From a virus, in IMG/VR virus record IMGVR_UViG_3300045988_162372: a stretch of 64,000 bases of DNA, one strand, 5' to 3'. The notes under the pieces are model-generated. The model saw only the letters and a program-made list of their open reading frames with translations. It was not told the origin of the DNA and searched no databases. Made by a program: the position numbers and the translations under genes. This document shows, piece by piece, positions 1 through 64,000 of the stretch (the stretch's first letter is position 1; each line of letters begins with the position of its first letter).

Positions 1-2754
1 ACCATTCTTATTATTAAGTCTTGTTCTCAGATTATTGCTATTTAATGTAGCAAACATACTTCTTTCATCAAGGTTATACAACTCATCATAAGATATAAAC
101 CCATCTGGTATTAACAAACTTTCTGAATAGTCATTATTGTCACCACTTTCTAGTTTTGCCAAATCCTCTATGTATTTTGTTTCATCAAGCGATACTCCAA
201 ACTCACATATTCTCATCAAGTTAATACAAGATTTAGGCATTAATTCAATGGTTGAACATCCAATACCATAGAATAATCCTCCATCTGGTCTATCACATTC
301 ATCTGTTTTATTAACATTACCCCAATCTCTACCAGTCATTTCTGTATGAGAACTATAATCAACTACATATGAACCATTTTCATCTATTGAAGTGCTTACT
401 TCATTATCTGTAAATAAGATGGCTTCTGGAAGTTTATATGTAGTCCCATCCAAATTCTTAAAGAATTGAGGGATACCATTCATATCACAATCATTTAAAC
501 TACCTAATAAAACAATATCCGTAGCAAATAGTAAAACTACGTCACCTTGATTATTATTCAATGAAGGTAAATATTGCAATGCCTTATAATAATACACTGT
601 TTGTCCATACATATTTTCACGAGTAAGAACTACTCCATAATCGACGTTTTGTGATTGTTTTGATTCATGACAATCATCTCCACATCCAGGATTAGAACCT
701 ACTTTCATTGGCGTTATATTAGCTGTTGTACTATTAAAACTTGCATATTTTGCATCATTCATTCTTTCTCTGTTCAATGCACAGAATTGCCATATATTAA
801 GGTTTCCAAACTGTCTATCGGCACTGCACCATTCATCCTTTGCCTTACGACTAAATAACCCAAATAAAAATGATTTCTTAGGTGTTATTTTTCTATACCA
901 TAATGGCGCATATAATGTGCCATTTACCCAGTCATTTTCAAAATTAAAGTTTACACAATCATTCTCTTGTGCAAGGCTTGTTTCGATACATGTCATAAGT
1001 GTACTTTCTGCAATAGAGCCAAGACTAGAACATTCTGCCATCGTCTGCTCTTCTACAGGTAAATTCATATTTTCTTTGTTATGTTCTTCTGTACTTAAAT
1101 CACATACACATCCTGTACATCCAGGGTAATAAGTTTTCTTATTAACCCCATCATCGCAAAATTCTGAGCTTAATTTAATACATTTAGGGATTGCCTTTTT
1201 CAAGAAGCCAAATGGACATACCTTGAATTTCCATATACCTATACAAAGTTCTGACAACCAGCAAGGTATTAAGCCTATGATACTAAAAATAGTATTAATG
1301 AAACCAATGATATATATAATAACCTTAGTTATTACACATATCAAACGGTATGTAAATGACAATTTAATACTTACATTAGTATATGGGAACGGGTTGTTAT
1401 CGCCATAATAATTAATAGCTTTTACACCTGTATGCTTTCTATTTGTTTCTTTACTGTTTTTCTGTAATCTTGGGATATAACTTTTAACTGTATATACTTT
1501 ATTCCAAAATAAATCTTTATATGATTCCTCTCTCGTTAAACTGCCAAACTCATAATCCACTTCCTTTGTTTTATAAAACATAGGAAAATCCTGCTCATTA
1601 TTCCTTGGATTATTCGGAACTAAAAATCTGCATCTTTTTCTTGCTTCTGCATCATTAGGTGTTTCATCAAGACTAATCCTAAACCTAACTCTTGTTCTTG
1701 TAGGAATACCTCTATTCGGGTCATCTGTAGGAACAATGTTCCCATATTCGTCTGTTCTTACATAATCCAAATTCATAGGTATTTGATAACACCATATTCC
1801 ATCCCCATCTATAAGTCTGTTACCTTTGATTTGAAATTCCTCTACCTTACCATCAAGTGTTTTTCTAATCATTTCGATAGAGCCTTCTCCTGCCGCCATA
1901 TTTTCCATGCGGCCACAACCTTCCGTTGCTGCACAGCTTTTTCCTATAGCATTAGCGCCAGTGTCTGTTATAATAGAACCCATAAAAATGCAAGTAGGTT
2001 CAAACTTATATTCTAATTGGATGTCACATCTTGTAATTGCAATTGTTTCTTCTGTATTTGAAGTATCACCCCAATAAGGATATACATATACACCCTTATT
2101 TTGTGAAAATATTTGTGATAACGAATCAAGATTTTGAGATTGTCTAAATTTATTAGGACTTTCAAAAAGCTCTGCATTATAACCCTTATATATCATATCA
2201 CGGGGTCTTTGACTTAGAACCCCAATATCCGACAAATCCACATCTACATGTAATTGTTGATCTCCTGTCGGAATACCAAACAACATATAATCACCTGCTT
2301 CATTTGTAACAGTTGTATATTTCCAATATTTATCAAATATCTCTATAATATCATTGTTATCCAATACAAGTCGCTTATTAGGAAAAGTACCTACATTCTG
2401 ATAACAAGCACTTATTTGCTCATCTGGTAATAAATTGTATCTTACACCATTTGCATCAGCATCTCTTATTGAAGTAAATGGGTATATTCCCTTTGCTACA
2501 ATACTTTCAGCATCATCTACTTCAATAAAGATTGAAACTTTTGCATTGGGTATTCCAAATGCGTCATTTGCTAAAACACGTCCTACAACAATGCCGTATG
2601 ACGATTCATAAAAATTATATGTATTGGTTTGATTTAATTTTAAACTTAACACCTCTAACATATCGTAAGTCTGCTGTAATTTAACATTTAATACATTAGG
2701 TGCATCTGAACCAATACCAGTATGTATTCTATAAGTGCTAATATTATCTTGCAT
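1..2754 (-). CDS. large tail/baseplate-associated structural protein; C-terminal part lies outside the window (918 codons visible)
   Basis: Missing from the ORF track because no stop codon falls inside the window. I reverse-complemented and translated every 60-nt block from ATG 2754..2752 (MQDNISTYRIHTGIGSDAPNVLNVKLQQTYDML...GRVLANDAFGIPNAKVSIFIE...). The frame stays open to base 1 (...YNLDERSMFATLNSNNLRTRLNNKNG). The ATG overlaps the upstream ORF by 11 nt. It lies just downstream of the gp25-like and J-like baseplate genes. The N-terminal motif resembles carboxypeptidase-regulatory-like beta-sandwich domains. Confidence 0.6.
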   Translation of the reverse strand, partial: MQDNISTYRIHTGIGSDAPNVLNVKLQQTYDMLEVLSLKLNQTNTYNFYESSYGIVVGRVLANDAFGIPNAKVSIFIEVDDAESIVAKGIYPFTSIRDADANGVRYNLLPDEQISACYQNVGTFPNKRLVLDNNDIIEIFDKYWKYTTVTNEAGDYMLFGIPTGDQQLHVDVDLSDIGVLSQRPRDMIYKGYNAELFESPNKFRQSQNLDSLSQIFSQNKGVYVYPYWGDTSNTEETIAITRCDIQLEYKFEPTCIFMGSIITDTGANAIGKSCAATEGCGRMENMAAGEGSIEMIRKTLDGKVEEFQIKGNRLIDGDGIWCYQIPMNLDYVRTDEYGNIVPTDDPNRGIPTRTRVRFRISLDETPNDAEARKRCRFLVPNNPRNNEQDFPMFYKTKEVDYEFGSLTREESYKDLFWNKVYTVKSYIPRLQKNSKETNRKHTGVKAINYYGDNNPFPYTNVSIKLSFTYRLICVITKVIIYIIGFINTIFSIIGLIPCWLSELCIGIWKFKVCPFGFLKKAIPKCIKLSSEFCDDGVNKKTYYPGCTGCVCDLSTEEHNKENMNLPVEEQTMAECSSLGSIAESTLMTCIETSLAQENDCVNFNFENDWVNGTLYAPLWYRKITPKKSFLFGLFSRKAKDEWCSADRQFGNLNIWQFCALNRERMNDAKYASFNSTTANITPMKVGSNPGCGDDCHESKQSQNVDYGVVLTRENMYGQTVYYYKALQYLPSLNNNQGDVVLLFATDIVLLGSLNDCDMNGIPQFFKNLDGTTYKLPEAILFTDNEVSTSIDENGSYVVDYSSHTEMTGRDWGNVNKTDECDRPDGGLFYGIGCSTIELMPKSCINLMRICEFGVSLDETKYIEDLAKLESGDNNDYSESLLIPDGFISYDELYNLDERSMFATLNSNNLRTRLNNKNG

Positions 2755-3022
2755 CTTTCTTTTTGAAAATTTTCTTTGGATTTCTTATTCTAACAGACGG
2801 CTCTTTTCCTAAAATTATACACGCAATGATGTAAATTATGAGAGGAATTATAACAACTATAAATACACAAATGGTAATAATCCCAAAAATGAATTGGCTT
2901 ATCCATCCTGCAACAGAATTAACAATTCCTTGATTTAATTCGTTTTCTTCTTGTTCCAATTCTTCCTTGTTATCAGATATGCCCTTTAACTGGTTATATC
3001 TTTTCTTGCAATTACATCCCAT
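2744..3022 (-). CDS. small membrane protein
   Basis: 92-aa ORF with a long hydrophobic core (WISQFIFGIITICVFIVVIIPLIIYIIACIILG) and a basic C-terminus. It lies between a hairpin terminator and the large structural ORF. Confidence 0.5.
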   Translation of the reverse strand: MGCNCKKRYNQLKGISDNKEELEQEENELNQGIVNSVAGWISQFIFGIITICVFIVVIIPLIIYIIACIILGKEPSVRIRNPKKIFKKKDAR

Positions 3023-3044
3023 ATTTATAAATTTTATATGAATA

Positions 3045-3093
3045 CTTTATTATAAATAAAATGACTATCTCTTTCCTTATAAAGATAGTCATT
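3045..3093 (-). terminator. rho-independent terminator after the baseplate J-like gene
   Basis: 11-bp perfect stem AATGACTATCT (3060..3070) / AGATAGTCATT (3083..3093) with a 12-nt loop. On the minus strand it is followed by TTTATTTATAATA. Confidence 0.6.
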
Positions 3094-3119
3094 CCCATAT
3101 ATTTTATCAATATTTTCTT

Positions 3120-5153
3120 TTATCTTTGTTTTACTCTCACCTTGATATCATTGTCATTCAAAATTTCAAACATTGAATTAGCTTCGCTGAACAGTACCAT
3201 ATCACTTGCTTTTAAATCAATCTGTCTGTCAAAATTCTCGCCTGCTTCTGCATAATCATAGCAACAGTCAGAAATATCAATCAATTGCTGTGTAATTGCA
3301 TCATCCGAATAACCATCTCCTACAGGATTATATGCTCTCAGTTCAATTACGTTGTTTACACCATCTAATTTCCCGATTTCTTTTTGTAAGTCGCCCAAAA
3401 ATATATCTTCCCCCATTTGATGTCTTCTTATATCCATATAGTCTGTTACTGTCTCAATTACACGTTTAACAACCTCACTCTTGTCGTATGCCTTATCAAC
3501 AAATATATCTATTTCAAATTTGATATTAATGATTTTTCCTGATTTTATCTCAATGAAGTCATTAATCATCTTATAATTTGTAAGATATTCCTTAATATTA
3601 TCAGCAACTGGTTCTGCAAGCTCTCTCATAAGATTTCCATTATAATCCAATCCAAGCGTATAAATGGCAATCTTATTATTTTCTTCAATAATACCAATCC
3701 TGAATGGGCAACCATATCTTGCGGGAATTTGGAGTATCTTTGAATAATAATCTCTCAATGTAACACATCTGTTCTGACTTGCATTATTATACTTAATCAA
3801 GTATCTCAACTCATCAGCCGTAGGTTCGTCTTTGCCTCCATAAGACGGTGTGGTATTTGTTACAGAAATCGAATTCTGCACATCTTTCATTTTCTTGGCA
3901 TTATCTGGGTCTGATGAATTACCACAAATGGTATAATTGATATATACAATATTTGTTAATGTATCTCTTGCAATGTTGCTTTCTTCGCCACCACCTACAC
4001 GATACATGATGTATATCGTATTTCCACTTTCAGGAAGAACACCCATATAGTCATTGGCTTGCATTCTTGACATCATGTATTGAGTAAATTTCTCAATACC
4101 TTCATCTTCGTTTGGAATTGTTCCATATTGATTTCTGATACCTGCTCCGAAAATTACCTTTAATTGCCAATTATTGGTATATTCAGTAATGAATTTGTTT
4201 TTCAATCTCTTCCATTTACCTTTCGTAACACGTCTATACGTTACCTCATTACCTTCTTCATCTGTATAATTACAATCTTCCCATACTGGATTATAATAGT
4301 AATATGTACTTCCATTTCCACCGTTTACTTCTACTTTTTCTTCCTCGTAACCAAACCTATATTGGTCAATAAGGGCATCCACTTCAAAAAACCTTTGTAT
4401 TGGTTTACCTGTCGTATCAACATATTCTTCATCATCTACAAAAAATTCATTCGTTGATGGGTCTGTATTCAAGTTTGTACCCTCTTTAACAATAATTGAT
4501 TCAACTCCCATAATATTTTGGTCTTGAATAAGTATTTCCATAAACGGCTCTATGTCACTTGAATCCAAGACTTTCTTGTATATCTTGCTTTGACCTGCCT
4601 GAACAACTGCCAATTTTGAATAATTGTATGATATAATATTGCCATTTGCATCCCTTACTGGTGCTATTATTCTATTTGAAACACCGTTTTCGTCAAATTG
4701 TTCCCTAAAATCAACATCCTCAGTAAGTTCAAATGTAACCATGCCAGTTGAAAATAGCGTTCCTCTTTTTATAACTGGTGCGTAACTTTCATCCGCAAGT
4801 CTTAAATCACCTGTACTTGCATCTCCTTGTTGATTTAATGGAAGATTACATGAAATCTCGACTTCACATAAAGCACCCTTTTTCCCTGGTACTTTTAAAC
4901 CATTACTTCTTGCAAGTTGTAACAATGAACTTGCCTGTTGTGCTGAATTAATGTCTGTTTCTTGAAATATCCTATCGAGATGATAGCTTAAATCATCACT
5001 TGAAGCTGCCAATAATTCAATAAACCATTGTCCTATCGCTGCATCGCTGAAATCCTTGACTATGTTAGGGTAATATTTCCTTGTAAGTTTCATAAACTCA
5101 TCACGGAACTCTGAATAATTCCTACTCGAATATGGTATTTTTGTTTCACTCAT
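3120..5153 (-). CDS. baseplate wedge protein, Baseplate_J / T4 gp6-like
   Basis: 677 aa, immediately downstream of the gp25-like gene. The N-terminal region (FRDEFMKLTRKYYPNIVKDFSDAAIGQWFIELLAASSDDLSYHLDRIFQETDINSA) follows the pattern of baseplate J-like proteins. Confidence 0.6.
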   Translation of the reverse strand: MSETKIPYSSRNYSEFRDEFMKLTRKYYPNIVKDFSDAAIGQWFIELLAASSDDLSYHLDRIFQETDINSAQQASSLLQLARSNGLKVPGKKGALCEVEISCNLPLNQQGDASTGDLRLADESYAPVIKRGTLFSTGMVTFELTEDVDFREQFDENGVSNRIIAPVRDANGNIISYNYSKLAVVQAGQSKIYKKVLDSSDIEPFMEILIQDQNIMGVESIIVKEGTNLNTDPSTNEFFVDDEEYVDTTGKPIQRFFEVDALIDQYRFGYEEEKVEVNGGNGSTYYYYNPVWEDCNYTDEEGNEVTYRRVTKGKWKRLKNKFITEYTNNWQLKVIFGAGIRNQYGTIPNEDEGIEKFTQYMMSRMQANDYMGVLPESGNTIYIMYRVGGGEESNIARDTLTNIVYINYTICGNSSDPDNAKKMKDVQNSISVTNTTPSYGGKDEPTADELRYLIKYNNASQNRCVTLRDYYSKILQIPARYGCPFRIGIIEENNKIAIYTLGLDYNGNLMRELAEPVADNIKEYLTNYKMINDFIEIKSGKIINIKFEIDIFVDKAYDKSEVVKRVIETVTDYMDIRRHQMGEDIFLGDLQKEIGKLDGVNNVIELRAYNPVGDGYSDDAITQQLIDISDCCYDYAEAGENFDRQIDLKASDMVLFSEANSMFEILNDNDIKVRVKQR

Positions 5154-5173
5154 TGCCTTATGATTAAAAAGAA

Positions 5174-5557
5174 TTAAAGTTTTGTTATAAGTTGATAAGT
5201 ATTGTTGAATGTACTATCCTTTACGCTGTATTTGATATCCGCTACAAGCCCTCTACCATCATTCACTTCATAAATCTCTATATCATCAAGACTTGCATTA
5301 GGAACAAATTTTGAAACAGCTTCCTTTATATCACTTTTCACCTCTCCCCACGTCTGTGTGTCATTCGGATTGAAAATAAATTGTATAAGGTTTGTTCCAA
5401 ACTCAGGGTCTCTTATCTTCTGCCCTTTTGGAGTGAAAATAAGGTGCATTATGGCACTTTTTATAGCGTCAGGTGGAGTTGTGTCCAAATCGAGAAAAGT
5501 CTTCTCTATAGACTTTATATTAAACGGAAATTTTATCCCATAATGTGTAATTGCCAT
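5174..5557 (-). CDS. baseplate wedge protein, GPW/gp25-like
   Basis: MAITHYGIKFPF...DAIKSAIMHLIFTPKGQKIRDPEFGTNLIQFIFNPND...VKSDIKEAVSKFVPNASLDDIEI matches the gp25/GpW pattern. I prefer Met14 of the track ORF (5174..5596) as the start. Confidence 0.7.
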   Translation of the reverse strand: MAITHYGIKFPFNIKSIEKTFLDLDTTPPDAIKSAIMHLIFTPKGQKIRDPEFGTNLIQFIFNPNDTQTWGEVKSDIKEAVSKFVPNASLDDIEIYEVNDGRGLVADIKYSVKDSTFNNTYQLITKL

Positions 5558-5606
5558 ACTTATCTCAATATTTTTATATAAAAATAAATATAGCAAAATC
5601 TGTTTA

Positions 5607-6134
5607 TTAACTCAAGGAGTAATCCAACTTAAACTGTGCAATACATTCAATATCTTCAGTAGGAACTTTTACAACAATGTCCTTTCTACCCCATCTTTGA
5701 TAGGGAACATAACACTCTTTCGGACATTTATACACAAGTTCCTTTCCTGCAATATTCCATAGAATATTTCCATATAAATCACAAGGTTTGACAAATAACA
5801 CTTGTTTTCTCGTCATAAAAGCAATATAGTCCATTTCCCCAAATATCCATCCTTTATAACCAGTAACGCCTTGTATCTCTATCCAATGAATTGAATCATC
5901 AGCTTCCTTGTCCTTTCTATTGTTTTTCTTAATACCTTTGACATCAATACCTAATCTACCTTTTTTTGGTGAATTCCACCATATATCAATATGTTTCAAT
6001 TTATCTTCATTGGTTGTTGATTTCTCACAAGTTCCACCACATAATTCCTCTATAAGTTGTCCTACGAAATCTTCTGATTTCTTTCCATTTGTCAGGTAAT
6101 CTTGTATTATGTCATATAGTCTTTTGTTTTCCAT
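5607..6134 (-). CDS. hypothetical protein, possible PD-(D/E)xK-type nuclease
   Basis: 175-aa ORF with its own host-type promoter 23 nt upstream. HIDIWW...GIDVKGIKK loosely resembles a D...(D/E)xK motif. The functional guess is weak. Confidence 0.4.
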   Translation of the reverse strand: MENKRLYDIIQDYLTNGKKSEDFVGQLIEELCGGTCEKSTTNEDKLKHIDIWWNSPKKGRLGIDVKGIKKNNRKDKEADDSIHWIEIQGVTGYKGWIFGEMDYIAFMTRKQVLFVKPCDLYGNILWNIAGKELVYKCPKECYVPYQRWGRKDIVVKVPTEDIECIAQFKLDYSLS

Positions 6135-6156
6135 TAAAAACGATAATATATTTTTG

Positions 6157-6187
6157 CAAATATACTATTTTCCAGTAATATAACAAA
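6157..6187 (-). promoter_or_regulatory. Bacteroidota sigmaA-type promoter (-33 TTTG / -7 TAnnTTTG) for 5607..6134
   Basis: Minus-strand TATATTTG is at 6164..6157 and TTTG at 6187..6184, 19 nt apart. Extended match: AATAGTATATTTGCAAAA. Confidence 0.7.
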
Positions 6188-6199
6188 AAAGTAGCCTGA

Positions 6200-6682
6200 T
6201 TAATTCAAGCTACTTTTAACAAATTTACCATCTTTATTTTCCCATATTGTTTGATTGGAAGAACCTCGAAAGTTTAATGTTAAATCTCTTTTATTTTCTT
6301 CGTATCTCCCATCAACAATATAATCACATAAATTGATTATCTCTTTTTGTTCGTCATTTAATTCTGATAAATAATAACCCGTCCATAACCATATATCTTT
6401 ATCAAGGAATTTATTTCTCACCTCTTTTAACAAAGACAGCAATCCTTCTCCTTGTTGTAAAGGTTCTCCGCCTAATATACTTAATCCTTTAATATGCTCA
6501 TTTGATAATGCTTCAAACAATTCTCTCTTAGCATCATCTGAAAATATTTTTCCACTATGAAAATTCCACAACTCTTTATTTTGGCAATTATGGCAATGAA
6601 AGTTGCAGCCACAGAAATAGATAACGGTTCGTATTCCCAAACCGTTAACTATATCCATTTTTTGTATTTTTGCGTAATTCAT
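6200..6682 (-). CDS. nrdG: anaerobic ribonucleotide reductase activating protein (radical SAM)
   Basis: GLGIRTVIYFCGCNFHCHNCQNKELW carries the CxxxCxxC radical-SAM cluster. 160 aa, directly downstream of nrdD. Confidence 0.85.
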   Translation of the reverse strand: MNYAKIQKMDIVNGLGIRTVIYFCGCNFHCHNCQNKELWNFHSGKIFSDDAKRELFEALSNEHIKGLSILGGEPLQQGEGLLSLLKEVRNKFLDKDIWLWTGYYLSELNDEQKEIINLCDYIVDGRYEENKRDLTLNFRGSSNQTIWENKDGKFVKSSLN

Positions 6683-6693
6683 CTTTGTACTAC

Positions 6694-8841
6694 TTAAATA
6701 TGTTTAACACGATGCTTAAATTCTGACATTTTTCCTTTGTTTATATCCATACTTGCGTTTAGATAACCACAAACACGCCTACAAGCAGACAACTTATTTT
6801 TATCTCTGTTTCCACATTGGGGACAATACCAATTACTTTCCTCGTCTATCTGAAGTTCTCCCTCGTATCCACAAGCTGCACAATAGTCTCCACCAGTTGT
6901 GTTTACTTCTGCATATTGAATTGTATTATACATGTGTGTAATAATTTCAGACAGTGCTTCAAGATTATGATTCATATCAGGAATTTCAACATAGGATACT
7001 GCACCACCTTTACTCATTTTTTGATATTGGCTTTCAAAAGATAGTTTATCAAACGCATTACATTCTTCACATACATTGATATGATAGCTATTTGTAAACC
7101 AATCTTTATCTGTTATACCACAAATTTCACCAAACCTATTTCTTGTTTTTTGTGCAAACTTATATGTGAGGCTTTCAGATGGTGTTCCGTAAAGACTTGC
7201 ACCATTGAGTCCTGGTATATTTCTCCATTCAATAGTTTTCTCTTCAAGATGTTTCATTACTCTTTCTTGAAATTTTGAACCTATTTCACTTGTATTACTT
7301 TCTCCTGTCATTACTTTACACATTTCGTAACAGCCAATATAGCCTAATGATATAGAAGAATAACCGTCATCAAGATACTTGTCAATGATATCATTTTCAC
7401 CAAGTCTTGCAACACTTCCATAACGCCAGTGTATAGGTGAAACATTTGCACTTGCGCCTCTTAATAAATGGTCTTTTATTAACATTGCTTCCTTGCAAAG
7501 TTCAAGACGTTCATCAAGAATGTTCCAAAACTTTTCTTCATCACCATCACTTGATAATGCAACGTCAACAAGATTAATCGTTACAACGCCTCTATTAAAC
7601 CTTCCATACCATTTGTATTTGCCATTTTCATCTTTCCACGGTGAAAGGAATGATCTACATCCCATACATGGAAAAACCTCATTATCAAACTGTTGCCTCA
7701 TTATTTTAGCCGAAATATAATCTGGATTCATACGTTTGGCAGAACATTTAACAGCTAAATCAGTCAAATATCTATATTCACTATCTTTTGGCACATTGTT
7801 TTCATCGAGTACATAGAGTAATTTAGGAAAACTAGGCGTAACATAAACACCATATTCATTTTTCATGCCTAAATATCTTAAATTCAGCATCTCTTCAATT
7901 ATCATTGCTGTTTCTTTAACATATTCAGGTTCTTCGTTAAGATACATAAAAATACTTACGAAAGGTGTCTGCCCATTATTACTGCTAAATGTGTTTTCCT
8001 GAAACTGTATAGTTTGGACACCATCTTTTATTTCCTGTTTAAGGAGTTTCATTGCTTGTTGTTTTATTTGCTCATCTGTTGCATTAATACCTATTTCAGC
8101 AAAATTATTTTTTAAGTGTTCTATATACTTGTTATAAGACACTCTGACAAAAGGTGCTAAATGAGATACTGAAAACGTTTGCCCGCCATATTGACCATTT
8201 GCAACTTGTAGACTAATTTGAGTAGCAACAGTGCAAGCCGTTTTGAATGATTTAGGTGTTTCTATCATTTTGCCGTTAATTACAGTCCCATTTTCAAACA
8301 TGTCTTTTAAATTTATTAACTGACAATTGAACATTGGCTGTATCATATAATCCATGTCATGAATATGAATTATACCTTCATTATGAGCGTTTAATATATG
8401 TGTAGGAAGTAATTTTCTTGCAGCATAACTTATTGATTCTGCACCAGCAATCAAATCTCTTTGCGTGGAACTCATTCTTGCATCTTTGTTAGCGTTTTCT
8501 GAAATAGCTTTTTCATTAGAACCATCAATGATGCCAATAATATCCTTATCTATAATGCCGTCTTGCTTTTGAAAATGTTTTGTTGTTTTATATCTTTCAT
8601 AAGCATTAGCTGTTAAATCCTGCCCATAATCAAACAATTTTTTAAGGACAAATTTATCAACATCTTTAGAATATACTACATCTTTTTTACCAAATCTTTC
8701 TTCTGCTTCCTCTGCTATTATATTTGCAATTCTGGGGTAGTATACCCCACTGCCAGTTTTCATTGCTTTTGAAACTGACTTTCTTATCTTGGAACTATCG
8801 AATGTTCCCTCTCTTCCATCACTACTTATATACTTTGTCAT
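6694..8841 (-). CDS. nrdD: anaerobic (class III) ribonucleoside-triphosphate reductase
   Basis: The N-terminus looks like an ATP-cone. The C-terminus has a zinc ribbon (CAACGY...CPQCG) followed by the glycyl-radical motif RRVCGYL. 715 aa. Confidence 0.9.
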   Translation of the reverse strand: MTKYISSDGREGTFDSSKIRKSVSKAMKTGSGVYYPRIANIIAEEAEERFGKKDVVYSKDVDKFVLKKLFDYGQDLTANAYERYKTTKHFQKQDGIIDKDIIGIIDGSNEKAISENANKDARMSSTQRDLIAGAESISYAARKLLPTHILNAHNEGIIHIHDMDYMIQPMFNCQLINLKDMFENGTVINGKMIETPKSFKTACTVATQISLQVANGQYGGQTFSVSHLAPFVRVSYNKYIEHLKNNFAEIGINATDEQIKQQAMKLLKQEIKDGVQTIQFQENTFSSNNGQTPFVSIFMYLNEEPEYVKETAMIIEEMLNLRYLGMKNEYGVYVTPSFPKLLYVLDENNVPKDSEYRYLTDLAVKCSAKRMNPDYISAKIMRQQFDNEVFPCMGCRSFLSPWKDENGKYKWYGRFNRGVVTINLVDVALSSDGDEEKFWNILDERLELCKEAMLIKDHLLRGASANVSPIHWRYGSVARLGENDIIDKYLDDGYSSISLGYIGCYEMCKVMTGESNTSEIGSKFQERVMKHLEEKTIEWRNIPGLNGASLYGTPSESLTYKFAQKTRNRFGEICGITDKDWFTNSYHINVCEECNAFDKLSFESQYQKMSKGGAVSYVEIPDMNHNLEALSEIITHMYNTIQYAEVNTTGGDYCAACGYEGELQIDEESNWYCPQCGNRDKNKLSACRRVCGYLNASMDINKGKMSEFKHRVKHI

Positions 8842-8989
8842 AACTTCAAAAATTTTATATTAGGTATTAAATATATAGTCTCCAAAAGACGAAAGTTTAG
8901 CACCTAAATTTTAAGATTTCTTCTAAGTCGCTGACTATCATAGCGAAAATTTTTTAAAATTTATTTTACTATAAATTCCTGAGTTCTCG

Positions 8990-10447
8990 CTATTTAGATA
9001 GCATATTTTTAGCCTCTGCTCTTGCCTTTGCAGCGGCAATCTCCATATCTCTTTCCATATCATTTGCATTCTCAATAGCTGATGTGTCTGCATCAATGTT
9101 ACTCATATCAAATTTACAAGTACCGTTGTTAAACGCAACATTATAGAATTGATTTCTGGTTATCTTACCACTTCTTAGTTTGGCTAAGAATATGTTCATT
9201 CTACCTTGCGTTTTTTGATCATCTGTTTGTGCAAATGTAATAACGACATGGGCTGCTTGTGTCTTCTTAATAGAACCACCGCCTTGTGCCAAACCTACCT
9301 TATCCAAACCAATACTTTCCCTGTTACCTTGAACTGGTATCCAAATGGCGATATTATATTTATTGGTCATCTTTTCCAATTTTCTAATAGTAATGCCTTC
9401 TTTTTCCCAAGTATCTGCCTTTGAATATTGTATCCTTTCAGGCGCAAGACATTCAAAATAGTCTATAATAACCATATCAGGTCTAAATCCAACAGCTATC
9501 TCCCTTTTAATCAAGGCTTCTATATCAGATGCAGTAGTTGTCATTGATTCCATTCTGATTGCCTTAATATTCTCATACATCAACTGTCGTTTTTCTTGGT
9601 CTTCATTCATCTTTTCAAGGGCTAATTCCTTAATTTGTGGATCTGAAAGGTACATTGCATCAAAATCAGTAAAGAAACCATAATATTTGCGTCTAATATC
9701 CACCTCAGTATCTTCAAAAAAGATATGCAAGACCTTCCATCCTTTATAATTGTTTTCTTTACACTTAGTAATGGCGGCATTTGCCGCAAAACCTGTTGTA
9801 GCTGAGGTCTTGCCAGTACCCATCGGACTTATTATAATTCCAAGCTGCCCTTTACCAATACCCCCGTACAAGGCATCATCAAGTTTATCCGCGCCAGTTG
9901 GAATAGTAATACGATAATCCTCGCTCAAATCACTTTCAAGGTTCTCGAACAATCTAAAACCCAAGTCTTTCTTCTCATTTGTTTCAATTGCTTTCTGTAT
10001 CTTATCCACAATCTCATTATATCTGTTGAAATCACCCATGCGGATAATATCCTCGGTTTCCTTTAATGCCTTGATAAGATTCTGTTGTTTAAAGAACTTG
10101 AAACAAGTGTCCTCAATCAAGTCAATAGACTCCATTTTAATATCGTAAATCTCTTTAAGCATTGAAATCATAATATTACGAGATATTTCATCTGAAACCC
10201 TCGATCTTATGATAACTTTTAAATCACTATATGATGGTACAATTTCAACTTCAGCATATCTGTCTTTCATAAACCCTACAATTCTTCGCAAATTCTCATT
10301 TGTGAATTTATTTTGGTCTAATACAGAATACAATTCACCAAAATATTGTTTATCTTCAATAAGACACTTTACAAATAATTTTTGATATTCTTCGCCTAAA
10401 AATCCTAGGTCATTCTTATTTACATTTGCAATATTATTATTTGCCAT
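8990..10447 (-). CDS. replicative DNA helicase, DnaB / T4 gp41-like
   Basis: Walker A motif GIIISPMGTGKTS and RecA-like C-terminal core (VIIDYFECL, IAIWIPVQGNRES). 485 aa. Confidence 0.8.
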   Translation of the reverse strand: MANNNIANVNKNDLGFLGEEYQKLFVKCLIEDKQYFGELYSVLDQNKFTNENLRRIVGFMKDRYAEVEIVPSYSDLKVIIRSRVSDEISRNIMISMLKEIYDIKMESIDLIEDTCFKFFKQQNLIKALKETEDIIRMGDFNRYNEIVDKIQKAIETNEKKDLGFRLFENLESDLSEDYRITIPTGADKLDDALYGGIGKGQLGIIISPMGTGKTSATTGFAANAAITKCKENNYKGWKVLHIFFEDTEVDIRRKYYGFFTDFDAMYLSDPQIKELALEKMNEDQEKRQLMYENIKAIRMESMTTTASDIEALIKREIAVGFRPDMVIIDYFECLAPERIQYSKADTWEKEGITIRKLEKMTNKYNIAIWIPVQGNRESIGLDKVGLAQGGGSIKKTQAAHVVITFAQTDDQKTQGRMNIFLAKLRSGKITRNQFYNVAFNNGTCKFDMSNIDADTSAIENANDMERDMEIAAAKARAEAKNMLSK

Positions 10448-10519
10448 TATTTATTTATATTTTTTAAAAATTGGTTAAAATAAATATGGTTAATCTTTCA
10501 GAACTGACGGTAATAAAAT

Positions 10520-10568
10520 GACAGCCTAATTTAATTATTGCGAAAAGCAATGCATAGATTAGACTGTC
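10520..10568 (-). terminator. hairpin terminator after 10590..11393
   Basis: Outer arms GACAGCCTAAT (10520..10530) / ATTAGACTGTC (10558..10568) pair at 10 of 11 positions. An inner ATTGC/GCAAT stem is nested inside. The minus strand continues ATTTTATTAC. Confidence 0.45.
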
Positions 10569-10589
10569 GCTAAGTTTTTACACAAAAAA

Positions 10590-11393
10590 TTACAAATACT
10601 TGTTAATTCTCTCTATCTGTCGCTGCGAAGGATACATTGTATTGAAGTATTCCTTTGTCTTGCTTTCAGTTGCCTTTCTCCAATCGTTCACTGCTTCCTC
10701 ATTATACAATGAAAAACGGTATTTCTTATCACCATACTTTTCTTTCTTTGTATAAACTCCGTACTTTTCAGTGTATGTCGAGCTTGTTACATCACAAATT
10801 TTACGGATAATAGTATAGATTAGGTCTGTCTTGTCAATTGTCATGGCTCTTACAACTGCAACATTGAAATGAAGCGACATAGGGTCTTTATCCTTATAAA
10901 GATGGTTGGAATTTGTTAAATCCACGCTGTTCCTTACATACTTGGGATAATCTCCACCATCCCAAATTTCCTCATAAACTGGTTTGTTATCCATAAGGAA
11001 TGCGAATTTGAATGTGTATTCATAGGGTTTAGGTCTTTCAGTGTCTATATAATAATCAATAGCATTTTCTGGATATTCGAGATAAGTAGTTGTTGATGTT
11101 TTCTCATTAATTTCCTCACAAGTTTTGCCAAACCCTGTAAGTTTAAGAGGTGTATTTCGTGTAAACCATTGGTAAACACGACTCTTAGATTCCAAATCTT
11201 GCCTAATGATGCCTACTATCTCATCAATTGTCTCTCTCAATTCATAACTTTCCAATGAATCATTGTTAAAACCATTAATTCTAAAATATCTTTGGCAAAT
11301 AATATTTTCATTCAGAGATAATATAAACTGAAATCTCTCCTTATATGATTCATTATTAAGTGCGACTTCTTTTTTTTGAACTTCTTGTTCCAT
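10590..11393 (-). CDS. hypothetical protein
   Basis: 267-aa ORF with its own host-type promoter. No motif recognised. Confidence 0.5.
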   Translation of the reverse strand: MEQEVQKKEVALNNESYKERFQFILSLNENIICQRYFRINGFNNDSLESYELRETIDEIVGIIRQDLESKSRVYQWFTRNTPLKLTGFGKTCEEINEKTSTTTYLEYPENAIDYYIDTERPKPYEYTFKFAFLMDNKPVYEEIWDGGDYPKYVRNSVDLTNSNHLYKDKDPMSLHFNVAVVRAMTIDKTDLIYTIIRKICDVTSSTYTEKYGVYTKKEKYGDKKYRFSLYNEEAVNDWRKATESKTKEYFNTMYPSQRQIERINKYL

Positions 11394-11464
11394 TATTCTA
11401 TAAATTTAATGCGTTAAACATAATATAACATCCACTTCAAACTTTGTTTCTCTCATCTTTTTTG

Positions 11465-11496
11465 CAAATATACTACTTTATGAGCAAACTGACAAA
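11465..11496 (-). promoter_or_regulatory. Bacteroidota sigmaA-type promoter for 10590..11393
   Basis: Minus-strand TATATTTG is at 11472..11465 and TTTG at 11496..11493, 20 nt apart. Extended match: AAGTAGTATATTTGCAAA. Confidence 0.7.
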
Positions 11497-11502
11497 TATT
11501 TC

Positions 11503-12654
11503 TCACAAATTTTTCTTCTCTTTTTCTATTACATTCTGGAATGTAGAGAAAAATGTGCTAAACCTACCTTCATCTTTAAGGTCGTCGATACCATTATCAC
11601 AAATAATACGGTATAAATTACTCATACTTCTTCCTTCTGGATCTAATGGTGCATACATTTGGCATTCAATTCTTTCAATAGCTTCGTTAGTCATTAAAGG
11701 ATGGCTTAAATCAATAATTTTTTTATTTACCTCGTAAATATTCACACCTGCCGAACTATCCGTTACTTTTTTAATGATATTTTCAGCCCAAACAAGCGGT
11801 TTTTTCTTATTCTTAACTCTTTCTTCATTGATTTTCCTTGCCTTATCAATAACCTCTTCAAGTGTAACTTTTCTTTCTTTGAATTCTTTGAAATTATTAA
11901 ATAAAGTTCTCTCCCCAAGAAGTTTTATTCCTTTAATGTTGTCAGAATCATCCCCGCAAAGCATTTTTTTAAGCACAACATTACGATAATCATAACCCAT
12001 CTCTTCCAAATGATTCTTTGTTGTGATAAATTTCTTTAACTGTTGTATATATACAATAACATCCTCGCTTATTAGTTGGGTTAAATCCCTGTCATTAGAC
12101 ATAATAACAATTTTTTCATTTGGTTTCTTATGCAAAACGTAATAAGCAATGAAATCGTCTGCTTCTACCTCATCGTCAATACATTGTCTAATAAACAATT
12201 CTTCAAGACATTCCATGATTATCTCTCTTTGTCTGAAAAATATCTCTCTATCTTTCTTCTTTTCATCTAATTTATTGTCTTTATTAAAAAGAGTACGTTG
12301 CATAAATTTAATACGCCTATTAACCTCTTTCATGTAATCAGATAGATTTTCTTCTTCAAAATTCTTGTCACGATTTGCCTTATATTCAGCCAATTCATTG
12401 AAACGGAATTGCCCTGCTCTATCACCATCCCAAAAGACATAAACATACCTAAAATTTCCCTTTGCGAGGATAATACGAAGTTGTAGAAGGAACTGGAATA
12501 TTCCTCCTACTTGTTCTCCTTTGCTTGATAATCTTTTATCCCCACTGTGTGATAGCTCTAATACATTTGAGCCATCCACAAGTAGTGTTTTAAAAGGTTT
12601 TTCATCAATCTCAGGATTATTCTGCTTGATTTTCTTGGGGATTGGCTGTGGCAT
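11503..12654 (-). CDS. 5'-3' exonuclease / flap endonuclease (T4 RNase H-like)
   Basis: PIN-like N-terminus (TLLVDGSNV, VFWDGD) and an H3TH motif (CGDDSDNIKGIKLLGERT). I prefer the start at Met32 of the track ORF (MPQPIPKK), because the upstream part overlaps the neighbouring ORF. Confidence 0.8.
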   Translation of the reverse strand: MPQPIPKKIKQNNPEIDEKPFKTLLVDGSNVLELSHSGDKRLSSKGEQVGGIFQFLLQLRIILAKGNFRYVYVFWDGDRAGQFRFNELAEYKANRDKNFEEENLSDYMKEVNRRIKFMQRTLFNKDNKLDEKKKDREIFFRQREIIMECLEELFIRQCIDDEVEADDFIAYYVLHKKPNEKIVIMSNDRDLTQLISEDVIVYIQQLKKFITTKNHLEEMGYDYRNVVLKKMLCGDDSDNIKGIKLLGERTLFNNFKEFKERKVTLEEVIDKARKINEERVKNKKKPLVWAENIIKKVTDSSAGVNIYEVNKKIIDLSHPLMTNEAIERIECQMYAPLDPEGRSMSNLYRIICDNGIDDLKDEGRFSTFFSTFQNVIEKEKKNL

Positions 12655-12940
12655 TGTCTGTTCCTGATTCTGAATTATAGGTTGTGTCTTTAAGAAAAAG
12701 AAATATATTTCCTCCTTTCGATACCAATACATCCTTTGTTTCATCAAACGTATTGATATCCTTATCCGTTACGGTAGAATTAAATTCTTCCATACTCTTG
12801 AATACTCTTACTCTCTGTATATTGTCAGATTTCGTAATGTTTCTTCTATCTCTCATCAAATTGAACATTTCAAAAGGCATCTTTGTCATTTTGCCTTCGT
12901 TCAATTCATACTCTGCTTCATTTACTAATAATACTTTCAT
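12617..12940 (-). CDS. hypothetical protein
   Basis: 107-aa ORF just downstream of the tRNA. Its 3' end overlaps the FEN gene start by 38 nt. Confidence 0.4.
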   Translation of the reverse strand: MKVLLVNEAEYELNEGKMTKMPFEMFNLMRDRRNITKSDNIQRVRVFKSMEEFNSTVTDKDINTFDETKDVLVSKGGNIFLFLKDTTYNSESGTDNATANPQENQAE

Positions 12941-12980
12941 GATACTTTTACTATAAATTAAACAATTTTACATTAATTTG

Positions 12981-13067
12981 TAGTCAAGGTGGGAGTCGAA
13001 CCCACACAAGTATTTCTACTTCCAGATCCTAAGTCTGGTGCGTCTCAACCAATTGCGCCACTTGACC
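12981..13067 (-). tRNA. tRNA-Leu, anticodon UAG (class II, long variable arm)
   Basis: The minus strand reads GGTCAAG TG GCGCAATTGGTTGAGACGC A CCAGA CTTAGGA TCTGG AAGTAGAAATACTTGT GTGGG TTCGACT CCCAC CTTGACT A. This gives a 7-bp acceptor stem (one G-U), anticodon loop CU-UAG-GA, a 5-bp T stem with a TTCGA loop, and discriminator A. CCA is not encoded. Confidence 0.9.
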
Positions 13068-13089
13068 ATTGATAATATCATTATATACG

Positions 13090-13121
13090 CAAATATACTA
13101 CTTTTTTATGATATTATCAAA
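13090..13121 (-). promoter_or_regulatory. Bacteroidota sigmaA-type promoter for the tRNA
   Basis: Minus-strand TATATTTG is at 13097..13090 and TTTG at 13121..13118, 20 nt apart. The -7 box lies 23 nt from the tRNA 5' end. Confidence 0.65.
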
Positions 13122-13130
13122 TTTTGACTG

Positions 13131-13170
13131 GATATATTTTAGCAAATTTTCTTTCTTGCTGAAATATATC
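13131..13170. other. 15-bp stem hairpin between the recombinase gene and the tRNA promoter
   Basis: GATATATTTTAGCAA (13131..13145) pairs with TTGCTGAAATATATC (13156..13170), with one G-U pair and a 10-nt loop. No clear U-tract follows on either strand. Confidence 0.5.
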
Positions 13171-13202
13171 TCATCTTCTTCCATATAAGAATTTTCATTA
13201 TA

Positions 13203-14378
13203 CTATTCTGTTAATGTTCCTTCTTCTATGAATTGTATATCTTCAGCTTTTGCACCTTCAAATTTCTCACTACCAAATACCTCTTTCATCTTTTCAAAAA
13301 TTCTTGGAACTTCTTCTTTTTTATACTTGTCCAAATCCTCTTCCGCTATAATACCATTATGAACACAACACATAGTCCCACTATAAACGATATTAAATGG
13401 TGTAGGTAGTTGATTTTTAACAACACTTAATTTAGTTAAAGTACCATACTGATATTCTTGTCCTTTCAATACTGCTTTTAATTTCTTAGTTGCAGCCTTA
13501 GAAACACCACCACAATGAAGACCTAAACGTGCTGCATAAAACATTGCTTTTCCTCCGCTGTTTTCAACAGACACTGCACCCCCCATTGAGTTCATCACAT
13601 CCTGCCAAATTTTATTGATTACAATAAATGTATTTGTGTATGGAGAACCAATCTCTTTAGAAGCTGATATTCTTCCAAAAATAGGTTTGAATGCTGTTGA
13701 TATACTACCAGCATCAAATTGGTTATTCCCAGATTTTGACATATAAGATTTATAGGACTGAATCGAACCCACTGAGTCCCAAATAAATAACAACGGCATA
13801 GGTATCTCTCCATTGTCTTGCTTATCAAGAAAAGTATTAATAATATATGCTATATCTTCTATTACTGCTACTTTGCGTTTTTTACTTTTTCTTGTAGATG
13901 TAGAGTAATCCATGTCTCCGCAAAACTCACACATTTTTGTGTTCGTGAAAAGAAAATAATCACCTTCCCAATCCACTATTTCTCGTTTGACTGTTATTTC
14001 ACCAGTTTCTTCATCTGTATATTCTACATCATCATATACAGGTTCAATTGCCATACCGCAATCTTTTGCATATTGAAAATCAAAATTTCCTTCCGTTTCA
14101 AATATTACAGGCAAAATGCCTTGTTTCATAGCATTTGCAATTGCAAGGTTTTTTAATGTACTTTTACCAGTATCTGACCATCCTCTAATAAATGTAACAC
14201 CTCTTCCCATTGGAATACCAGGTAAATTAATTGCTTCCTGATATGCTTTAGGCATCATTATCCATTCAAGTTCTTTATCAGCTGTTTTAGACGATACTTC
14301 GCCTAATAATTCATTTTTAAAATTTTGTACACTGAATTTTTTTATTCCTGCACCTTTTTTTACTGCTTGTTTAGTCAT
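13203..14378 (-). CDS. RecA/UvsX-like recombinase
   Basis: GIPMGRGVTFIRGWSDTGKSTL mirrors the RecA-family P-loop context GG(L/I)PxGRxxEIxGxxSSGKTTL. It lies directly downstream of the gp32-like SSB, as in T4-type recombination modules. Confidence 0.65.
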   Translation of the reverse strand: MTKQAVKKGAGIKKFSVQNFKNELLGEVSSKTADKELEWIMMPKAYQEAINLPGIPMGRGVTFIRGWSDTGKSTLKNLAIANAMKQGILPVIFETEGNFDFQYAKDCGMAIEPVYDDVEYTDEETGEITVKREIVDWEGDYFLFTNTKMCEFCGDMDYSTSTRKSKKRKVAVIEDIAYIINTFLDKQDNGEIPMPLLFIWDSVGSIQSYKSYMSKSGNNQFDAGSISTAFKPIFGRISASKEIGSPYTNTFIVINKIWQDVMNSMGGAVSVENSGGKAMFYAARLGLHCGGVSKAATKKLKAVLKGQEYQYGTLTKLSVVKNQLPTPFNIVYSGTMCCVHNGIIAEEDLDKYKKEEVPRIFEKMKEVFGSEKFEGAKAEDIQFIEEGTLTE

Positions 14379-14474
14379 AATTTTTAAAAATAATTTTTAC
14401 ATTAAACATTAAAATTTTGCATCTCTATATATTTGAATGAATAGGCTAACTAATAACCTATTCTTGTGTTTCTA

Positions 14475-15491
14475 TCAGAATGGTAAATCATCATCCTGGG
14501 TATTGTATTGCTGTTGGGCTGCTGCAACTTCTTCTGCATAAGCATCGGAATACATAGGTTGAGGTTCAATACCTGCTTGAGGTGTTGCTATTACATCATT
14601 CTGTGCATTTGCTACCTTCTCGCCACTATATGCTGAATTATCAACTTTCTCAACCCACTTTTGCAATGTAGTGTCATATACTGGTATCTTACCTTCTGCA
14701 ACAAGTTCAAGATATTCATAACTCTTCAAAGCATAGACATCTCTCCAATTTTTACTATCACTAATCCACTTGTTAGCCAAATCCACATCTCTTGATAAAG
14801 GTGTTTGGAAACCTGAATCAATAATATCAATGCTTGTTTTCTTTGTAGAGGGAATGTAATTCAACTTGATGGTAATATCACGACCATTATTCAAATCGAA
14901 AATAGAATAATTAGGTTGTCCTGCCATTTCAGCCTCTTCTTTACGCTGTTTATATATTTTCATCAGTTTATCATAGATACCTTGTCCGTCTGTACGGGCG
15001 TTAAATCGCCAAAACTTAACACCCTCATCTTCTTTTCCTCTCTCAATTACACGAACAATGTATGCTACTTTGCTTTGATAAGAGTAAGCCGATTTAATCA
15101 AAGTTTTCTTCTCGCCTTCATTTGTAACTGTATTTGCTTCCTTAAAAAGTTCTTTTGACCTATTACAAAAAGGGCATCCTCTACCATCATGTTCTGGTAT
15201 ATTTAAATCATTCAAGCAAACAAAAGTCTTAAAACCACTCTTTGATATTCCTTTATCAACCATAAGTGAATGAATATTAATAGCAAAGAATATATCGCCA
15301 TTCGTTGCGCTAACAGGTAAAATTCTTACCTTAATTTCCTTTTCGGTTTCACCTTCCTTTAATCTTGTATTAAGATAGTTTTTTACATCGAACTCAAATT
15401 TTTTTACAGTCTGTTGTTGTGTCTGTTCTTTAGTCTTTCTTTCTCTTTCTTCAATTGCATGACTGTCTGTGTTGATAATATAACCTGACAT
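14475..15491 (-). CDS. ssDNA-binding protein, T4 gp32-like
   Basis: KVRILPVSATNGDIFFAINIHSLMV...FKTFVC...GCPFCN parallels the gp32 Zn-binding His/Cys3 region. The acidic C-terminus ends in DDDLPF. Confidence 0.8.
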   Translation of the reverse strand: MSGYIINTDSHAIEERERKTKEQTQQQTVKKFEFDVKNYLNTRLKEGETEKEIKVRILPVSATNGDIFFAINIHSLMVDKGISKSGFKTFVCLNDLNIPEHDGRGCPFCNRSKELFKEANTVTNEGEKKTLIKSAYSYQSKVAYIVRVIERGKEDEGVKFWRFNARTDGQGIYDKLMKIYKQRKEEAEMAGQPNYSIFDLNNGRDITIKLNYIPSTKKTSIDIIDSGFQTPLSRDVDLANKWISDSKNWRDVYALKSYEYLELVAEGKIPVYDTTLQKWVEKVDNSAYSGEKVANAQNDVIATPQAGIEPQPMYSDAYAEEVAAAQQQYNTQDDDLPF

Positions 15492-15544
15492 TTTTCATAA
15501 TATATAATCTTTTATTATTCGTTACTTTACACTTTTCATTTTTG

Positions 15545-15576
15545 CAAATATACTACTTTTTCTGGTTGTTACCAAA
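15545..15576 (-). promoter_or_regulatory. Bacteroidota sigmaA-type promoter for the SSB-recombinase operon
   Basis: Minus-strand TATATTTG is at 15552..15545 and TTTG at 15576..15573, 20 nt apart. Extended match: AAGTAGTATATTTGCAAAA. Confidence 0.7.
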
Positions 15577-15651
15577 TCTTTTTCATATAAAAATATATGG
15601 GAAATTTTTTATATTTTAAAACTCCCCATATTATAAATATCTCTTAACTTA

Positions 15652-16413
15652 TCAGAATAAGTCAAAATAGTCTGTTAGTTGTTTTGGAATATCGAATGTC
15701 TTATATGTGCTTCTATCATCCGAAGCAGCATTGTCAATGTCTTTCTGTTTTAAGACATATTCCTTATCTTCTTTATTTGGGTCTACACCGTTATCGTAAA
15801 TGACATTATAATTTCCGTCCTGAGATTTGTTGTTCCAATAATCTTTTGGTTTCACTGAATACGGAAATGATGACTGTGAACGGAGATTTAATTTCTCTGT
15901 CTCTGTCGGATTTCTCTTTTCAAATTCAGCTTTCAAATCTTCAATCTTACTATTGTTGGCTTCGATTGCTGGAATTAACTTATCAATCACTCTGGCTATT
16001 TTAATAAGTCTGTCATCAACTCCATCTATCTTGTATTCAGTTTCCTTTTGAGAATTTGTTAAATCGTCAACATCAATAACCTCATCTCCGTCCTGCATGG
16101 GTGTTGTTTCAATGCCTTCATTGCCCTGTCGTTGTGGCATGTCTTCCATAGTTTCGTCATCAGGCACTTCTGTTTCAACTGGGATATCTTCCTCTGCACC
16201 TTGTTGCATTGAAGTGTCCCCATTGTTATTTATGACATCCTGTTGCGGTTGTGTTACATCTTGAGGTTCTTGTTGATTTTGATTATTAGCATCATCCTCT
16301 CCGTCTTCTGAAATGGTAGGTGAAGTTATGAAAGTATATTCTACAATCTGTTGGAAACGTTTTGCCATATCTTCCAACTTGTATTCTTTCAATATATCTT
16401 TCTCCTTTTCCAT
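15652..16413 (-). CDS. hypothetical acidic protein
   Basis: 253-aa ORF with a strongly acidic, low-complexity N-terminal half. Confidence 0.5.
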   Translation of the reverse strand: MEKEKDILKEYKLEDMAKRFQQIVEYTFITSPTISEDGEDDANNQNQQEPQDVTQPQQDVINNNGDTSMQQGAEEDIPVETEVPDDETMEDMPQRQGNEGIETTPMQDGDEVIDVDDLTNSQKETEYKIDGVDDRLIKIARVIDKLIPAIEANNSKIEDLKAEFEKRNPTETEKLNLRSQSSFPYSVKPKDYWNNKSQDGNYNVIYDNGVDPNKEDKEYVLKQKDIDNAASDDRSTYKTFDIPKQLTDYFDLF

Positions 16414-16422
16414 TCCTCTGAA

Positions 16423-16770
16423 TTAATCATTTAAAAGCATTTTATTATCTTCCGTGAGGATAATTCTGTCATTCTCAGTTCTCTCGATAAGACCTTCATT
16501 CTTCTTAATTACTTTGGGCTTTCTCTTTGGAACTTTATTGGTCTTGATGTCATTGAGCAATTCCTCAACCTGAGCTAAATTTTCTTTATTTGCTGCCATT
16601 TCTTGCGTATCTTTAACTTCTTTATTTTCTTCATTAACAGTTTCTTCTACCACTTCTTCCATAGAAGGCTTGATTTCTTCCGCTACTTGAATTTTACAAC
16701 GTTGTTCAACGTATTTTCTACGTTTGACGTATTTAATTCTTTGCGGTTTTCTTATAAAACGATGAATCAT
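16423..16770 (-). CDS. hypothetical protein
   Basis: 115-aa ORF with a basic N-terminus and charged middle. It is preceded by the ACTATTTATATA box. Confidence 0.45.
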   Translation of the reverse strand: MIHRFIRKPQRIKYVKRRKYVEQRCKIQVAEEIKPSMEEVVEETVNEENKEVKDTQEMAANKENLAQVEELLNDIKTNKVPKRKPKVIKKNEGLIERTENDRIILTEDNKMLLND

Positions 16771-16791
16771 AATTCAATATAGTTTTTCTTC

Positions 16792-16803
16792 TATATAAAT
16801 AGT
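16792..16803 (-). promoter_or_regulatory. ACTATTTATATA box (candidate phage-specific promoter) upstream of 16423..16770
   Basis: The plus-strand 12-mer TATATAAATAGT is identical to copies at 56843..56854 and 63103..63114. It ends 21 nt before the ATG. Confidence 0.4.
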
Positions 16804-16805
16804 CA

Positions 16806-17420
16806 TCAACTCTTAAAATAACTGTAAAACACTGGTATATAATGTTTGTTTGTAAAGGATAATTCCCTTAATTTTCTGTTTAAAAATGAAATTCCGTTGA
16901 AGATTATAATATTTTCATTGTTTTTCAACTTATTTAACACTTTTGCTTTCTTAATTCCTATATACTCACATAAATCAAGTGACAAACCTATCACAGTGTG
17001 CTTGTTCTCATTGTATATATATAGGAATTTGTTTCTTTCGTTATAAACAACTTTTCTTGACTGGTTAGATAAATACTTTATGAAACGTTTTGTTTCACTT
17101 AGAGGGCAATTAATCAAGTCGAAATAAAAATATTTTATATTTTTATATACTTTCTCAATCGAAATATTATAAAATTTATCAATATCCTCGTCGTATTCAT
17201 ATTTTCTTTCAGTTTTTCCAAAAGTCCAATACAAATTCTGTTCTGGATACCATTTTTTCAAAATATCATAATCCTTTACCCATTTTTGAGCATTTTGATA
17301 CCCAATAATAAGTGTCGGTAATTGAGGTATTGTATCAACGAGTGTATTACACCTCTTGAAAGTCTTGTCAAGATTAACCTTTGAATTATCTGTTATAACT
17401 ACATTTCCTATATAATCCAT
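16806..17420 (-). CDS. hypothetical protein
   Basis: 204-aa ORF with a host-type promoter 51 nt upstream. Confidence 0.5.
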   Translation of the reverse strand: MDYIGNVVITDNSKVNLDKTFKRCNTLVDTIPQLPTLIIGYQNAQKWVKDYDILKKWYPEQNLYWTFGKTERKYEYDEDIDKFYNISIEKVYKNIKYFYFDLINCPLSETKRFIKYLSNQSRKVVYNERNKFLYIYNENKHTVIGLSLDLCEYIGIKKAKVLNKLKNNENIIIFNGISFLNRKLRELSFTNKHYIPVFYSYFKS

Positions 17421-17443
17421 TCTATATCTTCAATTTACTGTAA

Positions 17444-17491
17444 AAGATAAATGTAATATTTCTGCTTCTGCAAAGATACTACATTTATCTT
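17444..17491 (-). terminator. terminator hairpin after the 2116-aa gene, with a promoter -7 box in its loop
   Basis: Perfect 12-bp arms AAGATAAATGTA (17444..17455) / TACATTTATCTT (17480..17491) with a 24-nt loop. The minus strand continues with a TTTT-containing tract. Confidence 0.5.
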
Positions 17492-17501
17492 AAATTTCAA
17501 A
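17471..17501 (-). promoter_or_regulatory. Bacteroidota sigmaA-type promoter for 16806..17420
   Basis: Minus-strand TATCTTTG is at 17478..17471 and TTTG at 17501..17498, 19 nt apart. Confidence 0.65.
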
Positions 17502-17523
17502 ACAAAATTCGTACAAACATCAA

Positions 17524-20500
17524 TTATTTGTTTTTTATGTATTCAGCAGCCAAACCATAAGCCTCGTTTAATTCACTGTCCGTCAATTTTATTCCGCCTT
17601 CATTCACTGCAATTTGTTTCGCTATTGCAATACATACATCTTTATCTGCTACAATAGAAGTCAATCTATATGTACTTGGGTTAACATTTGCCGTCCTTGC
17701 AACAGTTTTCACATAATTATCCGTATCATTCTCGTGCGATGGTGCCCAGACGCCGATTAACTTGGCGATTGTGTTATGTCCTCTAATGATTTGTGTATTC
17801 ATATTCACAAACAATGCCCTTAATCCGTATGTCATTGTCTTGAATACTGCAAATCTCGGAGACCATTCAACACCGCCATAGTCAACTCCTTCCCATTGAT
17901 CACTGTTTCTCTTTATATTAGGATAACCAATCCATTGCAGATTACCAGGATTTTTCCTTCTCTTGGTTGCATTGTCCTCTGCATTTACATATCCACTCTC
18001 ACTTGAAGTTGCAGTTCTTATTTGTCCGAAATGGTCTGCGAGTTCTTGGTCTGAGAACAAACGATAATAAGTAAATATATTCCTGAACTGCGTTGTATTA
18101 TTCAATGACATATAATATTTCTTTGCTATTGCCTTATATCCAGGAGGGACATTTGAACTGTAATAAGGAACATTCTTCTTGACTGTTGCAAAGCTTCTAC
18201 CATCATTATTACCTGATAAGAATATTGCGGGTGGGCCTACTGATATTGAATTTCCTCTATATGACAAGTGTAAACAGGTATAATCATTTTTATACCTTCC
18301 ATCCATCCATTTGCTTGCCCCAGTTCCTTCAAATATCAATTGCCCTATTTCGTCTTTATGATTGGTTGCAAGAATATCCATGACTTTGAACATTTTATCT
18401 GCATCCTTTATTCTTGTTCCACGTTTTCCGTTCTTTATAGGAACAATCTGTAAATCTATCGCATTCGGGGCTATTCCACCTCTTGCGTAATTATGTTCAC
18501 TTCTTGAACCGCTATTGCGAACAGCACTACTGATACAGATACTCCAAGTTTCTGTTGGTTTATTTTCTGGAAGTTCTTTAATTTCAGCTACAAGTGTATT
18601 AAATAAATCTTTCAGTTTTTGATACAAATTGACACCATTCATTTGCAATCTTGCGCCATTGCCACTACATATACAATCATTAATAACATCTTCTACGACT
18701 GTTGGTTTCTTGTAACTGTCGGGGAGCGTGATATCTGATATGTTTGAGCTGTATGGATTTGAACCGCTTTCACTTCTATTCATTGGGTCTATGCTGTCTT
18801 TCACTGTACATCCAAAGTAGTAATCAGCACAATATGGCTGTATGTATTTGGACATTTTCTGACCTCTAAACTTTGTTATCATATTTCCTGGTGTCATTGT
18901 ATGTTCCACATGGAATATCATATAAGCACCATGCCACATTGGTATGTTAAGCAATTGGAAATACATCAAAGGTTGTATCTGTGCATTTCCCATCATTTCT
19001 ACCTCACAAGCATAAGAATAATTCTTATAGATGTTAAATATATCCTGTCCATAAAACATTACCCTATGTTCATGGGAAGAACCTAATTCTGCGACATTTG
19101 ACAACACATTTGCCGAAATGCTTGTAATTGCAGGACTATCCATATTCAAAGTTATATTCTTGAATAATTGTTGATTTTGTCTTGCAAACGACACTCCAAA
19201 CGACGGAACGTTATAACCATATCTTGTTTCTATATCAGAAGTATCCTCGTTTGCTCCTTTTGCCTTAAACGGTGATGGTATATCATCTGGTGAATTTATG
19301 TCGAAGCCATCCGCTTTATACCCATTTTCATCTGAAGCTGTCTGTGCATCACCACCAGTCCATATTATAACAAAGTGGTTTTCATCCCTCATCTCGTTCA
19401 TTTGATTATAAGGAATTGGTCTAAAGGCGTTTTCAAGTACCTTTACGTCATCCTCTATTTTCTCATTTCCAAATGTAATAAAATCAGCCAATGAAACAAA
19501 CAAACAGTTATGTTCTTTCGCAATATCTCCTATCACGGAAAACAATGAAGCATTCAGGTCTGACATTCTTTCCTTGAATATATCAAGCAATACATCACAG
19601 TTAATTATGAACTTGTTGTACATGTTTCTGTAAAACTTGTCCATAAACACAAAATTCTTCTTAAAGAAATTATCGACTGAATAATAATCCGCTGACTTGA
19701 TTTGAACAATCCATTTATCATATAGATTTTTTAGATAATAATATATATCAATTGCAATGTTTTTCTTGAAGTTTATCTTATCACTATCTGTTTCATTCAA
19801 TGGATTTGTTGAACTCTTATTGTCTGACATTGCTTTCAATTGATTAGCAAATGCAGTTACATACGAGTTAAAGGTGTCTCTTCTTACATACACTTCTCTT
19901 TGCGCATTGGTTGAGTTCTTTACAAGTCTATATCCAAGTGAATCAATGACAATATCCTTATCATAATACAAGGATTTTAATGTTTCCTGTATCGGGTTGT
20001 CATCCCTAAGCATCAATGAGATTCCGTTAATTGTATCATCATATATATTCACATAAGCATAATTCCCATACAAATTCCCCAATCTATTTCTATAATAACT
20101 CATCATATTGCTTATAGAATATTTGTCATCATACATTCTTTTTCTGAAAAACTTGACAAAAGTATTGACAAACGTATTAGCTGTAAATGGTCTTGTATAT
20201 GCTGTACTTGTATCACTTAAATCTCTAACAAGACCTTCCAATAACTCGCATCTTGACAACACATCCCTGAAATCACCAGTTGCGTAATCCTCAAACATCT
20301 TAATAAGCCTGTTCTCAACGAAGTAATCTAATTCCCAATTTTCTCCGTTATTATAACTGAACAATGTAGATACTGGCACATTGTATTTTCTTCCGTTGAA
20401 ACCACTATCCATTACGTTGAATCTGTATTCACTTCCATCTTTACTAAATAGAGTATAAGCAGTTGTAGGCTGTGTGAAACTAATTGTTCCGTCTGAATAG

Positions 20501-23500
20501 ATAATCGGGTCGTCACCGTTATGTTTTGACACATATCTGTTTCTCCATAATAACGCTCCTAAAAACAAAAGATAGCCATGAGGAACTGCCTCTATGCTTC
20601 CATTCCTTTTGTCCTTATTTAAGAAATTAGCCTTGTAGTTTTCATAATTGTATTTGAAACTATGTAAGAATAATAAAGCCTTTACTTTTACACATCTATC
20701 ATTGTAGGTATTATCATCTTCACCCGCTTTCCTATTGTTTTGCATATAATAAAATGCATGACCAAACAAACTATATGGATTGGTAACATTGTTGTAATAC
20801 AATTTTATTTGATGTATCCTTAAATCGTCCCTTGAAAGGCTTTCAACTGTCTGTGTCTGTTTCCCGTCATTTCCTTGTGTTATTTTGGTACGCTTGTATT
20901 CTCCATTCTCACTATATGTGATACCATTTGTCTTATCACAGTCAATCCAACTTGTATCTCTTAAATTGAGAGGGTCTGCTCCACCATCTTTTTCTTTCGG
21001 AAATAAATTCTTGCTATCAAATCCATATGAAGTCGTATTTACGGTAAATACTTGTGTACTGTTTGCAAAATAATTATAATATTTGTCATCACTGACAAAC
21101 CAACATTTGTTCAATATAGGTGTGAAATCGTCCTTTGATGAATATTCCACCATATCAACGCTCCCCTTTTTAAGTTCTTCGTATCTGTTTATTACATCGT
21201 TAACAAATGTCCTGCTTGTTGATATGTTGAACAAATCATCATTGTAATAATTTTCCTTAACACTTACATCTTCTCCAACTAATAAATCGTCTGTAATTGC
21301 CCTATGAATAAAATTCTTGGCTTTATACATATTTGATTCACTACCGAACTGAGGCATAAAATAAGCGTTACCATTTCCATCGTTCCTGTAAACAAATTGT
21401 CTGCTATAATTGTCGAATTCGTCCAATTTTGCAGGTATTAATGAAATGCTGTTACTATCATAATATCTTGAGAATACATATCTATCCGAATACCTACTTG
21501 ATTGTGTCAATATAGGACATCTCTGTTTGTCGTTGTATTCAGATTTTATCTCGATGTCTGTCTCAAATCTTTGTCTTGTTTTACCAGTACTTTGATAAGT
21601 AATGCCAAAACAATCCGCTGAACTATCACAGGTCGTAATATTCTGTAATGCTGTGGCTGCATTTGTTGAACCTAATACATCAAATATTTCATTCTGTATG
21701 GCAGAGGATGATCCTAATGCCTGATAATAGTTGTATGCATCCATTCTTCCTATCAATGAAATCATTTCGTTTGATAGGTTTCCTGTATAATTTTCATTAA
21801 ATAGAATTCCAAATATCTGTGCTGCACGTATTCCTAAATATCCACTAAGAGAACTTACATCCAATTGTGTTGTATTTGCGAAAGGATTATTTGCACTATT
21901 CAAGTCGGCAGGCAATATTGGGAATAATTTAATACTTGTCTTATTGTCATTCTCTGATTTTTCCTCATCCATAATTCTTGAAACGGCTTTCCAAATGCTC
22001 AACACAACCTTTTCTTCCAAGAAATTATGGCTGAAATCACCTACCCATCCCAATACATAGTTGTCGGTATCCTCATTACCGCTTTCTTGTGCAGGTGTTC
22101 CCTTTGTATATATTGCAGGGAACGGTGGAACTTTATCTGCATTGATAACATCTGTATCTGTTATGTTTATTCCAAGATTACCAGGACTTCTTGTATTGTC
22201 TGAATTATATATATCCATCTTGCATTGATACATGATATGTATGAATGTTTCAAGATGTGCCATAATCATTTTGAAGATATTTCCGATTGTGGGTTTAAAT
22301 GGCAATGCTTCAATCCTTGCTTCCATCATCTGTTTATTAATTTTATCCTGCAACAGATTATATTCTTCGTTTAATGAAGCTACCCTATTTGCTACCAAAT
22401 TACTTAAATCTCCTAAATCAAAAAAACATCCATATTGTTTTATATTCTGACTATATGGCTTTGTTGTTATCATATTTGCAATACTTTTAGCCATATCATC
22501 AGTCAAATCTGTTATTCCTTTACTTGTCTTGAATTTAATATTAGTTTTTATATCCTGTTCTGCCTTACTTTGGCATCCAACAATCTTTACATCTTCAATT
22601 ACATTGCTATTTGTACTTCCGTCTGTCGTAATGTCGAAAATTCTAATCAGTGTAAGCGTATCAATGCTTCTCATGGCTGAATTTCTACCATTCGGAAACT
22701 CATTTGTTGAAATCGAATGTTCTGAATACTTTTGGTTATAATCATTCAGCTTGGTTATCAATTGTTCGTGCGCCCTATATATGTTTTGTGTAACATTTCT
22801 TGACGGATTTGTATCAGCATTGTTTGCTTGCGCATACATCAAGAATAATTGTGTATGTTTCTTGTTGTTTCCTTCATCTTGAGTGGATAAAATGTAACAA
22901 CCGCCTGAATCTTCCTGTAATGCCTTTACAAAATTATCATATAACGTGCTTATTTCATTCAAAGCACTTCTTTCTCCTGATAAATCTCTTAATTTCTTGT
23001 CATCTTCCTCATTTACGGCTGTTTCTTCGCTTCTTTCAATAGTATGGCTTTCAATTGTATTCATTAGTTCGTGAATTTTCACCATCGGTTTCCCGTCCAA
23101 CTGCCAAGATGGAGTATTTACGTGAGAATCCCAATATTTTCTTCCCTCATAAGAGCAGAAAGGTGCTGCAACTAAATAAACAAAAGGAATATCTGTAAGT
23201 AAAGCGTAATTATATCCTATAAATGTGGCTGTGAACTCAAAATTTCCGTTTTGAGAGTTAAAACTTCCCCTGAAATTAGAACAAGTAAGCTGATAAGTAA
23301 CTGCTTTTCCATAAAATCCCTTAACTTGCAACTTGAATTTTGGGTATGGTTGTATAAAAAAGCAACCGAATACGTTGTCTGCTGATATTTTCCCCTCTTC
23401 ATGTATTGCAGATTCTTTTCCAAACAAAGATGCACCTCTTACATCAACAAATTTAATCGTAATTGTAGGTGTATAGAAACTTTCAAAAACAATATTAACA

Positions 23501-23874
23501 CTTTCAACACCAATTCCTTCAACAATTTTCTTCCCCTTAACATCTTCATAGACAATATCAGTGTAGTATGTTGAAAGATATGAATTTCCATCCTTATCTT
23601 TAACACCACCCTCCATAAATGACTGCCATTTAGAATCACCCCTATTCCATGCACCCCAAGAAATGCTTATTGCATTTTGGTTATTAGCTGAATTACTACC
23701 AGTCGTTTCGTTTTTATTAAAACGACTCACAATTTCTGCAATAAGATTAAATCCTATGCAATAATCTTCATAATTTGGAGTTAAAGGAACACCATTTATA
23801 CTTCCATATATATCATTTGGTTCTACATACGCTATTCTGTTAGCTACTTTCTTTGCTTTTGTTTCCTCAGCCAT
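17524..23874 (-). CDS. giant virion (tail/baseplate-associated) protein with possible C-terminal cell-wall hydrolase modules
   Basis: 2116-aa uninterrupted ORF in the tail gene neighbourhood. The C-terminal ~450 aa include SEHNYARGGIAPNAIDL...CLHLSY, which loosely resembles the LAS/M15 peptidase pattern SxHxxGxAxD...H. An NPGNLQW...VWAPSHENDT segment resembles motifs I associate with phage virion-associated wall-degrading proteins. Both domain guesses are tentative. Confidence 0.55.
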   Translation of the reverse strand: MAEETKAKKVANRIAYVEPNDIYGSINGVPLTPNYEDYCIGFNLIAEIVSRFNKNETTGSNSANNQNAISISWGAWNRGDSKWQSFMEGGVKDKDGNSYLSTYYTDIVYEDVKGKKIVEGIGVESVNIVFESFYTPTITIKFVDVRGASLFGKESAIHEEGKISADNVFGCFFIQPYPKFKLQVKGFYGKAVTYQLTCSNFRGSFNSQNGNFEFTATFIGYNYALLTDIPFVYLVAAPFCSYEGRKYWDSHVNTPSWQLDGKPMVKIHELMNTIESHTIERSEETAVNEEDDKKLRDLSGERSALNEISTLYDNFVKALQEDSGGCYILSTQDEGNNKKHTQLFLMYAQANNADTNPSRNVTQNIYRAHEQLITKLNDYNQKYSEHSISTNEFPNGRNSAMRSIDTLTLIRIFDITTDGSTNSNVIEDVKIVGCQSKAEQDIKTNIKFKTSKGITDLTDDMAKSIANMITTKPYSQNIKQYGCFFDLGDLSNLVANRVASLNEEYNLLQDKINKQMMEARIEALPFKPTIGNIFKMIMAHLETFIHIMYQCKMDIYNSDNTRSPGNLGINITDTDVINADKVPPFPAIYTKGTPAQESGNEDTDNYVLGWVGDFSHNFLEEKVVLSIWKAVSRIMDEEKSENDNKTSIKLFPILPADLNSANNPFANTTQLDVSSLSGYLGIRAAQIFGILFNENYTGNLSNEMISLIGRMDAYNYYQALGSSSAIQNEIFDVLGSTNAATALQNITTCDSSADCFGITYQSTGKTRQRFETDIEIKSEYNDKQRCPILTQSSRYSDRYVFSRYYDSNSISLIPAKLDEFDNYSRQFVYRNDGNGNAYFMPQFGSESNMYKAKNFIHRAITDDLLVGEDVSVKENYYNDDLFNISTSRTFVNDVINRYEELKKGSVDMVEYSSKDDFTPILNKCWFVSDDKYYNYFANSTQVFTVNTTSYGFDSKNLFPKEKDGGADPLNLRDTSWIDCDKTNGITYSENGEYKRTKITQGNDGKQTQTVESLSRDDLRIHQIKLYYNNVTNPYSLFGHAFYYMQNNRKAGEDDNTYNDRCVKVKALLFLHSFKYNYENYKANFLNKDKRNGSIEAVPHGYLLFLGALLWRNRYVSKHNGDDPIIYSDGTISFTQPTTAYTLFSKDGSEYRFNVMDSGFNGRKYNVPVSTLFSYNNGENWELDYFVENRLIKMFEDYATGDFRDVLSRCELLEGLVRDLSDTSTAYTRPFTANTFVNTFVKFFRKRMYDDKYSISNMMSYYRNRLGNLYGNYAYVNIYDDTINGISLMLRDDNPIQETLKSLYYDKDIVIDSLGYRLVKNSTNAQREVYVRRDTFNSYVTAFANQLKAMSDNKSSTNPLNETDSDKINFKKNIAIDIYYYLKNLYDKWIVQIKSADYYSVDNFFKKNFVFMDKFYRNMYNKFIINCDVLLDIFKERMSDLNASLFSVIGDIAKEHNCLFVSLADFITFGNEKIEDDVKVLENAFRPIPYNQMNEMRDENHFVIIWTGGDAQTASDENGYKADGFDINSPDDIPSPFKAKGANEDTSDIETRYGYNVPSFGVSFARQNQQLFKNITLNMDSPAITSISANVLSNVAELGSSHEHRVMFYGQDIFNIYKNYSYACEVEMMGNAQIQPLMYFQLLNIPMWHGAYMIFHVEHTMTPGNMITKFRGQKMSKYIQPYCADYYFGCTVKDSIDPMNRSESGSNPYSSNISDITLPDSYKKPTVVEDVINDCICSGNGARLQMNGVNLYQKLKDLFNTLVAEIKELPENKPTETWSICISSAVRNSGSRSEHNYARGGIAPNAIDLQIVPIKNGKRGTRIKDADKMFKVMDILATNHKDEIGQLIFEGTGASKWMDGRYKNDYTCLHLSYRGNSISVGPPAIFLSGNNDGRSFATVKKNVPYYSSNVPPGYKAIAKKYYMSLNNTTQFRNIFTYYRLFSDQELADHFGQIRTATSSESGYVNAEDNATKRRKNPGNLQWIGYPNIKRNSDQWEGVDYGGVEWSPRFAVFKTMTYGLRALFVNMNTQIIRGHNTIAKLIGVWAPSHENDTDNYVKTVARTANVNPSTYRLTSIVADKDVCIAIAKQIAVNEGGIKLTDSELNEAYGLAAEYIKNK

Positions 23875-23912
23875 CTTTCTTCACTTACTTTTTTAATAAA
23901 AAATGCGGTAAT

Positions 23913-23947
23913 GAATACTATCTACCAACTTATAAAGATAAGTATTC
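23913..23947 (-). terminator. possible hairpin terminator after the moron gene
   Basis: GAATACTATCT (23913..23923) pairs with AGATAAGTATTC (23936..23947), with a 1-nt bulge. The U-run begins only about 9 nt further on the minus strand. Confidence 0.3.
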
Positions 23948-23981
23948 AAAACCACATTTTCAACGATTGATTTCTTATGTA

Positions 23982-24929
23982 TTATTCAGGCACATATTCA
24001 ATCTTGATTTTTGCATTATTCCTGAAATTTCCTTTACTTATATAATCTACTTGCACAATATTTCCTTTTGTATCGTATTTGTAAGTAATATCATATTTTC
24101 TACGGTTTATATCCATCTGTGTTGCCAAATACTTCTCCCTGATGCCAACCCATTCAGTAAAATATAGAATATTGCAGAGTAAATCATCATTACTTGACAA
24201 ACATATTTCTCTACAATTCAATAGACCATTCAGACAAACGTTTGTGTCATTGATTGAATCTAAATAAAGAAAACTTATCTTAGTTCCATAATATTTTCTA
24301 TTTAAATTTGGTAGACTTTCGTTAAACTCATCTTCTGTGTATAAAGGGGCATATCTTTCTTCCATTTCAGGGGTTAATGAATAATGTATTTTATTCATAG
24401 ACCAACATCCATCTATAAATTTAATATGATTGCCAGTAATGCCTGGGTCATAACACCATACATTATTTTCTATCCATGAAGTATATTTCTGTATTTCCAA
24501 AATTGTATCATTAAAATATATGAAATCATTTGATACTCTATATATCTTTTGTAATTCAGTATATTCAAGTACATCAAAATGTGTCAGCTTAGAGTTTTCT
24601 CCAAACTTGTAATCATACTTATATCTATTATATGGTTTTCCATTCATATATGATTTTTGAATGATACTATTTTCGTTTCTTTCCAAAATATCCTTATATA
24701 CATCAATATACGATGTCCTATCAAGATTATAATGTTTTTCCTTGTAAGTAAAAATAAATTTGCTTAATTTGTTGTCTTTATATATAAACTCTGCGTCAAA
24801 GCAAATATTCCCATTGTTGACTGATAATTTACTCACCATCTTTAAACTATCAGAATTTAACCTCTGAGAGTAAAGATTTACCGATAATAAACACAAAATA
24901 AAAAATAATACTTTCTTCATAACCTTCAT
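23982..24929 (-). CDS. secreted protein with N-terminal signal peptide (moron)
   Basis: MKVMKKVLFFILCLLSVNLYS/Q is a typical signal peptide with Gln at +1, as in Bacteroidota signal-peptidase-I substrates. The C-terminal ITYKYDTKGNIVQVDY resembles a YD-repeat unit. The gene has its own host-type promoter and a downstream hairpin. Confidence 0.6.
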   Translation of the reverse strand: MKVMKKVLFFILCLLSVNLYSQRLNSDSLKMVSKLSVNNGNICFDAEFIYKDNKLSKFIFTYKEKHYNLDRTSYIDVYKDILERNENSIIQKSYMNGKPYNRYKYDYKFGENSKLTHFDVLEYTELQKIYRVSNDFIYFNDTILEIQKYTSWIENNVWCYDPGITGNHIKFIDGCWSMNKIHYSLTPEMEERYAPLYTEDEFNESLPNLNRKYYGTKISFLYLDSINDTNVCLNGLLNCREICLSSNDDLLCNILYFTEWVGIREKYLATQMDINRRKYDITYKYDTKGNIVQVDYISKGNFRNNAKIKIEYVPE

Positions 24930-24948
24930 ATATTTTTGTTTAACAGTG

Positions 24949-24980
24949 CAAAGATAAGTATTATTCTTTATAATTCCAAA
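24949..24980 (-). promoter_or_regulatory. Bacteroidota sigmaA-type promoter for the moron gene
   Basis: Minus-strand TATCTTTG is at 24956..24949 and TTTG at 24980..24977, 20 nt apart. The -7 box lies 19 nt from the ATG. Confidence 0.65.
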
Positions 24981-24999
24981 TTTTTATAGTTAAAAGAAG

Positions 25000-25317
25000 T
25001 TAAATATTCTCGTTTTTGTATTTTTGAATACCTTCTTCATATCTTGTCTTGGCTGTAGTAAGTGGATACGGTATCCTTAACGGAACTCCGTCAGGTATTG
25101 AGAATTCAATTGAACCATATTGAGGATTTGCTTGCATAATAAGCCATCCATAATTAGGGTCTCCGTAATATTTGTATGACAATGTATCCATTCTCATAGT
25201 TGATTTATTGAAAGTAATGTTTATATCTGTCGCAGATACATCAATTTCAATAAAAGGAACTATACTTATATTACCATCACTTCTAAAACTTTCATATCTA
25301 TCATAATAATCATTCAT
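25000..25317 (-). CDS. LysM-like tail/baseplate protein (P2 gpX / T4 gp53-like)
   Basis: DTLSYKYYGDPNYGWLIMQANPQYGSIEFSIPDGVPLRIP fits the LysM / Phage_tail_X pattern (DTL..ia..YG.....I...N......l..G..l.iP). Confidence 0.55.
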   Translation of the reverse strand: MNDYYDRYESFRSDGNISIVPFIEIDVSATDINITFNKSTMRMDTLSYKYYGDPNYGWLIMQANPQYGSIEFSIPDGVPLRIPYPLTTAKTRYEEGIQKYKNENI

Positions 25318-25319
25318 CT

Positions 25320-28300
25320 TTATATTGTTCTATCATTTATGTTTTTATTATATGCTTGTGTAATATAAAATTCACTCGAATCTTCTTTTATATCATTACC
25401 TAATGCCCCCTGTTCTTTACTATATTCTTTTCCTATGTTGTATTCCATTCTGTCTGACCTGTTATCGAACAGAGAGTTGTTGCTATAGAAATTGAACGTC
25501 ATGGCATTTTGTAATCTTCTTACTGGGCCTGTCATATCACCACCGCCAATAAATTTGAAACTTATTGTAACATTTGCCAATAACGGAATAACACCAGCTC
25601 CACCTTCCGTATTTAAATCCCACATTAATGGTTCGTAATTTATTGAAATATTATCAATAACAATCATTTGATTGTAAAAATCACCCAATCTTAAAACGCA
25701 AAAAGGAGGTCTTCCAAATGCTAAATTAGAAGCTGTGTTGTTTGGTGTCATTGAATTTGTAGTGTCAGAAGCACCTATTGTATTTCCTTGTCTTGTACAT
25801 TGCTGTAAAAATGTCAATCTTGCAGAAAATCCTTCTGGTGTCATTGAGTGAAAGGCGGGGTCAAAATATTGTATCTTATCCATCAATCTATCGAATATGA
25901 TAGGGTCTGTTTGTTTCAATGCCTTGAAAAAATAATATTCTTGGTCATATCTAACAGTATTATTTTCCTGTGACCTTTCTTGTGATTCACTTGTCTGTGT
26001 TTCATTTATACCTACAAGATTGTTATTACTATCAACATCTACCATAACAAGTTCTCCGTAATGAGAGCTATTTTTATCTGTCACTTCTATCCATTTATTA
26101 CCGTTGCTGTCTTCATAATAAGTCTTACCATTGGTGGATGTTTTTGTTTCATAACCTATATATTTTTGATTACTGTTAGATACAGTATTACCACTCCCGT
26201 CTATTGTTGATTGGATTGTTTCAGACTGTTTTACTGTCGTACTATTTTTTAATACAATAGACATTTTTGCAGATCTATATTTCTTTGAATCTTTTTCCGA
26301 AACATCTTGTGTGCTAACTCTTTTTGATGGGTCGGGATTAACAACTTCTTTTGTACCACTTAGACTACTTTTCTTTTCATTATTGAACCAATTAACAACA
26401 GTTTCTATTCTTTGCATTGCAAGTAAATAATTTCTATTTGTATTAACTTGACCACTTGCATTGTTACCATGAGAATTAGAATAACCTATACCATTGATAT
26501 TTGTAATTTCATAATTATCCAATATATCTTTTAAGGTTTCGACTCTTTCTTGTGATACCCCTTTATTGTTGATAAGATAATTTCTAATATCATCCGAATT
26601 AGCAATAGCTGCTGCTACTTCAGCAAATGAATATATATATTCATTGTCTGTTTCATTGAAAATTTCTTTAACAGCATCTGCATTTACATTTAATCCGTAA
26701 TCTTCACTATCTTCATAGTTTGCATTAACCAATAAAGTTTGGTCATAAGTATTTTTATTTACATCCCCCCTACTTGGAACTTCATATTTACCATCAATTC
26801 TATAATACCATCTTTTTGTAGTGCTTGCAGGATATGTCTTTGTATTTTTATTTAACGCAGTTCTCCAAGCCATTCTTGTACCTATAATAGGCCCAGTTCT
26901 ACTATCGCTCCTATCTGTTACATACCCTTGACCCATTTCATAGCCATGACCATTGAAATTATTCATACTTTCATAATTAAATTGTAATGAATAATCTTCA
27001 TAAGGATTTTCATTCTTTTTCTGTGCATTTGAACCACATAATAGATATGCCATTGCCTCTACAGATTCTCCAATAGTATCATATACACCAGAATAATTAT
27101 TAGGGTAGAAAACATAGAATGTTATCTCTTTAATATCCTCTGGTATTTCAGGTTCAACTGGTGGTGGATCTAATTTTACAGGGTCTGCTTTTGTGTAAGT
27201 ATTAGTAAATTCGGGTTCTGTATATTCATCAGTCAAAGGTGTAGGTTTTACCGCATCTTTTATAGTTCCATCATCACATCCTGCAAAGAAACGTAACAAA
27301 TCGCTATCAGATATGCTATTCTCTTTTCCATTTCCCTTTCCACCATGCCATGAAACATAGTCAATTATTGACGGGTGGTCAACTACCATAAGAAAACTTA
27401 AATTTCCACTCCTTATAGTATTCGTATAAGTATAAACATCTTCACCCCTACCTATGAATGTATGGTTAGTCCAATTTGCTTGTGTTGTTTCATTGAATTG
27501 TATTCCATAAGGAGGAAACCACATTATTCTTCCACCCATAGGCCCACGTTGTTCCCAAGATAAAGCTCTTTCAAAACTATATGGATCATAGCCTTTCCAA
27601 GCAAGATTTTCTATTGAGAACATACATTGTTTTGCATGTATCTTCTTGTCTTGTTCAGAATTGAATTTAGGAGCTATGTTTACAAAACCATTGCTGTTCA
27701 ATACAGAATAATCCCATCTTGAATTATCTTTTTTCCAATAAGCGTTTGCTCCTTCACTAAACGAATCCCAATCATTAAAATCTCTTCTACTTTCAACGGA
27801 TACATTTTCATTATCACCTCTTTTACCACTAATCGTGATAAATGGACGTATTAATCTACTAAGTCTATTATATTGATAATGGTGAGTCCATACACGACAA
27901 TAAGGATTATTATATCCATTAACATTATAAAAACCTGTACCACCATCAAATTCAGCTTCTTTAAGAAGAAGATTCCTGCCGTGTGACATTCCATATTGAG
28001 ATTTAGCGTCAGTATCATCTGTTACACCACCTTCTCCATGACTTGTACAGAAACCAGATATAATGGTATTTATCTTGTTTGCATTAAATAGATTTTTAGT
28101 CTTCGATAGAATACTATCCCTATTTACAGCTTGCCATTTATGATTAGAATATCGTCCTTCAAGTCTATTAAGCTCATCTGGGACGAGATTTTGTGTTCGG
28201 GTATATAATTCATTACCGTTGCCATAATCATTGAAAGAAGACGGATTTACATCAGTTTTACGCACATAGTCATCGTATCTATACTGCATATAGTTCTTAA

Positions 28301-28616
28301 CGTAGTCCACATCACTTGTGTAGGATGGATGAACTGAGTTTGTATCCAACATCCTTGAATTACCATAAGGCATAGCATCATTACCGAGCAAATTCATTGT
28401 TGTATCCTTTTCAAGAACATTCAATCTCATCAGACGTTCCATAAATCTACGGTTTTTAAGGTTATTATCACACAACCCCTCTATTGATATGCCCAACATT
28501 GTTTCAAGCAAGTCATCGGTCTTGTTTCTAAACTTAGTTGCAAGATTATCAATTGTTGTCTGCATCGTATTATATATGCTCGTCAATACACTTCTATTGT
28601 TATTTGTACTAGGCAT
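25320..28616 (-). CDS. large tail/baseplate protein, possible OmpA-like peptidoglycan-binding segment
   Basis: 1098-aa ORF, the first gene after the tape measure. INGIGYSNSHGNNASGQVNTNRNYLLAMQRIETVVNWF loosely fits the OmpA_C pattern (GxTDxxGxxxxNxxLSxxRAxxVxxxL). Confidence 0.5.
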   Translation of the reverse strand: MPSTNNNRSVLTSIYNTMQTTIDNLATKFRNKTDDLLETMLGISIEGLCDNNLKNRRFMERLMRLNVLEKDTTMNLLGNDAMPYGNSRMLDTNSVHPSYTSDVDYVKNYMQYRYDDYVRKTDVNPSSFNDYGNGNELYTRTQNLVPDELNRLEGRYSNHKWQAVNRDSILSKTKNLFNANKINTIISGFCTSHGEGGVTDDTDAKSQYGMSHGRNLLLKEAEFDGGTGFYNVNGYNNPYCRVWTHHYQYNRLSRLIRPFITISGKRGDNENVSVESRRDFNDWDSFSEGANAYWKKDNSRWDYSVLNSNGFVNIAPKFNSEQDKKIHAKQCMFSIENLAWKGYDPYSFERALSWEQRGPMGGRIMWFPPYGIQFNETTQANWTNHTFIGRGEDVYTYTNTIRSGNLSFLMVVDHPSIIDYVSWHGGKGNGKENSISDSDLLRFFAGCDDGTIKDAVKPTPLTDEYTEPEFTNTYTKADPVKLDPPPVEPEIPEDIKEITFYVFYPNNYSGVYDTIGESVEAMAYLLCGSNAQKKNENPYEDYSLQFNYESMNNFNGHGYEMGQGYVTDRSDSRTGPIIGTRMAWRTALNKNTKTYPASTTKRWYYRIDGKYEVPSRGDVNKNTYDQTLLVNANYEDSEDYGLNVNADAVKEIFNETDNEYIYSFAEVAAAIANSDDIRNYLINNKGVSQERVETLKDILDNYEITNINGIGYSNSHGNNASGQVNTNRNYLLAMQRIETVVNWFNNEKKSSLSGTKEVVNPDPSKRVSTQDVSEKDSKKYRSAKMSIVLKNSTTVKQSETIQSTIDGSGNTVSNSNQKYIGYETKTSTNGKTYYEDSNGNKWIEVTDKNSSHYGELVMVDVDSNNNLVGINETQTSESQERSQENNTVRYDQEYYFFKALKQTDPIIFDRLMDKIQYFDPAFHSMTPEGFSARLTFLQQCTRQGNTIGASDTTNSMTPNNTASNLAFGRPPFCVLRLGDFYNQMIVIDNISINYEPLMWDLNTEGGAGVIPLLANVTISFKFIGGGDMTGPVRRLQNAMTFNFYSNNSLFDNRSDRMEYNIGKEYSKEQGALGNDIKEDSSEFYITQAYNKNINDRTI

Positions 28617-28640
28617 TGTTTAATCTTCCTCAACTTTTAT

Positions 28641-28656
28641 GAAATAAATTATATCA
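28641..28656 (-). promoter_or_regulatory. TGATAT-ATTTAT box (candidate late promoter) upstream of 25320..28616
   Basis: The minus strand reads TGATATAATTTATTTCATAAAAG, starting 40 nt before the ATG. Related boxes lie 41-44 nt before three other tail genes. Confidence 0.4.
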
Positions 28657-28767
28657 CCTTTCTCCATAAGTATCTGCAACATTACTTTTTCATATATACG
28701 CAAAAATTGCTTATCAGATTATATGAATATAGTTAAAATCAAAGTGTCATTTCAATTTTTTTCCTCA

Positions 28768-29090
28768 CCAGATATTAATGTTAACAACTAGTCGTAGACA
28801 TTAATATTGTTTTATAATAATATTGTTAACAATAATATAGAATTATTATATTTTATTTTTTATTTTTATATAATAATGTTAACGATATTATTGTCTACAT
28901 TATTGTATTATTGTTTACTCTAATATTGTTAACAATAATAAACTATATATCTATACAATATTATTGTTTATATTATTATATTATACTAGTATACATTAAT
29001 GATGTAAAACAATAATATACTATACTAGTATATAATATTAATGTTTAACAATAATAATGTTAACAACTAGTTGTATACAATAATATCTGG
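28768..29090. repeat. 323-bp quasi-palindromic noncoding element, dense in short repeats, bounded by 25-nt imperfect inverted repeats
   Basis: The ends (28768..28792 and 29066..29090) are inverted repeats matching at 22 of 25 positions. Internal repeats: a 16-bp direct repeat (28777..28792, 29056..29071), a 20-bp direct repeat TAATATTGTTAACAATAATA (28818..28837, 28921..28940), two TATACTAGTATA palindromes (28982..28993, 29021..29032), five GTTAAC cores, and at least 12 AACAATAAT/ATTATTGTT-type motifs. No ORF on either strand. Confidence 0.85.
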
Positions 29091-29135
29091 AAAAAGCAAA
29101 ATATCAAAGTGCAAAACTGAACACTTGAAAATAAG

Positions 29136-29205
29136 GCGTTCTAAGAGGTTTTCTTATTCAAAGCGATAACTTGTATCCTTTTGAAGAAATAATCGCTCAG
29201 AACGC
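29136..29205 (-). terminator. long structured hairpin just after the tape-measure stop codon
   Basis: Outer arms GCGTTCTAAG (29136..29145) / CTCAGAACGC (29196..29205) pair at 9 of 10 positions. Inner AGCGAT/ATCGCT and TTCAAA/TTTGAA pairings are also possible. The minus strand continues CTTATTTTC. This segment is noticeably more GC-rich than its surroundings. Confidence 0.5.
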
Positions 29206-29229
29206 ACGAAAACAGTCAAATTTCGTATT

Positions 29230-32200
29230 CTACTTCCTTAGATAGTCATATTGTGTAACACTCCTACCTCCATTGATGGATTTTCCGACTTCATCAGAAA
29301 TCATTTGAGATAATTGCCGTATCAGCATCGGATTCTTATTTAATAATTCCATAATGTCAATACTTTGCCCATTCGCTTCAAGCCTTACACTACCAGATAA
29401 TTCAACTTTTACTGGTTTTATTATAATTTCAGTAGGCATTGCATTTACACCCATTTGGCTTGCAAGCTCATTTGCTGATACCGTCATAGGATTTCCATTG
29501 CCAAAAGCCATTGCATCATCTGAAGAAACAAACTGCGATTTTCCTATCGGTTCTGACGGAACAACACTATTATTGGATAAGTTGTTATATATTTCATCAA
29601 TACGTCCAAATACTCCATTAAACAATGTATCAAAAGGCCCACCAGTCTTTGCAAAGATGGCATTATCTTGAGGGTTTGTCTTCGCAACGCCATCATTGAT
29701 AGATTTAACAGTTTTTGCTGATACCGTCATAGGATTTCCATTGCCAAAAGCCATTGCATCATTGACTGATGACATTGAAAAATTACTATCAATAGGTTTA
29801 ATACTATTTGCAGCAACAGTCATTGGTTTGCCATCGCCTGACATAAAAGCATCATTTGCTCTTTGTGTGGGATATGCCTTTACTGATGATAATGACTTAT
29901 CAGCTTCATAGGTTGCTTGATTTTCTTTGAATTGAACATAAGAAGGTGAGCTACCATTAGGGTTATTTGGGTTGTACCCAGTTTTTTGATAAATGTCATT
30001 CAAAACGCTAACAATTGCTTCTCCATATGTTTGGATATTCTTAACCACATCATCGGCTGATGCTTGATATGCTTGTGCATTTTGGGCGAGTGAATTTTCA
30101 TATACTTGTGTGGCTTTATTTACATTTTCTGTAATTTTACTAACATATTCATCAAGTTTGGTATTAAAATCTTCCTGTTCTTTTGCAAGCCTTTCATTCA
30201 TATTAGCAGAAAATTGTCCACTTTCTACTAATTTATTTGAAAGTTCACTCAAATTACCTTCTGTAGCACCTCTAAACAGTTCTGTAAATGATACAAGTTT
30301 AGCCATACCTTTTTCCATAGTGTCTTCATATGTCTCTCCTTGTACCATACCTACATTTTGCTCATTCACATCCTTGACATTCATCTTTCGACCATCAATG
30401 GTATTCACCATCCATTCACCGTTTTCATAATAAGCCTTATTAACAAGTGCCTGCTGTTGGTCTCCTGTTAAATTTTGATTTACACCTGTTACCTTATTTT
30501 TCTTGATATTATAAGTTGCTTGCGCCCTTACATCTTCAATAGATTGCCCAGATGCTTCAGCAAAAGCTCTCATTAATTCTTGGTCAACTTGATTAAAATC
30601 GACATTACCTGTCTTCTTATTGAAACGTCCCATGCCTTTTGTCATATTATTGAAACGCTTCATAAGAGATTCTGGGTCGTTAAATGCTTCATAATACATA
30701 GCAAGAGGATCCGCATACATAGCATATCTTCCGCCTAACACCTGTATTTTAGCAGCTTTCGTTATGATGTTTTCTAAACCTCCACTTTGTATGTTATCAA
30801 GAATTTGAGGAACGTTAGCCATATTGAATCTGACATTTTGCGCCCATTTAGCCATATCAGCCAATCCCTTAACACCGTCCTTGAAAGTAAATTTATTAGC
30901 CATTTTCATGTTATTGACCATATCTTTCATATATTTTCTCCCATCAAGACCCATTTTGTTAAGTTTTTTAGCTATATCGGAAAACATATCGACAGTTCCG
31001 CTAACACCTATATTAAACAGTTCTGCATTGTTAGCTAATTCAGCAGCGGTTTGAATATCTCCACCGAGATATTTTTTAGAAAATGCAGCTTGTTTTGTCA
31101 AATCACTTTCATTCATCATCATATTTCTACCACCAGGAGCATAACTTTGTATAAGTTGCATTACATCTTGCGCAGTTAAACCGTATGTTCTTGCAAGTTT
31201 AGTGGTTATCTGATTCATATAAGACGAAAACGTTTCTAACTGTCGTCTATCTGTAATACCCTTACCAATTCCTGAATTAAAAGAAATGTCTTGAAAATTC
31301 ATAGACCATTGCTCTACTGTTTGAGCCATTTTTTGATACATCTTTTCAATTTGATTGGCTGTATCTAATACGCTTTTCTTTATCTCAGTAACATCCTCAG
31401 TTTGTTTAGTCAATGCGTCAAGTCTTTTTTGCTCAAAATTCTGTGTAATTTTTGCAAAATTTTCATAGTTAGCTTGTTGAGCATTTAAATTATTGGTTGC
31501 ATTTGTAATATCTTTTATAAGGGTGGTTTCTCCTTTTGTAATAGCAGCATCTGTAATTCCTCCAAAATCTAACCCTACGAGTCCTGTTACTGAATTCACC
31601 ATTCCAGCTCCTGTTACAGCACCCAATTTACCATCGGTTGCCATATTTTTGAAACCACCAGTCGTATTTTCTCCATATTTCTCGGCAAGTTTAGCCTGAT
31701 TTCCGAAACTTTGTACATTGTCAGCACTTGTACTACCTCCCACAGCTCTATTAATACTACTAGTCCACGGATTTTCCGCTGTTAGTCTAAGATCTTCAAC
31801 GGCAAGTTTTGCATCTTCACTTTCGGCATTTAACAATGTTTGTCTTTGTTGATATGCCCTACTTTCTTGTCCTCGTTCATATTGTCCTTGTACAAATTTC
31901 TGACGTTCAGTTTCGATTTTTTGTGTTTTGGCAATATCTTCATTCAATTTTTTTACTGCTGTATCAATATCAGTTTGAGCAGACAACCTTTCCCATGCAG
32001 CATTATTAATATCACCTATCACACTATTAATTTTTGCAGATGTATTAGCGATTGCCGTTTGATTAGCAATTTCTTGTTTTCCTCTTTCTTCAACAATCAT
32101 CTTATTATATTCAGACATTTGTCTTTCAAAAGAAGTATTTAATTTTTCTACAGTTCCTTCTGCTTCAACATTTGATAGTTCAATATTACGTTTTGTATAT

Positions 32201-32703
32201 AACGTATTTCTTCTATTTTGAATATCTTGTTGTTTTTTATCAGTTTCAGCAAATGCTTTGGCTGCTTTAGAAGCAATATCAAGAACAACAGAAAATACAG
32301 TTAAAAAACCGCTGGCTTTACCCAATAATTTAGAGAATTTTTGCAATCCTCCCCCAGCAATTTCCATTGCTTTCCCTACCTTGCCGCCTCTTGTAGCTCC
32401 TTTTTTACCCATTTTATATCCAAAAGCATCCATAAATCTTGCACTATTATCAAGATTCTGCTTTTGGTCTTTTTTATTAAACTTTTGATATGCTGTTCTA
32501 AGAGAAGAATTGTTATCAGGTTTAGGTTTTCTTCTTGGTCTATTAGAGTCATTAGAATTATTGTTCGTATTATTAGAAGTAGATTTATTAAAAGCATCTT
32601 GTAACTTATCAATTGTATCAATAAGTTTATCAATAGAATTATTTAATTTATCAAAATTTCTATTTCCATTTGCAATATTTCTCGACCGTCTATTACTTGC
32701 CAT
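29230..32703 (-). CDS. tail tape measure protein
   Basis: 1157 aa with long coiled-coil-like Q/E/K/N-rich stretches and a Gly-rich hydrophobic segment (GGKVGKAMEIAGGGLQKFSKLLGKASGFLTVFSVVLDIA). The C-terminal motif DAMAFGNGNPMTVSA is repeated. The gene sits between the chaperone-position ORFs and the baseplate/hub genes. Confidence 0.8.
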   Translation of the reverse strand: MASNRRSRNIANGNRNFDKLNNSIDKLIDTIDKLQDAFNKSTSNNTNNNSNDSNRPRRKPKPDNNSSLRTAYQKFNKKDQKQNLDNSARFMDAFGYKMGKKGATRGGKVGKAMEIAGGGLQKFSKLLGKASGFLTVFSVVLDIASKAAKAFAETDKKQQDIQNRRNTLYTKRNIELSNVEAEGTVEKLNTSFERQMSEYNKMIVEERGKQEIANQTAIANTSAKINSVIGDINNAAWERLSAQTDIDTAVKKLNEDIAKTQKIETERQKFVQGQYERGQESRAYQQRQTLLNAESEDAKLAVEDLRLTAENPWTSSINRAVGGSTSADNVQSFGNQAKLAEKYGENTTGGFKNMATDGKLGAVTGAGMVNSVTGLVGLDFGGITDAAITKGETTLIKDITNATNNLNAQQANYENFAKITQNFEQKRLDALTKQTEDVTEIKKSVLDTANQIEKMYQKMAQTVEQWSMNFQDISFNSGIGKGITDRRQLETFSSYMNQITTKLARTYGLTAQDVMQLIQSYAPGGRNMMMNESDLTKQAAFSKKYLGGDIQTAAELANNAELFNIGVSGTVDMFSDIAKKLNKMGLDGRKYMKDMVNNMKMANKFTFKDGVKGLADMAKWAQNVRFNMANVPQILDNIQSGGLENIITKAAKIQVLGGRYAMYADPLAMYYEAFNDPESLMKRFNNMTKGMGRFNKKTGNVDFNQVDQELMRAFAEASGQSIEDVRAQATYNIKKNKVTGVNQNLTGDQQQALVNKAYYENGEWMVNTIDGRKMNVKDVNEQNVGMVQGETYEDTMEKGMAKLVSFTELFRGATEGNLSELSNKLVESGQFSANMNERLAKEQEDFNTKLDEYVSKITENVNKATQVYENSLAQNAQAYQASADDVVKNIQTYGEAIVSVLNDIYQKTGYNPNNPNGSSPSYVQFKENQATYEADKSLSSVKAYPTQRANDAFMSGDGKPMTVAANSIKPIDSNFSMSSVNDAMAFGNGNPMTVSAKTVKSINDGVAKTNPQDNAIFAKTGGPFDTLFNGVFGRIDEIYNNLSNNSVVPSEPIGKSQFVSSDDAMAFGNGNPMTVSANELASQMGVNAMPTEIIIKPVKVELSGSVRLEANGQSIDIMELLNKNPMLIRQLSQMISDEVGKSINGGRSVTQYDYLRK
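29471..29519. repeat. 49-bp perfect direct repeat, copy 1 (inside the tape-measure gene)
   Basis: TTTGCTGATACCGTCATAGGATTTCCATTGCCAAAAGCCATTGCATCAT is identical to 29714..29762. The 243-bp offset equals 81 codons. Confidence 0.95.
29714..29762. repeat. 49-bp perfect direct repeat, copy 2 (inside the tape-measure gene)
   Basis: Identical to 29471..29519. A diverged third copy lies near 29815..29860 (protein NDAFMSGDGKPMTVAA). Confidence 0.95.
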
Positions 32704-32723
32704 TATACAATATTAATAGGTAA

Positions 32724-32738
32724 TTTATATAAATAAAT
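32724..32738 (-). promoter_or_regulatory. variant of the ATTTATATAAA box upstream of the tape-measure gene
   Basis: The minus strand reads TTATTTATTTATATAAATTACCTATTAATATTGTATA-ATG. Compare AACTATTTATATATAAATTAATATATTGCA-ATG upstream of 63085. Confidence 0.3.
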
Positions 32739-32764
32739 AACAGGATAATAAAAATTACCCTGTT
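32739..32764 (-). terminator. hairpin terminator overlapping the stop of the small ORF upstream of the tape measure
   Basis: AACAGGATAAT (32739..32749) pairs with ATTACCCTGTT (32754..32764) at 10 of 11 positions, with an AAAA loop. The minus strand continues ATTTATTTAT. Confidence 0.5.
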
Positions 32765-32984
32765 ACTTTTTAAGTGACCTCTTTTCTGCGTCAACTTGTT
32801 TATTATGTGTAATTATATAGAACTTTCTTTCCTGAATCGGCATATTATATATTTCAGTCATAGATAATTTCATATACTTATGACAAAGCCAAATTTCCTT
32901 TTTCAAATCTTTTTCATAATCCTTATATATTAAGGAAAATAGTATCGTCGATTGTAAGAAACGTATCAAAAGAGCCACCTCCAT
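32763..32984 (-). CDS. small ORF immediately upstream of the tape measure (true start uncertain)
   Basis: This 73-aa track ORF overlaps the end of the 527-aa ORF by 62 nt. Internal Met38 (MKLSMTEIYNMPIQERKFYI...) is an alternative start. It sits where tail assembly chaperones are usually encoded. Confidence 0.3.
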   Translation of the reverse strand: MEVALLIRFLQSTILFSLIYKDYEKDLKKEIWLCHKYMKLSMTEIYNMPIQERKFYIITHNKQVDAEKRSLKK

Positions 32985-34506
32985 CGCTCTCAGGGATATT
33001 AACAGTTATATTGAAATCAACACCAGGCTTATTGTTCATCACATAAGTTCTATATGCATAAGCTTCCTTTGCACGCATATTGTTAATGTAATTTTCTATA
33101 TATGTCCTATCAGTATTACCATTAACGGAAACAGTATATTTTATCATCTGTTTAGTAATGACTTCTTCATATTCATGTTTAAAATTTTCATCCATTTTAA
33201 CATTATCTCCGATAATACTTTTCAAATCAGCAATACAATCGTCTGCATCTTGTTTATCATCATCATTAAAATTATTAAAATTTTTAAAACATTCTTGCAG
33301 ATTATTCAAATGTTCAATGGCATCAAATGCACTAATATTGATACGTTCATTAACTAAATCCCTTTTAAGTTCTTCCTCCTCTTCATAAGATAATACTTTA
33401 AATTTTAATTTAGTTCCACTCTCAGTAGTATAAGTAAACAACCCGTCCTTATCACCTTTCAAATTAAAAGGAAGATATTTTAATTGATTTAAATCAAAAT
33501 CAATGTCATACTTCTTACCAGTATCAGGGTTTGTTGCTGTAATAGGGAAACGACTTCCATAACCAGTAGCTCTAAGCCAAAGAATAACGGCATCTCTATC
33601 GCCTTTGCATAATTCATTAGATCTAACCCTCTTGTCAAGTATCTTTCTATCTAATATAACGTCAACAACTTTTCCATCCCGATACATATTAGGTGAAGCA
33701 ATGAGATTTTCATCAGATGCGGTCAGATATGCAACAGCAAGTCTTCCAATTTTATGAGGGTAGCATTGTCCGTCAGACGGAAGAGGAATCACATCGTATT
33801 GTACATAATCAGGAATTGTACTGTAATCAAAATCATAGCCGTTTACAGGACTATTTTCTGGAATTTCCTCTTCGTCCACTTCCATTTGAGGAACAATTTC
33901 TTCCTTTTTTTCTTCTATCTTCTCAACGGCAGGCATTTCAATAATATCCTCTGTGTTTTTTCTTCTACGTCTTGTTTGTTTTGCTGTGGTTTCTGTTACA
34001 TTTTCTTTCATTTCACTGTTATCAGATAATTCATTATCATTTCTTATGTAAGTTTGATTCATAAGTTTTGTCTCAAGTTCCAAATCCTGTTTAAACTCTT
34101 CATTTTTCTCACGTTTGACGTGTTTTCTATTCTTTTCTGTAAGACTGGATTTAACAGAAACAGTTGCTTGTGTATTTTGTTTATTCCTTAATCCTTCATC
34201 AGTCAATCCTTTCTTTTCAAGACGTTCTTGATATTTTCTTATATAATAAGGAGATACTTCCCTATATGAAGTATTACCCAAATCCTTCTCAGAAGCACCA
34301 TAATACACTTTTGCTTGTTTTCTATTGTCATCCATAGCAGTTTCAATGTCATTTATCGTCTTGGTTTTCGCAATATCATCTAATTTATCCGTACTCATGA
34401 CATTTTTCTTTGCTTCTTCGAGCATTTGGTTCTCAGCTTTCAATATAGCAAGTTCCCTTTTCCGTATTTCAGCCCTTTGTTCAGGTGTAAGTTCTTTTTT
34501 TGCCAT
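32923..34506 (-). CDS. tail/baseplate protein, possibly T4 gp26-type hub subunit
   Basis: 527 aa with a charged, low-complexity N-terminal half. The C-terminal domain IPLPSDGQCYP...VAYLTASDENLIAS...LCKGDRDAVILWLRATGYGSRFP fits my recollection of the T4_baseplate (gp26-like) pattern IPLPSxG..Y...mTa.DE..l...L..gD...l...lR..syG. Confidence 0.4.
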   Translation of the reverse strand: MAKKELTPEQRAEIRKRELAILKAENQMLEEAKKNVMSTDKLDDIAKTKTINDIETAMDDNRKQAKVYYGASEKDLGNTSYREVSPYYIRKYQERLEKKGLTDEGLRNKQNTQATVSVKSSLTEKNRKHVKREKNEEFKQDLELETKLMNQTYIRNDNELSDNSEMKENVTETTAKQTRRRRKNTEDIIEMPAVEKIEEKKEEIVPQMEVDEEEIPENSPVNGYDFDYSTIPDYVQYDVIPLPSDGQCYPHKIGRLAVAYLTASDENLIASPNMYRDGKVVDVILDRKILDKRVRSNELCKGDRDAVILWLRATGYGSRFPITATNPDTGKKYDIDFDLNQLKYLPFNLKGDKDGLFTYTTESGTKLKFKVLSYEEEEELKRDLVNERINISAFDAIEHLNNLQECFKNFNNFNDDDKQDADDCIADLKSIIGDNVKMDENFKHEYEEVITKQMIKYTVSVNGNTDRTYIENYINNMRAKEAYAYRTYVMNNKPGVDFNITVNIPESDGGGSFDTFLTIDDTIFLNI

Positions 34507-34526
34507 TATATATCAAATATTTAGTC

Positions 34527-35174
34527 TTAATTATCCACAACAAAAATTATTTTATTTACTAAAACAGCGTATTCAGAAGCGGAATATCCCTCAACCATCT
34601 TACACTCCTTAAAAATAGCGGAAGATTTCGCATCAGAGAATGTCATTTTGAAATCCTTTTTAGGAAGATTAAAAATTTTTTCTTCTTCAGTAAGTCTTGG
34701 ACTGTGGTTTATATGATTACTTTCTTTCAACCACATCTTCATTTCAGTTTCCAAGTCTGGATTAGATGCCAATTTTATCATTTTAAGAATAATGATGAAT
34801 TGTTCACCAGTTCTGTAAAACCTGATAAGCTCATCAATCGTTTCATCATTCCCTTTAATGTTTCTTACAATGCATTCACAGCTATTGTATTGGTATTCCT
34901 GCTTCACATAGTTTCTTTTTATCTTCTGCTTGCTTCCAAACCAAAGACTTCCACCGAATATGTTCCTTTGTCTGTCATAATTGGAAGAAACAAGCATACT
35001 GACACCATCTTTATACCGATTATAGTCTTCAGTCATAATCTGAATATACTTTCTATCTGTAAAATTAGGGTCATCATATCTAAAACCTTTTACAGGGTCT
35101 CCTATTGCATATGGTAAATAAAGAGTCGCTTTCATTATTTTTTGAATAAAATTATTTATCAATAAAGATAACAA
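34527..35174 (-). CDS. hypothetical protein
   Basis: 215-aa ORF. Met14 (MKATLYLPYAIGDPVKG, start 35135) is an equally plausible start. Confidence 0.5.
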   Translation of the reverse strand: MLSLLINNFIQKIMKATLYLPYAIGDPVKGFRYDDPNFTDRKYIQIMTEDYNRYKDGVSMLVSSNYDRQRNIFGGSLWFGSKQKIKRNYVKQEYQYNSCECIVRNIKGNDETIDELIRFYRTGEQFIIILKMIKLASNPDLETEMKMWLKESNHINHSPRLTEEEKIFNLPKKDFKMTFSDAKSSAIFKECKMVEGYSASEYAVLVNKIIFVVDN

Positions 35175-35200
35175 AAAATAATTCTAAAAACAATAGATAA

Positions 35201-35770
35201 TTAATGAGGCTTTTTCTTATTTTCTAATATAAGTCTTTTCTTTGTGTTTATCTTTACATATTTTGATAATTCATCAATCACTTTTTGAGGATTATTCCTT
35301 ATATCATCTTCCCAAAACCTCAACAATGTAACACAATTAAGTCCTGCCCATTGTGTTTTTAGTTTGTCAATGAATTTATTATGCTTTTGCATAGGGCTTA
35401 AATCTTCATTTGTATATTTGTTTGGGTTTCCATGATAATAATCACCATCTATCTCAATCAATAAATCAACCTGAAAAGATTGTCCGTCCTGTTTTACACA
35501 TTCTATACCATCTTTCACCTCCATTATGTAGTCTTTTTCAGTAACGCAAGTAACGGCAAAATCATAAAAACGTTTTATTGCCTTAGCTTCATATTGATAT
35601 ATGTACACCAATCCAAGTTTATCAAGGAAATTCTTGGCAAAATCTCTTTCCAACTTGGAAGTTCCGTATTTTTGGTTAGTTATATTCTTTCTTTTAATAA
35701 AAGGATTAGCTTTTCTTACGATTTTATTTCTCCTTTTGATTTTTCCGTCACCCTTTACTGGTTGTTTCAT
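35201..35770 (-). CDS. stand-alone Vsr/DUF559-type (PD-(D/E)xK) endonuclease, homing-endonuclease-like
   Basis: YDFAV...LLIEIDGDYYHGNPNKY...LLRFWEDDIRNNP matches the IE.DG..(W/Y)H ... (R/V)FWE pattern of Vsr/DUF559-like nucleases. The same core occurs in the two long zinc-ribbon endonuclease-like genes in this window. Confidence 0.6.
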   Translation of the reverse strand: MKQPVKGDGKIKRRNKIVRKANPFIKRKNITNQKYGTSKLERDFAKNFLDKLGLVYIYQYEAKAIKRFYDFAVTCVTEKDYIMEVKDGIECVKQDGQSFQVDLLIEIDGDYYHGNPNKYTNEDLSPMQKHNKFIDKLKTQWAGLNCVTLLRFWEDDIRNNPQKVIDELSKYVKINTKKRLILENKKKPH

Positions 35771-35800
35771 ATTTTAACACAATATATTTGTCTATAACTA

Positions 35801-37735
35801 TTAACATTCAGCATTTTTCGGCTGTTCCTCTTCCTGTATAATGTCTGCATGTTGCACATCATCAATACTAAAGTCATAAACATTATTATCACGCTTTCTG
35901 AAACAGTCAATCAATCTCTTGATAAGTCTTGCGTAATATGCAGCTTGCTCAATAGCTATTCTTGCAGCAACATCAGAAGCAAGTGTTGCCAATAATTTCA
36001 TAAGCTCATTGAGAAGATATTGTATAAGTTGGTCTCTGACGGCACGAATAAGTGATGCGATGAGTTGCTTGAACATTGCCATGAAATCCTGTAAATTAAA
36101 GTTTGTTTCCCTTCCCAAAGTTTTAAGATTTATCAATATGAGAAGATATACTTTAGGTGAAAGAACAGAAAGTGTAATTACACAAGCAAGATGATTCATC
36201 AAGTTCTCAATAAAGTTCATTCTTACCCCAAAATTCACTTTACCAGTTTGTTCATAAGAAGTATCAGATATCGTGCCGCTTATTTCTGTAAGACTACCTT
36301 CGATAATAGATTGCATTTCTTGTTGCGTTGCGCTTTGGCTAATACCGTTCAAACTGCCAAGAATTGTTGACGGGTCTATTTTAACCGCACTGTTTTCCTC
36401 GCCATTAATTGAAAACAACCCACTTCTGTTCATTTCTGCTTTTTGCAGCATTGCATCATAATCGGCATTTGAAAAGGTAAAGAAACAATCACTCACAACT
36501 AAATCATCACTCTCAACAATATCTTGAACCATTTTCAATGTTTCGTTCTTGATAAGTTGTCTTGCATAAGAAAGATTGAGATGAATGTTCAATAAACCAG
36601 TTAATTGGTCTAATAATTGAGCTGCTACAACCTTTGAATCAAACAATTTCAATGAAGTGATATAATCATAATTAAACTCTATTAAAGTTTTACGATAATA
36701 ATAGTTTTCTTCGATGGGTTTATAATCTTTTGGTTTACCTAAAAATTCGTGATATTCATCTAATATGTTATAATATTCAGTATTAAGATTGGTGATTTCT
36801 TCATTCTTTACATTTATATTATTTTGAATATTATCTATCTCCGTATTAAGGGAAAGATATTGTTGCATATACTCATCATACGTGATAGTCTGTACAAGTA
36901 AAGATGTTGATAAATCGGCTATTTCATTGTGTTTCTCAGTTAAGTCACTTTGTAAATTTTCTAATTCTTCTTGTGCTTGGACTATTTCATTCGTTTTATC
37001 ATCCAACTGCTCTTGATATCCATCTTCATCCACATAATCGGTATTTCCGATAAATACATGAATACTGTTATTGAAAGGTGTCTGTATAGACATACCATTA
37101 CCTAAAGCATCTTTAATACCCATTGCCCTTTCATTGTATTCAAGGGTTATAATTCCGTCTATCTTTTCGTCTTTTGTACCTAACGCAGGACGTTCACCAT
37201 TTTCTTCATTAACCCTTTCATTTTTCCATACCTCTCTTTTGGTTGCTCTATTTTTCATATACCATAGAACCGCATTGAAATCTTCTGAGAATCTTGTATC
37301 ATCAGGCTTTGTCATTTCTTCACATCCAAAATAGAAATATTGTCCTATATTAGGGTCTGTAGGACAAGTTTGTAACAAATCTGTTATGTCAAGTTGCCTT
37401 AAATCAAATACAATACCCTCTCTTAACAAATCATCTGGTATATAAGGATTAATGGAACAAGATATAAGATTCTTGACGTTGGACATCAATATACCTTTCA
37501 CTGCAATCTCAACAGCATCAAGTTCATAAACAATGAAATTCGACAAAATTCTTATTAACGTATCATATCCTGCCGTATTTTTAAAAGCGTCCATTAAGAA
37601 AGTGAAAGGATTAGTTGAGGTATCCAGCGAAAGCAACGTATTTGTTGAATTCAGGTTTGGAAACTTGTCAATAATAGTAAGTGCTGCGTTAATCACGGCC
37701 AACGCATCATCTTTGACTTGCTTAATGTTTGCCAT
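35801..37735 (-). CDS. hypothetical protein (probable virion or assembly protein)
   Basis: 644-aa ORF with a central coiled-coil-like segment (QEELENLQSDLTEKHNEIADL...) and a hydrophobic stretch (ACVITLSVLSPKVYLLILINL). Confidence 0.5.
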   Translation of the reverse strand: MANIKQVKDDALAVINAALTIIDKFPNLNSTNTLLSLDTSTNPFTFLMDAFKNTAGYDTLIRILSNFIVYELDAVEIAVKGILMSNVKNLISCSINPYIPDDLLREGIVFDLRQLDITDLLQTCPTDPNIGQYFYFGCEEMTKPDDTRFSEDFNAVLWYMKNRATKREVWKNERVNEENGERPALGTKDEKIDGIITLEYNERAMGIKDALGNGMSIQTPFNNSIHVFIGNTDYVDEDGYQEQLDDKTNEIVQAQEELENLQSDLTEKHNEIADLSTSLLVQTITYDEYMQQYLSLNTEIDNIQNNINVKNEEITNLNTEYYNILDEYHEFLGKPKDYKPIEENYYYRKTLIEFNYDYITSLKLFDSKVVAAQLLDQLTGLLNIHLNLSYARQLIKNETLKMVQDIVESDDLVVSDCFFTFSNADYDAMLQKAEMNRSGLFSINGEENSAVKIDPSTILGSLNGISQSATQQEMQSIIEGSLTEISGTISDTSYEQTGKVNFGVRMNFIENLMNHLACVITLSVLSPKVYLLILINLKTLGRETNFNLQDFMAMFKQLIASLIRAVRDQLIQYLLNELMKLLATLASDVAARIAIEQAAYYARLIKRLIDCFRKRDNNVYDFSIDDVQHADIIQEEEQPKNAEC

Positions 37736-37739
37736 AATC

Positions 37740-38135
37740 TTATTTTATCTTATATTCTTTTGGTTTATTATCATCATCCTCTTCTTGTGCCATCTTCTGA
37801 AGGTCATCCCATTTGAAGTTGTTGAATATATCACTGTTTTCCGAAGCTTTTGTCAAATTTCCGTTATACTTCAATATTTCACTCAACAACTTAGCGATTT
37901 CCAATTTCCTTCCAATTGCCTTGTCTTTACTTACAATAAAATCATTCATAGCCTTTGCATATTTTGCTTTTGCATCCATGATTTCATCGTTAAGCTGTAC
38001 AGAATTGGCGACCTTGTTCATTTGAATTTGTATTTCTTCAATATTTTTACAAGCCTCATTATAAAGTTCTTGTAATAATTCTTCTATTTTTTCAGGAGAA
38101 TTAAGTTTAACCTTAAATCTTTTTGGAGTTATCAT
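37740..38135 (-). CDS. hypothetical coiled-coil protein
   Basis: 131-aa ORF, tightly packed with a 4-nt gap to the next gene. Confidence 0.5.
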   Translation of the reverse strand: MITPKRFKVKLNSPEKIEELLQELYNEACKNIEEIQIQMNKVANSVQLNDEIMDAKAKYAKAMNDFIVSKDKAIGRKLEIAKLLSEILKYNGNLTKASENSDIFNNFKWDDLQKMAQEEDDDNKPKEYKIK

Positions 38136-38162
38136 CTTTTATAAAAGCATTTATTAAGATAA

Positions 38163-38951
38163 TTATTCTTTCAAAAGTTTTTCTTTAAGGTTATAATACA
38201 TTTCCTTATATCTTCTGGATGCCTCACGTACTTCAGTCGTGCTTAACAATGTATACTCTTTAATAAAATACAATACGGATGTCTTGTTGAATTTCGTACT
38301 ACCCATACGTTTAAATAAATTACCCCAATGACTTAATAGTTCCAACAGGGCATATCCTACTTTTTCTTCATTCTTTGTGAGTTTCTTTTCAAGGACAACT
38401 TTTTTATTTAATATTCCATCTATTTCATTCTTCATCCCATCGATAAGTTCTTCATTTAAGTTCCAATTAAACAACTTTTTATCATCATCATTTCTTTGTG
38501 TAGGTTCTAAGAATACTTCATCATACGGATAAAACCTATCTCTTTGTTTCATATATGTGGTACGTTTAAGAATAAGGTAATTTTTACATACAGTACCACA
38601 ATACGAATATACTTTATAACCCTTTGTTACGTCAAAGTTATTGACTTTGGTTATAAGGAAAGAAAGTGTATCATAGAAAGTATCTGTAAAATCTTCTGAA
38701 GGAGTAAACAAATCATATCTTCTTATGATACTTTCAATCATCTTAGTAAACGCAGGAAGCAATTTTTCATTAAAAAGTTTATTTCTTTCGGCTTGGTCTG
38801 TACTTGTGATGTATTTGACAAATGCAGCTTCCTCTTCCTCGTAAAAATATCCTTTTCTATTTTTACCAGGTTTTCTACCTCTTTTCTTAGGTTTATTCTC
38901 AACCGCTACCTGAGTTGTTGTTTCTATTGCGTTTAAAGTTTCTAAAGACAT
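38163..38951 (-). CDS. sigma-70-family-like transcription factor
   Basis: LLPAFTKMIESIIRRY...DTFYDTLSFLITKVNNFDVTKGYKVYSYCGTVCKNYLI parallels sigma region 2 (...FD...g.(k/r)FstY....i.n). The C-terminal STTEVREASRRYKEMY segment could be a region-4-like HTH. The N-terminus is basic (KPKKRGRKPGKNRKG). Confidence 0.5.
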   Translation of the reverse strand: MSLETLNAIETTTQVAVENKPKKRGRKPGKNRKGYFYEEEEAAFVKYITSTDQAERNKLFNEKLLPAFTKMIESIIRRYDLFTPSEDFTDTFYDTLSFLITKVNNFDVTKGYKVYSYCGTVCKNYLILKRTTYMKQRDRFYPYDEVFLEPTQRNDDDKKLFNWNLNEELIDGMKNEIDGILNKKVVLEKKLTKNEEKVGYALLELLSHWGNLFKRMGSTKFNKTSVLYFIKEYTLLSTTEVREASRRYKEMYYNLKEKLLKE

Positions 38952-38977
38952 TAGGTGTTACCATAATATTTTATCAT

Positions 38978-39799
38978 TTATTTTACTTCCTCAACATTAT
39001 CCACAATAATATCCTTCTTTCTGTCTTCCTTGTACGGATATTCCCTCACAGCCAATTCAAACCATTTCTGAATTTCAGTATCAGACAATGTATTGTTATA
39101 TTCGTCAGTAAGGCTGTTTTTACGTCCTACAACATGAGTATATCCTTCTTTTGGTACAACATATACCTTTAATCCATTATGCGTAGTACGAAGCAAAAAT
39201 TCATAGTTAAATGACACTTTAATTGAAGGTTTCAACATGCCAACGCTTATAAAATCTTTTTTGTTGAATATACCACCAGTAAGATTGAATGTTGAACAGT
39301 TTTGCAAACAATCAAAATCAATGAAACCAATATCATTAGAGAATGAAGAAGCCCATACAATTTCATTACCAAACTGCCATTTCGTTCTGTCTTCGCTATG
39401 TTGCGCATTGATAGGTAAGAATACGCTCACATCCTCATTTGAAAAATAATATTCATGAGCCATACTGAACCAGTTTTTAGCATATTCATCATCGTATTCA
39501 AGAATTGAGAAATAATCGGTAGAACAATTTTTAACACCACAGTTCACTTGGCTGCAAAAATCTGTCTGTCCTTCATTAACAGTCAAAATGAAACTGTCAT
39601 AAGAATATTTTAAAGCTAAATCTTCTACCTTATCAGCTAATACTGATTTAATGGCAGGAGGACATACAACCATCGTGATTAATTTCCCATTAGAATAAGT
39701 TTCAGCGTTATTAACCACACTTTCTATTGCCTTATCCATATATTCATCAAACGTATCGTCAATTTGATGTACAGGTATTATTATAGTAATATCTTTCAT
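38978..39799 (-). CDS. glycosyltransferase, family 2-like (GT-A fold)
   Basis: ITIIIPVHQIDDTFDEYMDKAIESVV...NEGQTDFCSQVNCGVKNCSTDYFSILEYDDEY fits the GT2 pattern (sviIPvyN....l.Sv..Q...N.G...a.N.g...a.g.yi.fLD.DD). Confidence 0.7.
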   Translation of the reverse strand: MKDITIIIPVHQIDDTFDEYMDKAIESVVNNAETYSNGKLITMVVCPPAIKSVLADKVEDLALKYSYDSFILTVNEGQTDFCSQVNCGVKNCSTDYFSILEYDDEYAKNWFSMAHEYYFSNEDVSVFLPINAQHSEDRTKWQFGNEIVWASSFSNDIGFIDFDCLQNCSTFNLTGGIFNKKDFISVGMLKPSIKVSFNYEFLLRTTHNGLKVYVVPKEGYTHVVGRKNSLTDEYNNTLSDTEIQKWFELAVREYPYKEDRKKDIIVDNVEEVK

Positions 39800-40950
39800 T
39801 CTTCAGTGGAGGTTTTTGCAATTATTTTTGTTTCTTCAAGCTCTTTGATTCTATCTTCCATAATTTTATTGAAAACATTGTCAGCAGAAATTTTCCAATC
39901 ATCAAATTTGTATTTGGCATTAGTCACATTCATAGCATTAATCAGTTCTTCTGGAATATCATCCCTCATCCAAGAGCCTATGACTGATGCAAGAATAGCA
40001 TGTACGTCATTGATGTTATTAAACCAAATGGCATTGTCACACAAAACTTCTCCGTCACTCATCCATTCCATAATATCTTCTGGTACTTTACCTATTACAA
40101 TACTTCCGCATCGCATAGCTTCAATAGGAGAATATCCGAATTGGGTATCCCTATCAATCCAAACAGTAATTGCACCTTCTTTCAAAAGTTCAGCATACTC
40201 TTCTCTTGGGAAATTTCTAATATCCCTAAAAGAAATAAACTTATAGATAGGATATTTCCAATAGAAAGGCTTGATTATCTTGTTTACATCGTTTTGGTCT
40301 TTTGCAACAATATTTACAATAAGTTTCTTAGGTTTAATACTTTCCCTAAAACAATCATCAATATATGGATTTAAAACCTTCGTTTTTAAATAAGGGAATA
40401 CACTATGAATACGTTTATCAAGCAAGTTAGTTGCACAAATAGCATCAAATATTCCATAATTAGACCATTGAACGCCAAGAGGTATAAATTCGGTTACATA
40501 ATTATAGTTCTGAAGTAATACATATCTTTTACAAGGAATATTATGTTTATATGTTTCAAACATAAGACTTGAGAATACTTCTGGAATAAACAAAAAGTCA
40601 GACGGTGCAACTTTCCATTCGTTCATTGAAATATTCAAATGAGGAAGTCCGTCATATTCTTTTCCCATCCATTCGCTTGCACTATGGAAGATTCTCGCTT
40701 CATCAATAGCAAGTTCTTTTTTATTCAATTCTTCAAGCTCTTCTTGTGTATATTCATTAGGAAGCTGATATATCATTTGTACATTATATCCATTATTAAA
40801 CAGATATTTAGCCAATTGATATACATAAGACATACTTCCATTAGGAATTCCTTTTGAATCAATAACAAAGAAAAACAATGTGCAATCCTTGTTCTTTATA
40901 TTTTCGATTGCATTATTTATACGTTCTATTACAACTTTATTATCAGCCAT
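39796..40950 (-). CDS. glycosyltransferase, GT-B fold (GT1/GT4-like)
   Basis: The C-terminal FGYSPIEAMRCGSIVIGKVPE matches the GT1/GT4 E-x-FG-x-x-x-x-EAMA-x-G-x-PVI signature. 4-nt overlap with the GT2-like gene. Confidence 0.65.
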   Translation of the reverse strand: MADNKVVIERINNAIENIKNKDCTLFFFVIDSKGIPNGSMSYVYQLAKYLFNNGYNVQMIYQLPNEYTQEELEELNKKELAIDEARIFHSASEWMGKEYDGLPHLNISMNEWKVAPSDFLFIPEVFSSLMFETYKHNIPCKRYVLLQNYNYVTEFIPLGVQWSNYGIFDAICATNLLDKRIHSVFPYLKTKVLNPYIDDCFRESIKPKKLIVNIVAKDQNDVNKIIKPFYWKYPIYKFISFRDIRNFPREEYAELLKEGAITVWIDRDTQFGYSPIEAMRCGSIVIGKVPEDIMEWMSDGEVLCDNAIWFNNINDVHAILASVIGSWMRDDIPEELINAMNVTNAKYKFDDWKISADNVFNKIMEDRIKELEETKIIAKTSTEE

Positions 40951-41394
40951 TTATTCTAAATTCATTTCAGGATTATTTATTTCAAAGATAATACCACTAT
41001 GTAACAAAGTGTTAAAGGCTATTTTTTGGCCTAGGAATAAATCATCATCATTCTCAACCTTAATGATAGCCCCTTCTGGTGAATAATAAGGACTCACTAT
41101 TGTATTAAGTAAAATGCGTATGAAATCATAACGTACATTATTAAATGCAACATTATTATTTGATTTGGTTTCCGTAATTTCCTTACTTACAGCCCTAAAA
41201 TCGCCAATACTCTTTTCCTTGATGTTTTCATTGTCATCATCCTCATCAAGAGAAGTGTCAGCAAAAACCTGCGTAATTACAGTATTGGTATCTTTCTCAT
41301 TGTTTGGATTATGGGAAATGAATTCCATAAACTTATCCATATCTATCGCATAATAACGTCCGTTAAATTCATATAAACTACTTATCATATTCAA
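40951..41394 (-). CDS. hypothetical protein
   Basis: 147-aa ORF, contiguous with its neighbours. Confidence 0.5.
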   Translation of the reverse strand: MNMISSLYEFNGRYYAIDMDKFMEFISHNPNNEKDTNTVITQVFADTSLDEDDDNENIKEKSIGDFRAVSKEITETKSNNNVAFNNVRYDFIRILLNTIVSPYYSPEGAIIKVENDDDLFLGQKIAFNTLLHSGIIFEINNPEMNLE

Positions 41395-41992
41395 AACTAA
41401 TTAACTTGCTTATTGTTTCATTTTCATCTTGGAACAAATCCATTAAACTATCAAAAGTATATTTACATTCCACATCCTCATTATAAGGAGTTTTTATTTT
41501 AATTGCGACTTTTCCTTCAGGAACATTGGACAATAGTTTAGGATTTGCAGTAATCATTATATCACACCTATCCCATACTTTATGAGAATCAACGGGAAAC
41601 AACATTTCCCTACATCTGCATCCTATTTTTGAAAGAAAAGCATAAGTAGCTTGGATTGTCAATCCTATTTCAAACGGACTGAATAGGAAAATTTCAGGAA
41701 TGTCTCCTTCATCAAAGTCTCTCATAGTATTCTGTAACCAGTCACTGAAACGATACGGAAGCATCTTGTCCATAGGTTCTGCACGGGCATAAAGTTCGTA
41801 AGCATAATCATTATATCTGAAATTATTGAAATCTGCTCTATTTTCAAATTCAAAAACATCACACAAATCAAATGATTTTACATCTGAAACTTTAATATCA
41901 CAATCAGGATCAATGGCTTTTTTATAACATACTATAAATTGTGCCAAATTATCCCTTAGAGTATCGTTTATGTCAATAGCTATTTTTTTCAT
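41378..41992 (-). CDS. hypothetical protein, possibly HAD/5'(3')-deoxyribonucleotidase-like
   Basis: The N-terminal KKIAIDINDTLRD resembles the NT5C/HAD motif I (IavDmDgVLaD), but the second Asp position is Asn. The call is weak. Confidence 0.35.
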   Translation of the reverse strand: MKKIAIDINDTLRDNLAQFIVCYKKAIDPDCDIKVSDVKSFDLCDVFEFENRADFNNFRYNDYAYELYARAEPMDKMLPYRFSDWLQNTMRDFDEGDIPEIFLFSPFEIGLTIQATYAFLSKIGCRCREMLFPVDSHKVWDRCDIMITANPKLLSNVPEGKVAIKIKTPYNEDVECKYTFDSLMDLFQDENETISKLISFEYDK

Positions 41993-41995
41993 CTC

Positions 41996-42457
41996 TTATC
42001 TATCGTATTGTATTTCTATTTGTTTATTATCCTTGTCAACATATACGAGTCTTGGATAAGCATATTGAAGATTAGCCTTAAAACCACAACTACATTCATG
42101 TTTTGCAATAGTTTGTCTTGTGTAAGGATTACAATATAGCTTATGACTGCATCTTAATTCCTTTCCACATTTAGGGCAATATGCATGGATTAAATAAGCG
42201 TCTATTTTTTCACTTGAGAGAAGACCCTGTTCATCCATTTGTTTATCTGAAATCGTAGGATACTCCCGATGGAATTTATTAGCCATATCATTAGGGTCAT
42301 TTCTTAATTCGTCCAACTTTTTGGCATATTCATCCTTACTAAAATCAGAGGCAAATTGTTTTACCAACTCATCATCGTTATTTGAAACGACTTCATGGTT
42401 TTCATTCTGTTTATCAGCTTCAAACTGCTTCATATATTCTTCTAAAATGCTTCCCAT
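41996..42457 (-). CDS. hypothetical zinc-ribbon protein
   Basis: 153 aa with CPKCGKELRC...HECSCG cysteine pairs. Confidence 0.5.
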   Translation of the reverse strand: MGSILEEYMKQFEADKQNENHEVVSNNDDELVKQFASDFSKDEYAKKLDELRNDPNDMANKFHREYPTISDKQMDEQGLLSSEKIDAYLIHAYCPKCGKELRCSHKLYCNPYTRQTIAKHECSCGFKANLQYAYPRLVYVDKDNKQIEIQYDR

Positions 42458-42533
42458 TTTTTGTATTTATAGATTAATTTATAATTTTGTATATATTTAT
42501 AATAATATGTGTTTGTGATAAAATCAAGTCTTT

Positions 42534-43052
42534 TTATTTCCAAGTAACCTCTTTTTCGTTACCATTTTTATCATAATATGAAAACCAAAATTCTTTGGGT
42601 TCAAGAACAATAAGTTTATCCAATACATCTTTTGTGTATTTCTCAGCAACACCGTGTTTTACATAAGCAATAGTTGCATGGGGATGATATTCCTTATAGT
42701 CGGAATGAGTTGGATATTTGTCAGTAATAGCCTTATAAGAATTAAACAAAGGTATCGAACTTGCATCACACTTCAATACTTCAAAATCAGGATTATCAAA
42801 TGAAGATATGTTAGTAAGAAATGTTTGGTATTTATCCAAAGGCTCAAGCATATCTTTAAGCTTATTCAAATCGACATCATTATCAAGACAAGGAACAAGT
42901 GTAACATGAGTATCTGTTTCTATACCGTAACCGCTTCTACTGTCATCTCCATAATACAAATCATCTTCAGAAAGTTGTTCTTGTATGTCCTTAATAATAT
43001 CAGGCGTATTAAACCTAATCATTAAAAAAGCGTATTTCTTTTTATCTGCCAT
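42534..43052 (-). CDS. 2H phosphoesterase (LigT / Acb1-like)
   Basis: Two H-x-T motifs in the usual contexts: DTHVTLVPC (His49) and YHPHATIAYV (His125). 172 aa. Confidence 0.6.
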   Translation of the reverse strand: MADKKKYAFLMIRFNTPDIIKDIQEQLSEDDLYYGDDSRSGYGIETDTHVTLVPCLDNDVDLNKLKDMLEPLDKYQTFLTNISSFDNPDFEVLKCDASSIPLFNSYKAITDKYPTHSDYKEYHPHATIAYVKHGVAEKYTKDVLDKLIVLEPKEFWFSYYDKNGNEKEVTWK

Positions 43053-43071
43053 GTTATAAAATTATTATGTA

Positions 43072-44199
43072 TTATTTAAGACTTTCTATTTCAGCTTGTT
43101 CTTTCAGGTATTTTCTAAGACAATCACGGCAAAGCAGTTTTCCATATGTTTGTTCAGCAATCTGCATATCCATATATTCAGTTGTTTCAGAATCAGAAAT
43201 ATCATCACTATCATCATCAATATCTTTTCCTTGTGTGGGATTCAAGTCATCAATGGATGACGGGTCATAATATACTTCCTTTCCACATCTTTCGCATACA
43301 TATTTCTCTGCAAAATTATCAGTAAGGTCAAGTACACGTTCCTTTCTCTCATGGTTAGCATATTTATCAGCCATTTCTTTATTGTAGAACTGCTTAATCA
43401 TATCTTCACCATTTATAACAATATCAGCACTAAACCTTAAAATATAATCACCATCAAACTCCAATACCTTTTCAAACGAAAGGTTATTGAATTCAAACTG
43501 TATCATATCATTCAATTTGTACGCATGAAGTGTCGTAAATGCAACGGATATAATATCTAAAATATCAGATTTAATACCTTTATCCCTAATATTTTCAACT
43601 TCCCTTACAAAACCTTTTGAGATGAATACCTTATCATCAGGATATATGCTTACATAAAAATCAAGTTTAACAGTTTTTCCTGGGTATTTTTCAAATACGA
43701 CAAGTTTTTTGGTAAATTCTTCTATTTTATAACGTGGAAAGAAATTCCTTTTTACGTTCAAGGTATAACTCTTCTTAGGCTCAACATAGATTAAATGTTC
43801 ATCCTTGTAAAATGCATCTTTTAACCCATCATTAACACCTTCAATATTTCTTTCGTTAGGCTGAATGGTAATTACATTTAGATTTTCTGAATTTTCAAAC
43901 TTTACAAATTTACTGTCATATTTTTCATCCATTTTCTTTGCCAACGTAGGCGAGAAATACTCATAATGTTTTGCCTCCCTATCCACTGTATAAGTTCTGT
44001 ATCTAAGTTCTTTCACCTCTTGTGTCAATTCACCTTTAAGGAGAGCTTTTGAAACTCTATGCGACCCCACTTCCTGATTAACTGAAATCATATTGTCATG
44101 ACTTGAACCAAGTTGTGTGAATATTTCGTTTTCTGTATTTTTAAGACCGAACATTAATCCAGTCCATACATTATTTATCTTATCTTTAATTTTTCCCAT
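43072..44199 (-). CDS. hypothetical protein with C-terminal zinc ribbon
   Basis: 375-aa ORF with C-terminal CERCGKEV...CRDCLRKY and an acidic linker. Confidence 0.5.
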   Translation of the reverse strand: MGKIKDKINNVWTGLMFGLKNTENEIFTQLGSSHDNMISVNQEVGSHRVSKALLKGELTQEVKELRYRTYTVDREAKHYEYFSPTLAKKMDEKYDSKFVKFENSENLNVITIQPNERNIEGVNDGLKDAFYKDEHLIYVEPKKSYTLNVKRNFFPRYKIEEFTKKLVVFEKYPGKTVKLDFYVSIYPDDKVFISKGFVREVENIRDKGIKSDILDIISVAFTTLHAYKLNDMIQFEFNNLSFEKVLEFDGDYILRFSADIVINGEDMIKQFYNKEMADKYANHERKERVLDLTDNFAEKYVCERCGKEVYYDPSSIDDLNPTQGKDIDDDSDDISDSETTEYMDMQIAEQTYGKLLCRDCLRKYLKEQAEIESLK

Positions 44200-44202
44200 A
44201 GT

Positions 44203-44403
44203 TTATTCTAACTCAATATCCTTTATTCTTTTATCAATTTCATTTTCAAATTGAGTTTTTATAGTAAATAATTCTGAACGTACATCAAATTTATCTTTAT
44301 TTCCACCATTAATTTCAATATCAATATTTAATCTTTTAATTTTCTCATTAATAAGGTCAAAATAAGCCTTCAATTCCATTATTGACAATTCACTGATTTT
44401 CAT
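44203..44403 (-). CDS. hypothetical small coiled-coil protein
   Basis: 66-aa ORF, the first gene after a terminator. Confidence 0.4.
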   Translation of the reverse strand: MKISELSIMELKAYFDLINEKIKRLNIDIEINGGNKDKFDVRSELFTIKTQFENEIDKRIKDIELE

Positions 44404-44460
44404 TTGAATAAATTATATTATATAGAAATTATTATTAATTCAATATAATAATAGACATAT

Positions 44461-44502
44461 AAAAAATCAAGGTGGCATTCCTTGTAAGAGAAACACCACC
44501 TT
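44461..44502 (-). terminator. rho-independent terminator after the GMP reductase-like gene
   Basis: The AAGGTGG (44469..44475) / CCACCTT (44496..44502) stem has further imperfect pairing inside. The minus strand continues GATTTTTTATAT. Confidence 0.55.
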
Positions 44503-44531
44503 AGAAAAAATAAATTTAGGAATAACAAAAA

Positions 44532-45551
44532 TTATTTATTTACACTTTCTTGCGTGTTTTTAGAAATAACAACACAATCAACAAATTCAGGACAAAAATG
44601 TTCAATATCTGTTACATTCGTATAACTCATTGCGGAACGAAGATAGCTTTCCATATTTTCAACCCATGTGTTTAAATGTGTTGTAATGGGTAAATACTTA
44701 GTAATGCCTTCTGCGGTCTTTGTTTTCTTTCCGTTTATTACAATCTGTCCTTGCTTTGAAGCCATACCATAAATTTCCTTACATTTAACACCATCAACCT
44801 TAATTGTTTTAGCACAACTTTCATGTAATGACGCAAACAGGCTTCCAATCATTACATAATCAGCTCCCAATGCCAATGCTTTGATTACATCAGAATAATT
44901 ACGAATACCACCATCTGCAATGATATAAGGAAGTTTAGTACCCATAGAATCAGACAATAGTTGCAGACTCTGTTTAATTTCAAATACATCATTAATCAAT
45001 GAAGCCATAGGGTAATGGATAGACGTATTTGACGAAGTAATGCAGCATCCGCCACTACCAATTCCTACTCTAATATACTGTACACCAGCATTATAAGCAA
45101 CCTTATATGTTTCGGGATTTGCAATATTGCCAACCATAACAATGATATTATCTCCGTGAATTTTTTTAGCTTTCATAACATAATCATACATTAAATTCAT
45201 ATGCCCGTTGGCGATATCAATTAATGCCTTTGCAGGAGAATTAAACTTACCATATTCATTACAGAAACATTCATAGAATTCGTGAAGAGAATATGCAGAC
45301 CATCCACCAGAACAAGAATTGCCGTATCTCACGGTTATGTCAATGTTTCTCGGAAGAATTGCATTTATCTTGTTACTCTCAAACAAATGATAATTAAATT
45401 CATCTACAACACTGCTCATAGGCGCGGTAAATATAGGCAATTTACCATTTTCTTTATAAACATTGCATTCATCTCTATGTTCGATATATGAAACCTTTGC
45501 AGGTTTTACCATGATATCATTGTATGAATAAAGTGTCTTATCTAATAGCAT
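44532..45551 (-). CDS. GMP reductase / IMP dehydrogenase-family enzyme (no CBS insert)
   Basis: GIGSGGCCITS (catalytic Cys loop, compare GIGPGSICTT) and IADGGIRNYSDVIKALALGADYVMIGSLFA (compare IADGGI..sGDi.KAlaaGA..VM.GsllA). The 339-aa length fits GuaC-type proteins. Confidence 0.75.
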   Translation of the reverse strand: MLLDKTLYSYNDIMVKPAKVSYIEHRDECNVYKENGKLPIFTAPMSSVVDEFNYHLFESNKINAILPRNIDITVRYGNSCSGGWSAYSLHEFYECFCNEYGKFNSPAKALIDIANGHMNLMYDYVMKAKKIHGDNIIVMVGNIANPETYKVAYNAGVQYIRVGIGSGGCCITSSNTSIHYPMASLINDVFEIKQSLQLLSDSMGTKLPYIIADGGIRNYSDVIKALALGADYVMIGSLFASLHESCAKTIKVDGVKCKEIYGMASKQGQIVINGKKTKTAEGITKYLPITTHLNTWVENMESYLRSAMSYTNVTDIEHFCPEFVDCVVISKNTQESVNK

Positions 45552-45574
45552 AATAACATTATTTTTTAAAATTT

Positions 45575-46138
45575 CTATTTAACACCAGTACTGCCAAACC
45601 CATCAAGATTACGTGATTCGTTACTTTCAACTTCTTCTACTTGTTGCATATTCACTAATTCTTTACAATAAACAGGCATCAACACAGCTTGTGCAATTCT
45701 ATCCCCTGACGTGATTACAATGTCTTTCTTTGAAAGATTTACAGCAATAATACAAACCTCATTGACATAATTTGAATCTACAGTACCAGGAGTATTGAGT
45801 ACAGACAAACCGTGCTTCAATGCCATTCCGCTCCTTGGTCTTACTTGTATTTCACAATTTTCGGGAATGTTAAAATACAAGCCAGTATGAATAAGTTTTC
45901 TTTCAAGCGATTTTAATGTAATAGTGTATTTTCCTTCTTTTTTATCCAACTTTGCATTTTCGTCGCTTTCAGTAATATAAGCCCGTAAATCAAAACCACT
46001 ATCACCGCTATGTGCGTATTCTGGATTAGGATTATCAGACTTATTGACAAATTGCAAAATTTGAACGTCTGGCATATAGTTGTCAGGTTTATCATATATG
46101 CCACCTCTCATAAACATAGGTATCTTTCCAAATGTCAT
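45575..46138 (-). CDS. dut: dUTP diphosphatase (trimeric dUTPase)
   Basis: Canonical motifs are present: GDSGFDLRA, RPRSGMALKHG, GTVDSNYVNEV, GDRIAQAVL, and C-terminal RNLDGFGSTG. Confidence 0.9.
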   Translation of the reverse strand: MTFGKIPMFMRGGIYDKPDNYMPDVQILQFVNKSDNPNPEYAHSGDSGFDLRAYITESDENAKLDKKEGKYTITLKSLERKLIHTGLYFNIPENCEIQVRPRSGMALKHGLSVLNTPGTVDSNYVNEVCIIAVNLSKKDIVITSGDRIAQAVLMPVYCKELVNMQQVEEVESNESRNLDGFGSTGVK

Positions 46139-46180
46139 ATTAAATTATATATATTATTGATAATTAATTATTCATCATTG

Positions 46181-46211
46181 CAAAGATACAATTTTTTTAT
46201 TAAAAAACAAA
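46181..46211 (-). promoter_or_regulatory. Bacteroidota sigmaA-type promoter for the dut / GMP-reductase-like operon
   Basis: Minus-strand TATCTTTG is at 46188..46181 and TTTG at 46211..46208, 19 nt apart. The -33 element lies within the U-tract of the upstream terminator. Confidence 0.65.
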
Positions 46212-46243
46212 ATAAAATGGGATGTATTCGCTAATACACCCCC
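46202..46243 (-). terminator. rho-independent terminator after 46317..47000
   Basis: GGGATGTATT (46219..46228) pairs with AATACACCCC (46233..46242) at 9 of 10 positions, with a CGCT loop. The minus strand continues TTTTATTTTGTTTTTT. Confidence 0.75.
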
Positions 46244-46316
46244 TAATTAAATTATTGTTTAGCACAATGTACTTGACCAACAACGTGAAATAGCAATTTC
46301 ATTTGTTAATTATAAA

Positions 46317-47000
46317 TTATGATTTTCTTTTTTTATTTTTTCCAATATATTTCATCTGGCACTCAAATATGTTATTATCGCTATCAAGAAATAAGAATTT
46401 TTCTCCTAATTTCATTGCTTTTAACGAACTATTACTTCCATAACTTAAATTTTCATTAACCATCCCCTTTTTCAATTCATTTATCTTCTTATCAACAACA
46501 CTTTCAACAATGGTTTTTATTAACTCATAATCAACATTTACAGACAATGGAGTAGCATTATTATTTCCTTGTACTTCATTCAACTCTTGTCTATCTTGTT
46601 TTTCGAGCTTTTCTTGGATTTCATAAGAACGATTAAAACTATTAGGTAATGTTTGTTTTAATTTTTCTGTAAAAGCATCCATTTTAGGGTCAACGACAGT
46701 CATATCCAACGGGTTTGCTGCAATAGATTCGATAATTTGTCTTGGCAATTTGGAATGACTATAATCAATAGAGCCTCCATGTTCTCTTCTCTCTTTAATT
46801 CGTTTCATTTCCTCGTGAGGGTCATATCCGCTGGTTTTTTCAACCTCTCCATATACAGCCTTGTCTATATCATCCAAATTTCCGACAATAGGAGAATTGG
46901 ATGAAACAGTTCTTGCTTGTTTATGCTGAACGGCTTTTATACCGTTTTCCATTATCTGTTTCTGTTCTTTTGACAGAGCTAACTTTTCTTCAAGTGTCAT
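46317..47000 (-). CDS. hypothetical protein
   Basis: 227-aa ORF. Confidence 0.5.
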   Translation of the reverse strand: MTLEEKLALSKEQKQIMENGIKAVQHKQARTVSSNSPIVGNLDDIDKAVYGEVEKTSGYDPHEEMKRIKERREHGGSIDYSHSKLPRQIIESIAANPLDMTVVDPKMDAFTEKLKQTLPNSFNRSYEIQEKLEKQDRQELNEVQGNNNATPLSVNVDYELIKTIVESVVDKKINELKKGMVNENLSYGSNSSLKAMKLGEKFLFLDSDNNIFECQMKYIGKNKKRKS

Positions 47001-47059
47001 ACTGTTTATATTAATTTATATGAGTTAATATATATTTAATATTCGGTAAAATCAATAAA

Positions 47060-47947
47060 TTATCTTCTCGGTATTTTACTTAAATCAATTTTCAAAGGAT
47101 TATCCAATTGTTGTCTTAATCTATCCATTCTTCTTTCCGTATCAGTTTTGTACAAATCATTATTACTATTCGTTTGATTATTTAAATTCTGATTACGCTT
47201 GGCCAACATATTTTGTAAATCCCTTATACTGATAGGTTCAGGCTGTTGATTGCTTTTGGCATTATTAGTTTTGTCAGAAGAAGTTGGTTCCGATTTTTGT
47301 CTAGGCCCAGATTGAGTTTGAACACTATTATTGGTATTGTATTGTCTAAAACCTTGTTTGGTTTTTATATCAGACAGTTTAATAGGATTACTCAACTGTT
47401 GTTTCAACCTTTCCATACGTTTCTCAGTATCAGTCTTAAATACATCATTGCTATTATTTCTTGCATTTTGCATTTGCTGATTATTCGTATTGGATTGGCC
47501 CTTCATTCTCGGAGAAGAATGATTAATAGGTTTGGTAATTTCATTGTTATCATTGTCATTACCAAATTTGGCGATTTTATAAACAACACTCATAGTATTG
47601 TCGCCATCAGGATTAAACTCACCCAAACCTTTGTAATAATTGTTTGCAGGTTCAGTAAAGATTTGTTTCGTAGGTTTCCAATAAGATATTCTATCAAGTC
47701 TGAAAAATTTCCAACTTGGAACACGTGAAGTCGTGTCCCCATAAGGTTGAAAAGCACGTATAACAGGATTACCAGCTTTTGTTAAACCATAGGCATACAC
47801 CTCAATTATTCTTGCACCTGTAGCTATATCTTCGCCTTTTGTATGATAGTTTATGATAATACGGGTATGTGTGTCAATTGCATCATTAACTGAATTAATT
47901 GACACAGATTCACTTAATAATATTCTATTTATACCCTCTAACATCAT
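47060..47947 (-). CDS. hypothetical protein with internal duplicated motif, possible WYL-like N-terminal domain
   Basis: The N-terminus IINYHTKGED...RIIEVYAYG...WKFFRLDRISYW resembles the WYL pattern (R.FrldRI). Two copies of (F/Y)KTDTE(K/R)RM(E/D)RL(K/R)QQL(S/D)NP(I/L)K follow. Confidence 0.5.
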   Translation of the reverse strand: MMLEGINRILLSESVSINSVNDAIDTHTRIIINYHTKGEDIATGARIIEVYAYGLTKAGNPVIRAFQPYGDTTSRVPSWKFFRLDRISYWKPTKQIFTEPANNYYKGLGEFNPDGDNTMSVVYKIAKFGNDNDNNEITKPINHSSPRMKGQSNTNNQQMQNARNNSNDVFKTDTEKRMERLKQQLSNPIKLSDIKTKQGFRQYNTNNSVQTQSGPRQKSEPTSSDKTNNAKSNQQPEPISIRDLQNMLAKRNQNLNNQTNSNNDLYKTDTERRMDRLRQQLDNPLKIDLSKIPRR

Positions 47948-47971
47948 AAGACATTTAATTTATTTACACTA

Positions 47972-48337
47972 TTATGGTACTTGGTATTGTCCTTCTAATA
48001 CATTAGCACTGGTATCTACCAATTTAGCAGAATATTGATATGTAGGATTATACAAACTACGACCCATAGCAGTACTTCTTGCTTCATTATCAGCATCATT
48101 ACCTGCGCCACTATCAGGATCAGTATCAAAATTACTATAATTGAATACACCTAATGTGCCATTACAGTTAGGAAGCCAAAATGAATGCCCTCCATGTCCA
48201 GTACCCTTACCTTGCGCATCACCCGTTGCCAAAGCGTCAGGATGTTTACCAGAATATTGATTATATTGATTATAATCGCTTCTTACAATTTCCTCATGAC
48301 GTTCATCCATTGAACGTATTTCCAAACAACTTTGCAT
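47972..48337 (-). CDS. hypothetical protein
   Basis: 121-aa ORF preceded by the TGATATTTAT box 43 nt upstream. Gly/His-rich middle (GKGTGHGGHSFW). Confidence 0.5.
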   Translation of the reverse strand: MQSCLEIRSMDERHEEIVRSDYNQYNQYSGKHPDALATGDAQGKGTGHGGHSFWLPNCNGTLGVFNYSNFDTDPDSGAGNDADNEARSTAMGRSLYNPTYQYSAKLVDTSANVLEGQYQVP

Positions 48338-48359
48338 TATATAGTCTTGTTATAAGTCT

Positions 48360-48380
48360 TTTATTTTATAATAAATATCA
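48360..48380 (-). promoter_or_regulatory. TGATATTTAT box (candidate late promoter) upstream of 47972..48337
   Basis: The minus strand reads TGATATTTATTATAAAATAAA, starting 43 nt before the ATG. Confidence 0.4.
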
Positions 48381-48429
48381 TTGAATTAGAAATATATTTC
48401 TTAAAAACAGCATAAGTCTTTATTAAATA

Positions 48430-48479
48430 AAAGATAACAGAAAGTTATATCCGAAGATATAGATAAATTCGGATATAAC
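48430..48479 (-). terminator. rho-independent terminator after the tail tube gene
   Basis: Perfect 12-bp arms GTTATATCCGAA (48444..48455) / TTCGGATATAAC (48468..48479) with a 12-nt loop. The minus strand continues TTTCTGTTATCTTTTATTT. Confidence 0.7.
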
Positions 48480-48506
48480 ATAACCTCAATTATTTGACAA
48501 ATGTTA

Positions 48507-48995
48507 TTAGTAAGCTAAAATACAATATTGAGGACGCAAAGTTAATTCGATTGTTGCCAAACCGTCATCCTCATAAGAAAGATCTCCAAAGTTGGAGCTT
48601 ACAATTTGACAATTTTTGCATATCCACAAACTTACAGTAGTACCAGTTGGATCAAGCATTTGAAGTTGAACATCACGTTTATATGCAACAGCATAACCCA
48701 TACGACCTGTTACAGATTCGGCATGTAAACGTACCCATTCCATTACAGCTTGCGAGGCAGAAGGGCCAATCGGGTCTCTTAATGTAACATTTATTTGTTC
48801 CCAATTATATCTACCTGCTACCCAGTTTGATGTATTTAAGAAAGGAATTTCGGTTTCTCCAATTGATATATTAGGACGGACAGTATTGCTAACCCACCAT
48901 TCTTGTATACCTAAATCTGATGGAAAACGCATCAAAAATCTATTTTTTCTTAACGGTTCGTATTCAATAGGCGATTTTATCAATAAATCTTCCAT
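48507..48995 (-). CDS. tail tube protein (T4 gp19-like)
   Basis: 162 aa. PLRKNRFLMRFPSDLGIQEWWV and the overall size fit gp19-family tube proteins. It lies in the sheath-tube neighbourhood. Confidence 0.65.
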   Translation of the reverse strand: MEDLLIKSPIEYEPLRKNRFLMRFPSDLGIQEWWVSNTVRPNISIGETEIPFLNTSNWVAGRYNWEQINVTLRDPIGPSASQAVMEWVRLHAESVTGRMGYAVAYKRDVQLQMLDPTGTTVSLWICKNCQIVSSNFGDLSYEDDGLATIELTLRPQYCILAY

Positions 48996-49013
48996 TTTAA
49001 GTTTAATTAGCTA

Positions 49014-49036
49014 TTTATTTTTATAAATAAATATCA
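49014..49036 (-). promoter_or_regulatory. TGATATTTAT box (candidate late promoter) upstream of the tail tube gene
   Basis: The minus strand reads TGATATTTATTTATAAAAATAAA, starting 41 nt before the ATG. Confidence 0.4.
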
Positions 49037-49115
49037 GAATTATTACTTTTGCAGCGGAATTACAATATTAAATATATAAATAAATGGATAGAAAAGAAAA
49101 TTGTCATTAAATTAA

Positions 49116-49523
49116 AAAGTATATGGTGACAATATTGATACATCAATAGAGAATTTTAGTAAGTTCCTGCCGATACCACAAGAGGCTGTAGTTATCTTAA
49201 ATGTGGGCATAACTTATCAAAAAAAAAAAACAGAAGACGATATTATTTCTTTTAACGAAGATAAACTACATATTAATAATATTATTCAACATACTAAAGA
49301 CATAATTCCTCCTTTTAAAATTGATATATGCCTTCCAGATTATAGTACAGCGATTGAATATAATGGATTAATATGGCATTCTGAAAATTTAGAAAAGAAA
49401 TACTATCATCTAAAGAAAAATCGAAGAATACCAAAAGTAATGGAGATTAAATGTCTCCATTACTTGTTTGTTTATTATCTTTACTTTCAAATGCCTTATC
49501 TACTATATTCCATACCTTTTTAA
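49116..49523 (+). pseudogene. decayed copy of the homing-endonuclease-like gene (nuclease core only)
   Basis: The frame is open from 49116 with no ATG (the track starts at GTG 49203). FKIDICLPDYSTAIEYNGLIWHSE...YYHLKKN...IKCLHY aligns with EIDILIPEKNIGIEYDGLIWHSE...NYHIGKT...IQLIHI of 49963..51417. DNA identity across the IEY(D/N)GLIWHSE core is about 90% by eye. The zinc-ribbon repeats and C-terminal domain are missing. The 3' end overlaps the minus-strand ORF 49447..49821. Confidence 0.55.
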
Positions 49524-49821
49524 GTAGCTGATACTGTTCTGATGTAGGATTATCAGCAAGTTTTGCAATAGCTTGTAAAGCTAACTGACGTATTTTATTT
49601 ATAGTATCAGTTACATCAACTTCGCTTCCACTCTCTTCTGGGGCGGTTTCAACTTCTTCCTCTTCTTCATAACCATCATTAAATTCATCAGGTTTTTCAA
49701 AGTCCTCTTCATTAACATCAGAAAAAATCATATTCTCAACAGTTAATTTAGGTTTACTAAGCAATTGTTTCATTTCGCTGATAAGTTGCTTACTATCTAT
49801 ATTTTGTTTCTTCTTTTCCAT
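49447..49821 (-). CDS. hypothetical acidic protein
   Basis: 124-aa ORF with an acidic tract (EEEEEVETAPEESGSEVD). ATATTTATAATATATAAA lies 26-43 nt upstream. Confidence 0.45.
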   Translation of the reverse strand: MEKKKQNIDSKQLISEMKQLLSKPKLTVENMIFSDVNEEDFEKPDEFNDGYEEEEEVETAPEESGSEVDVTDTINKIRQLALQAIAKLADNPTSEQYQLLKKVWNIVDKAFESKDNKQTSNGDI

Positions 49822-49896
49822 ATTTGATAAAGTAGATTTATATATTATAAATATATACTAACATAATTAAATATAGTAACATTTAACATTTAAAAC

Positions 49897-49927
49897 TTTG
49901 TTATTTATATATAATAATGTATATTTG
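49897..49927 (+). promoter_or_regulatory. Bacteroidota sigmaA-type promoter for the endonuclease-like gene 49963..51417
   Basis: TTTG is at 49897..49900 and TATATTTG at 49920..49927, 19 nt apart, 35 nt before the ATG. Confidence 0.65.
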
Positions 49928-49962
49928 CACAGCAAAACTTAGCAATACAACGAAGTTATAAA

Positions 49963-51417
49963 ATGAACGGTAAAAACCAATTTCCAAAAGTAACTACTGA
50001 AAGTATTATACAAAGATTTATAAATAAACGTGGAGATGAATATGATTATTCTCACGTAATATATAAAAATATGCATACAAAGGTTGCTATTGGTTGTAAA
50101 ATACATGGTATATTCTATCAAACCCCTCATAATCACTTAAAAGGACAAGGATGCCCAGAATGTAGTAAAAAGAAAGTTGCAGATGGACGTAGAATGTCAA
50201 AAGAAGAATTTATCAGAAGAGCAAAAGAGAAACATGGTAACAAATATGATTATTCAAAGGTTGAATATATAAACAATAGAACAAAGGTGTGTATTATTTG
50301 TCCTATTCATGGTGAATTTTGGCAGACACCTGATGAGCATTTAAGATATGGTTGTAAAAAATGTTCTGTAGAATATATTGCTCGAAAAAGAATAGAAAAT
50401 TCTGCTAAAACATTTGAACAAAGAGCAGGTGAAATACATAATTTCAAATATATTTATGAAAAAGATACTTATAAAGGAAATGATAATTTAATAACTGCAT
50501 ATTGTCCTATTCATGGTAAATTTACACAAATTGCGCATTATCATTTACAAGGTTATGGTTGCCCTAAGTGTGGAATAAGAAAATCTGAAAATGAGGATAA
50601 AATATGTGATTTTATTACTTCTTTTGGAATTAAGGCTGAAAAACACAATAGAACAATAATCAAACCTAATGAAATTGATATTCTTATACCAGAAAAGAAT
50701 ATAGGGATTGAATATGATGGCTTAATATGGCATTCTGAGAAATATAAAGTAGATTCTAATTATCATATTGGCAAAACTAATAAATGTAAAGAAAATAATA
50801 TACAATTAATTCATATATTTGAAGATGAATGGTTAGAAAAGGAAAATATAGTTAAATCAAATATATTAAATATATTAGAAGTATATGAAAATAAAATATT
50901 ATCCGATAATTGTGTAGTTAAAAACGTTTCACCTCAACAAGCTAAATATTTTCTAAATAACAACTATATTAAGGGAGAATGTCGAGCTAAAATACATTTA
51001 GGTTTGTATTATAATAATGAATTAATTTCTTTAATGTCATTTTCTAAATTAAAAATATTAAAAGGTGATGTATGGAAATTAGTTTGTTATTGTAATAAAA
51101 TTAATACAAGTATTTTAAATGGGGCAAATAAATTACTTCAATATTTTATAAAAAAAGAATTGCCATCTAAAATTATTACTTATGTTGATAAACGATGGAG
51201 TAATGGAAAAGAATACGTCGAAATGGGATTTACTTATACAAATGACACTAAGCCTGATTATTTCTATGTTATAAATCAACATAGAATAAGTCGTTTTAAA
51301 TATAAAAAGAATGATTTGACACAAAAAGAAATCTATAGAATATATGATTGTGGTTCAATGTGTTTTGAAATGAATTTAAACAAAAAAAAGAGGACTAAAT
51401 ATATAAGTCCTCTTTAA
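49963..51417 (+). CDS. free-standing homing-endonuclease-like protein: three zinc-ribbon repeats, a Vsr/DUF559-type nuclease core and a C-terminal domain
   Basis: Three ~65-aa repeats of (G)xKYDYSKVxYxNxxTKVCIICPIHGEFWQTPxxHLxGxGCPKC are followed by IDILIPEKNIGIEYDGLIWHSEKY and ...IHIFEDEW. It is encoded on the opposite strand between the sheath and tube genes. Confidence 0.65.
   Translation: MNGKNQFPKVTTESIIQRFINKRGDEYDYSHVIYKNMHTKVAIGCKIHGIFYQTPHNHLKGQGCPECSKKKVADGRRMSKEEFIRRAKEKHGNKYDYSKVEYINNRTKVCIICPIHGEFWQTPDEHLRYGCKKCSVEYIARKRIENSAKTFEQRAGEIHNFKYIYEKDTYKGNDNLITAYCPIHGKFTQIAHYHLQGYGCPKCGIRKSENEDKICDFITSFGIKAEKHNRTIIKPNEIDILIPEKNIGIEYDGLIWHSEKYKVDSNYHIGKTNKCKENNIQLIHIFEDEWLEKENIVKSNILNILEVYENKILSDNCVVKNVSPQQAKYFLNNNYIKGECRAKIHLGLYYNNELISLMSFSKLKILKGDVWKLVCYCNKINTSILNGANKLLQYFIKKELPSKIITYVDKRWSNGKEYVEMGFTYTNDTKPDYFYVINQHRISRFKYKKNDLTQKEIYRIYDCGSMCFEMNLNKKKRTKYISPL
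51382..51415. terminator. bidirectional hairpin terminator shared by the endonuclease-like gene and the sheath gene
   Basis: Perfect 10-bp arms AAAGAGGACT (51387..51396) / AGTCCTCTTT (51406..51415). The plus strand continues AATTTTTATT. On the minus strand the hairpin lies 20 nt after the sheath stop and is followed by a U-run. The hairpin lies inside the last codons (KRTKYISPL) of the plus-strand gene. Confidence 0.65.
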
Positions 51418-51435
51418 TTTTTATTGAATATATTA

Positions 51436-54400
51436 TTAAGCATCTTCCCAAACTGTACCTTGTGGGGTAATAACAAATTCCAATTCAATGTATTCCAATG
51501 TAGGTGTAGGCTTGATATAAATCTTAGCAGGAAGTCTTAGTTGCTCTCTTGCTTCAACACTATCATCAATTTCCAAACGCCAGTCTGTAATACCCCTATT
51601 ACTCATTATATTATCCAAGATAGGAGTGATTGCACTTTCAAATGATTGCTTAGTAGTATTATCATTCGGATCGAAAATCAAACCAATACAAGCAATAGAA
51701 CAAAGTTTTCTAATTCTTAACAGTAATCTACGTTTAGATATTCTATTCATCTGACTTTCTCTTACTTGTAAGTTCTTGTCTCCCCAAATTCTCATACCGT
51801 CTTGTGCAAATGTATTTACGAAGTTAATACGCCCATTATAAAGGGTATCTTGGTCATCTAACTTCAACATTTTCTTTGGTTTAACTCCATCTATCGACCC
51901 CCTGTTCCAACCTGAAGCAGCATACCAAGGGAATGCGATATTATCAGTATAAGCGAAGTTTCTTACCACATCTTTTGTTGGTGGCAGGAACACATATACG
52001 TTGTTATCACTATCAAAATATTTTACATTAGGATAGTATGTACAAGTATAATTACTATCAATATCAGCATCTTCCAAGTTGTAAACTGCGTCATCAGGAG
52101 TATACATTTCGCTTTCAGTATCACCTGCGCCGAAAGGTTTATCAGGTGTAGTTACCACATATACAGAATCTGCACGTTCATTTTCAACCATGTCAATCAC
52201 TTCACCAACAAGCGTAGGGTTATTTACATAGTCAATACCAGGAGTAGCTAATACATTGATGTCTATTTCTTTTGGATTGGAGAACAATCTTGCACCATAT
52301 AAATAAGCATAGTAGTCAGAATTCAAACACTTGTCAGCGACATCAAAGTTGTATTTCTCAGGCTCTTTCAAAACAGAGAAATAAGTACCTTCACCACTTA
52401 TAGTGTTTAAGTTACCACGATATTTCTGGTATCTGAAATCATCCCCAATACTTTTTGAAGTACGGTAATAATCCCATCCATCCCATCCACCATAAAATGC
52501 TACAGTGAATTTTCTATATCTTTTATCTTCGTAAATGGTATTAACCATTGTATCTTCGTCACCAATTCTAGGTTCAATACCCATAGATGTGGTAACATTC
52601 TTATTAACTGTAACCCAAGTATAACCAGAAATAGTATCTACTGTAACGGTTTGAGTATTTCCTTGTTCATCTGTTATTACACCAGCCTCATTAGGCACAC
52701 CATTTAATATACGTGCATCCAAGTGAAAACAAGGGCTTAACCCTTCAGGCTCTCCATTGTAAGCTTCAACACCTTTATATTTCAATATATCCTCATCAAT
52801 ACCAGTAATATCAGAGATACCAAAATATTGTCTATTAATTCTTATATCATCATCGACAGTGGTATTATATTGGAAATAAGGTTGTACGGGGTCTTCTGTG
52901 CAGTGGACAGTCGAAGCGTAGAATTGGCTATTAGAATCAAGAGCAGCAATTCTGCTTATACCTTTATAGTTTCTGATAGGATATCCTAAGAAACCAGCAG
53001 GTATTGAAACCTTAGTCTTATCAGTTTCATTCACTTCTACTGTAATGTAGTTGGAAACTGCTTCATACTGTTCATCATAAGAACCAATCTTTAATGCAAT
53101 ATAATTGCTACTACCTGGGATTAAATCACATTGTGTATATCTTTCCAACACAGACTGAGAAGCATCAGTATCATAGAAACTTCTAACAATAACGTCAAAA
53201 GTACCATTTTCAGGGTCAATATTCTGTATTGAAACCTTAACTTCAGTATTAGCATTGTCACCGTCAGAAATAGTATGGAATCTGAACAGCTTGGTTAATT
53301 CAACATGTTCAGCAGAACCCTTCATTTCAGATACAATCCACGGAGTAGAAGCACATCTATATTGTTCCTTGTAATTGTTCATATCAAGCGTGATAGGTTC
53401 AATGTCACTATCATCATCCTTCATTACATAATACAAACCATCTTCTAACACTTCAACAGCGTCTTCAAATATCTCATTTTTAATAGTACTCTTACCGCTC
53501 AGATACTCTGTCTGATAATTTCCTGTCGTTTGGTCATCGCCCTCCGCATTTTGGTATTCTCCATAGTAATATTCTCTTGTACCATCGGATGTGGTATAAG
53601 CCACTACGGTGTAAATATGCCCAGGTTTACCATTAGTGGAACTCCAACTTCTACCGTTATTTCTTGAAATGTGTACTGTAAGCGGGGTTGTATTGTCTTT
53701 ATCGTTTACGGATTCTGCCGCTGAATACAAGAAACGCTTTCCTACATCTCTTCTTTGCAACGTTGATTCGTCATCAGTAAGAATTGCATCAACCGAAGCA
53801 TGTTTAGGAATAATTCTTGTAACAGGATAGAATTTCGTGCAATTGTTAATTTCAGTAATCAATCCCCTCTCAATTAATTGTTGTAATGCAACATCATACA
53901 ATTCTTCAACGTAAATTTCGGCATCACCCACTTCAGGATCTCCACCTATTACATTGTAAATATAATTTTTTTCATTCTTGTTTAGTGTTACCGAATATCT
54001 CTTTTCAACACCATCAAATCTCTTAACAACAATTGTAAATGTTCCATAATTCGTAACATTAACATTAAATGAGTTTTCAGAAGGAGTATAACCAGGATTA
54101 CAATCCAAGCCTAAAGTCAATGTTTTACTTGGTTCAAGTTTAACATCTGTTGCATAATATTGGATTTTATCATATTCATACTCATCTTCACAAATACCTA
54201 TCTCAGGTTGTTTGGCACGTAAAAATGCAGCTTTCTTATGTTCACCTCTTGAACGCAATACAGCAACAACCATATTATCATAAGTTTTGTCTTCAGAATC
54301 AGTAGCACCTGCCGTTATAATCCATGCAGGCCCAGCATTTACACCAGATAAACCAAGAACTCTTACTACCTGTAATTGGTCTGACTGTTGCAGATAGGAC

Positions 54401-54660
54401 TTGGCGATATATGGTAATTCGTATTTCAGGTATTGACTTCCACGGAACTTTTCAGGATTAGTTCCACCGAAATATGTAGTAAACTGTCTCCAATTCTCAA
54501 TTGCAAAAGGTTGAAATGCAGGCCCTTTAACAGTTTCACCTACCAATCCAAGAGTGGTGATACCAAGTGACTTGGAAGCGTAGGTAAGATCTGTTTCTTT
54601 GGTATATATACCAGGACTAACATGTACACCTCTCACGCTATTGCTATTGTTATTTGCCAT
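51436..54660 (-). CDS. tail sheath protein (unusually long, 1074 aa)
   Basis: The N-terminal GVHVSPGIYTKETDLTY and C-terminal GRINFVNTFAQDGMRIWGDKNL match conserved sheath-family terminal motifs (pGVy..e.d ... iN.i.....G..iwG.rTl). Confidence 0.8.
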   Translation of the reverse strand: MANNNSNSVRGVHVSPGIYTKETDLTYASKSLGITTLGLVGETVKGPAFQPFAIENWRQFTTYFGGTNPEKFRGSQYLKYELPYIAKSYLQQSDQLQVVRVLGLSGVNAGPAWIITAGATDSEDKTYDNMVVAVLRSRGEHKKAAFLRAKQPEIGICEDEYEYDKIQYYATDVKLEPSKTLTLGLDCNPGYTPSENSFNVNVTNYGTFTIVVKRFDGVEKRYSVTLNKNEKNYIYNVIGGDPEVGDAEIYVEELYDVALQQLIERGLITEINNCTKFYPVTRIIPKHASVDAILTDDESTLQRRDVGKRFLYSAAESVNDKDNTTPLTVHISRNNGRSWSSTNGKPGHIYTVVAYTTSDGTREYYYGEYQNAEGDDQTTGNYQTEYLSGKSTIKNEIFEDAVEVLEDGLYYVMKDDDSDIEPITLDMNNYKEQYRCASTPWIVSEMKGSAEHVELTKLFRFHTISDGDNANTEVKVSIQNIDPENGTFDVIVRSFYDTDASQSVLERYTQCDLIPGSSNYIALKIGSYDEQYEAVSNYITVEVNETDKTKVSIPAGFLGYPIRNYKGISRIAALDSNSQFYASTVHCTEDPVQPYFQYNTTVDDDIRINRQYFGISDITGIDEDILKYKGVEAYNGEPEGLSPCFHLDARILNGVPNEAGVITDEQGNTQTVTVDTISGYTWVTVNKNVTTSMGIEPRIGDEDTMVNTIYEDKRYRKFTVAFYGGWDGWDYYRTSKSIGDDFRYQKYRGNLNTISGEGTYFSVLKEPEKYNFDVADKCLNSDYYAYLYGARLFSNPKEIDINVLATPGIDYVNNPTLVGEVIDMVENERADSVYVVTTPDKPFGAGDTESEMYTPDDAVYNLEDADIDSNYTCTYYPNVKYFDSDNNVYVFLPPTKDVVRNFAYTDNIAFPWYAASGWNRGSIDGVKPKKMLKLDDQDTLYNGRINFVNTFAQDGMRIWGDKNLQVRESQMNRISKRRLLLRIRKLCSIACIGLIFDPNDNTTKQSFESAITPILDNIMSNRGITDWRLEIDDSVEAREQLRLPAKIYIKPTPTLEYIELEFVITPQGTVWEDA

Positions 54661-54684
54661 CTATAATCAGATTTTATCGTATTA

Positions 54685-54704
54685 TTAGTTATTTATAAAT
54701 ATCA
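54685..54704 (-). promoter_or_regulatory. TGATATTTAT box (candidate late promoter) upstream of the sheath gene
   Basis: The minus strand reads TGATATTTATAAATAACTAA, starting 44 nt before the ATG. Confidence 0.4.
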
Positions 54705-54743
54705 TTAAAAATACCAAAGTGAGATATTTATAATATAGAATAG

Positions 54744-55166
54744 TTATCTAAAATCAAATATATTATTAAGGTTATCAATATCTTGGATTGTCAAGTTTAT
54801 TTTGTTGTTTTTCACTACTTTTTCAATATTAATATTATCCTCTACATCAATAGTTATTTCGCTATCAAATACAGAAGAATATAATATCTTTTGATTTTCA
54901 GTCATATTGTTAAAATCGACATTCTCTCCACAAATCATATTCAACCGTTGAAATACAAATTCTTCCATCTCTATTAATTGTTTATACAGTTTGTATAAAG
55001 CAAAAGCAAGATTCGCAGGAAGATTGATTTGTTGTGCAATAATCTTATCAATAGTCTTACTTAGATTAAACCCATATGAAATAGAAATAGTTTTCTGCAT
55101 ATAATATATAAATGTAATAACTTTATCACTAATTAAGATATTACAAAATAATAGGTTATTCAACAA
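54744..55166 (-). CDS. hypothetical protein
   Basis: 140-aa track ORF. Met23 (MQKTISISYGF, start 55100) is an alternative start that would remove the 11-nt overlap. Confidence 0.45.
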   Translation of the reverse strand: MLNNLLFCNILISDKVITFIYYMQKTISISYGFNLSKTIDKIIAQQINLPANLAFALYKLYKQLIEMEEFVFQRLNMICGENVDFNNMTENQKILYSSVFDSEITIDVEDNINIEKVVKNNKINLTIQDIDNLNNIFDFR

Positions 55167-56280
55167 TAATCTCTTCTGATTTCACAGGTTCATCATTTGC
55201 ATTTTCGGGAGTGTTTATTTTATCATATACAGTTGACGGATCATAACCAATGAATTTCAAAGATGACTTTTGGTTAACATCAAAATGTCTTACCCTTATC
55301 TTGATGTTATCTCCGTTTTTTACTTTAAATCCTTTGTCAATATAATAAGGTGTATCATTCACGGATAACCTTATTTTTCTTATATTTGTTTTTTCAATGG
55401 TTTCTATCACCATATCGGTATCAATTGTAAATTCTACCTTGTCATGGTATTCTTCAAAGTCTATAGATAGTTCCAAAGATTTATTTTCATAAACATCATC
55501 ATATTCGATAATATCAATTTTTGGCTTTGATTTATTGGTATCACCATCACCGAATAACATTATTCTTTTTGGTTTTTTCTCTACTTTGAAGTCATCTTTA
55601 TTAATAATATATGCCATTACTTTTATGACAAATGACTGCATAAAGAATTTACGTTCATCAACAGAATAAGTTGATTCATCATTTACTGAATCAATTACCA
55701 TAGGTATAAAATGGTCATTAGGACGAATATAACATTGCCTTGCACTGAATAGTTTGTTTATCTTCTGGTTGAATACATTTAGCATAGCAAATTTATCGGT
55801 AATAAAATTTATTCTATACATTAAATCAACAGCAAAAGGTTGTTTCATAGAATATATTTCATAGTGTTCAGTTCCATTATCATCCATTACGTTTCTAATC
55901 CTTAACGTGTAATATCTATCTCCTGGAATATTCCATAACCCCCCTTGATTATCGCCAGTTTCAGGATTATTATCTCTTGACACTGTTTTGAAATTCAATA
56001 ATAGGTTTCCGTTTTCATCAGTATGTTGCCATGATTGACTATATTCATTGAATCTTTGGTTTGAATACCAAGTAAAGGTAGGAATTTTCTTCCCATCAAA
56101 CTCAATATCTATCTTAGTATCCACAAATTCAAGTACAGCTTTGTCTATATCCTCATATTCCAAAGGTTTAGGAAAATAAGGCTCATTATGCATTATTTCT
56201 TTTGTATAGTTTTCACGTCTTTCTCGTCCAAATGCTTTTTCTCTATATTTGATAGGGGTTATGTATTTTTTAGGCTGCAT
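55156..56280 (-). CDS. hypothetical protein (probable tail/neck structural protein by position)
   Basis: 374-aa ORF two genes upstream of the sheath gene. No motif confidently recognised. Confidence 0.5.
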   Translation of the reverse strand: MQPKKYITPIKYREKAFGRERRENYTKEIMHNEPYFPKPLEYEDIDKAVLEFVDTKIDIEFDGKKIPTFTWYSNQRFNEYSQSWQHTDENGNLLLNFKTVSRDNNPETGDNQGGLWNIPGDRYYTLRIRNVMDDNGTEHYEIYSMKQPFAVDLMYRINFITDKFAMLNVFNQKINKLFSARQCYIRPNDHFIPMVIDSVNDESTYSVDERKFFMQSFVIKVMAYIINKDDFKVEKKPKRIMLFGDGDTNKSKPKIDIIEYDDVYENKSLELSIDFEEYHDKVEFTIDTDMVIETIEKTNIRKIRLSVNDTPYYIDKGFKVKNGDNIKIRVRHFDVNQKSSLKFIGYDPSTVYDKINTPENANDEPVKSEEIIVE

Positions 56281-56306
56281 ACTTTAATGTTGTTAATTTT
56301 AATATA

Positions 56307-56828
56307 TTATATTCCATCAAATTCATCTCTCGTCACTGGCGCGCACTCAATTACAAGCCACGGAGATTTATAAGCACCAACAACCATATTGTTCGCATTA
56401 TTTATCTTTCCGTCACTTATGACAGAAAAATAATACATGTCATTTGTATCATTCAATACACCAATATAATCACCTCTTTTAATATCACATTTATATGTTT
56501 TTAAAGTATTTTTTAATATATATACGGTAAGATTTCCACTTAACATATATACACCGCTTGATGTTTTATCATCAAACGTCTTTGTTTGAGCTTCTTTTAT
56601 TTCATATAAACAAGGCAATTCTTTTGGAGGTTTAAACCTTATATTCCTTTTATTCGGTGTTTCGTGGTATATGTCATTTGTATTTGTTTTTATTCTATCA
56701 ACTTCATATAACACAATCGTCTGATTAGTATCTTCTTCCATATAGTCAGATAGCAATTCAGTTTCTAATTCATAATCCTCTTCGGAATAGAATAAATTAT
56801 TCCTATTTACTGGTGCATTTATTGGCAT
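56307..56828 (-). CDS. hypothetical protein (probable structural protein by position)
   Basis: 173-aa ORF, the first gene of the minus-strand unit leading to the sheath. It is preceded by the ACTATTTATATA box. Confidence 0.5.
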   Translation of the reverse strand: MPINAPVNRNNLFYSEEDYELETELLSDYMEEDTNQTIVLYEVDRIKTNTNDIYHETPNKRNIRFKPPKELPCLYEIKEAQTKTFDDKTSSGVYMLSGNLTVYILKNTLKTYKCDIKRGDYIGVLNDTNDMYYFSVISDGKINNANNMVVGAYKSPWLVIECAPVTRDEFDGI

Positions 56829-56842
56829 GATTAATAACTTTT

Positions 56843-56854
56843 TATATAAATAGT
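56843..56854 (-). promoter_or_regulatory. ACTATTTATATA box (candidate phage-specific promoter) upstream of 56307..56828
   Basis: The plus-strand 12-mer TATATAAATAGT is identical to the copies at 16792 and 63103. It ends 14 nt before the ATG and abuts the -33 element of the divergent host-type promoter. Confidence 0.4.
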
Positions 56855-56885
56855 TTTGCTTTTACTATACAAAATAGTATATTTG
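56855..56885 (+). promoter_or_regulatory. Bacteroidota sigmaA-type promoter for the SNF2 helicase gene
   Basis: TTTG is at 56855..56858 and TATATTTG at 56878..56885, 19 nt apart, 21 nt before the ATG. Confidence 0.7.
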
Positions 56886-56906
56886 CAAAAATAATATTTT
56901 ATATAA

Positions 56907-58754
56907 ATGGGTGAGCAATTAAGTATCAGAAAGATTAAAAAAGCATACGATATATTAAAATTTTACAACGGAGATAATAATCAAATTCTTCTTTATCAGA
57001 ATGAATATAAGAATGGAAGTTTTGTGTTGAATGATTTTTCGTACAAATATATTACTTCCAATCAAGATTACACACCGTTACAGATAAATAAAACAATTCG
57101 CATATCCTCTGATTACGGCAACATATTAAAAGAAAAATACAATATAGATTTTATTCCAAACAAGGTAAAAATCACTAAGATAATAGGGGAAATGAATAAC
57201 AGTTATCATTGCTATGTGCAATATAGACAAAGTATCCCCCCTCAACTTATGTATGTGAATAAAAATTACATCATAGATAAACTATTTGATAATAAAACAG
57301 ATTCTTATGAGAATATAGATTTTGATAAATACGATAAATTAGCCGAAAAAAATGGTAGAAAACTAAAACCTCACCAAAAAGAAGCTATAAGATTCCTTCT
57401 TACCAATAAAAAATGTATTTTAGCTGATTCAATGGGTCTTGGGAAAACACTAGATACAATTGTTGCGGCTTTGGAAGGTGGTTTCAAACATATACTTGTA
57501 ATTACGACTGCATCTGTAAAAAGTACATGGAAAAAAGAAATATCTTATTATGAAGATGAAGATAACATTGCAATAATGAGCGGTTCTAAATGGGTAAATG
57601 CAAAGAAATTTACTATAACAAACTATGATATAGTACAAAATTTCTATCAAGTTCCATATGAAGCAGTTGAAGAACTCGATGAAAATGGAGAAGTGATTGT
57701 AAAACTTAGAAAATCACAAAAAAAGGAAGTAATAAACGAAAGTTTAATGAAAAGCCCTTTATTCCAAGAACATTTTGATTGTGTAATTATTGATGAAGCA
57801 CAAAAATTATCAAATAAAACCTCAATAAGATATAAGACAATTTATGATTTTCTTCATAGAGCTAAACCAGAAGCAGTTTTTTTAGTCACTGGAACTCCTT
57901 TGACAAATAAGCCCATTAATCTTTATAATATATTATGTCTTATAGATGCTGATATTACAAAAGATTATAATTATTATTGTATGAGATACTGCGATGGCCG
58001 TAAAATGAAACTAAGAACAGGAAAAATAATCTTGCTTAATAACGGAGCAAGCCATTTGGATGAATTAAGAGAAAAAATTAAACATTTATATATAAGAAGG
58101 TTACAATCTGAAACAAATGGAATGGTTAGTAAAACAGTATTAACAAAAGAATATGATTTAAATGAACAACAAAAAGAAATATATAATACATTATGGGATA
58201 ATTACTTACAAGCCAAGAAAGAATTAGGTGTTGATGATGCAGAAAAATACAAAGATCTAGTGGAAGGTATAATTGTAAGGCAGTATTTGGCTAAAGAAAT
58301 GATACCTAATACTATTGAATTGACCGATGACCAAATAAATTATGGCGAAAAAGTAATTATTGTATGTACATTCCAAGAAGAAATTGATATACTGAAAGAA
58401 CATTACGGAAGAAAAGCTGTTGTTTATAACGGTAAGATGACGGCCAAAGCAAAAGATAAAGCCGTTGATAGTTTTATGAATAATCCTAATACAACAGTAT
58501 TTATTTGTAATTTAACCGCCGCAAGTGTAGGTATTACATTAACAGCATCTCATTACATTATATTTAATTCATATTCATGGGTAAGTGCTGACAATAAACA
58601 GATGGAGGATAGAATTTATCGCTTAACACAAGATAAAGATGTGACTTGTGTATATCAAATGTTTACGGATTCTATTTCAAAAGAAATGTATGATATTGTT
58701 AAAAATAAAGAGCTGATAGCCGAAGAAGTTATCAAGACTGAAAAGGACAAATAA
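56907..58754 (+). CDS. SNF2-family DNA helicase/translocase
   Basis: Motif I ILADSMGLGKTL, motif II VIIDEAQKLSN, motif III LVTGTPLTNKPINLYN, and helicase-C motifs FICNLTAASVGITLTASHYIIFNSYSW...QMEDRIYRLTQ. Confidence 0.85.
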   Translation: MGEQLSIRKIKKAYDILKFYNGDNNQILLYQNEYKNGSFVLNDFSYKYITSNQDYTPLQINKTIRISSDYGNILKEKYNIDFIPNKVKITKIIGEMNNSYHCYVQYRQSIPPQLMYVNKNYIIDKLFDNKTDSYENIDFDKYDKLAEKNGRKLKPHQKEAIRFLLTNKKCILADSMGLGKTLDTIVAALEGGFKHILVITTASVKSTWKKEISYYEDEDNIAIMSGSKWVNAKKFTITNYDIVQNFYQVPYEAVEELDENGEVIVKLRKSQKKEVINESLMKSPLFQEHFDCVIIDEAQKLSNKTSIRYKTIYDFLHRAKPEAVFLVTGTPLTNKPINLYNILCLIDADITKDYNYYCMRYCDGRKMKLRTGKIILLNNGASHLDELREKIKHLYIRRLQSETNGMVSKTVLTKEYDLNEQQKEIYNTLWDNYLQAKKELGVDDAEKYKDLVEGIIVRQYLAKEMIPNTIELTDDQINYGEKVIIVCTFQEEIDILKEHYGRKAVVYNGKMTAKAKDKAVDSFMNNPNTTVFICNLTAASVGITLTASHYIIFNSYSWVSADNKQMEDRIYRLTQDKDVTCVYQMFTDSISKEMYDIVKNKELIAEEVIKTEKDK

Positions 58755-58794
58755 CATTTTGAAATATTAAAGTTAATAAGAATAGAATAATCAT

Positions 58795-58813
58795 ACTATT
58801 TATTATATATAAA
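58795..58813 (+). promoter_or_regulatory. ACTATTTAT-TATATATAAA box upstream of the second endonuclease-like gene
   Basis: The plus strand reads ACTATTTATTATATATAAA, ending 10 nt before the ATG. It is a one-base-insertion variant of the minus-strand box. No TAnnTTTG promoter is present here. Confidence 0.35.
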
Positions 58814-58823
58814 GTCAATAACT

Positions 58824-59960
58824 ATGAATACTGAAGAGTTTATAAGAAGAGCGAAAATAATCCACGGTGATAAATATGATTATTCAAAAACAAAATATGT
58901 AAATACCCAAACAAAGGTTTGCATTATTTGTCCAATTCACGGGGAATTCTGGCAGAGATATAGTGATCATTTATATGGAAGAGGGTGCAAAAAATGTATG
59001 GCGGAAAAATTAAGGAATGACAATTCGTTATCCCAAGAAGAGTTTATAAGAAAAGCAAGAGAGGTACATGGTGATAAGTATGATTATTCGAAAGTAATTT
59101 ATAATGGTAATAAAAAGAAAATATGCATTATTTGCCCCATACACGGAGAGTTTTGGCAAATAGCAGGTAATCATTTACGTGGCTATGGATGCCAAAAATG
59201 TGTCAGAAGTATATATGATACTGAAAGTTTTACATATAAAGCAAACATAACACATCATAATAAATATGATTATTCAAAGGTAAAATACGAAGAATATGAT
59301 AAGCCAGTGTGTATTATTTGTCATAAAAAAGATGAAAATGGAATCGAACACGGAGAATTTTGGCAAACACCACATGGACACACACAAGGTAATGGATGCC
59401 CAAAATGTGCGATTGAAGGAATACAACTGCAACACAGAATGACAACCCAAGAATTTATTAAAAAAGCAGAAGAAGTACACGGTGATAAGTATGATTATTC
59501 GAAAGTCGAATATGTAAATTGTAATACACCGATATGTATTATTTGCCCCATACACGGAGAGTTTTGGCAAAAACCTCACAATCATTTAACAGGTAGTGGA
59601 TGTATACTATGTAACGAGAGTAGGTGTGAGACAAAAGTTAGAAAAATATTATTATCTAATGATATTCATTTTGAGTATCAAAAAAGATTTAATTGGTTAG
59701 GAAAACAATCATTGGATTTCTATTTGCCTGATTATAATATTGCAATTGAATGTCAAGGTGTACAACACTTTAAACCTGTTAGTCATTTTGGAGGAATACT
59801 GGCATTTCACAAACAATATAAAAAAGACAAAATAAAATGGTCTTTATGTGAAGAACATAATATAAAAATTTTATATTATACCATAAATAAAGAAATATTA
59901 AATTCTTCAGTTATAAGAAATGAAAATGATTTATTGAAAGAAATATGGAAGAGAAAATAA
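58824..59960 (+). CDS. free-standing homing-endonuclease-like protein: four zinc-ribbon repeats plus a Vsr/DUF559-type nuclease core
   Basis: Four repeats of HGDKYDYSKVxYxxxxxxICIICPIHGEFWQxxxxHLxGxGCxKC are followed by LDFYLPDYNIAIECQGVQHF. It is a paralog of 49963..51417. Confidence 0.65.
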   Translation: MNTEEFIRRAKIIHGDKYDYSKTKYVNTQTKVCIICPIHGEFWQRYSDHLYGRGCKKCMAEKLRNDNSLSQEEFIRKAREVHGDKYDYSKVIYNGNKKKICIICPIHGEFWQIAGNHLRGYGCQKCVRSIYDTESFTYKANITHHNKYDYSKVKYEEYDKPVCIICHKKDENGIEHGEFWQTPHGHTQGNGCPKCAIEGIQLQHRMTTQEFIKKAEEVHGDKYDYSKVEYVNCNTPICIICPIHGEFWQKPHNHLTGSGCILCNESRCETKVRKILLSNDIHFEYQKRFNWLGKQSLDFYLPDYNIAIECQGVQHFKPVSHFGGILAFHKQYKKDKIKWSLCEEHNIKILYYTINKEILNSSVIRNENDLLKEIWKRK

Positions 59961-60517
59961 AAAATAATAGATTTGTGGCAATTGATTTCGAGACACTTGA
60001 GTGTTGGAGAGCATCTGTTATAAGCATAGGTATTGTTATCATTGAAAACAACCAAATTGTTGATAGTTATTACACAAAGGTTTGCCCTCCTACGCAAATG
60101 GAATCATATCATTGTGTAAAAATACATGGGCTTCATTACAAAGATGTGAAAAACTATCCAAAATTTGATGAAATATGGGAAAAGATTGATAGAGAATACA
60201 TAAAAGGTAGTCCTATCATTGCGCATAATGTAGGCTTTGAAAAAAGTTGCATCAATGAATGCGGAGATTTCTTTGGAACAAATACTGATTATGTATATTA
60301 CGATACATTGAATATGTCTCGTAAGTATATTAATAAGCTTGAAAATTATAAACTTGACACAGTTTCAAAATTTGTGCATCATAAATTAAACCACCACCAC
60401 AATGCGTTGGAAGATGCAAAAGCTTGTGCTGCAATATTTATTTATTTAAATAAAAAACATACTACATTGGTAGAAGACTATGACAGAAACAGAAATAGAA
60501 GAAAAAAAACAAATTGA
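59945..60517 (+). CDS. DnaQ-like 3'-5' exonuclease (DEDDh)
   Basis: ExoI FVAIDFETLE, ExoII IIAHNVGFEKSCI, ExoIII HHNALEDAKACAAIF. Its start overlaps the end of the endonuclease-like gene by 16 nt. Confidence 0.8.
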   Translation: MEEKIKNNRFVAIDFETLECWRASVISIGIVIIENNQIVDSYYTKVCPPTQMESYHCVKIHGLHYKDVKNYPKFDEIWEKIDREYIKGSPIIAHNVGFEKSCINECGDFFGTNTDYVYYDTLNMSRKYINKLENYKLDTVSKFVHHKLNHHHNALEDAKACAAIFIYLNKKHTTLVEDYDRNRNRRKKTN

Positions 60518-60938
60518 TGATTTGGATTTTTTGGATATGTCCGAGTACAAGGTAGTGTATATTATATACGTTGGAAAAGATGTAGATGATAAAAATATTT
60601 ACCAATTCATATTATCCAACAATCCTGATGATGTATTTTCTGAAGGATGGGGTGAAAAACCTGCGTCCAATATACCTAAATCAATATTAATGATTGATGA
60701 GGATATGTATGAATACGTGAAAGAGTTAAAAACGGATATGATGTTGGACTTAGCACAAGATAATTCCTGTTTTTCAATGCAAGACGCAAGAGATAATATT
60801 GTTGCTCTTGCTTATGAGAATATTGACAATTATGAAGAATACCCAGAGGAAGGTAGAATAGTAATACATTTTGGTGAAAGTATAGATGAAGTTGAGAAAA
60901 ATTTTGCCAAAAGAAATTTATTCTTGAAATTTGTATAA
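60480..60938 (+). CDS. hypothetical acidic protein
   Basis: 152-aa ORF. Met20 (MSEYKVVYIIYVG, 60537) is an alternative non-overlapping start. Confidence 0.45.
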   Translation: MTETEIEEKKQIDDLDFLDMSEYKVVYIIYVGKDVDDKNIYQFILSNNPDDVFSEGWGEKPASNIPKSILMIDEDMYEYVKELKTDMMLDLAQDNSCFSMQDARDNIVALAYENIDNYEEYPEEGRIVIHFGESIDEVEKNFAKRNLFLKFV

Positions 60939-60997
60939 TCATTATCCATCTTTATAAAAAGATAAACTGTAAAATAAAATTAATAAATTATTAAACA

Positions 60998-61609
60998 ATG
61001 GATAATAAAGCAACCTTTAAAATTGGAAAAAGTATATATTCTCCTGTGTTCTGTGATTATTCAGACAAAGAAATCGTAGACAAAATTGTTGATAGATTAG
61101 GCACATTTGCAAAAGATGTAACAGAAGAGCAATTCTATTTCACAAAAAAATTAGTAAGAGATGGTTGGCAAATTTGTGATTGTTATTATGGCGAGAAAGA
61201 CAAAACTAACAAATATATCTCAAAACTTAAAGCAAGGTTGAATTGGTTTAAATTCACAGGAATTAATAGCGATTATAACAAATGCACGGAAAAGATAATG
61301 GATGAAGAAATCATATCCAATAATGTTTCTGATTATGTCTTATATGTGAATTATGGAAATACAACCATATTCTTATATGATAATACATTGGAAGAGCCGA
61401 CTATGATAGGCACATTTCACTGTTATGATGATATCATAAGAAGTCTTAAACATATTAAGAGAAGCATCCCAGCAAAAGCTAAAATGTCATTCAATGTAAA
61501 TAGATATGTGGACACATTTGATGATAAAGAAAATCCTATATTGCAATCAGCTTTTGGAACAAAATATTATGAAATTGATTTTGATAGATTAAAACTTATT
61601 GCAATTTAA
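60998..61609 (+). CDS. hypothetical protein
   Basis: 203-aa ORF followed by a strong bidirectional terminator. Confidence 0.5.
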   Translation: MDNKATFKIGKSIYSPVFCDYSDKEIVDKIVDRLGTFAKDVTEEQFYFTKKLVRDGWQICDCYYGEKDKTNKYISKLKARLNWFKFTGINSDYNKCTEKIMDEEIISNNVSDYVLYVNYGNTTIFLYDNTLEEPTMIGTFHCYDDIIRSLKHIKRSIPAKAKMSFNVNRYVDTFDDKENPILQSAFGTKYYEIDFDRLKLIAI

Positions 61610-61620
61610 TAAAAATAATA

Positions 61621-61654
61621 ATAGCCGTTAGAAATTTAACAAACTAACGGCTAT
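61621..61654. terminator. bidirectional rho-independent terminator between convergent genes
   Basis: Perfect 11-bp arms ATAGCCGTTAG (61621..61631) / CTAACGGCTAT (61644..61654) with a 12-nt loop. T-rich tracts follow on both strands. Confidence 0.75.
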
Positions 61655-61660
61655 CCTATT

Positions 61661-61915
61661 TTAAAGTATTACTGAAATTACATAAATTATGACAGTAAAC
61701 AAAGAACCTAATAGAGTGGCAATAAAGTCTTTCTTGTCAAATACAGTATCAAACCATTTTTCTTTTGCAAACTCTAACAACATTGTGACAACAAATCCTA
61801 CTATCAGCCCAACCCATCCGAATAATCCACAAAGACAAGTTAAATAACCTCCAACAAGGAAATGGAGTATCTTGTCACTTCCAAATTTGTTAATTATATT
61901 ATCTATTAATTTCAT
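61661..61915 (-). CDS. small membrane protein (holin-like size and topology, function unproven)
   Basis: 84 aa with three hydrophobic segments (ILHFLVGGYLTCLCGLFGWVGLIVGFVVTMLL, FIATLLGSLFTVIIYVISVIL). Confidence 0.5.
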   Translation of the reverse strand: MKLIDNIINKFGSDKILHFLVGGYLTCLCGLFGWVGLIVGFVVTMLLEFAKEKWFDTVFDKKDFIATLLGSLFTVIIYVISVIL

Positions 61916-61936
61916 TATATTTTAATATTTTCATTA

Positions 61937-63085
61937 TTATATTACATACATACCAAGAGGAATACCTTTCTTCATTTCTAACATACTTTGTACCATTTCA
62001 GCTTGACGTTTCATTGTTTCATAAGGAGACATTCTTTGCAATCTTTGGTCAAGGTTTTGCATAATATTATCTTTTTCTCTTTGACCCATTGATATAAGTG
62101 TCTGATAATCAAGAGTTAATGGGCTACTTATCATATTTATATTACCTGAGAATTTTCCTCTTACCAATCCTAATGTTTCAGCAGCATGTGCAATAAGTAA
62201 TTGTCGTATGATAACTTTTGTTGGGGAATTAAATAAAGTATAATCCATTTTATCCAAAGGCACTTGGTCAGGAGTAAGCAATACATCAGGATTAGCCTTT
62301 CTACATTCATCAGCATTTGAAGGATTTACATCATAATATGTATACCAACAAACACAGTTATTAAGATTATACATATTTATTCCTGAACTACCAAAAGTTA
62401 ATTTACTTCCTGGTGTACTCATTAAATGAATTAAATGTGTACCATCAGGCCCTGCTGTTACCTTATATGTTAAATCACATCTAAAGAATTTATTTTTCTG
62501 TGCCATTGACGCACTGAGCAATGCAACATCATATAAGTTAAAAGCATAAGTTCCGACCCCCAATCCATAAGCAGTACCTACACCACCGAATGCAGCAGCA
62601 GAAGAAAATCCCATTTGTCCATAAACCCCCTCTCCAAACGGAGTGCCAAAACCACTATATGATGCAAATAAAGCAGCATCTGTTTCAGGTGGTGTAATCC
62701 ACAATACTTTATTAATTTCACGTCCAGCGGGAATTACATATACTTGTTTCCCTTTTTCCAATTTAAAGAAGTCCTTTTTTAATTCCCACGGCCCAGAATT
62801 TTGTAAACCCACTTGCTTGCTGAACCAATAGCTATAATCTTTTGAAATATCTAACGTTCTTACAGATAGAGCATAAGCAATATCAGTATTAGTTACATCC
62901 TTACCATATAGAGAAGCCCAGTTACTCTCTATAACAAAATTTTGGACTTTTTCAGCATAATCACCCACTGCAATTTCTAACAAATCGCATAATGCATTAT
63001 CAGTTAATTCAATTTTTCTTATCCCACCTGAAAGTTTTGAACGTACAAGTTTGAATAAGTGTTTTATTTCATCATCAATAACCAT
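61937..63085 (-). CDS. hypothetical protein (probable virion protein)
   Basis: 382-aa ORF preceded by the ACTATTTATATA box. Gly-rich middle (GFGTPFGEGVYGQMGFSSAAAFGGVGTAYGLGVG). No family recognised. Confidence 0.5.
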   Translation of the reverse strand: MVIDDEIKHLFKLVRSKLSGGIRKIELTDNALCDLLEIAVGDYAEKVQNFVIESNWASLYGKDVTNTDIAYALSVRTLDISKDYSYWFSKQVGLQNSGPWELKKDFFKLEKGKQVYVIPAGREINKVLWITPPETDAALFASYSGFGTPFGEGVYGQMGFSSAAAFGGVGTAYGLGVGTYAFNLYDVALLSASMAQKNKFFRCDLTYKVTAGPDGTHLIHLMSTPGSKLTFGSSGINMYNLNNCVCWYTYYDVNPSNADECRKANPDVLLTPDQVPLDKMDYTLFNSPTKVIIRQLLIAHAAETLGLVRGKFSGNINMISSPLTLDYQTLISMGQREKDNIMQNLDQRLQRMSPYETMKRQAEMVQSMLEMKKGIPLGMYVI

Positions 63086-63102
63086 TGCAATATATTAATT
63101 TA

Positions 63103-63114
63103 TATATAAATAGT
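63103..63114 (-). promoter_or_regulatory. ACTATTTATATA box (candidate phage-specific promoter) upstream of 61937..63085
   Basis: The plus-strand 12-mer TATATAAATAGT ends 17 nt before the ATG. Confidence 0.4.
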
Positions 63115-63165
63115 TCATCACTTCAATCATATTTATTAGAAATAAGATATAAAGTAATAATATCA

Positions 63166-63567
63166 ATGGCATATAATTTCTTCATAAACAAAGGGGCAAC
63201 ATTACCAACACTTAGAATGGAAGCAATAAATGACGGCAGACATGATTTCTCTAAATTAAACATTGCCCTACAAGCAGCAGATGTATATTTCAATATGACA
63301 AATATTGAAAATGGTATTAGAAAAATTGCTAATCAAAAAGCAAATGTTATCATGAAAGAAGATAACGGTTGCGAGGATAAATATATCATTGAATATCAAT
63401 GGAAAGAAAGAGATACAAAAACACCAGGACTTTATAAAGGAGAGTTTAGAATTGTATTCAATGACACAGTTGAAGTAGATGGCAAAACATTGCCAATAGG
63501 TGAGTTGATAGTACCTATATCACAAGAACTACACATACATATTATAGAAGGAAATATTAAAAAATGA
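63166..63567 (+). CDS. hypothetical protein
   Basis: I prefer Met28 of the track ORF (MAYNFFINKGATLPTL...), because the upstream part overlaps the divergent promoter region. YQWKERDTKTPGLYKGEFRIVF resembles motifs of Ig-like phage tail-accessory domains, weakly. Confidence 0.5.
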   Translation: MAYNFFINKGATLPTLRMEAINDGRHDFSKLNIALQAADVYFNMTNIENGIRKIANQKANVIMKEDNGCEDKYIIEYQWKERDTKTPGLYKGEFRIVFNDTVEVDGKTLPIGELIVPISQELHIHIIEGNIKK

Positions 63568-63585
63568 AAAATATAGCTTTCAGGT

Positions 63586-63616
63586 TTTGTTCTTACCCTA
63601 TTTAATAGTATATTTG
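63586..63616 (+). promoter_or_regulatory. Bacteroidota sigmaA-type promoter for the right-edge gene
   Basis: TTTG is at 63586..63589 and TATATTTG at 63609..63616, 19 nt apart. Confidence 0.65.
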
Positions 63617-63702
63617 CATTGAAGTTTGATTGGCATGATGTATTGAAGAGTAATACTTAACTGCTGATTCAGTAAAATATGTTAATTAATAAATTATTTG
63701 TA

Positions 63703-64000
63703 ATGAGTTCAAAACCTGAAGTAACAAAAGAGCAGGTACATGCTTTTTTGATGGGTAGTAACCCAATGGAACATATCATCAAAATCGAAGGAGATTATAA
63801 TGATGATAAGATTTATGTTATTTACAGAGATGAGAATAACAAACTAAAGACTGACATAGATAATTTCTATCCTTTTGTATGGTGTAAACAAAGCACTGGA
63901 CGTTTTCTCTATAATGGGGACAGAAAGAAACTGAAAGACGCTATGGCTAAATACAATTTAGGCTGTAAGGGTCTTAGAATACATGATACTGATGGAAATG
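63703..64000 (+). CDS. partial ORF (N-terminus only), possibly a T4 gp43-like family B DNA polymerase
   Basis: Missing from the ORF track because it runs off the window. It is open from ATG 63703 to the end. MSSKPEVTKEQVHAFLMGSNPMEHIIKIEGDYNDDKIYVIYRDENNKLKTDIDNFYPFVWCKQ... resembles the N-terminal pattern of gp43-type polymerases (I.IE..gn.i..ry.DenG......y.P..f). Only 99 codons are visible. Confidence 0.4.
   Translation, partial: MSSKPEVTKEQVHAFLMGSNPMEHIIKIEGDYNDDKIYVIYRDENNKLKTDIDNFYPFVWCKQSTGRFLYNGDRKKLKDAMAKYNLGCKGLRIHDTDGN

Follow-up and report, generated by a model that had tools for sequence, protein, structure and literature searches.

A conserved, single-copy quasi-palindromic repeat array in a T4-like gut jumbo phage: candidate protein-docking site and possible replication origin

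In phage T4, the origin oriE lies among baseplate genes. The T4 origins, including the iteron-bearing oriE (PMC3016281), serve as precedents for the 323-bp noncoding element described here, which comes from an uncultured gut phage, a T4-like jumbo phage of ~313 kb with promoters of the Bacteroidota type. On our best reading, its host also belongs to the Bacteroidota. Like oriE, the element consists of clustered short repeats, belongs to a T4-type myovirus, is syntenic in close relatives, and is located outside the main replication gene cluster (PMC3016281). It differs from oriE in its half-sites of both orientations, its global dyad symmetry, and the two large modules at its ends; it shares no sequence with T4. 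The T4 iterons themselves have not been linked to origin firing (PMC3016281). The resemblance to T4 oriF and oriG and to the T7 primary origin is of another kind, a promoter-like box directed into the DNA of the region that melts most readily; with the T4 origins, there is also the T4-like set of replication and recombination genes carried by the phage. However, those origins contain no arrays of palindromic sites, and the box found here, CAGTTTTGC, matches the Bacteroidales -7 consensus TANNTTTGY at 7 of 8 positions and lacks the -33 TTTG.

In lambda-type and plasmid iteron origins, archaeal ORB-flanked origins, and herpesvirus oriS-type origins, the initiator sites, repeated or palindromic, lie beside or around an A/T-rich unwinding region, and related replicons differ in specificity but share the layout. 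The element likewise combines a cluster of repeated sites with an embedded, A/T-rich candidate unwinding element; it differs in having no adjacent cognate initiator gene and no DnaA boxes, and its symmetric unit of 250-320 bp is much larger. Baculovirus hr sequences are palindrome arrays that act as both enhancers and origins. They are, like the element, arrays rich in A/T, made of imperfect palindromes whose core is a restriction site, and they act in cis; however, hr are multi-copy and dispersed, whereas the element is single-copy, belongs to a phage of another host domain, and has no homology to them. Six-base palindromes in clusters are characteristic of P1 pac, and centromere sites are dispersed over the N15 genome. 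Finally, Bacteroidales invertons resemble the element in being intergenic segments of 200-300 bp that lie between inverted repeats ahead of an operon, in a genome associated with Bacteroidota (PMC8748976). The element differs from an inverton in lacking an internal consensus promoter and an adjacent invertase, in giving no sign of a flipped form across four diverged assemblies, and in having direct-repeat modules in one lineage.

Anatomy and setting of the element

The element was studied within a 64-kb window, the whole stretch of DNA analysed. It occupies a 613-bp gap (28617-29229) between two tail-module genes, A and B (Table 1), inside a 56-kb block of co-oriented genes and not at a divergence of transcription. 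The gap contains no ORF of 40 or more aa, and no hidden ORF emerges under any single reassigned stop codon, where frames on the gene strand reach 65 open codons at most. An earlier note on this DNA had placed the other gaps of the window at about 180 bp or less, apart from a decayed endonuclease region. The gap is indeed the only ORF-free one of such size, but gaps of 219-455 bp do exist elsewhere, each with a small ORF or a tRNA. The same note's label of "tape-measure gene" for a flanking gene is backed by no search (PHROGs, Pfam, PDB, or tblastn). Sequence searches of genes A and B against PHROGs, Pfam, and PDB give no assignment, and neither blastn with the flanking genes nor tblastn with gene B finds a match among phages. 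Downstream of gene B lie ~30 kb of baseplate and fibre genes.

Table 1. Features of the gap and its flanks (window coordinates; a dot marks features without strand)
Feature	Position	Strand	Remarks
Gene A (upstream flank)	29230..32703	-	1157 aa, no assigned function, highly mosaic between strains
Terminator-like hairpin after gene A	29127..29205	-	stem GCGTTCTGAG...CTCTTAGAACGC, then U-tract
Conserved block CAAGTGTTCAGTTTTGCACTTTGATATTTTG	29097..29127	-	-7-like box CAGTTTTGC 29111-29119; direct repeat CACTTTGATATT 29100-29111
Core quasi-palindromic element	28768..29090	.	323 bp, 15.8% G+C, ~18 ACAATAATA-like half-sites, both orientations
Gene-A-side near-palindromic module, 36-bp	29051..29086	.	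ATATTATTGTATACAACTAGTTGTTAACATTATTAT, centre ACTAGT 29066-29071
TATACTAGTATA palindrome 2	29021..29032	.	
TATACTAGTATA palindrome 1	28982..28993	.	contains ACTAGT/CTAG
20-bp repeat TAATATTGTTAACAATAATA, copy 2	28921..28940	.	centre of global dyad
Pure A/T tract, 37-bp	28841..28877	.	longest in window; candidate unwinding core
20-bp repeat TAATATTGTTAACAATAATA, copy 1	28818..28837	.	contains 14-bp perfect palindrome TATTGTTAACAATA
Gene-B-side near-palindromic module, 36-bp	28772..28807	.	centre ACTAGT 28787-28792
Conserved block GAAATGACACTTTGATTTT, gene-B side	28735..28753	-	second flanking direct repeat CACTTTGATTTT 28735-28746
Promoter-like block ahead of gene B, conserved	28639..28683	-	TAATGTTGCA -7-like box + TGATATAAT
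Gene B (downstream flank)	25320..28616	-	1098 aa, no assigned function, large family in gut/rumen jumbo phages

The repeat anatomy listed in the earlier note is correct in every coordinate and string. The terminal inverted repeat matches at 22 of 25 positions and the symmetry continues inward at 39 of 50; the 16-bp direct repeat AATGTTAACAACTAGT starts at 28777 and 29056; the direct repeat TAATATTGTTAACAATAATA and the palindrome TATACTAGTATA each occur twice, from 28818 and 28921 and from 28982 and 29021, respectively; and five of the nine GTTAAC sites of the window are here (28780, 28825, 28878, 28928, 29059). The ends are direct and inverted repeats at the same time because each is itself a 36-bp near-palindrome. 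The gene-B-side module is a direct repeat (89%) of the gene-A-side module, and the latter sits in a block that is invariant across W, L002, and L136. The element also contains half-sites: ACAATAAT occurs nine times as an exact match, and 18 sites, in both orientations, lie within one mismatch of ACAATAATA. This sequence is found 8 times in the 323 bp versus 2 times in the remaining 63 kb, and TGTTAACAA 6 times versus 0. The tetramer CTAG, present 15 times in 64 kb, has four of its occurrences in the element, as ACTAGT; the ACTAGT/CTAG motif of TATACTAGTATA is also present in the L003-type element and is strongly avoided elsewhere.

The earlier note had allowed that A/T composition might produce this repeat density by chance. 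Comparison with 1000 dinucleotide-preserving shuffles places both repeat density and mirror symmetry far above that level: positions in repeated 8-mers (180 versus 69 +/- 11), positions in repeated 12-mers (47 versus 3.3 +/- 3.8), and self-reverse-complement matches (188 versus 139 +/- 6) are each matched by 0 of 1000 shuffles. Short exact palindromes, counted alone, are not exceptional. An 18/19-nt similarity between 29171 and 28400 is at chance level (E = 0.12).

Copy number, relatives, and conservation

There is no second copy of the element in the 64-kb window. A search of IMG/VR with the two module patterns finds only the homologous locus of one 216-kb relative, and the GTDB genomes yield no paired element and three single-end matches, versus ~2 expected by chance on our own estimate. 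Two other scans were rejected. A 17-mer palindrome scan of IMG/VR returned more than 119 unrelated chance matches and was uninformative except at the L002 locus; blastn of the gap against GenBank phages gave a single low-complexity A/T match in a crAss-like phage, an A/T-only repeat at a divergent intergenic region that is not homologous and is analogous at most.

In four W-type relatives, L002, L136, and L183 among them, the element is present at the same site with 88-94% identity. Core identity stays in this range in 6 of 6 W-type pairs, versus 57-83% at the four-fold sites of gene B; by this comparison of sequences, the element is more conserved than synonymous sites. Sister lineages have a different sequence on a common plan, two palindromic or inverted modules of 34-37 bp, 190-280 bp apart, around A/T-rich DNA, and their modules usually contain the otherwise avoided CTAG. 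L184 has two identical 37-bp modules, perfect direct repeats, that are separated by 192 bp with A/T-only DNA between them; L003 has a 34-nt inverted repeat at 94%, and L188 a 36-nt inverted repeat at 92%. Only a ~90-bp mini-element is seen in L186 and no obvious palindromic array in L187, and more distant relatives are without the element. Such a constant architecture with replaced sequence is the pattern expected of an initiator and an origin that co-evolve in specificity.

Judged from alignment and copy number, the element is a real, single-copy, evolutionarily conserved candidate protein-docking site. The interpretation in the earlier note is borne out in part. Its core idea of a noncoding, cis-acting array of protein sites stands, in that the array is non-random, single-copy, syntenic, and more conserved than synonymous sites. 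Its alternative idea of a MITE is contradicted, since no other copies are found in the window or, outside the elements of relatives, in IMG/VR, and there is no abutting target-site duplication. More broadly, a MITE-like remnant of a mobile element, or a neutral recombination junction that itself serves no function, would account for the terminal inverted repeats and the 12-bp flanking direct repeats CACTTTGAT(A/T)TT. It would also suit the mosaicism of gene A, which is only 41% identical between W and L002 although the gene B proteins are 90% identical, and the finding that similarity of the element does not follow that of gene B (L136 versus L184). However, the 12-bp repeats lie 9 and 21 bp away from the repeat ends and are therefore not a target-site duplication, no other copy is found in the window, in IMG/VR outside the elements of the relatives, or in paired form in the GTDB genomes, the core is constrained in all six pairs, and the CTAG sites are kept despite strong genome-wide avoidance. 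This reading of the element is very doubtful. In L006, an ORF lies between genes A and B, but it has only a weak ART-like match and is ruled out as a homing endonuclease, so evidence for the junction as a mobile-element hotspot is lacking.

Flanking signals and control of the downstream genes

Describing the element as splitting the tail operon, as the earlier note did, is reasonable, because a conserved terminator-like hairpin precedes it and a conserved promoter-like sequence follows. The terminator-like stem sequence is retained in L184 and L003 as well. The promoter-like block before gene B overlaps a 15-codon uORF-like frame whose peptide is not conserved. On the other side, the -7-like box CAGTTTTGC, which points into the element, is kept in five sequences, and L003 has a perfect TATATTTGT upstream of its own element. 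Neither the TANNTTTG promoter inside the gap nor TANNTTTGNA (-7 TANNTTTGY) between 28617 and 29229 has a match on either strand. A scan for σ70 promoters and simple terminators is uninformative for a Bacteroidota-type system, with promoter-like matches inflated by A/T richness.

These signals suggest the possibility of a regulatory or enhancer-like array, in which a phage DNA-binding protein would coat the element and control the gene B promoter and the ~30 kb behind it, or would insulate two transcription units. Relative to the presumed start region of gene B, the element lies ~90-410 bp upstream, and dimeric regulators typically use palindromic half-sites. In distant relatives without the element, genes A and B nearly abut, suggesting that its gain uncoupled the two genes. 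Against this, ~18 sites far exceed the operator needs of one promoter, no other gene in the 64 kb has the motifs enriched upstream of it, and at the many other terminator/promoter junctions of the phage 180 bp or less suffices. Regulation also leaves the extreme duplex instability and the A/T-skew switch described below unexplained. We regard it as unlikely, though worth keeping in view.

Inversion of the segment could also alter expression of the downstream tail genes, if a recombinase acted on the terminal inverted repeats and flipped what lies between them. In four sequence types, a segment of 190-280 bp is enclosed by inverted repeats of 25-36 nt; invertible switches are common in gut Bacteroidales, the host phylum is rich in them (PMC8748976), and three independent assemblies (L004, L182, L191) break at or inside the element. 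However, the L182 contig ends 21 nt outside the repeat and not at its inner edge, which points to coverage loss in A/T-rich DNA. The asymmetric interior is collinear in four diverged W-type assemblies, the L184 modules are perfect direct repeats, the TANNTTTG promoter is missing from both strands of the gap, and no invertase or recombinase family is found on the genes called within ~80 kb. Moreover, since the interior is itself nearly symmetric, flipping would change little. An inverton is thus a very unlikely reading. If the element is nevertheless regulatory or invertible, it would control ~30 kb of baseplate and fibre genes.

A structured RNA made from the upstream -7-like box, be it a leader folded into a long hairpin or a non-coding RNA such as an RNase III processing site, would be consistent with the strong folding potential (DNA fold z-score of -6.6), with the conserved direction of that box, and with compensatory changes at 3 pairs in a three-sequence alignment. 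The same alignment, however, shows more than 10 predicted pairs broken without compensation. L136 and L183 lose the long-range pairing partner yet keep the local dyad symmetry (TATTGTTAACAATA becomes TATTGACTCAATA in L136), the interior is replaced by A/T-only sequence in L184, and a terminator-like hairpin precedes the element. An Rfam scan of 27.5-30.5 kb has no family at its gathering score and gives two sub-threshold chance matches, the best to CRISPR-DR65 (24.5 bits versus a gathering score of 43, E = 0.64). These results make a functional RNA highly improbable.

Duplex instability, strand composition, and the origin reading

The G+C content of the core is the minimum of all 323-bp stretches in the window, and among duplexes of 200-320 bp in the window that of the element is the least stable, about 4.7 SD away from the mean. 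Strand composition also changes here. The A/T skew at four-fold sites changes sign within the stretch from -7 to +73 kb, with the best change point at 26-32 kb (LLR 53 over 80 kb, with a coding-strand term fitted). When minus-strand genes are taken as units, the best split comes at the junction of genes B and A; its LLR of 50.7 is reached by 2 of 5000 gene-order permutations. The skew check proposed in the earlier note is therefore divided in outcome: A/T skew switches at the junction, and G/C skew, whether raw or at four-fold sites, does not. The polarity of the skew is the same for an origin and a terminus. Within the clade defined by a gene B identity of at least 54%, the gene-B-side genes have a four-fold A/T skew of zero or above; outside this clade, it is mostly below zero. 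The shift is a clade-wide trait that is present in L187 too, and thus represents one evolutionary event.

Together, the instability and the polarity switch lend support to the origin option of the earlier note, and our tentative preference, held at somewhat less than an even chance, is that the ~313-kb phage uses the element as a replication origin, either alone or as one of several. This reading is favoured by the half-site array with its dyad symmetry, the single locus per genome, and the sequence constraint, as well as by the unwinding potential, the A/T-skew flip, the clade pattern, the retained CTAG, and the replication genes nearby. Genes for DnaB, RecA/UvsX-like, SSB-like, 5'-3' exonuclease, and PolB proteins are in or beside the window. 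From these features we infer protein binding, melting, and initiation at the element. In the process we propose, an initiator encoded by phage or host would bind as dimers to both 36-bp end modules and also occupy ACAATAAT-type half-sites between them. The resulting nucleoprotein complex would strain the DNA between the modules, and this DNA, the least stable duplex of the region with its pure A/T tract, would open. Transcription from the conserved -7-like box just upstream may aid opening, as at T4 oriF/oriG, and the DnaB-type helicase, SSB, and family-B polymerase of the phage would then be loaded.

Several observations weaken the origin reading. No initiator family is found among the genes from -7 to +73 kb, 80 kb of the 313-kb genome, and PHROGs searches with 20 unknown window proteins yield one SSB-like match and no DNA-binding candidates. 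The G/C skew is without a switch, and the upstream -7-like box is without the -33 TTTG. Within the co-oriented 56-kb block the position is less conventional for an origin than the A/T-rich divergent regions at 49.8 and 56.9 kb. The A/T-skew boundary coincides with the terminator/promoter boundary and could reflect expression class or mosaic ancestry rather than replication; it is also a single clade-wide event, and in L187 the shift occurs with no obvious palindromic array.

To our knowledge, no replication origin has been mapped in an uncultured gut Bacteroidota jumbo phage. As a conserved candidate with precise limits, the element yields clear predictions for experiments on read coverage and on binding, and it would make replication control, the timing of host takeover, and engineering (origin-based vectors and phage-dependent replicons for Bacteroidales) testable. 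The lineage-specific sequences on a constant architecture are natural specificity variants with which a binding protein could be sought by co-variation. A more specific version is that of an origin-specificity cassette: a dyad-symmetric origin would have been gained once by a clade of T4-like gut jumbo phages, within their baseplate/tail module, and its recognition sequence swapped at least 4 times (W, L184, L003, and L188 types) while the layout of two modules plus unwinding spacer was kept. This version is rather unlikely. If it is true, lytic jumbo phages would have an incompatibility-like initiator/origin system, and the element may double as an hr-like enhancer for the downstream tail genes.

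A single locus with a dense repeat array would also be expected of another kind of one-per-genome site: a centromere for life as an episome or in a carrier state, a pac site, or a site of multimer resolution whose two palindromic crossover modules are direct repeats. The end modules are indeed direct repeats, with a central CTAG between inverted arms as in recombinase core sites, and the palindrome clusters of P1 pac and the dispersed centromeres of N15 are precedents. However, neighbouring genes give no support to the packaging or partition site proposed earlier: the ParA/ParB, terminase, integrase, and resolvase families have no match among the genes called from -7 to +73 kb. No terminase family is found among these genes, whereas a pac or cos site would be expected next to one, and the repeat array expected of a parS/parC/sopC-type centromere is present with no partition gene or parA/parB-type operon found within ~80 kb. 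No relative contains the "solo-module" product of excision, though L186 has its mini-element, and centromere, pac, and resolution functions predict no skew switch. We consider such a site improbable. Elsewhere in the window, ORF 49447-49821 has a sub-threshold Alp7A-like match (E = 0.008).

Repeats and symmetry in the gap between genes A and B

The region 28400-29500 was read directly and each claim of the earlier note on the element was recomputed; with minor corrections only, its observation as a whole is confirmed. The 25-nt terminal inverted repeat of the 323-bp core is identical at 22 of 25 positions, mirror symmetry continues inward at 39 of 50, and the 16-bp and 20-bp direct repeats, the two 12-bp palindromes TATACTAGTATA and the five GTTAAC sites all lie where they had been placed. 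The core ends look both direct and inverted because each consists of a near-palindrome of 36 bp with ACTAGT at its centre (28772-28807 and 29051-29086), and these two modules are direct repeats of one another (89%).

The main motif of the element is ACAATAAT(A)/(T)ATTATTGT. Exact ACAATAAT occurs nine times, and 18 sites on the two strands lie within one mismatch of ACAATAATA. The latter is found 8 times in the core versus 2 in the other 63 kb of the window, and TGTTAACAA 6 times versus none. None of 1000 dinucleotide-preserving shuffles reaches the observed values for repeated 8-, 10- and 12-mers or for the global self-reverse-complement score. The single-strand fold of the element has a z of -6.6. 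Of the 12 local pairs of inverted repeats in the entire window, it holds 9. CTAG is strongly avoided in the window (15 copies; by our estimate about 190 are expected from base composition), which suggests that a restriction system specific for CTAG has exerted pressure. Four copies fall in the element, all as ACTAGT, a hexamer present only five times in the window; in two relatives' loci, L002 and L003, every ACTAGT site falls within the element.

No ORF of at least 40 aa lies inside the 613-bp gap, even with any one stop codon reassigned. The "tape-measure" label of a flanking gene is not supported, since neither gene A (upstream, 29230-32703) nor gene B (downstream, 25320-28616) has a family, PHROG or PDB match. 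The hairpin that follows gene A is most likely a terminator, because similar long hairpins occur at other gene ends of the same phage; its stem sequence is also kept in L184 and L003. The next block contains a -7-like box directed into the element. Ahead of gene B, a short uORF-like frame is probably not coding but part of the promoter or leader, because its DNA is conserved while the peptide is altered by frameshifts in L136 and L184.

Copy number and replacement among relatives

The earlier note had offered a MITE-like insertion as one option. This is not supported by the copy searches or by the position of the 12-bp direct repeats that flank the core, which lie 9 and 21 bp away from the repeat ends. 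A short-word blastn search of the gap against the window found no second copy, with only A/T tracts matching. The terminal pattern CCAGATATTAWTGTWWACAAC and, likewise, the module core TACAACTAGTTGTWAACA are confined in IMG/VR to the homologous locus of a single relative of 216 kb, where each is found twice. The terminal pattern has 3 single-end matches in 185,579 GTDB genomes, against about 2 expected by chance by our estimate. Judged from these searches, each genome has the element once, at a syntenic position.

Relatives of gene B were gathered from IMG/VR, JGI/ENA metagenomes and a 15-billion-protein collection. The window's type of element is present in L002, L136 and L183, whose gene B is 90%, 75% and 87% identical to that of the window, respectively. 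Core identity is 88-94% in all six pairs of this type, versus 57-83% at four-fold sites of gene B, and about 95 nt on the gene A side are identical among the window, L002 and L136. Gene A itself is strongly mosaic (41% identity between the window and L002; shortened in L136).

Sister lineages have the same layout with other sequences. L184 (gene B 79% identical to the window's) has two identical 37-bp modules, 192 bp apart, with A/T-only DNA between them, and 126-nt arms that are 75% complementary. L003 (58%) has 34-nt inverted repeats (94%) around 259 bp rich in TATACTAGTATA, and L188 (57%) has 36-nt inverted repeats (92%) flanking 224 bp of 17% G+C. L186 (61%) has a mini-element of about 90 bp, and in L004 and L191 (55%) the contig breaks inside an A/T stretch rich in ACTAGT/GTATAC. 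No array was seen at the site in L187 (58%). Relatives with gene B at or below 48% have 15-165 bp of ordinary sequence between the two genes, or lack gene A. Three independent assemblies (L004 at 1-140, L182 at its start, L191 at 1-87) stop at or inside their own element, likely through coverage loss or graph complexity in palindromic DNA of 9-16% G+C; structural heterogeneity is another possible cause.

Since the L184 modules are direct repeats, four assemblies are collinear, no invertase is among the genes called within 80 kb and no consensus promoter lies inside, an inverton is disfavoured. So is a structured RNA, given that changes are uncompensated and the interior has been replaced. In L136, TATTGTTAACAATA has become TATTGACTCAATA, so that the long-range partner is lost but local dyad symmetry is kept, which favours putative protein sites over a long hairpin.

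Strand composition and a candidate origin

No other 323-bp stretch of the window is as poor in G+C as the element, which also contains the window's longest pure A/T run. Nearest-neighbour energies make it the window's least stable duplex at the 200-320-bp scale, some 4.7 SD off the mean. A tract of similar composition that is not homologous, an A/T-only repeat of about 200 bp, lies in a divergent intergenic region of a Wotdevirus crAss-like phage (MH552500.1, 2490-2700) and is followed by a TATATTTGCAG promoter.

Raw G/C skew tracks gene orientation only, and G/C skew at four-fold sites gives no signal at the element. Coding-strand A/T skew at these sites is +0.08 in genes to the left versus -0.19 in co-oriented genes to the right, where the plus strand has an A excess in genes of both orientations. 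A logistic model with a coding-strand term, covering -7 to +73 kb, places the change point at 26-32 kb (LLR 53), with a flip of sign. When the 49 minus-strand genes are taken as units, the split that scores best falls between genes B and A (LLR 50.7), a value reached in only 2 of 5000 gene-order permutations. Genes on the gene B side have a four-fold A/T skew of at least 0 throughout the clade with at least 54% gene B identity, L187 included, and mostly below 0 outside it, the L015 lineage excepted; this clade-wide shift counts as one evolutionary event. An expression-class difference, or mosaic ancestry across the terminator/promoter boundary, could give the same pattern.

A single-copy, strongly constrained array of dyad sites, around the DNA that melts most readily in the region and at a switch in strand asymmetry, is tentatively best explained as a replication origin; the phage also carries helicase, SSB, recombinase and polymerase genes of its own. 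Initiator dimers would sit on both end modules and on the half-sites inside the element and would open the A/T tract; transcription that starts at the -7-like box upstream might assist, as at T4 oriF and oriG. The main rival, an array upstream of gene B with a regulatory or insulating role, is less likely: it fits the position but not the number of sites, their uniqueness, the duplex instability or the skew. Another one-per-genome site, such as a centromere, pac or resolution site, is weakened by the finding of no partner gene within 80 kb. One ORF (49447-49821) has a sub-threshold match (E = 0.008) to the C-terminal domain of Alp7A, an actin-like plasmid segregation protein; the match is probably noise, yet it bears on the centromere alternative.

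For an origin, the nearest precedent is T4 oriE, which has iterons that are kept at syntenic positions and whose role is functionally unresolved (PMC3016281). Arrays of iterons or palindromes that come with an unwinding region are a known kind of element; new are the sequence family, the host group and the position within a tail/baseplate module. Most interesting is that the sequence has been replaced while the architecture stays constant.

The phage and the surrounding genes

The window comes from a human-gut contig, and the same sequence is also found within a contig of 312,870 bp. The element is surrounded by genes that are all on the minus strand. T4-like structural genes encode a sheath (nearest GenBank relatives T4-type phages, 25-32% identity), a gp19-like tube, T4_baseplate and gp25, with a faint match to gp13. 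In or adjoining the window are genes for a DnaB-type helicase, a RecA/UvsX-like protein, a 5'-3' exonuclease, an SSB-like protein, NrdD/G and a family-B polymerase. Many intergenic regions carry TAT(A/C)TTTGCA with TTTG 19-20 nt upstream, the Bacteroidales -33/-7 promoter consensus (PMC8748976), so the host probably belongs to the Bacteroidota. T4-late-type TATAAATA-like motifs precede the sheath and tube genes.

Features of the gap (in gene orientation) and of the rest of the window
Feature	Coordinates (strand)	Remarks
Gap, first part: stop codon of gene A
Gap, second part: branched hairpin GCGTTCTGAG...CTCTTAGAACGC, then U-tract	29127-29205	fold z = -3.3
Gap, third part: block CAAGTGTTCAGTTTTGCACTTTGATATTTTG		identical in the window, L002 and L136; one position differs in L183
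Gap, fourth part: core	28768-29090	323 bp, 36-bp near-palindrome at each end
Gap, fifth part: block GAAATGACACTTTGATTTT
Gap, sixth part: conserved promoter-like block and Shine-Dalgarno sequence		ahead of gene B
uORF-like frame (MEKGDIIYFIKVEED)	28620-28667 (-)	15 codons, ends 3 nt ahead of gene B start
Longest pure A/T run	28841-28877	37 bp
Bacteroidales-type promoters	6155, 11463, 15543, 17469, 24947, 46179 (-)	TTTG, 19-20 nt, TAT(A/C)TTTGCA
Bacteroidales-type promoters	49920, 56878, 63609 (+)	TTTG, 19-20 nt, TAT(A/C)TTTGCA
Sheath, with late-type motif	54661-54743	TGATATTTAT...TATAAATA-like
Tube, with late-type motif	48996-49446	TGATATTTAT...TATAAATA-like
Divergent-transcription regions	49822-49962, 56829-56906	13-16% G+C, back-to-back TATATTTGCA promoters
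Direct repeat in gene A 3' part	29471-29519, 29714-29762	49 nt, perfect, 243 nt apart
Third copy of this repeat	29807-29855	67%
DUF723-matching ORFs	49963-51417 (+), 58824-59960 (+)	3-4 copies of ~204-nt unit
tRNA-Leu (anticodon TAG)	12980-13067 (-)	in 455-bp gap between 5'-3' exonuclease and RecA-like genes
Auxiliary genes in structural block	42534-43052 (-), 44532-45551 (-), 45575-46138 (-)	2'-5' RNA ligase / Acb1-like protein; IMPDH/GMP-reductase-like protein; dUTPase
ORF with Alp7A match	49447-49821 (-)	124 aa

By convention, an origin could instead be placed in either of the two divergent-transcription regions, but they lack repeat arrays. The repeats in gene A indicate a recent internal domain duplication. 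The 2'-5' RNA ligase / Acb1-like protein is possibly anti-CBASS. The two DUF723 ORFs, 8.6 kb apart, share one repeat family, and one of them also has a weak REase_MTES_1575 match.
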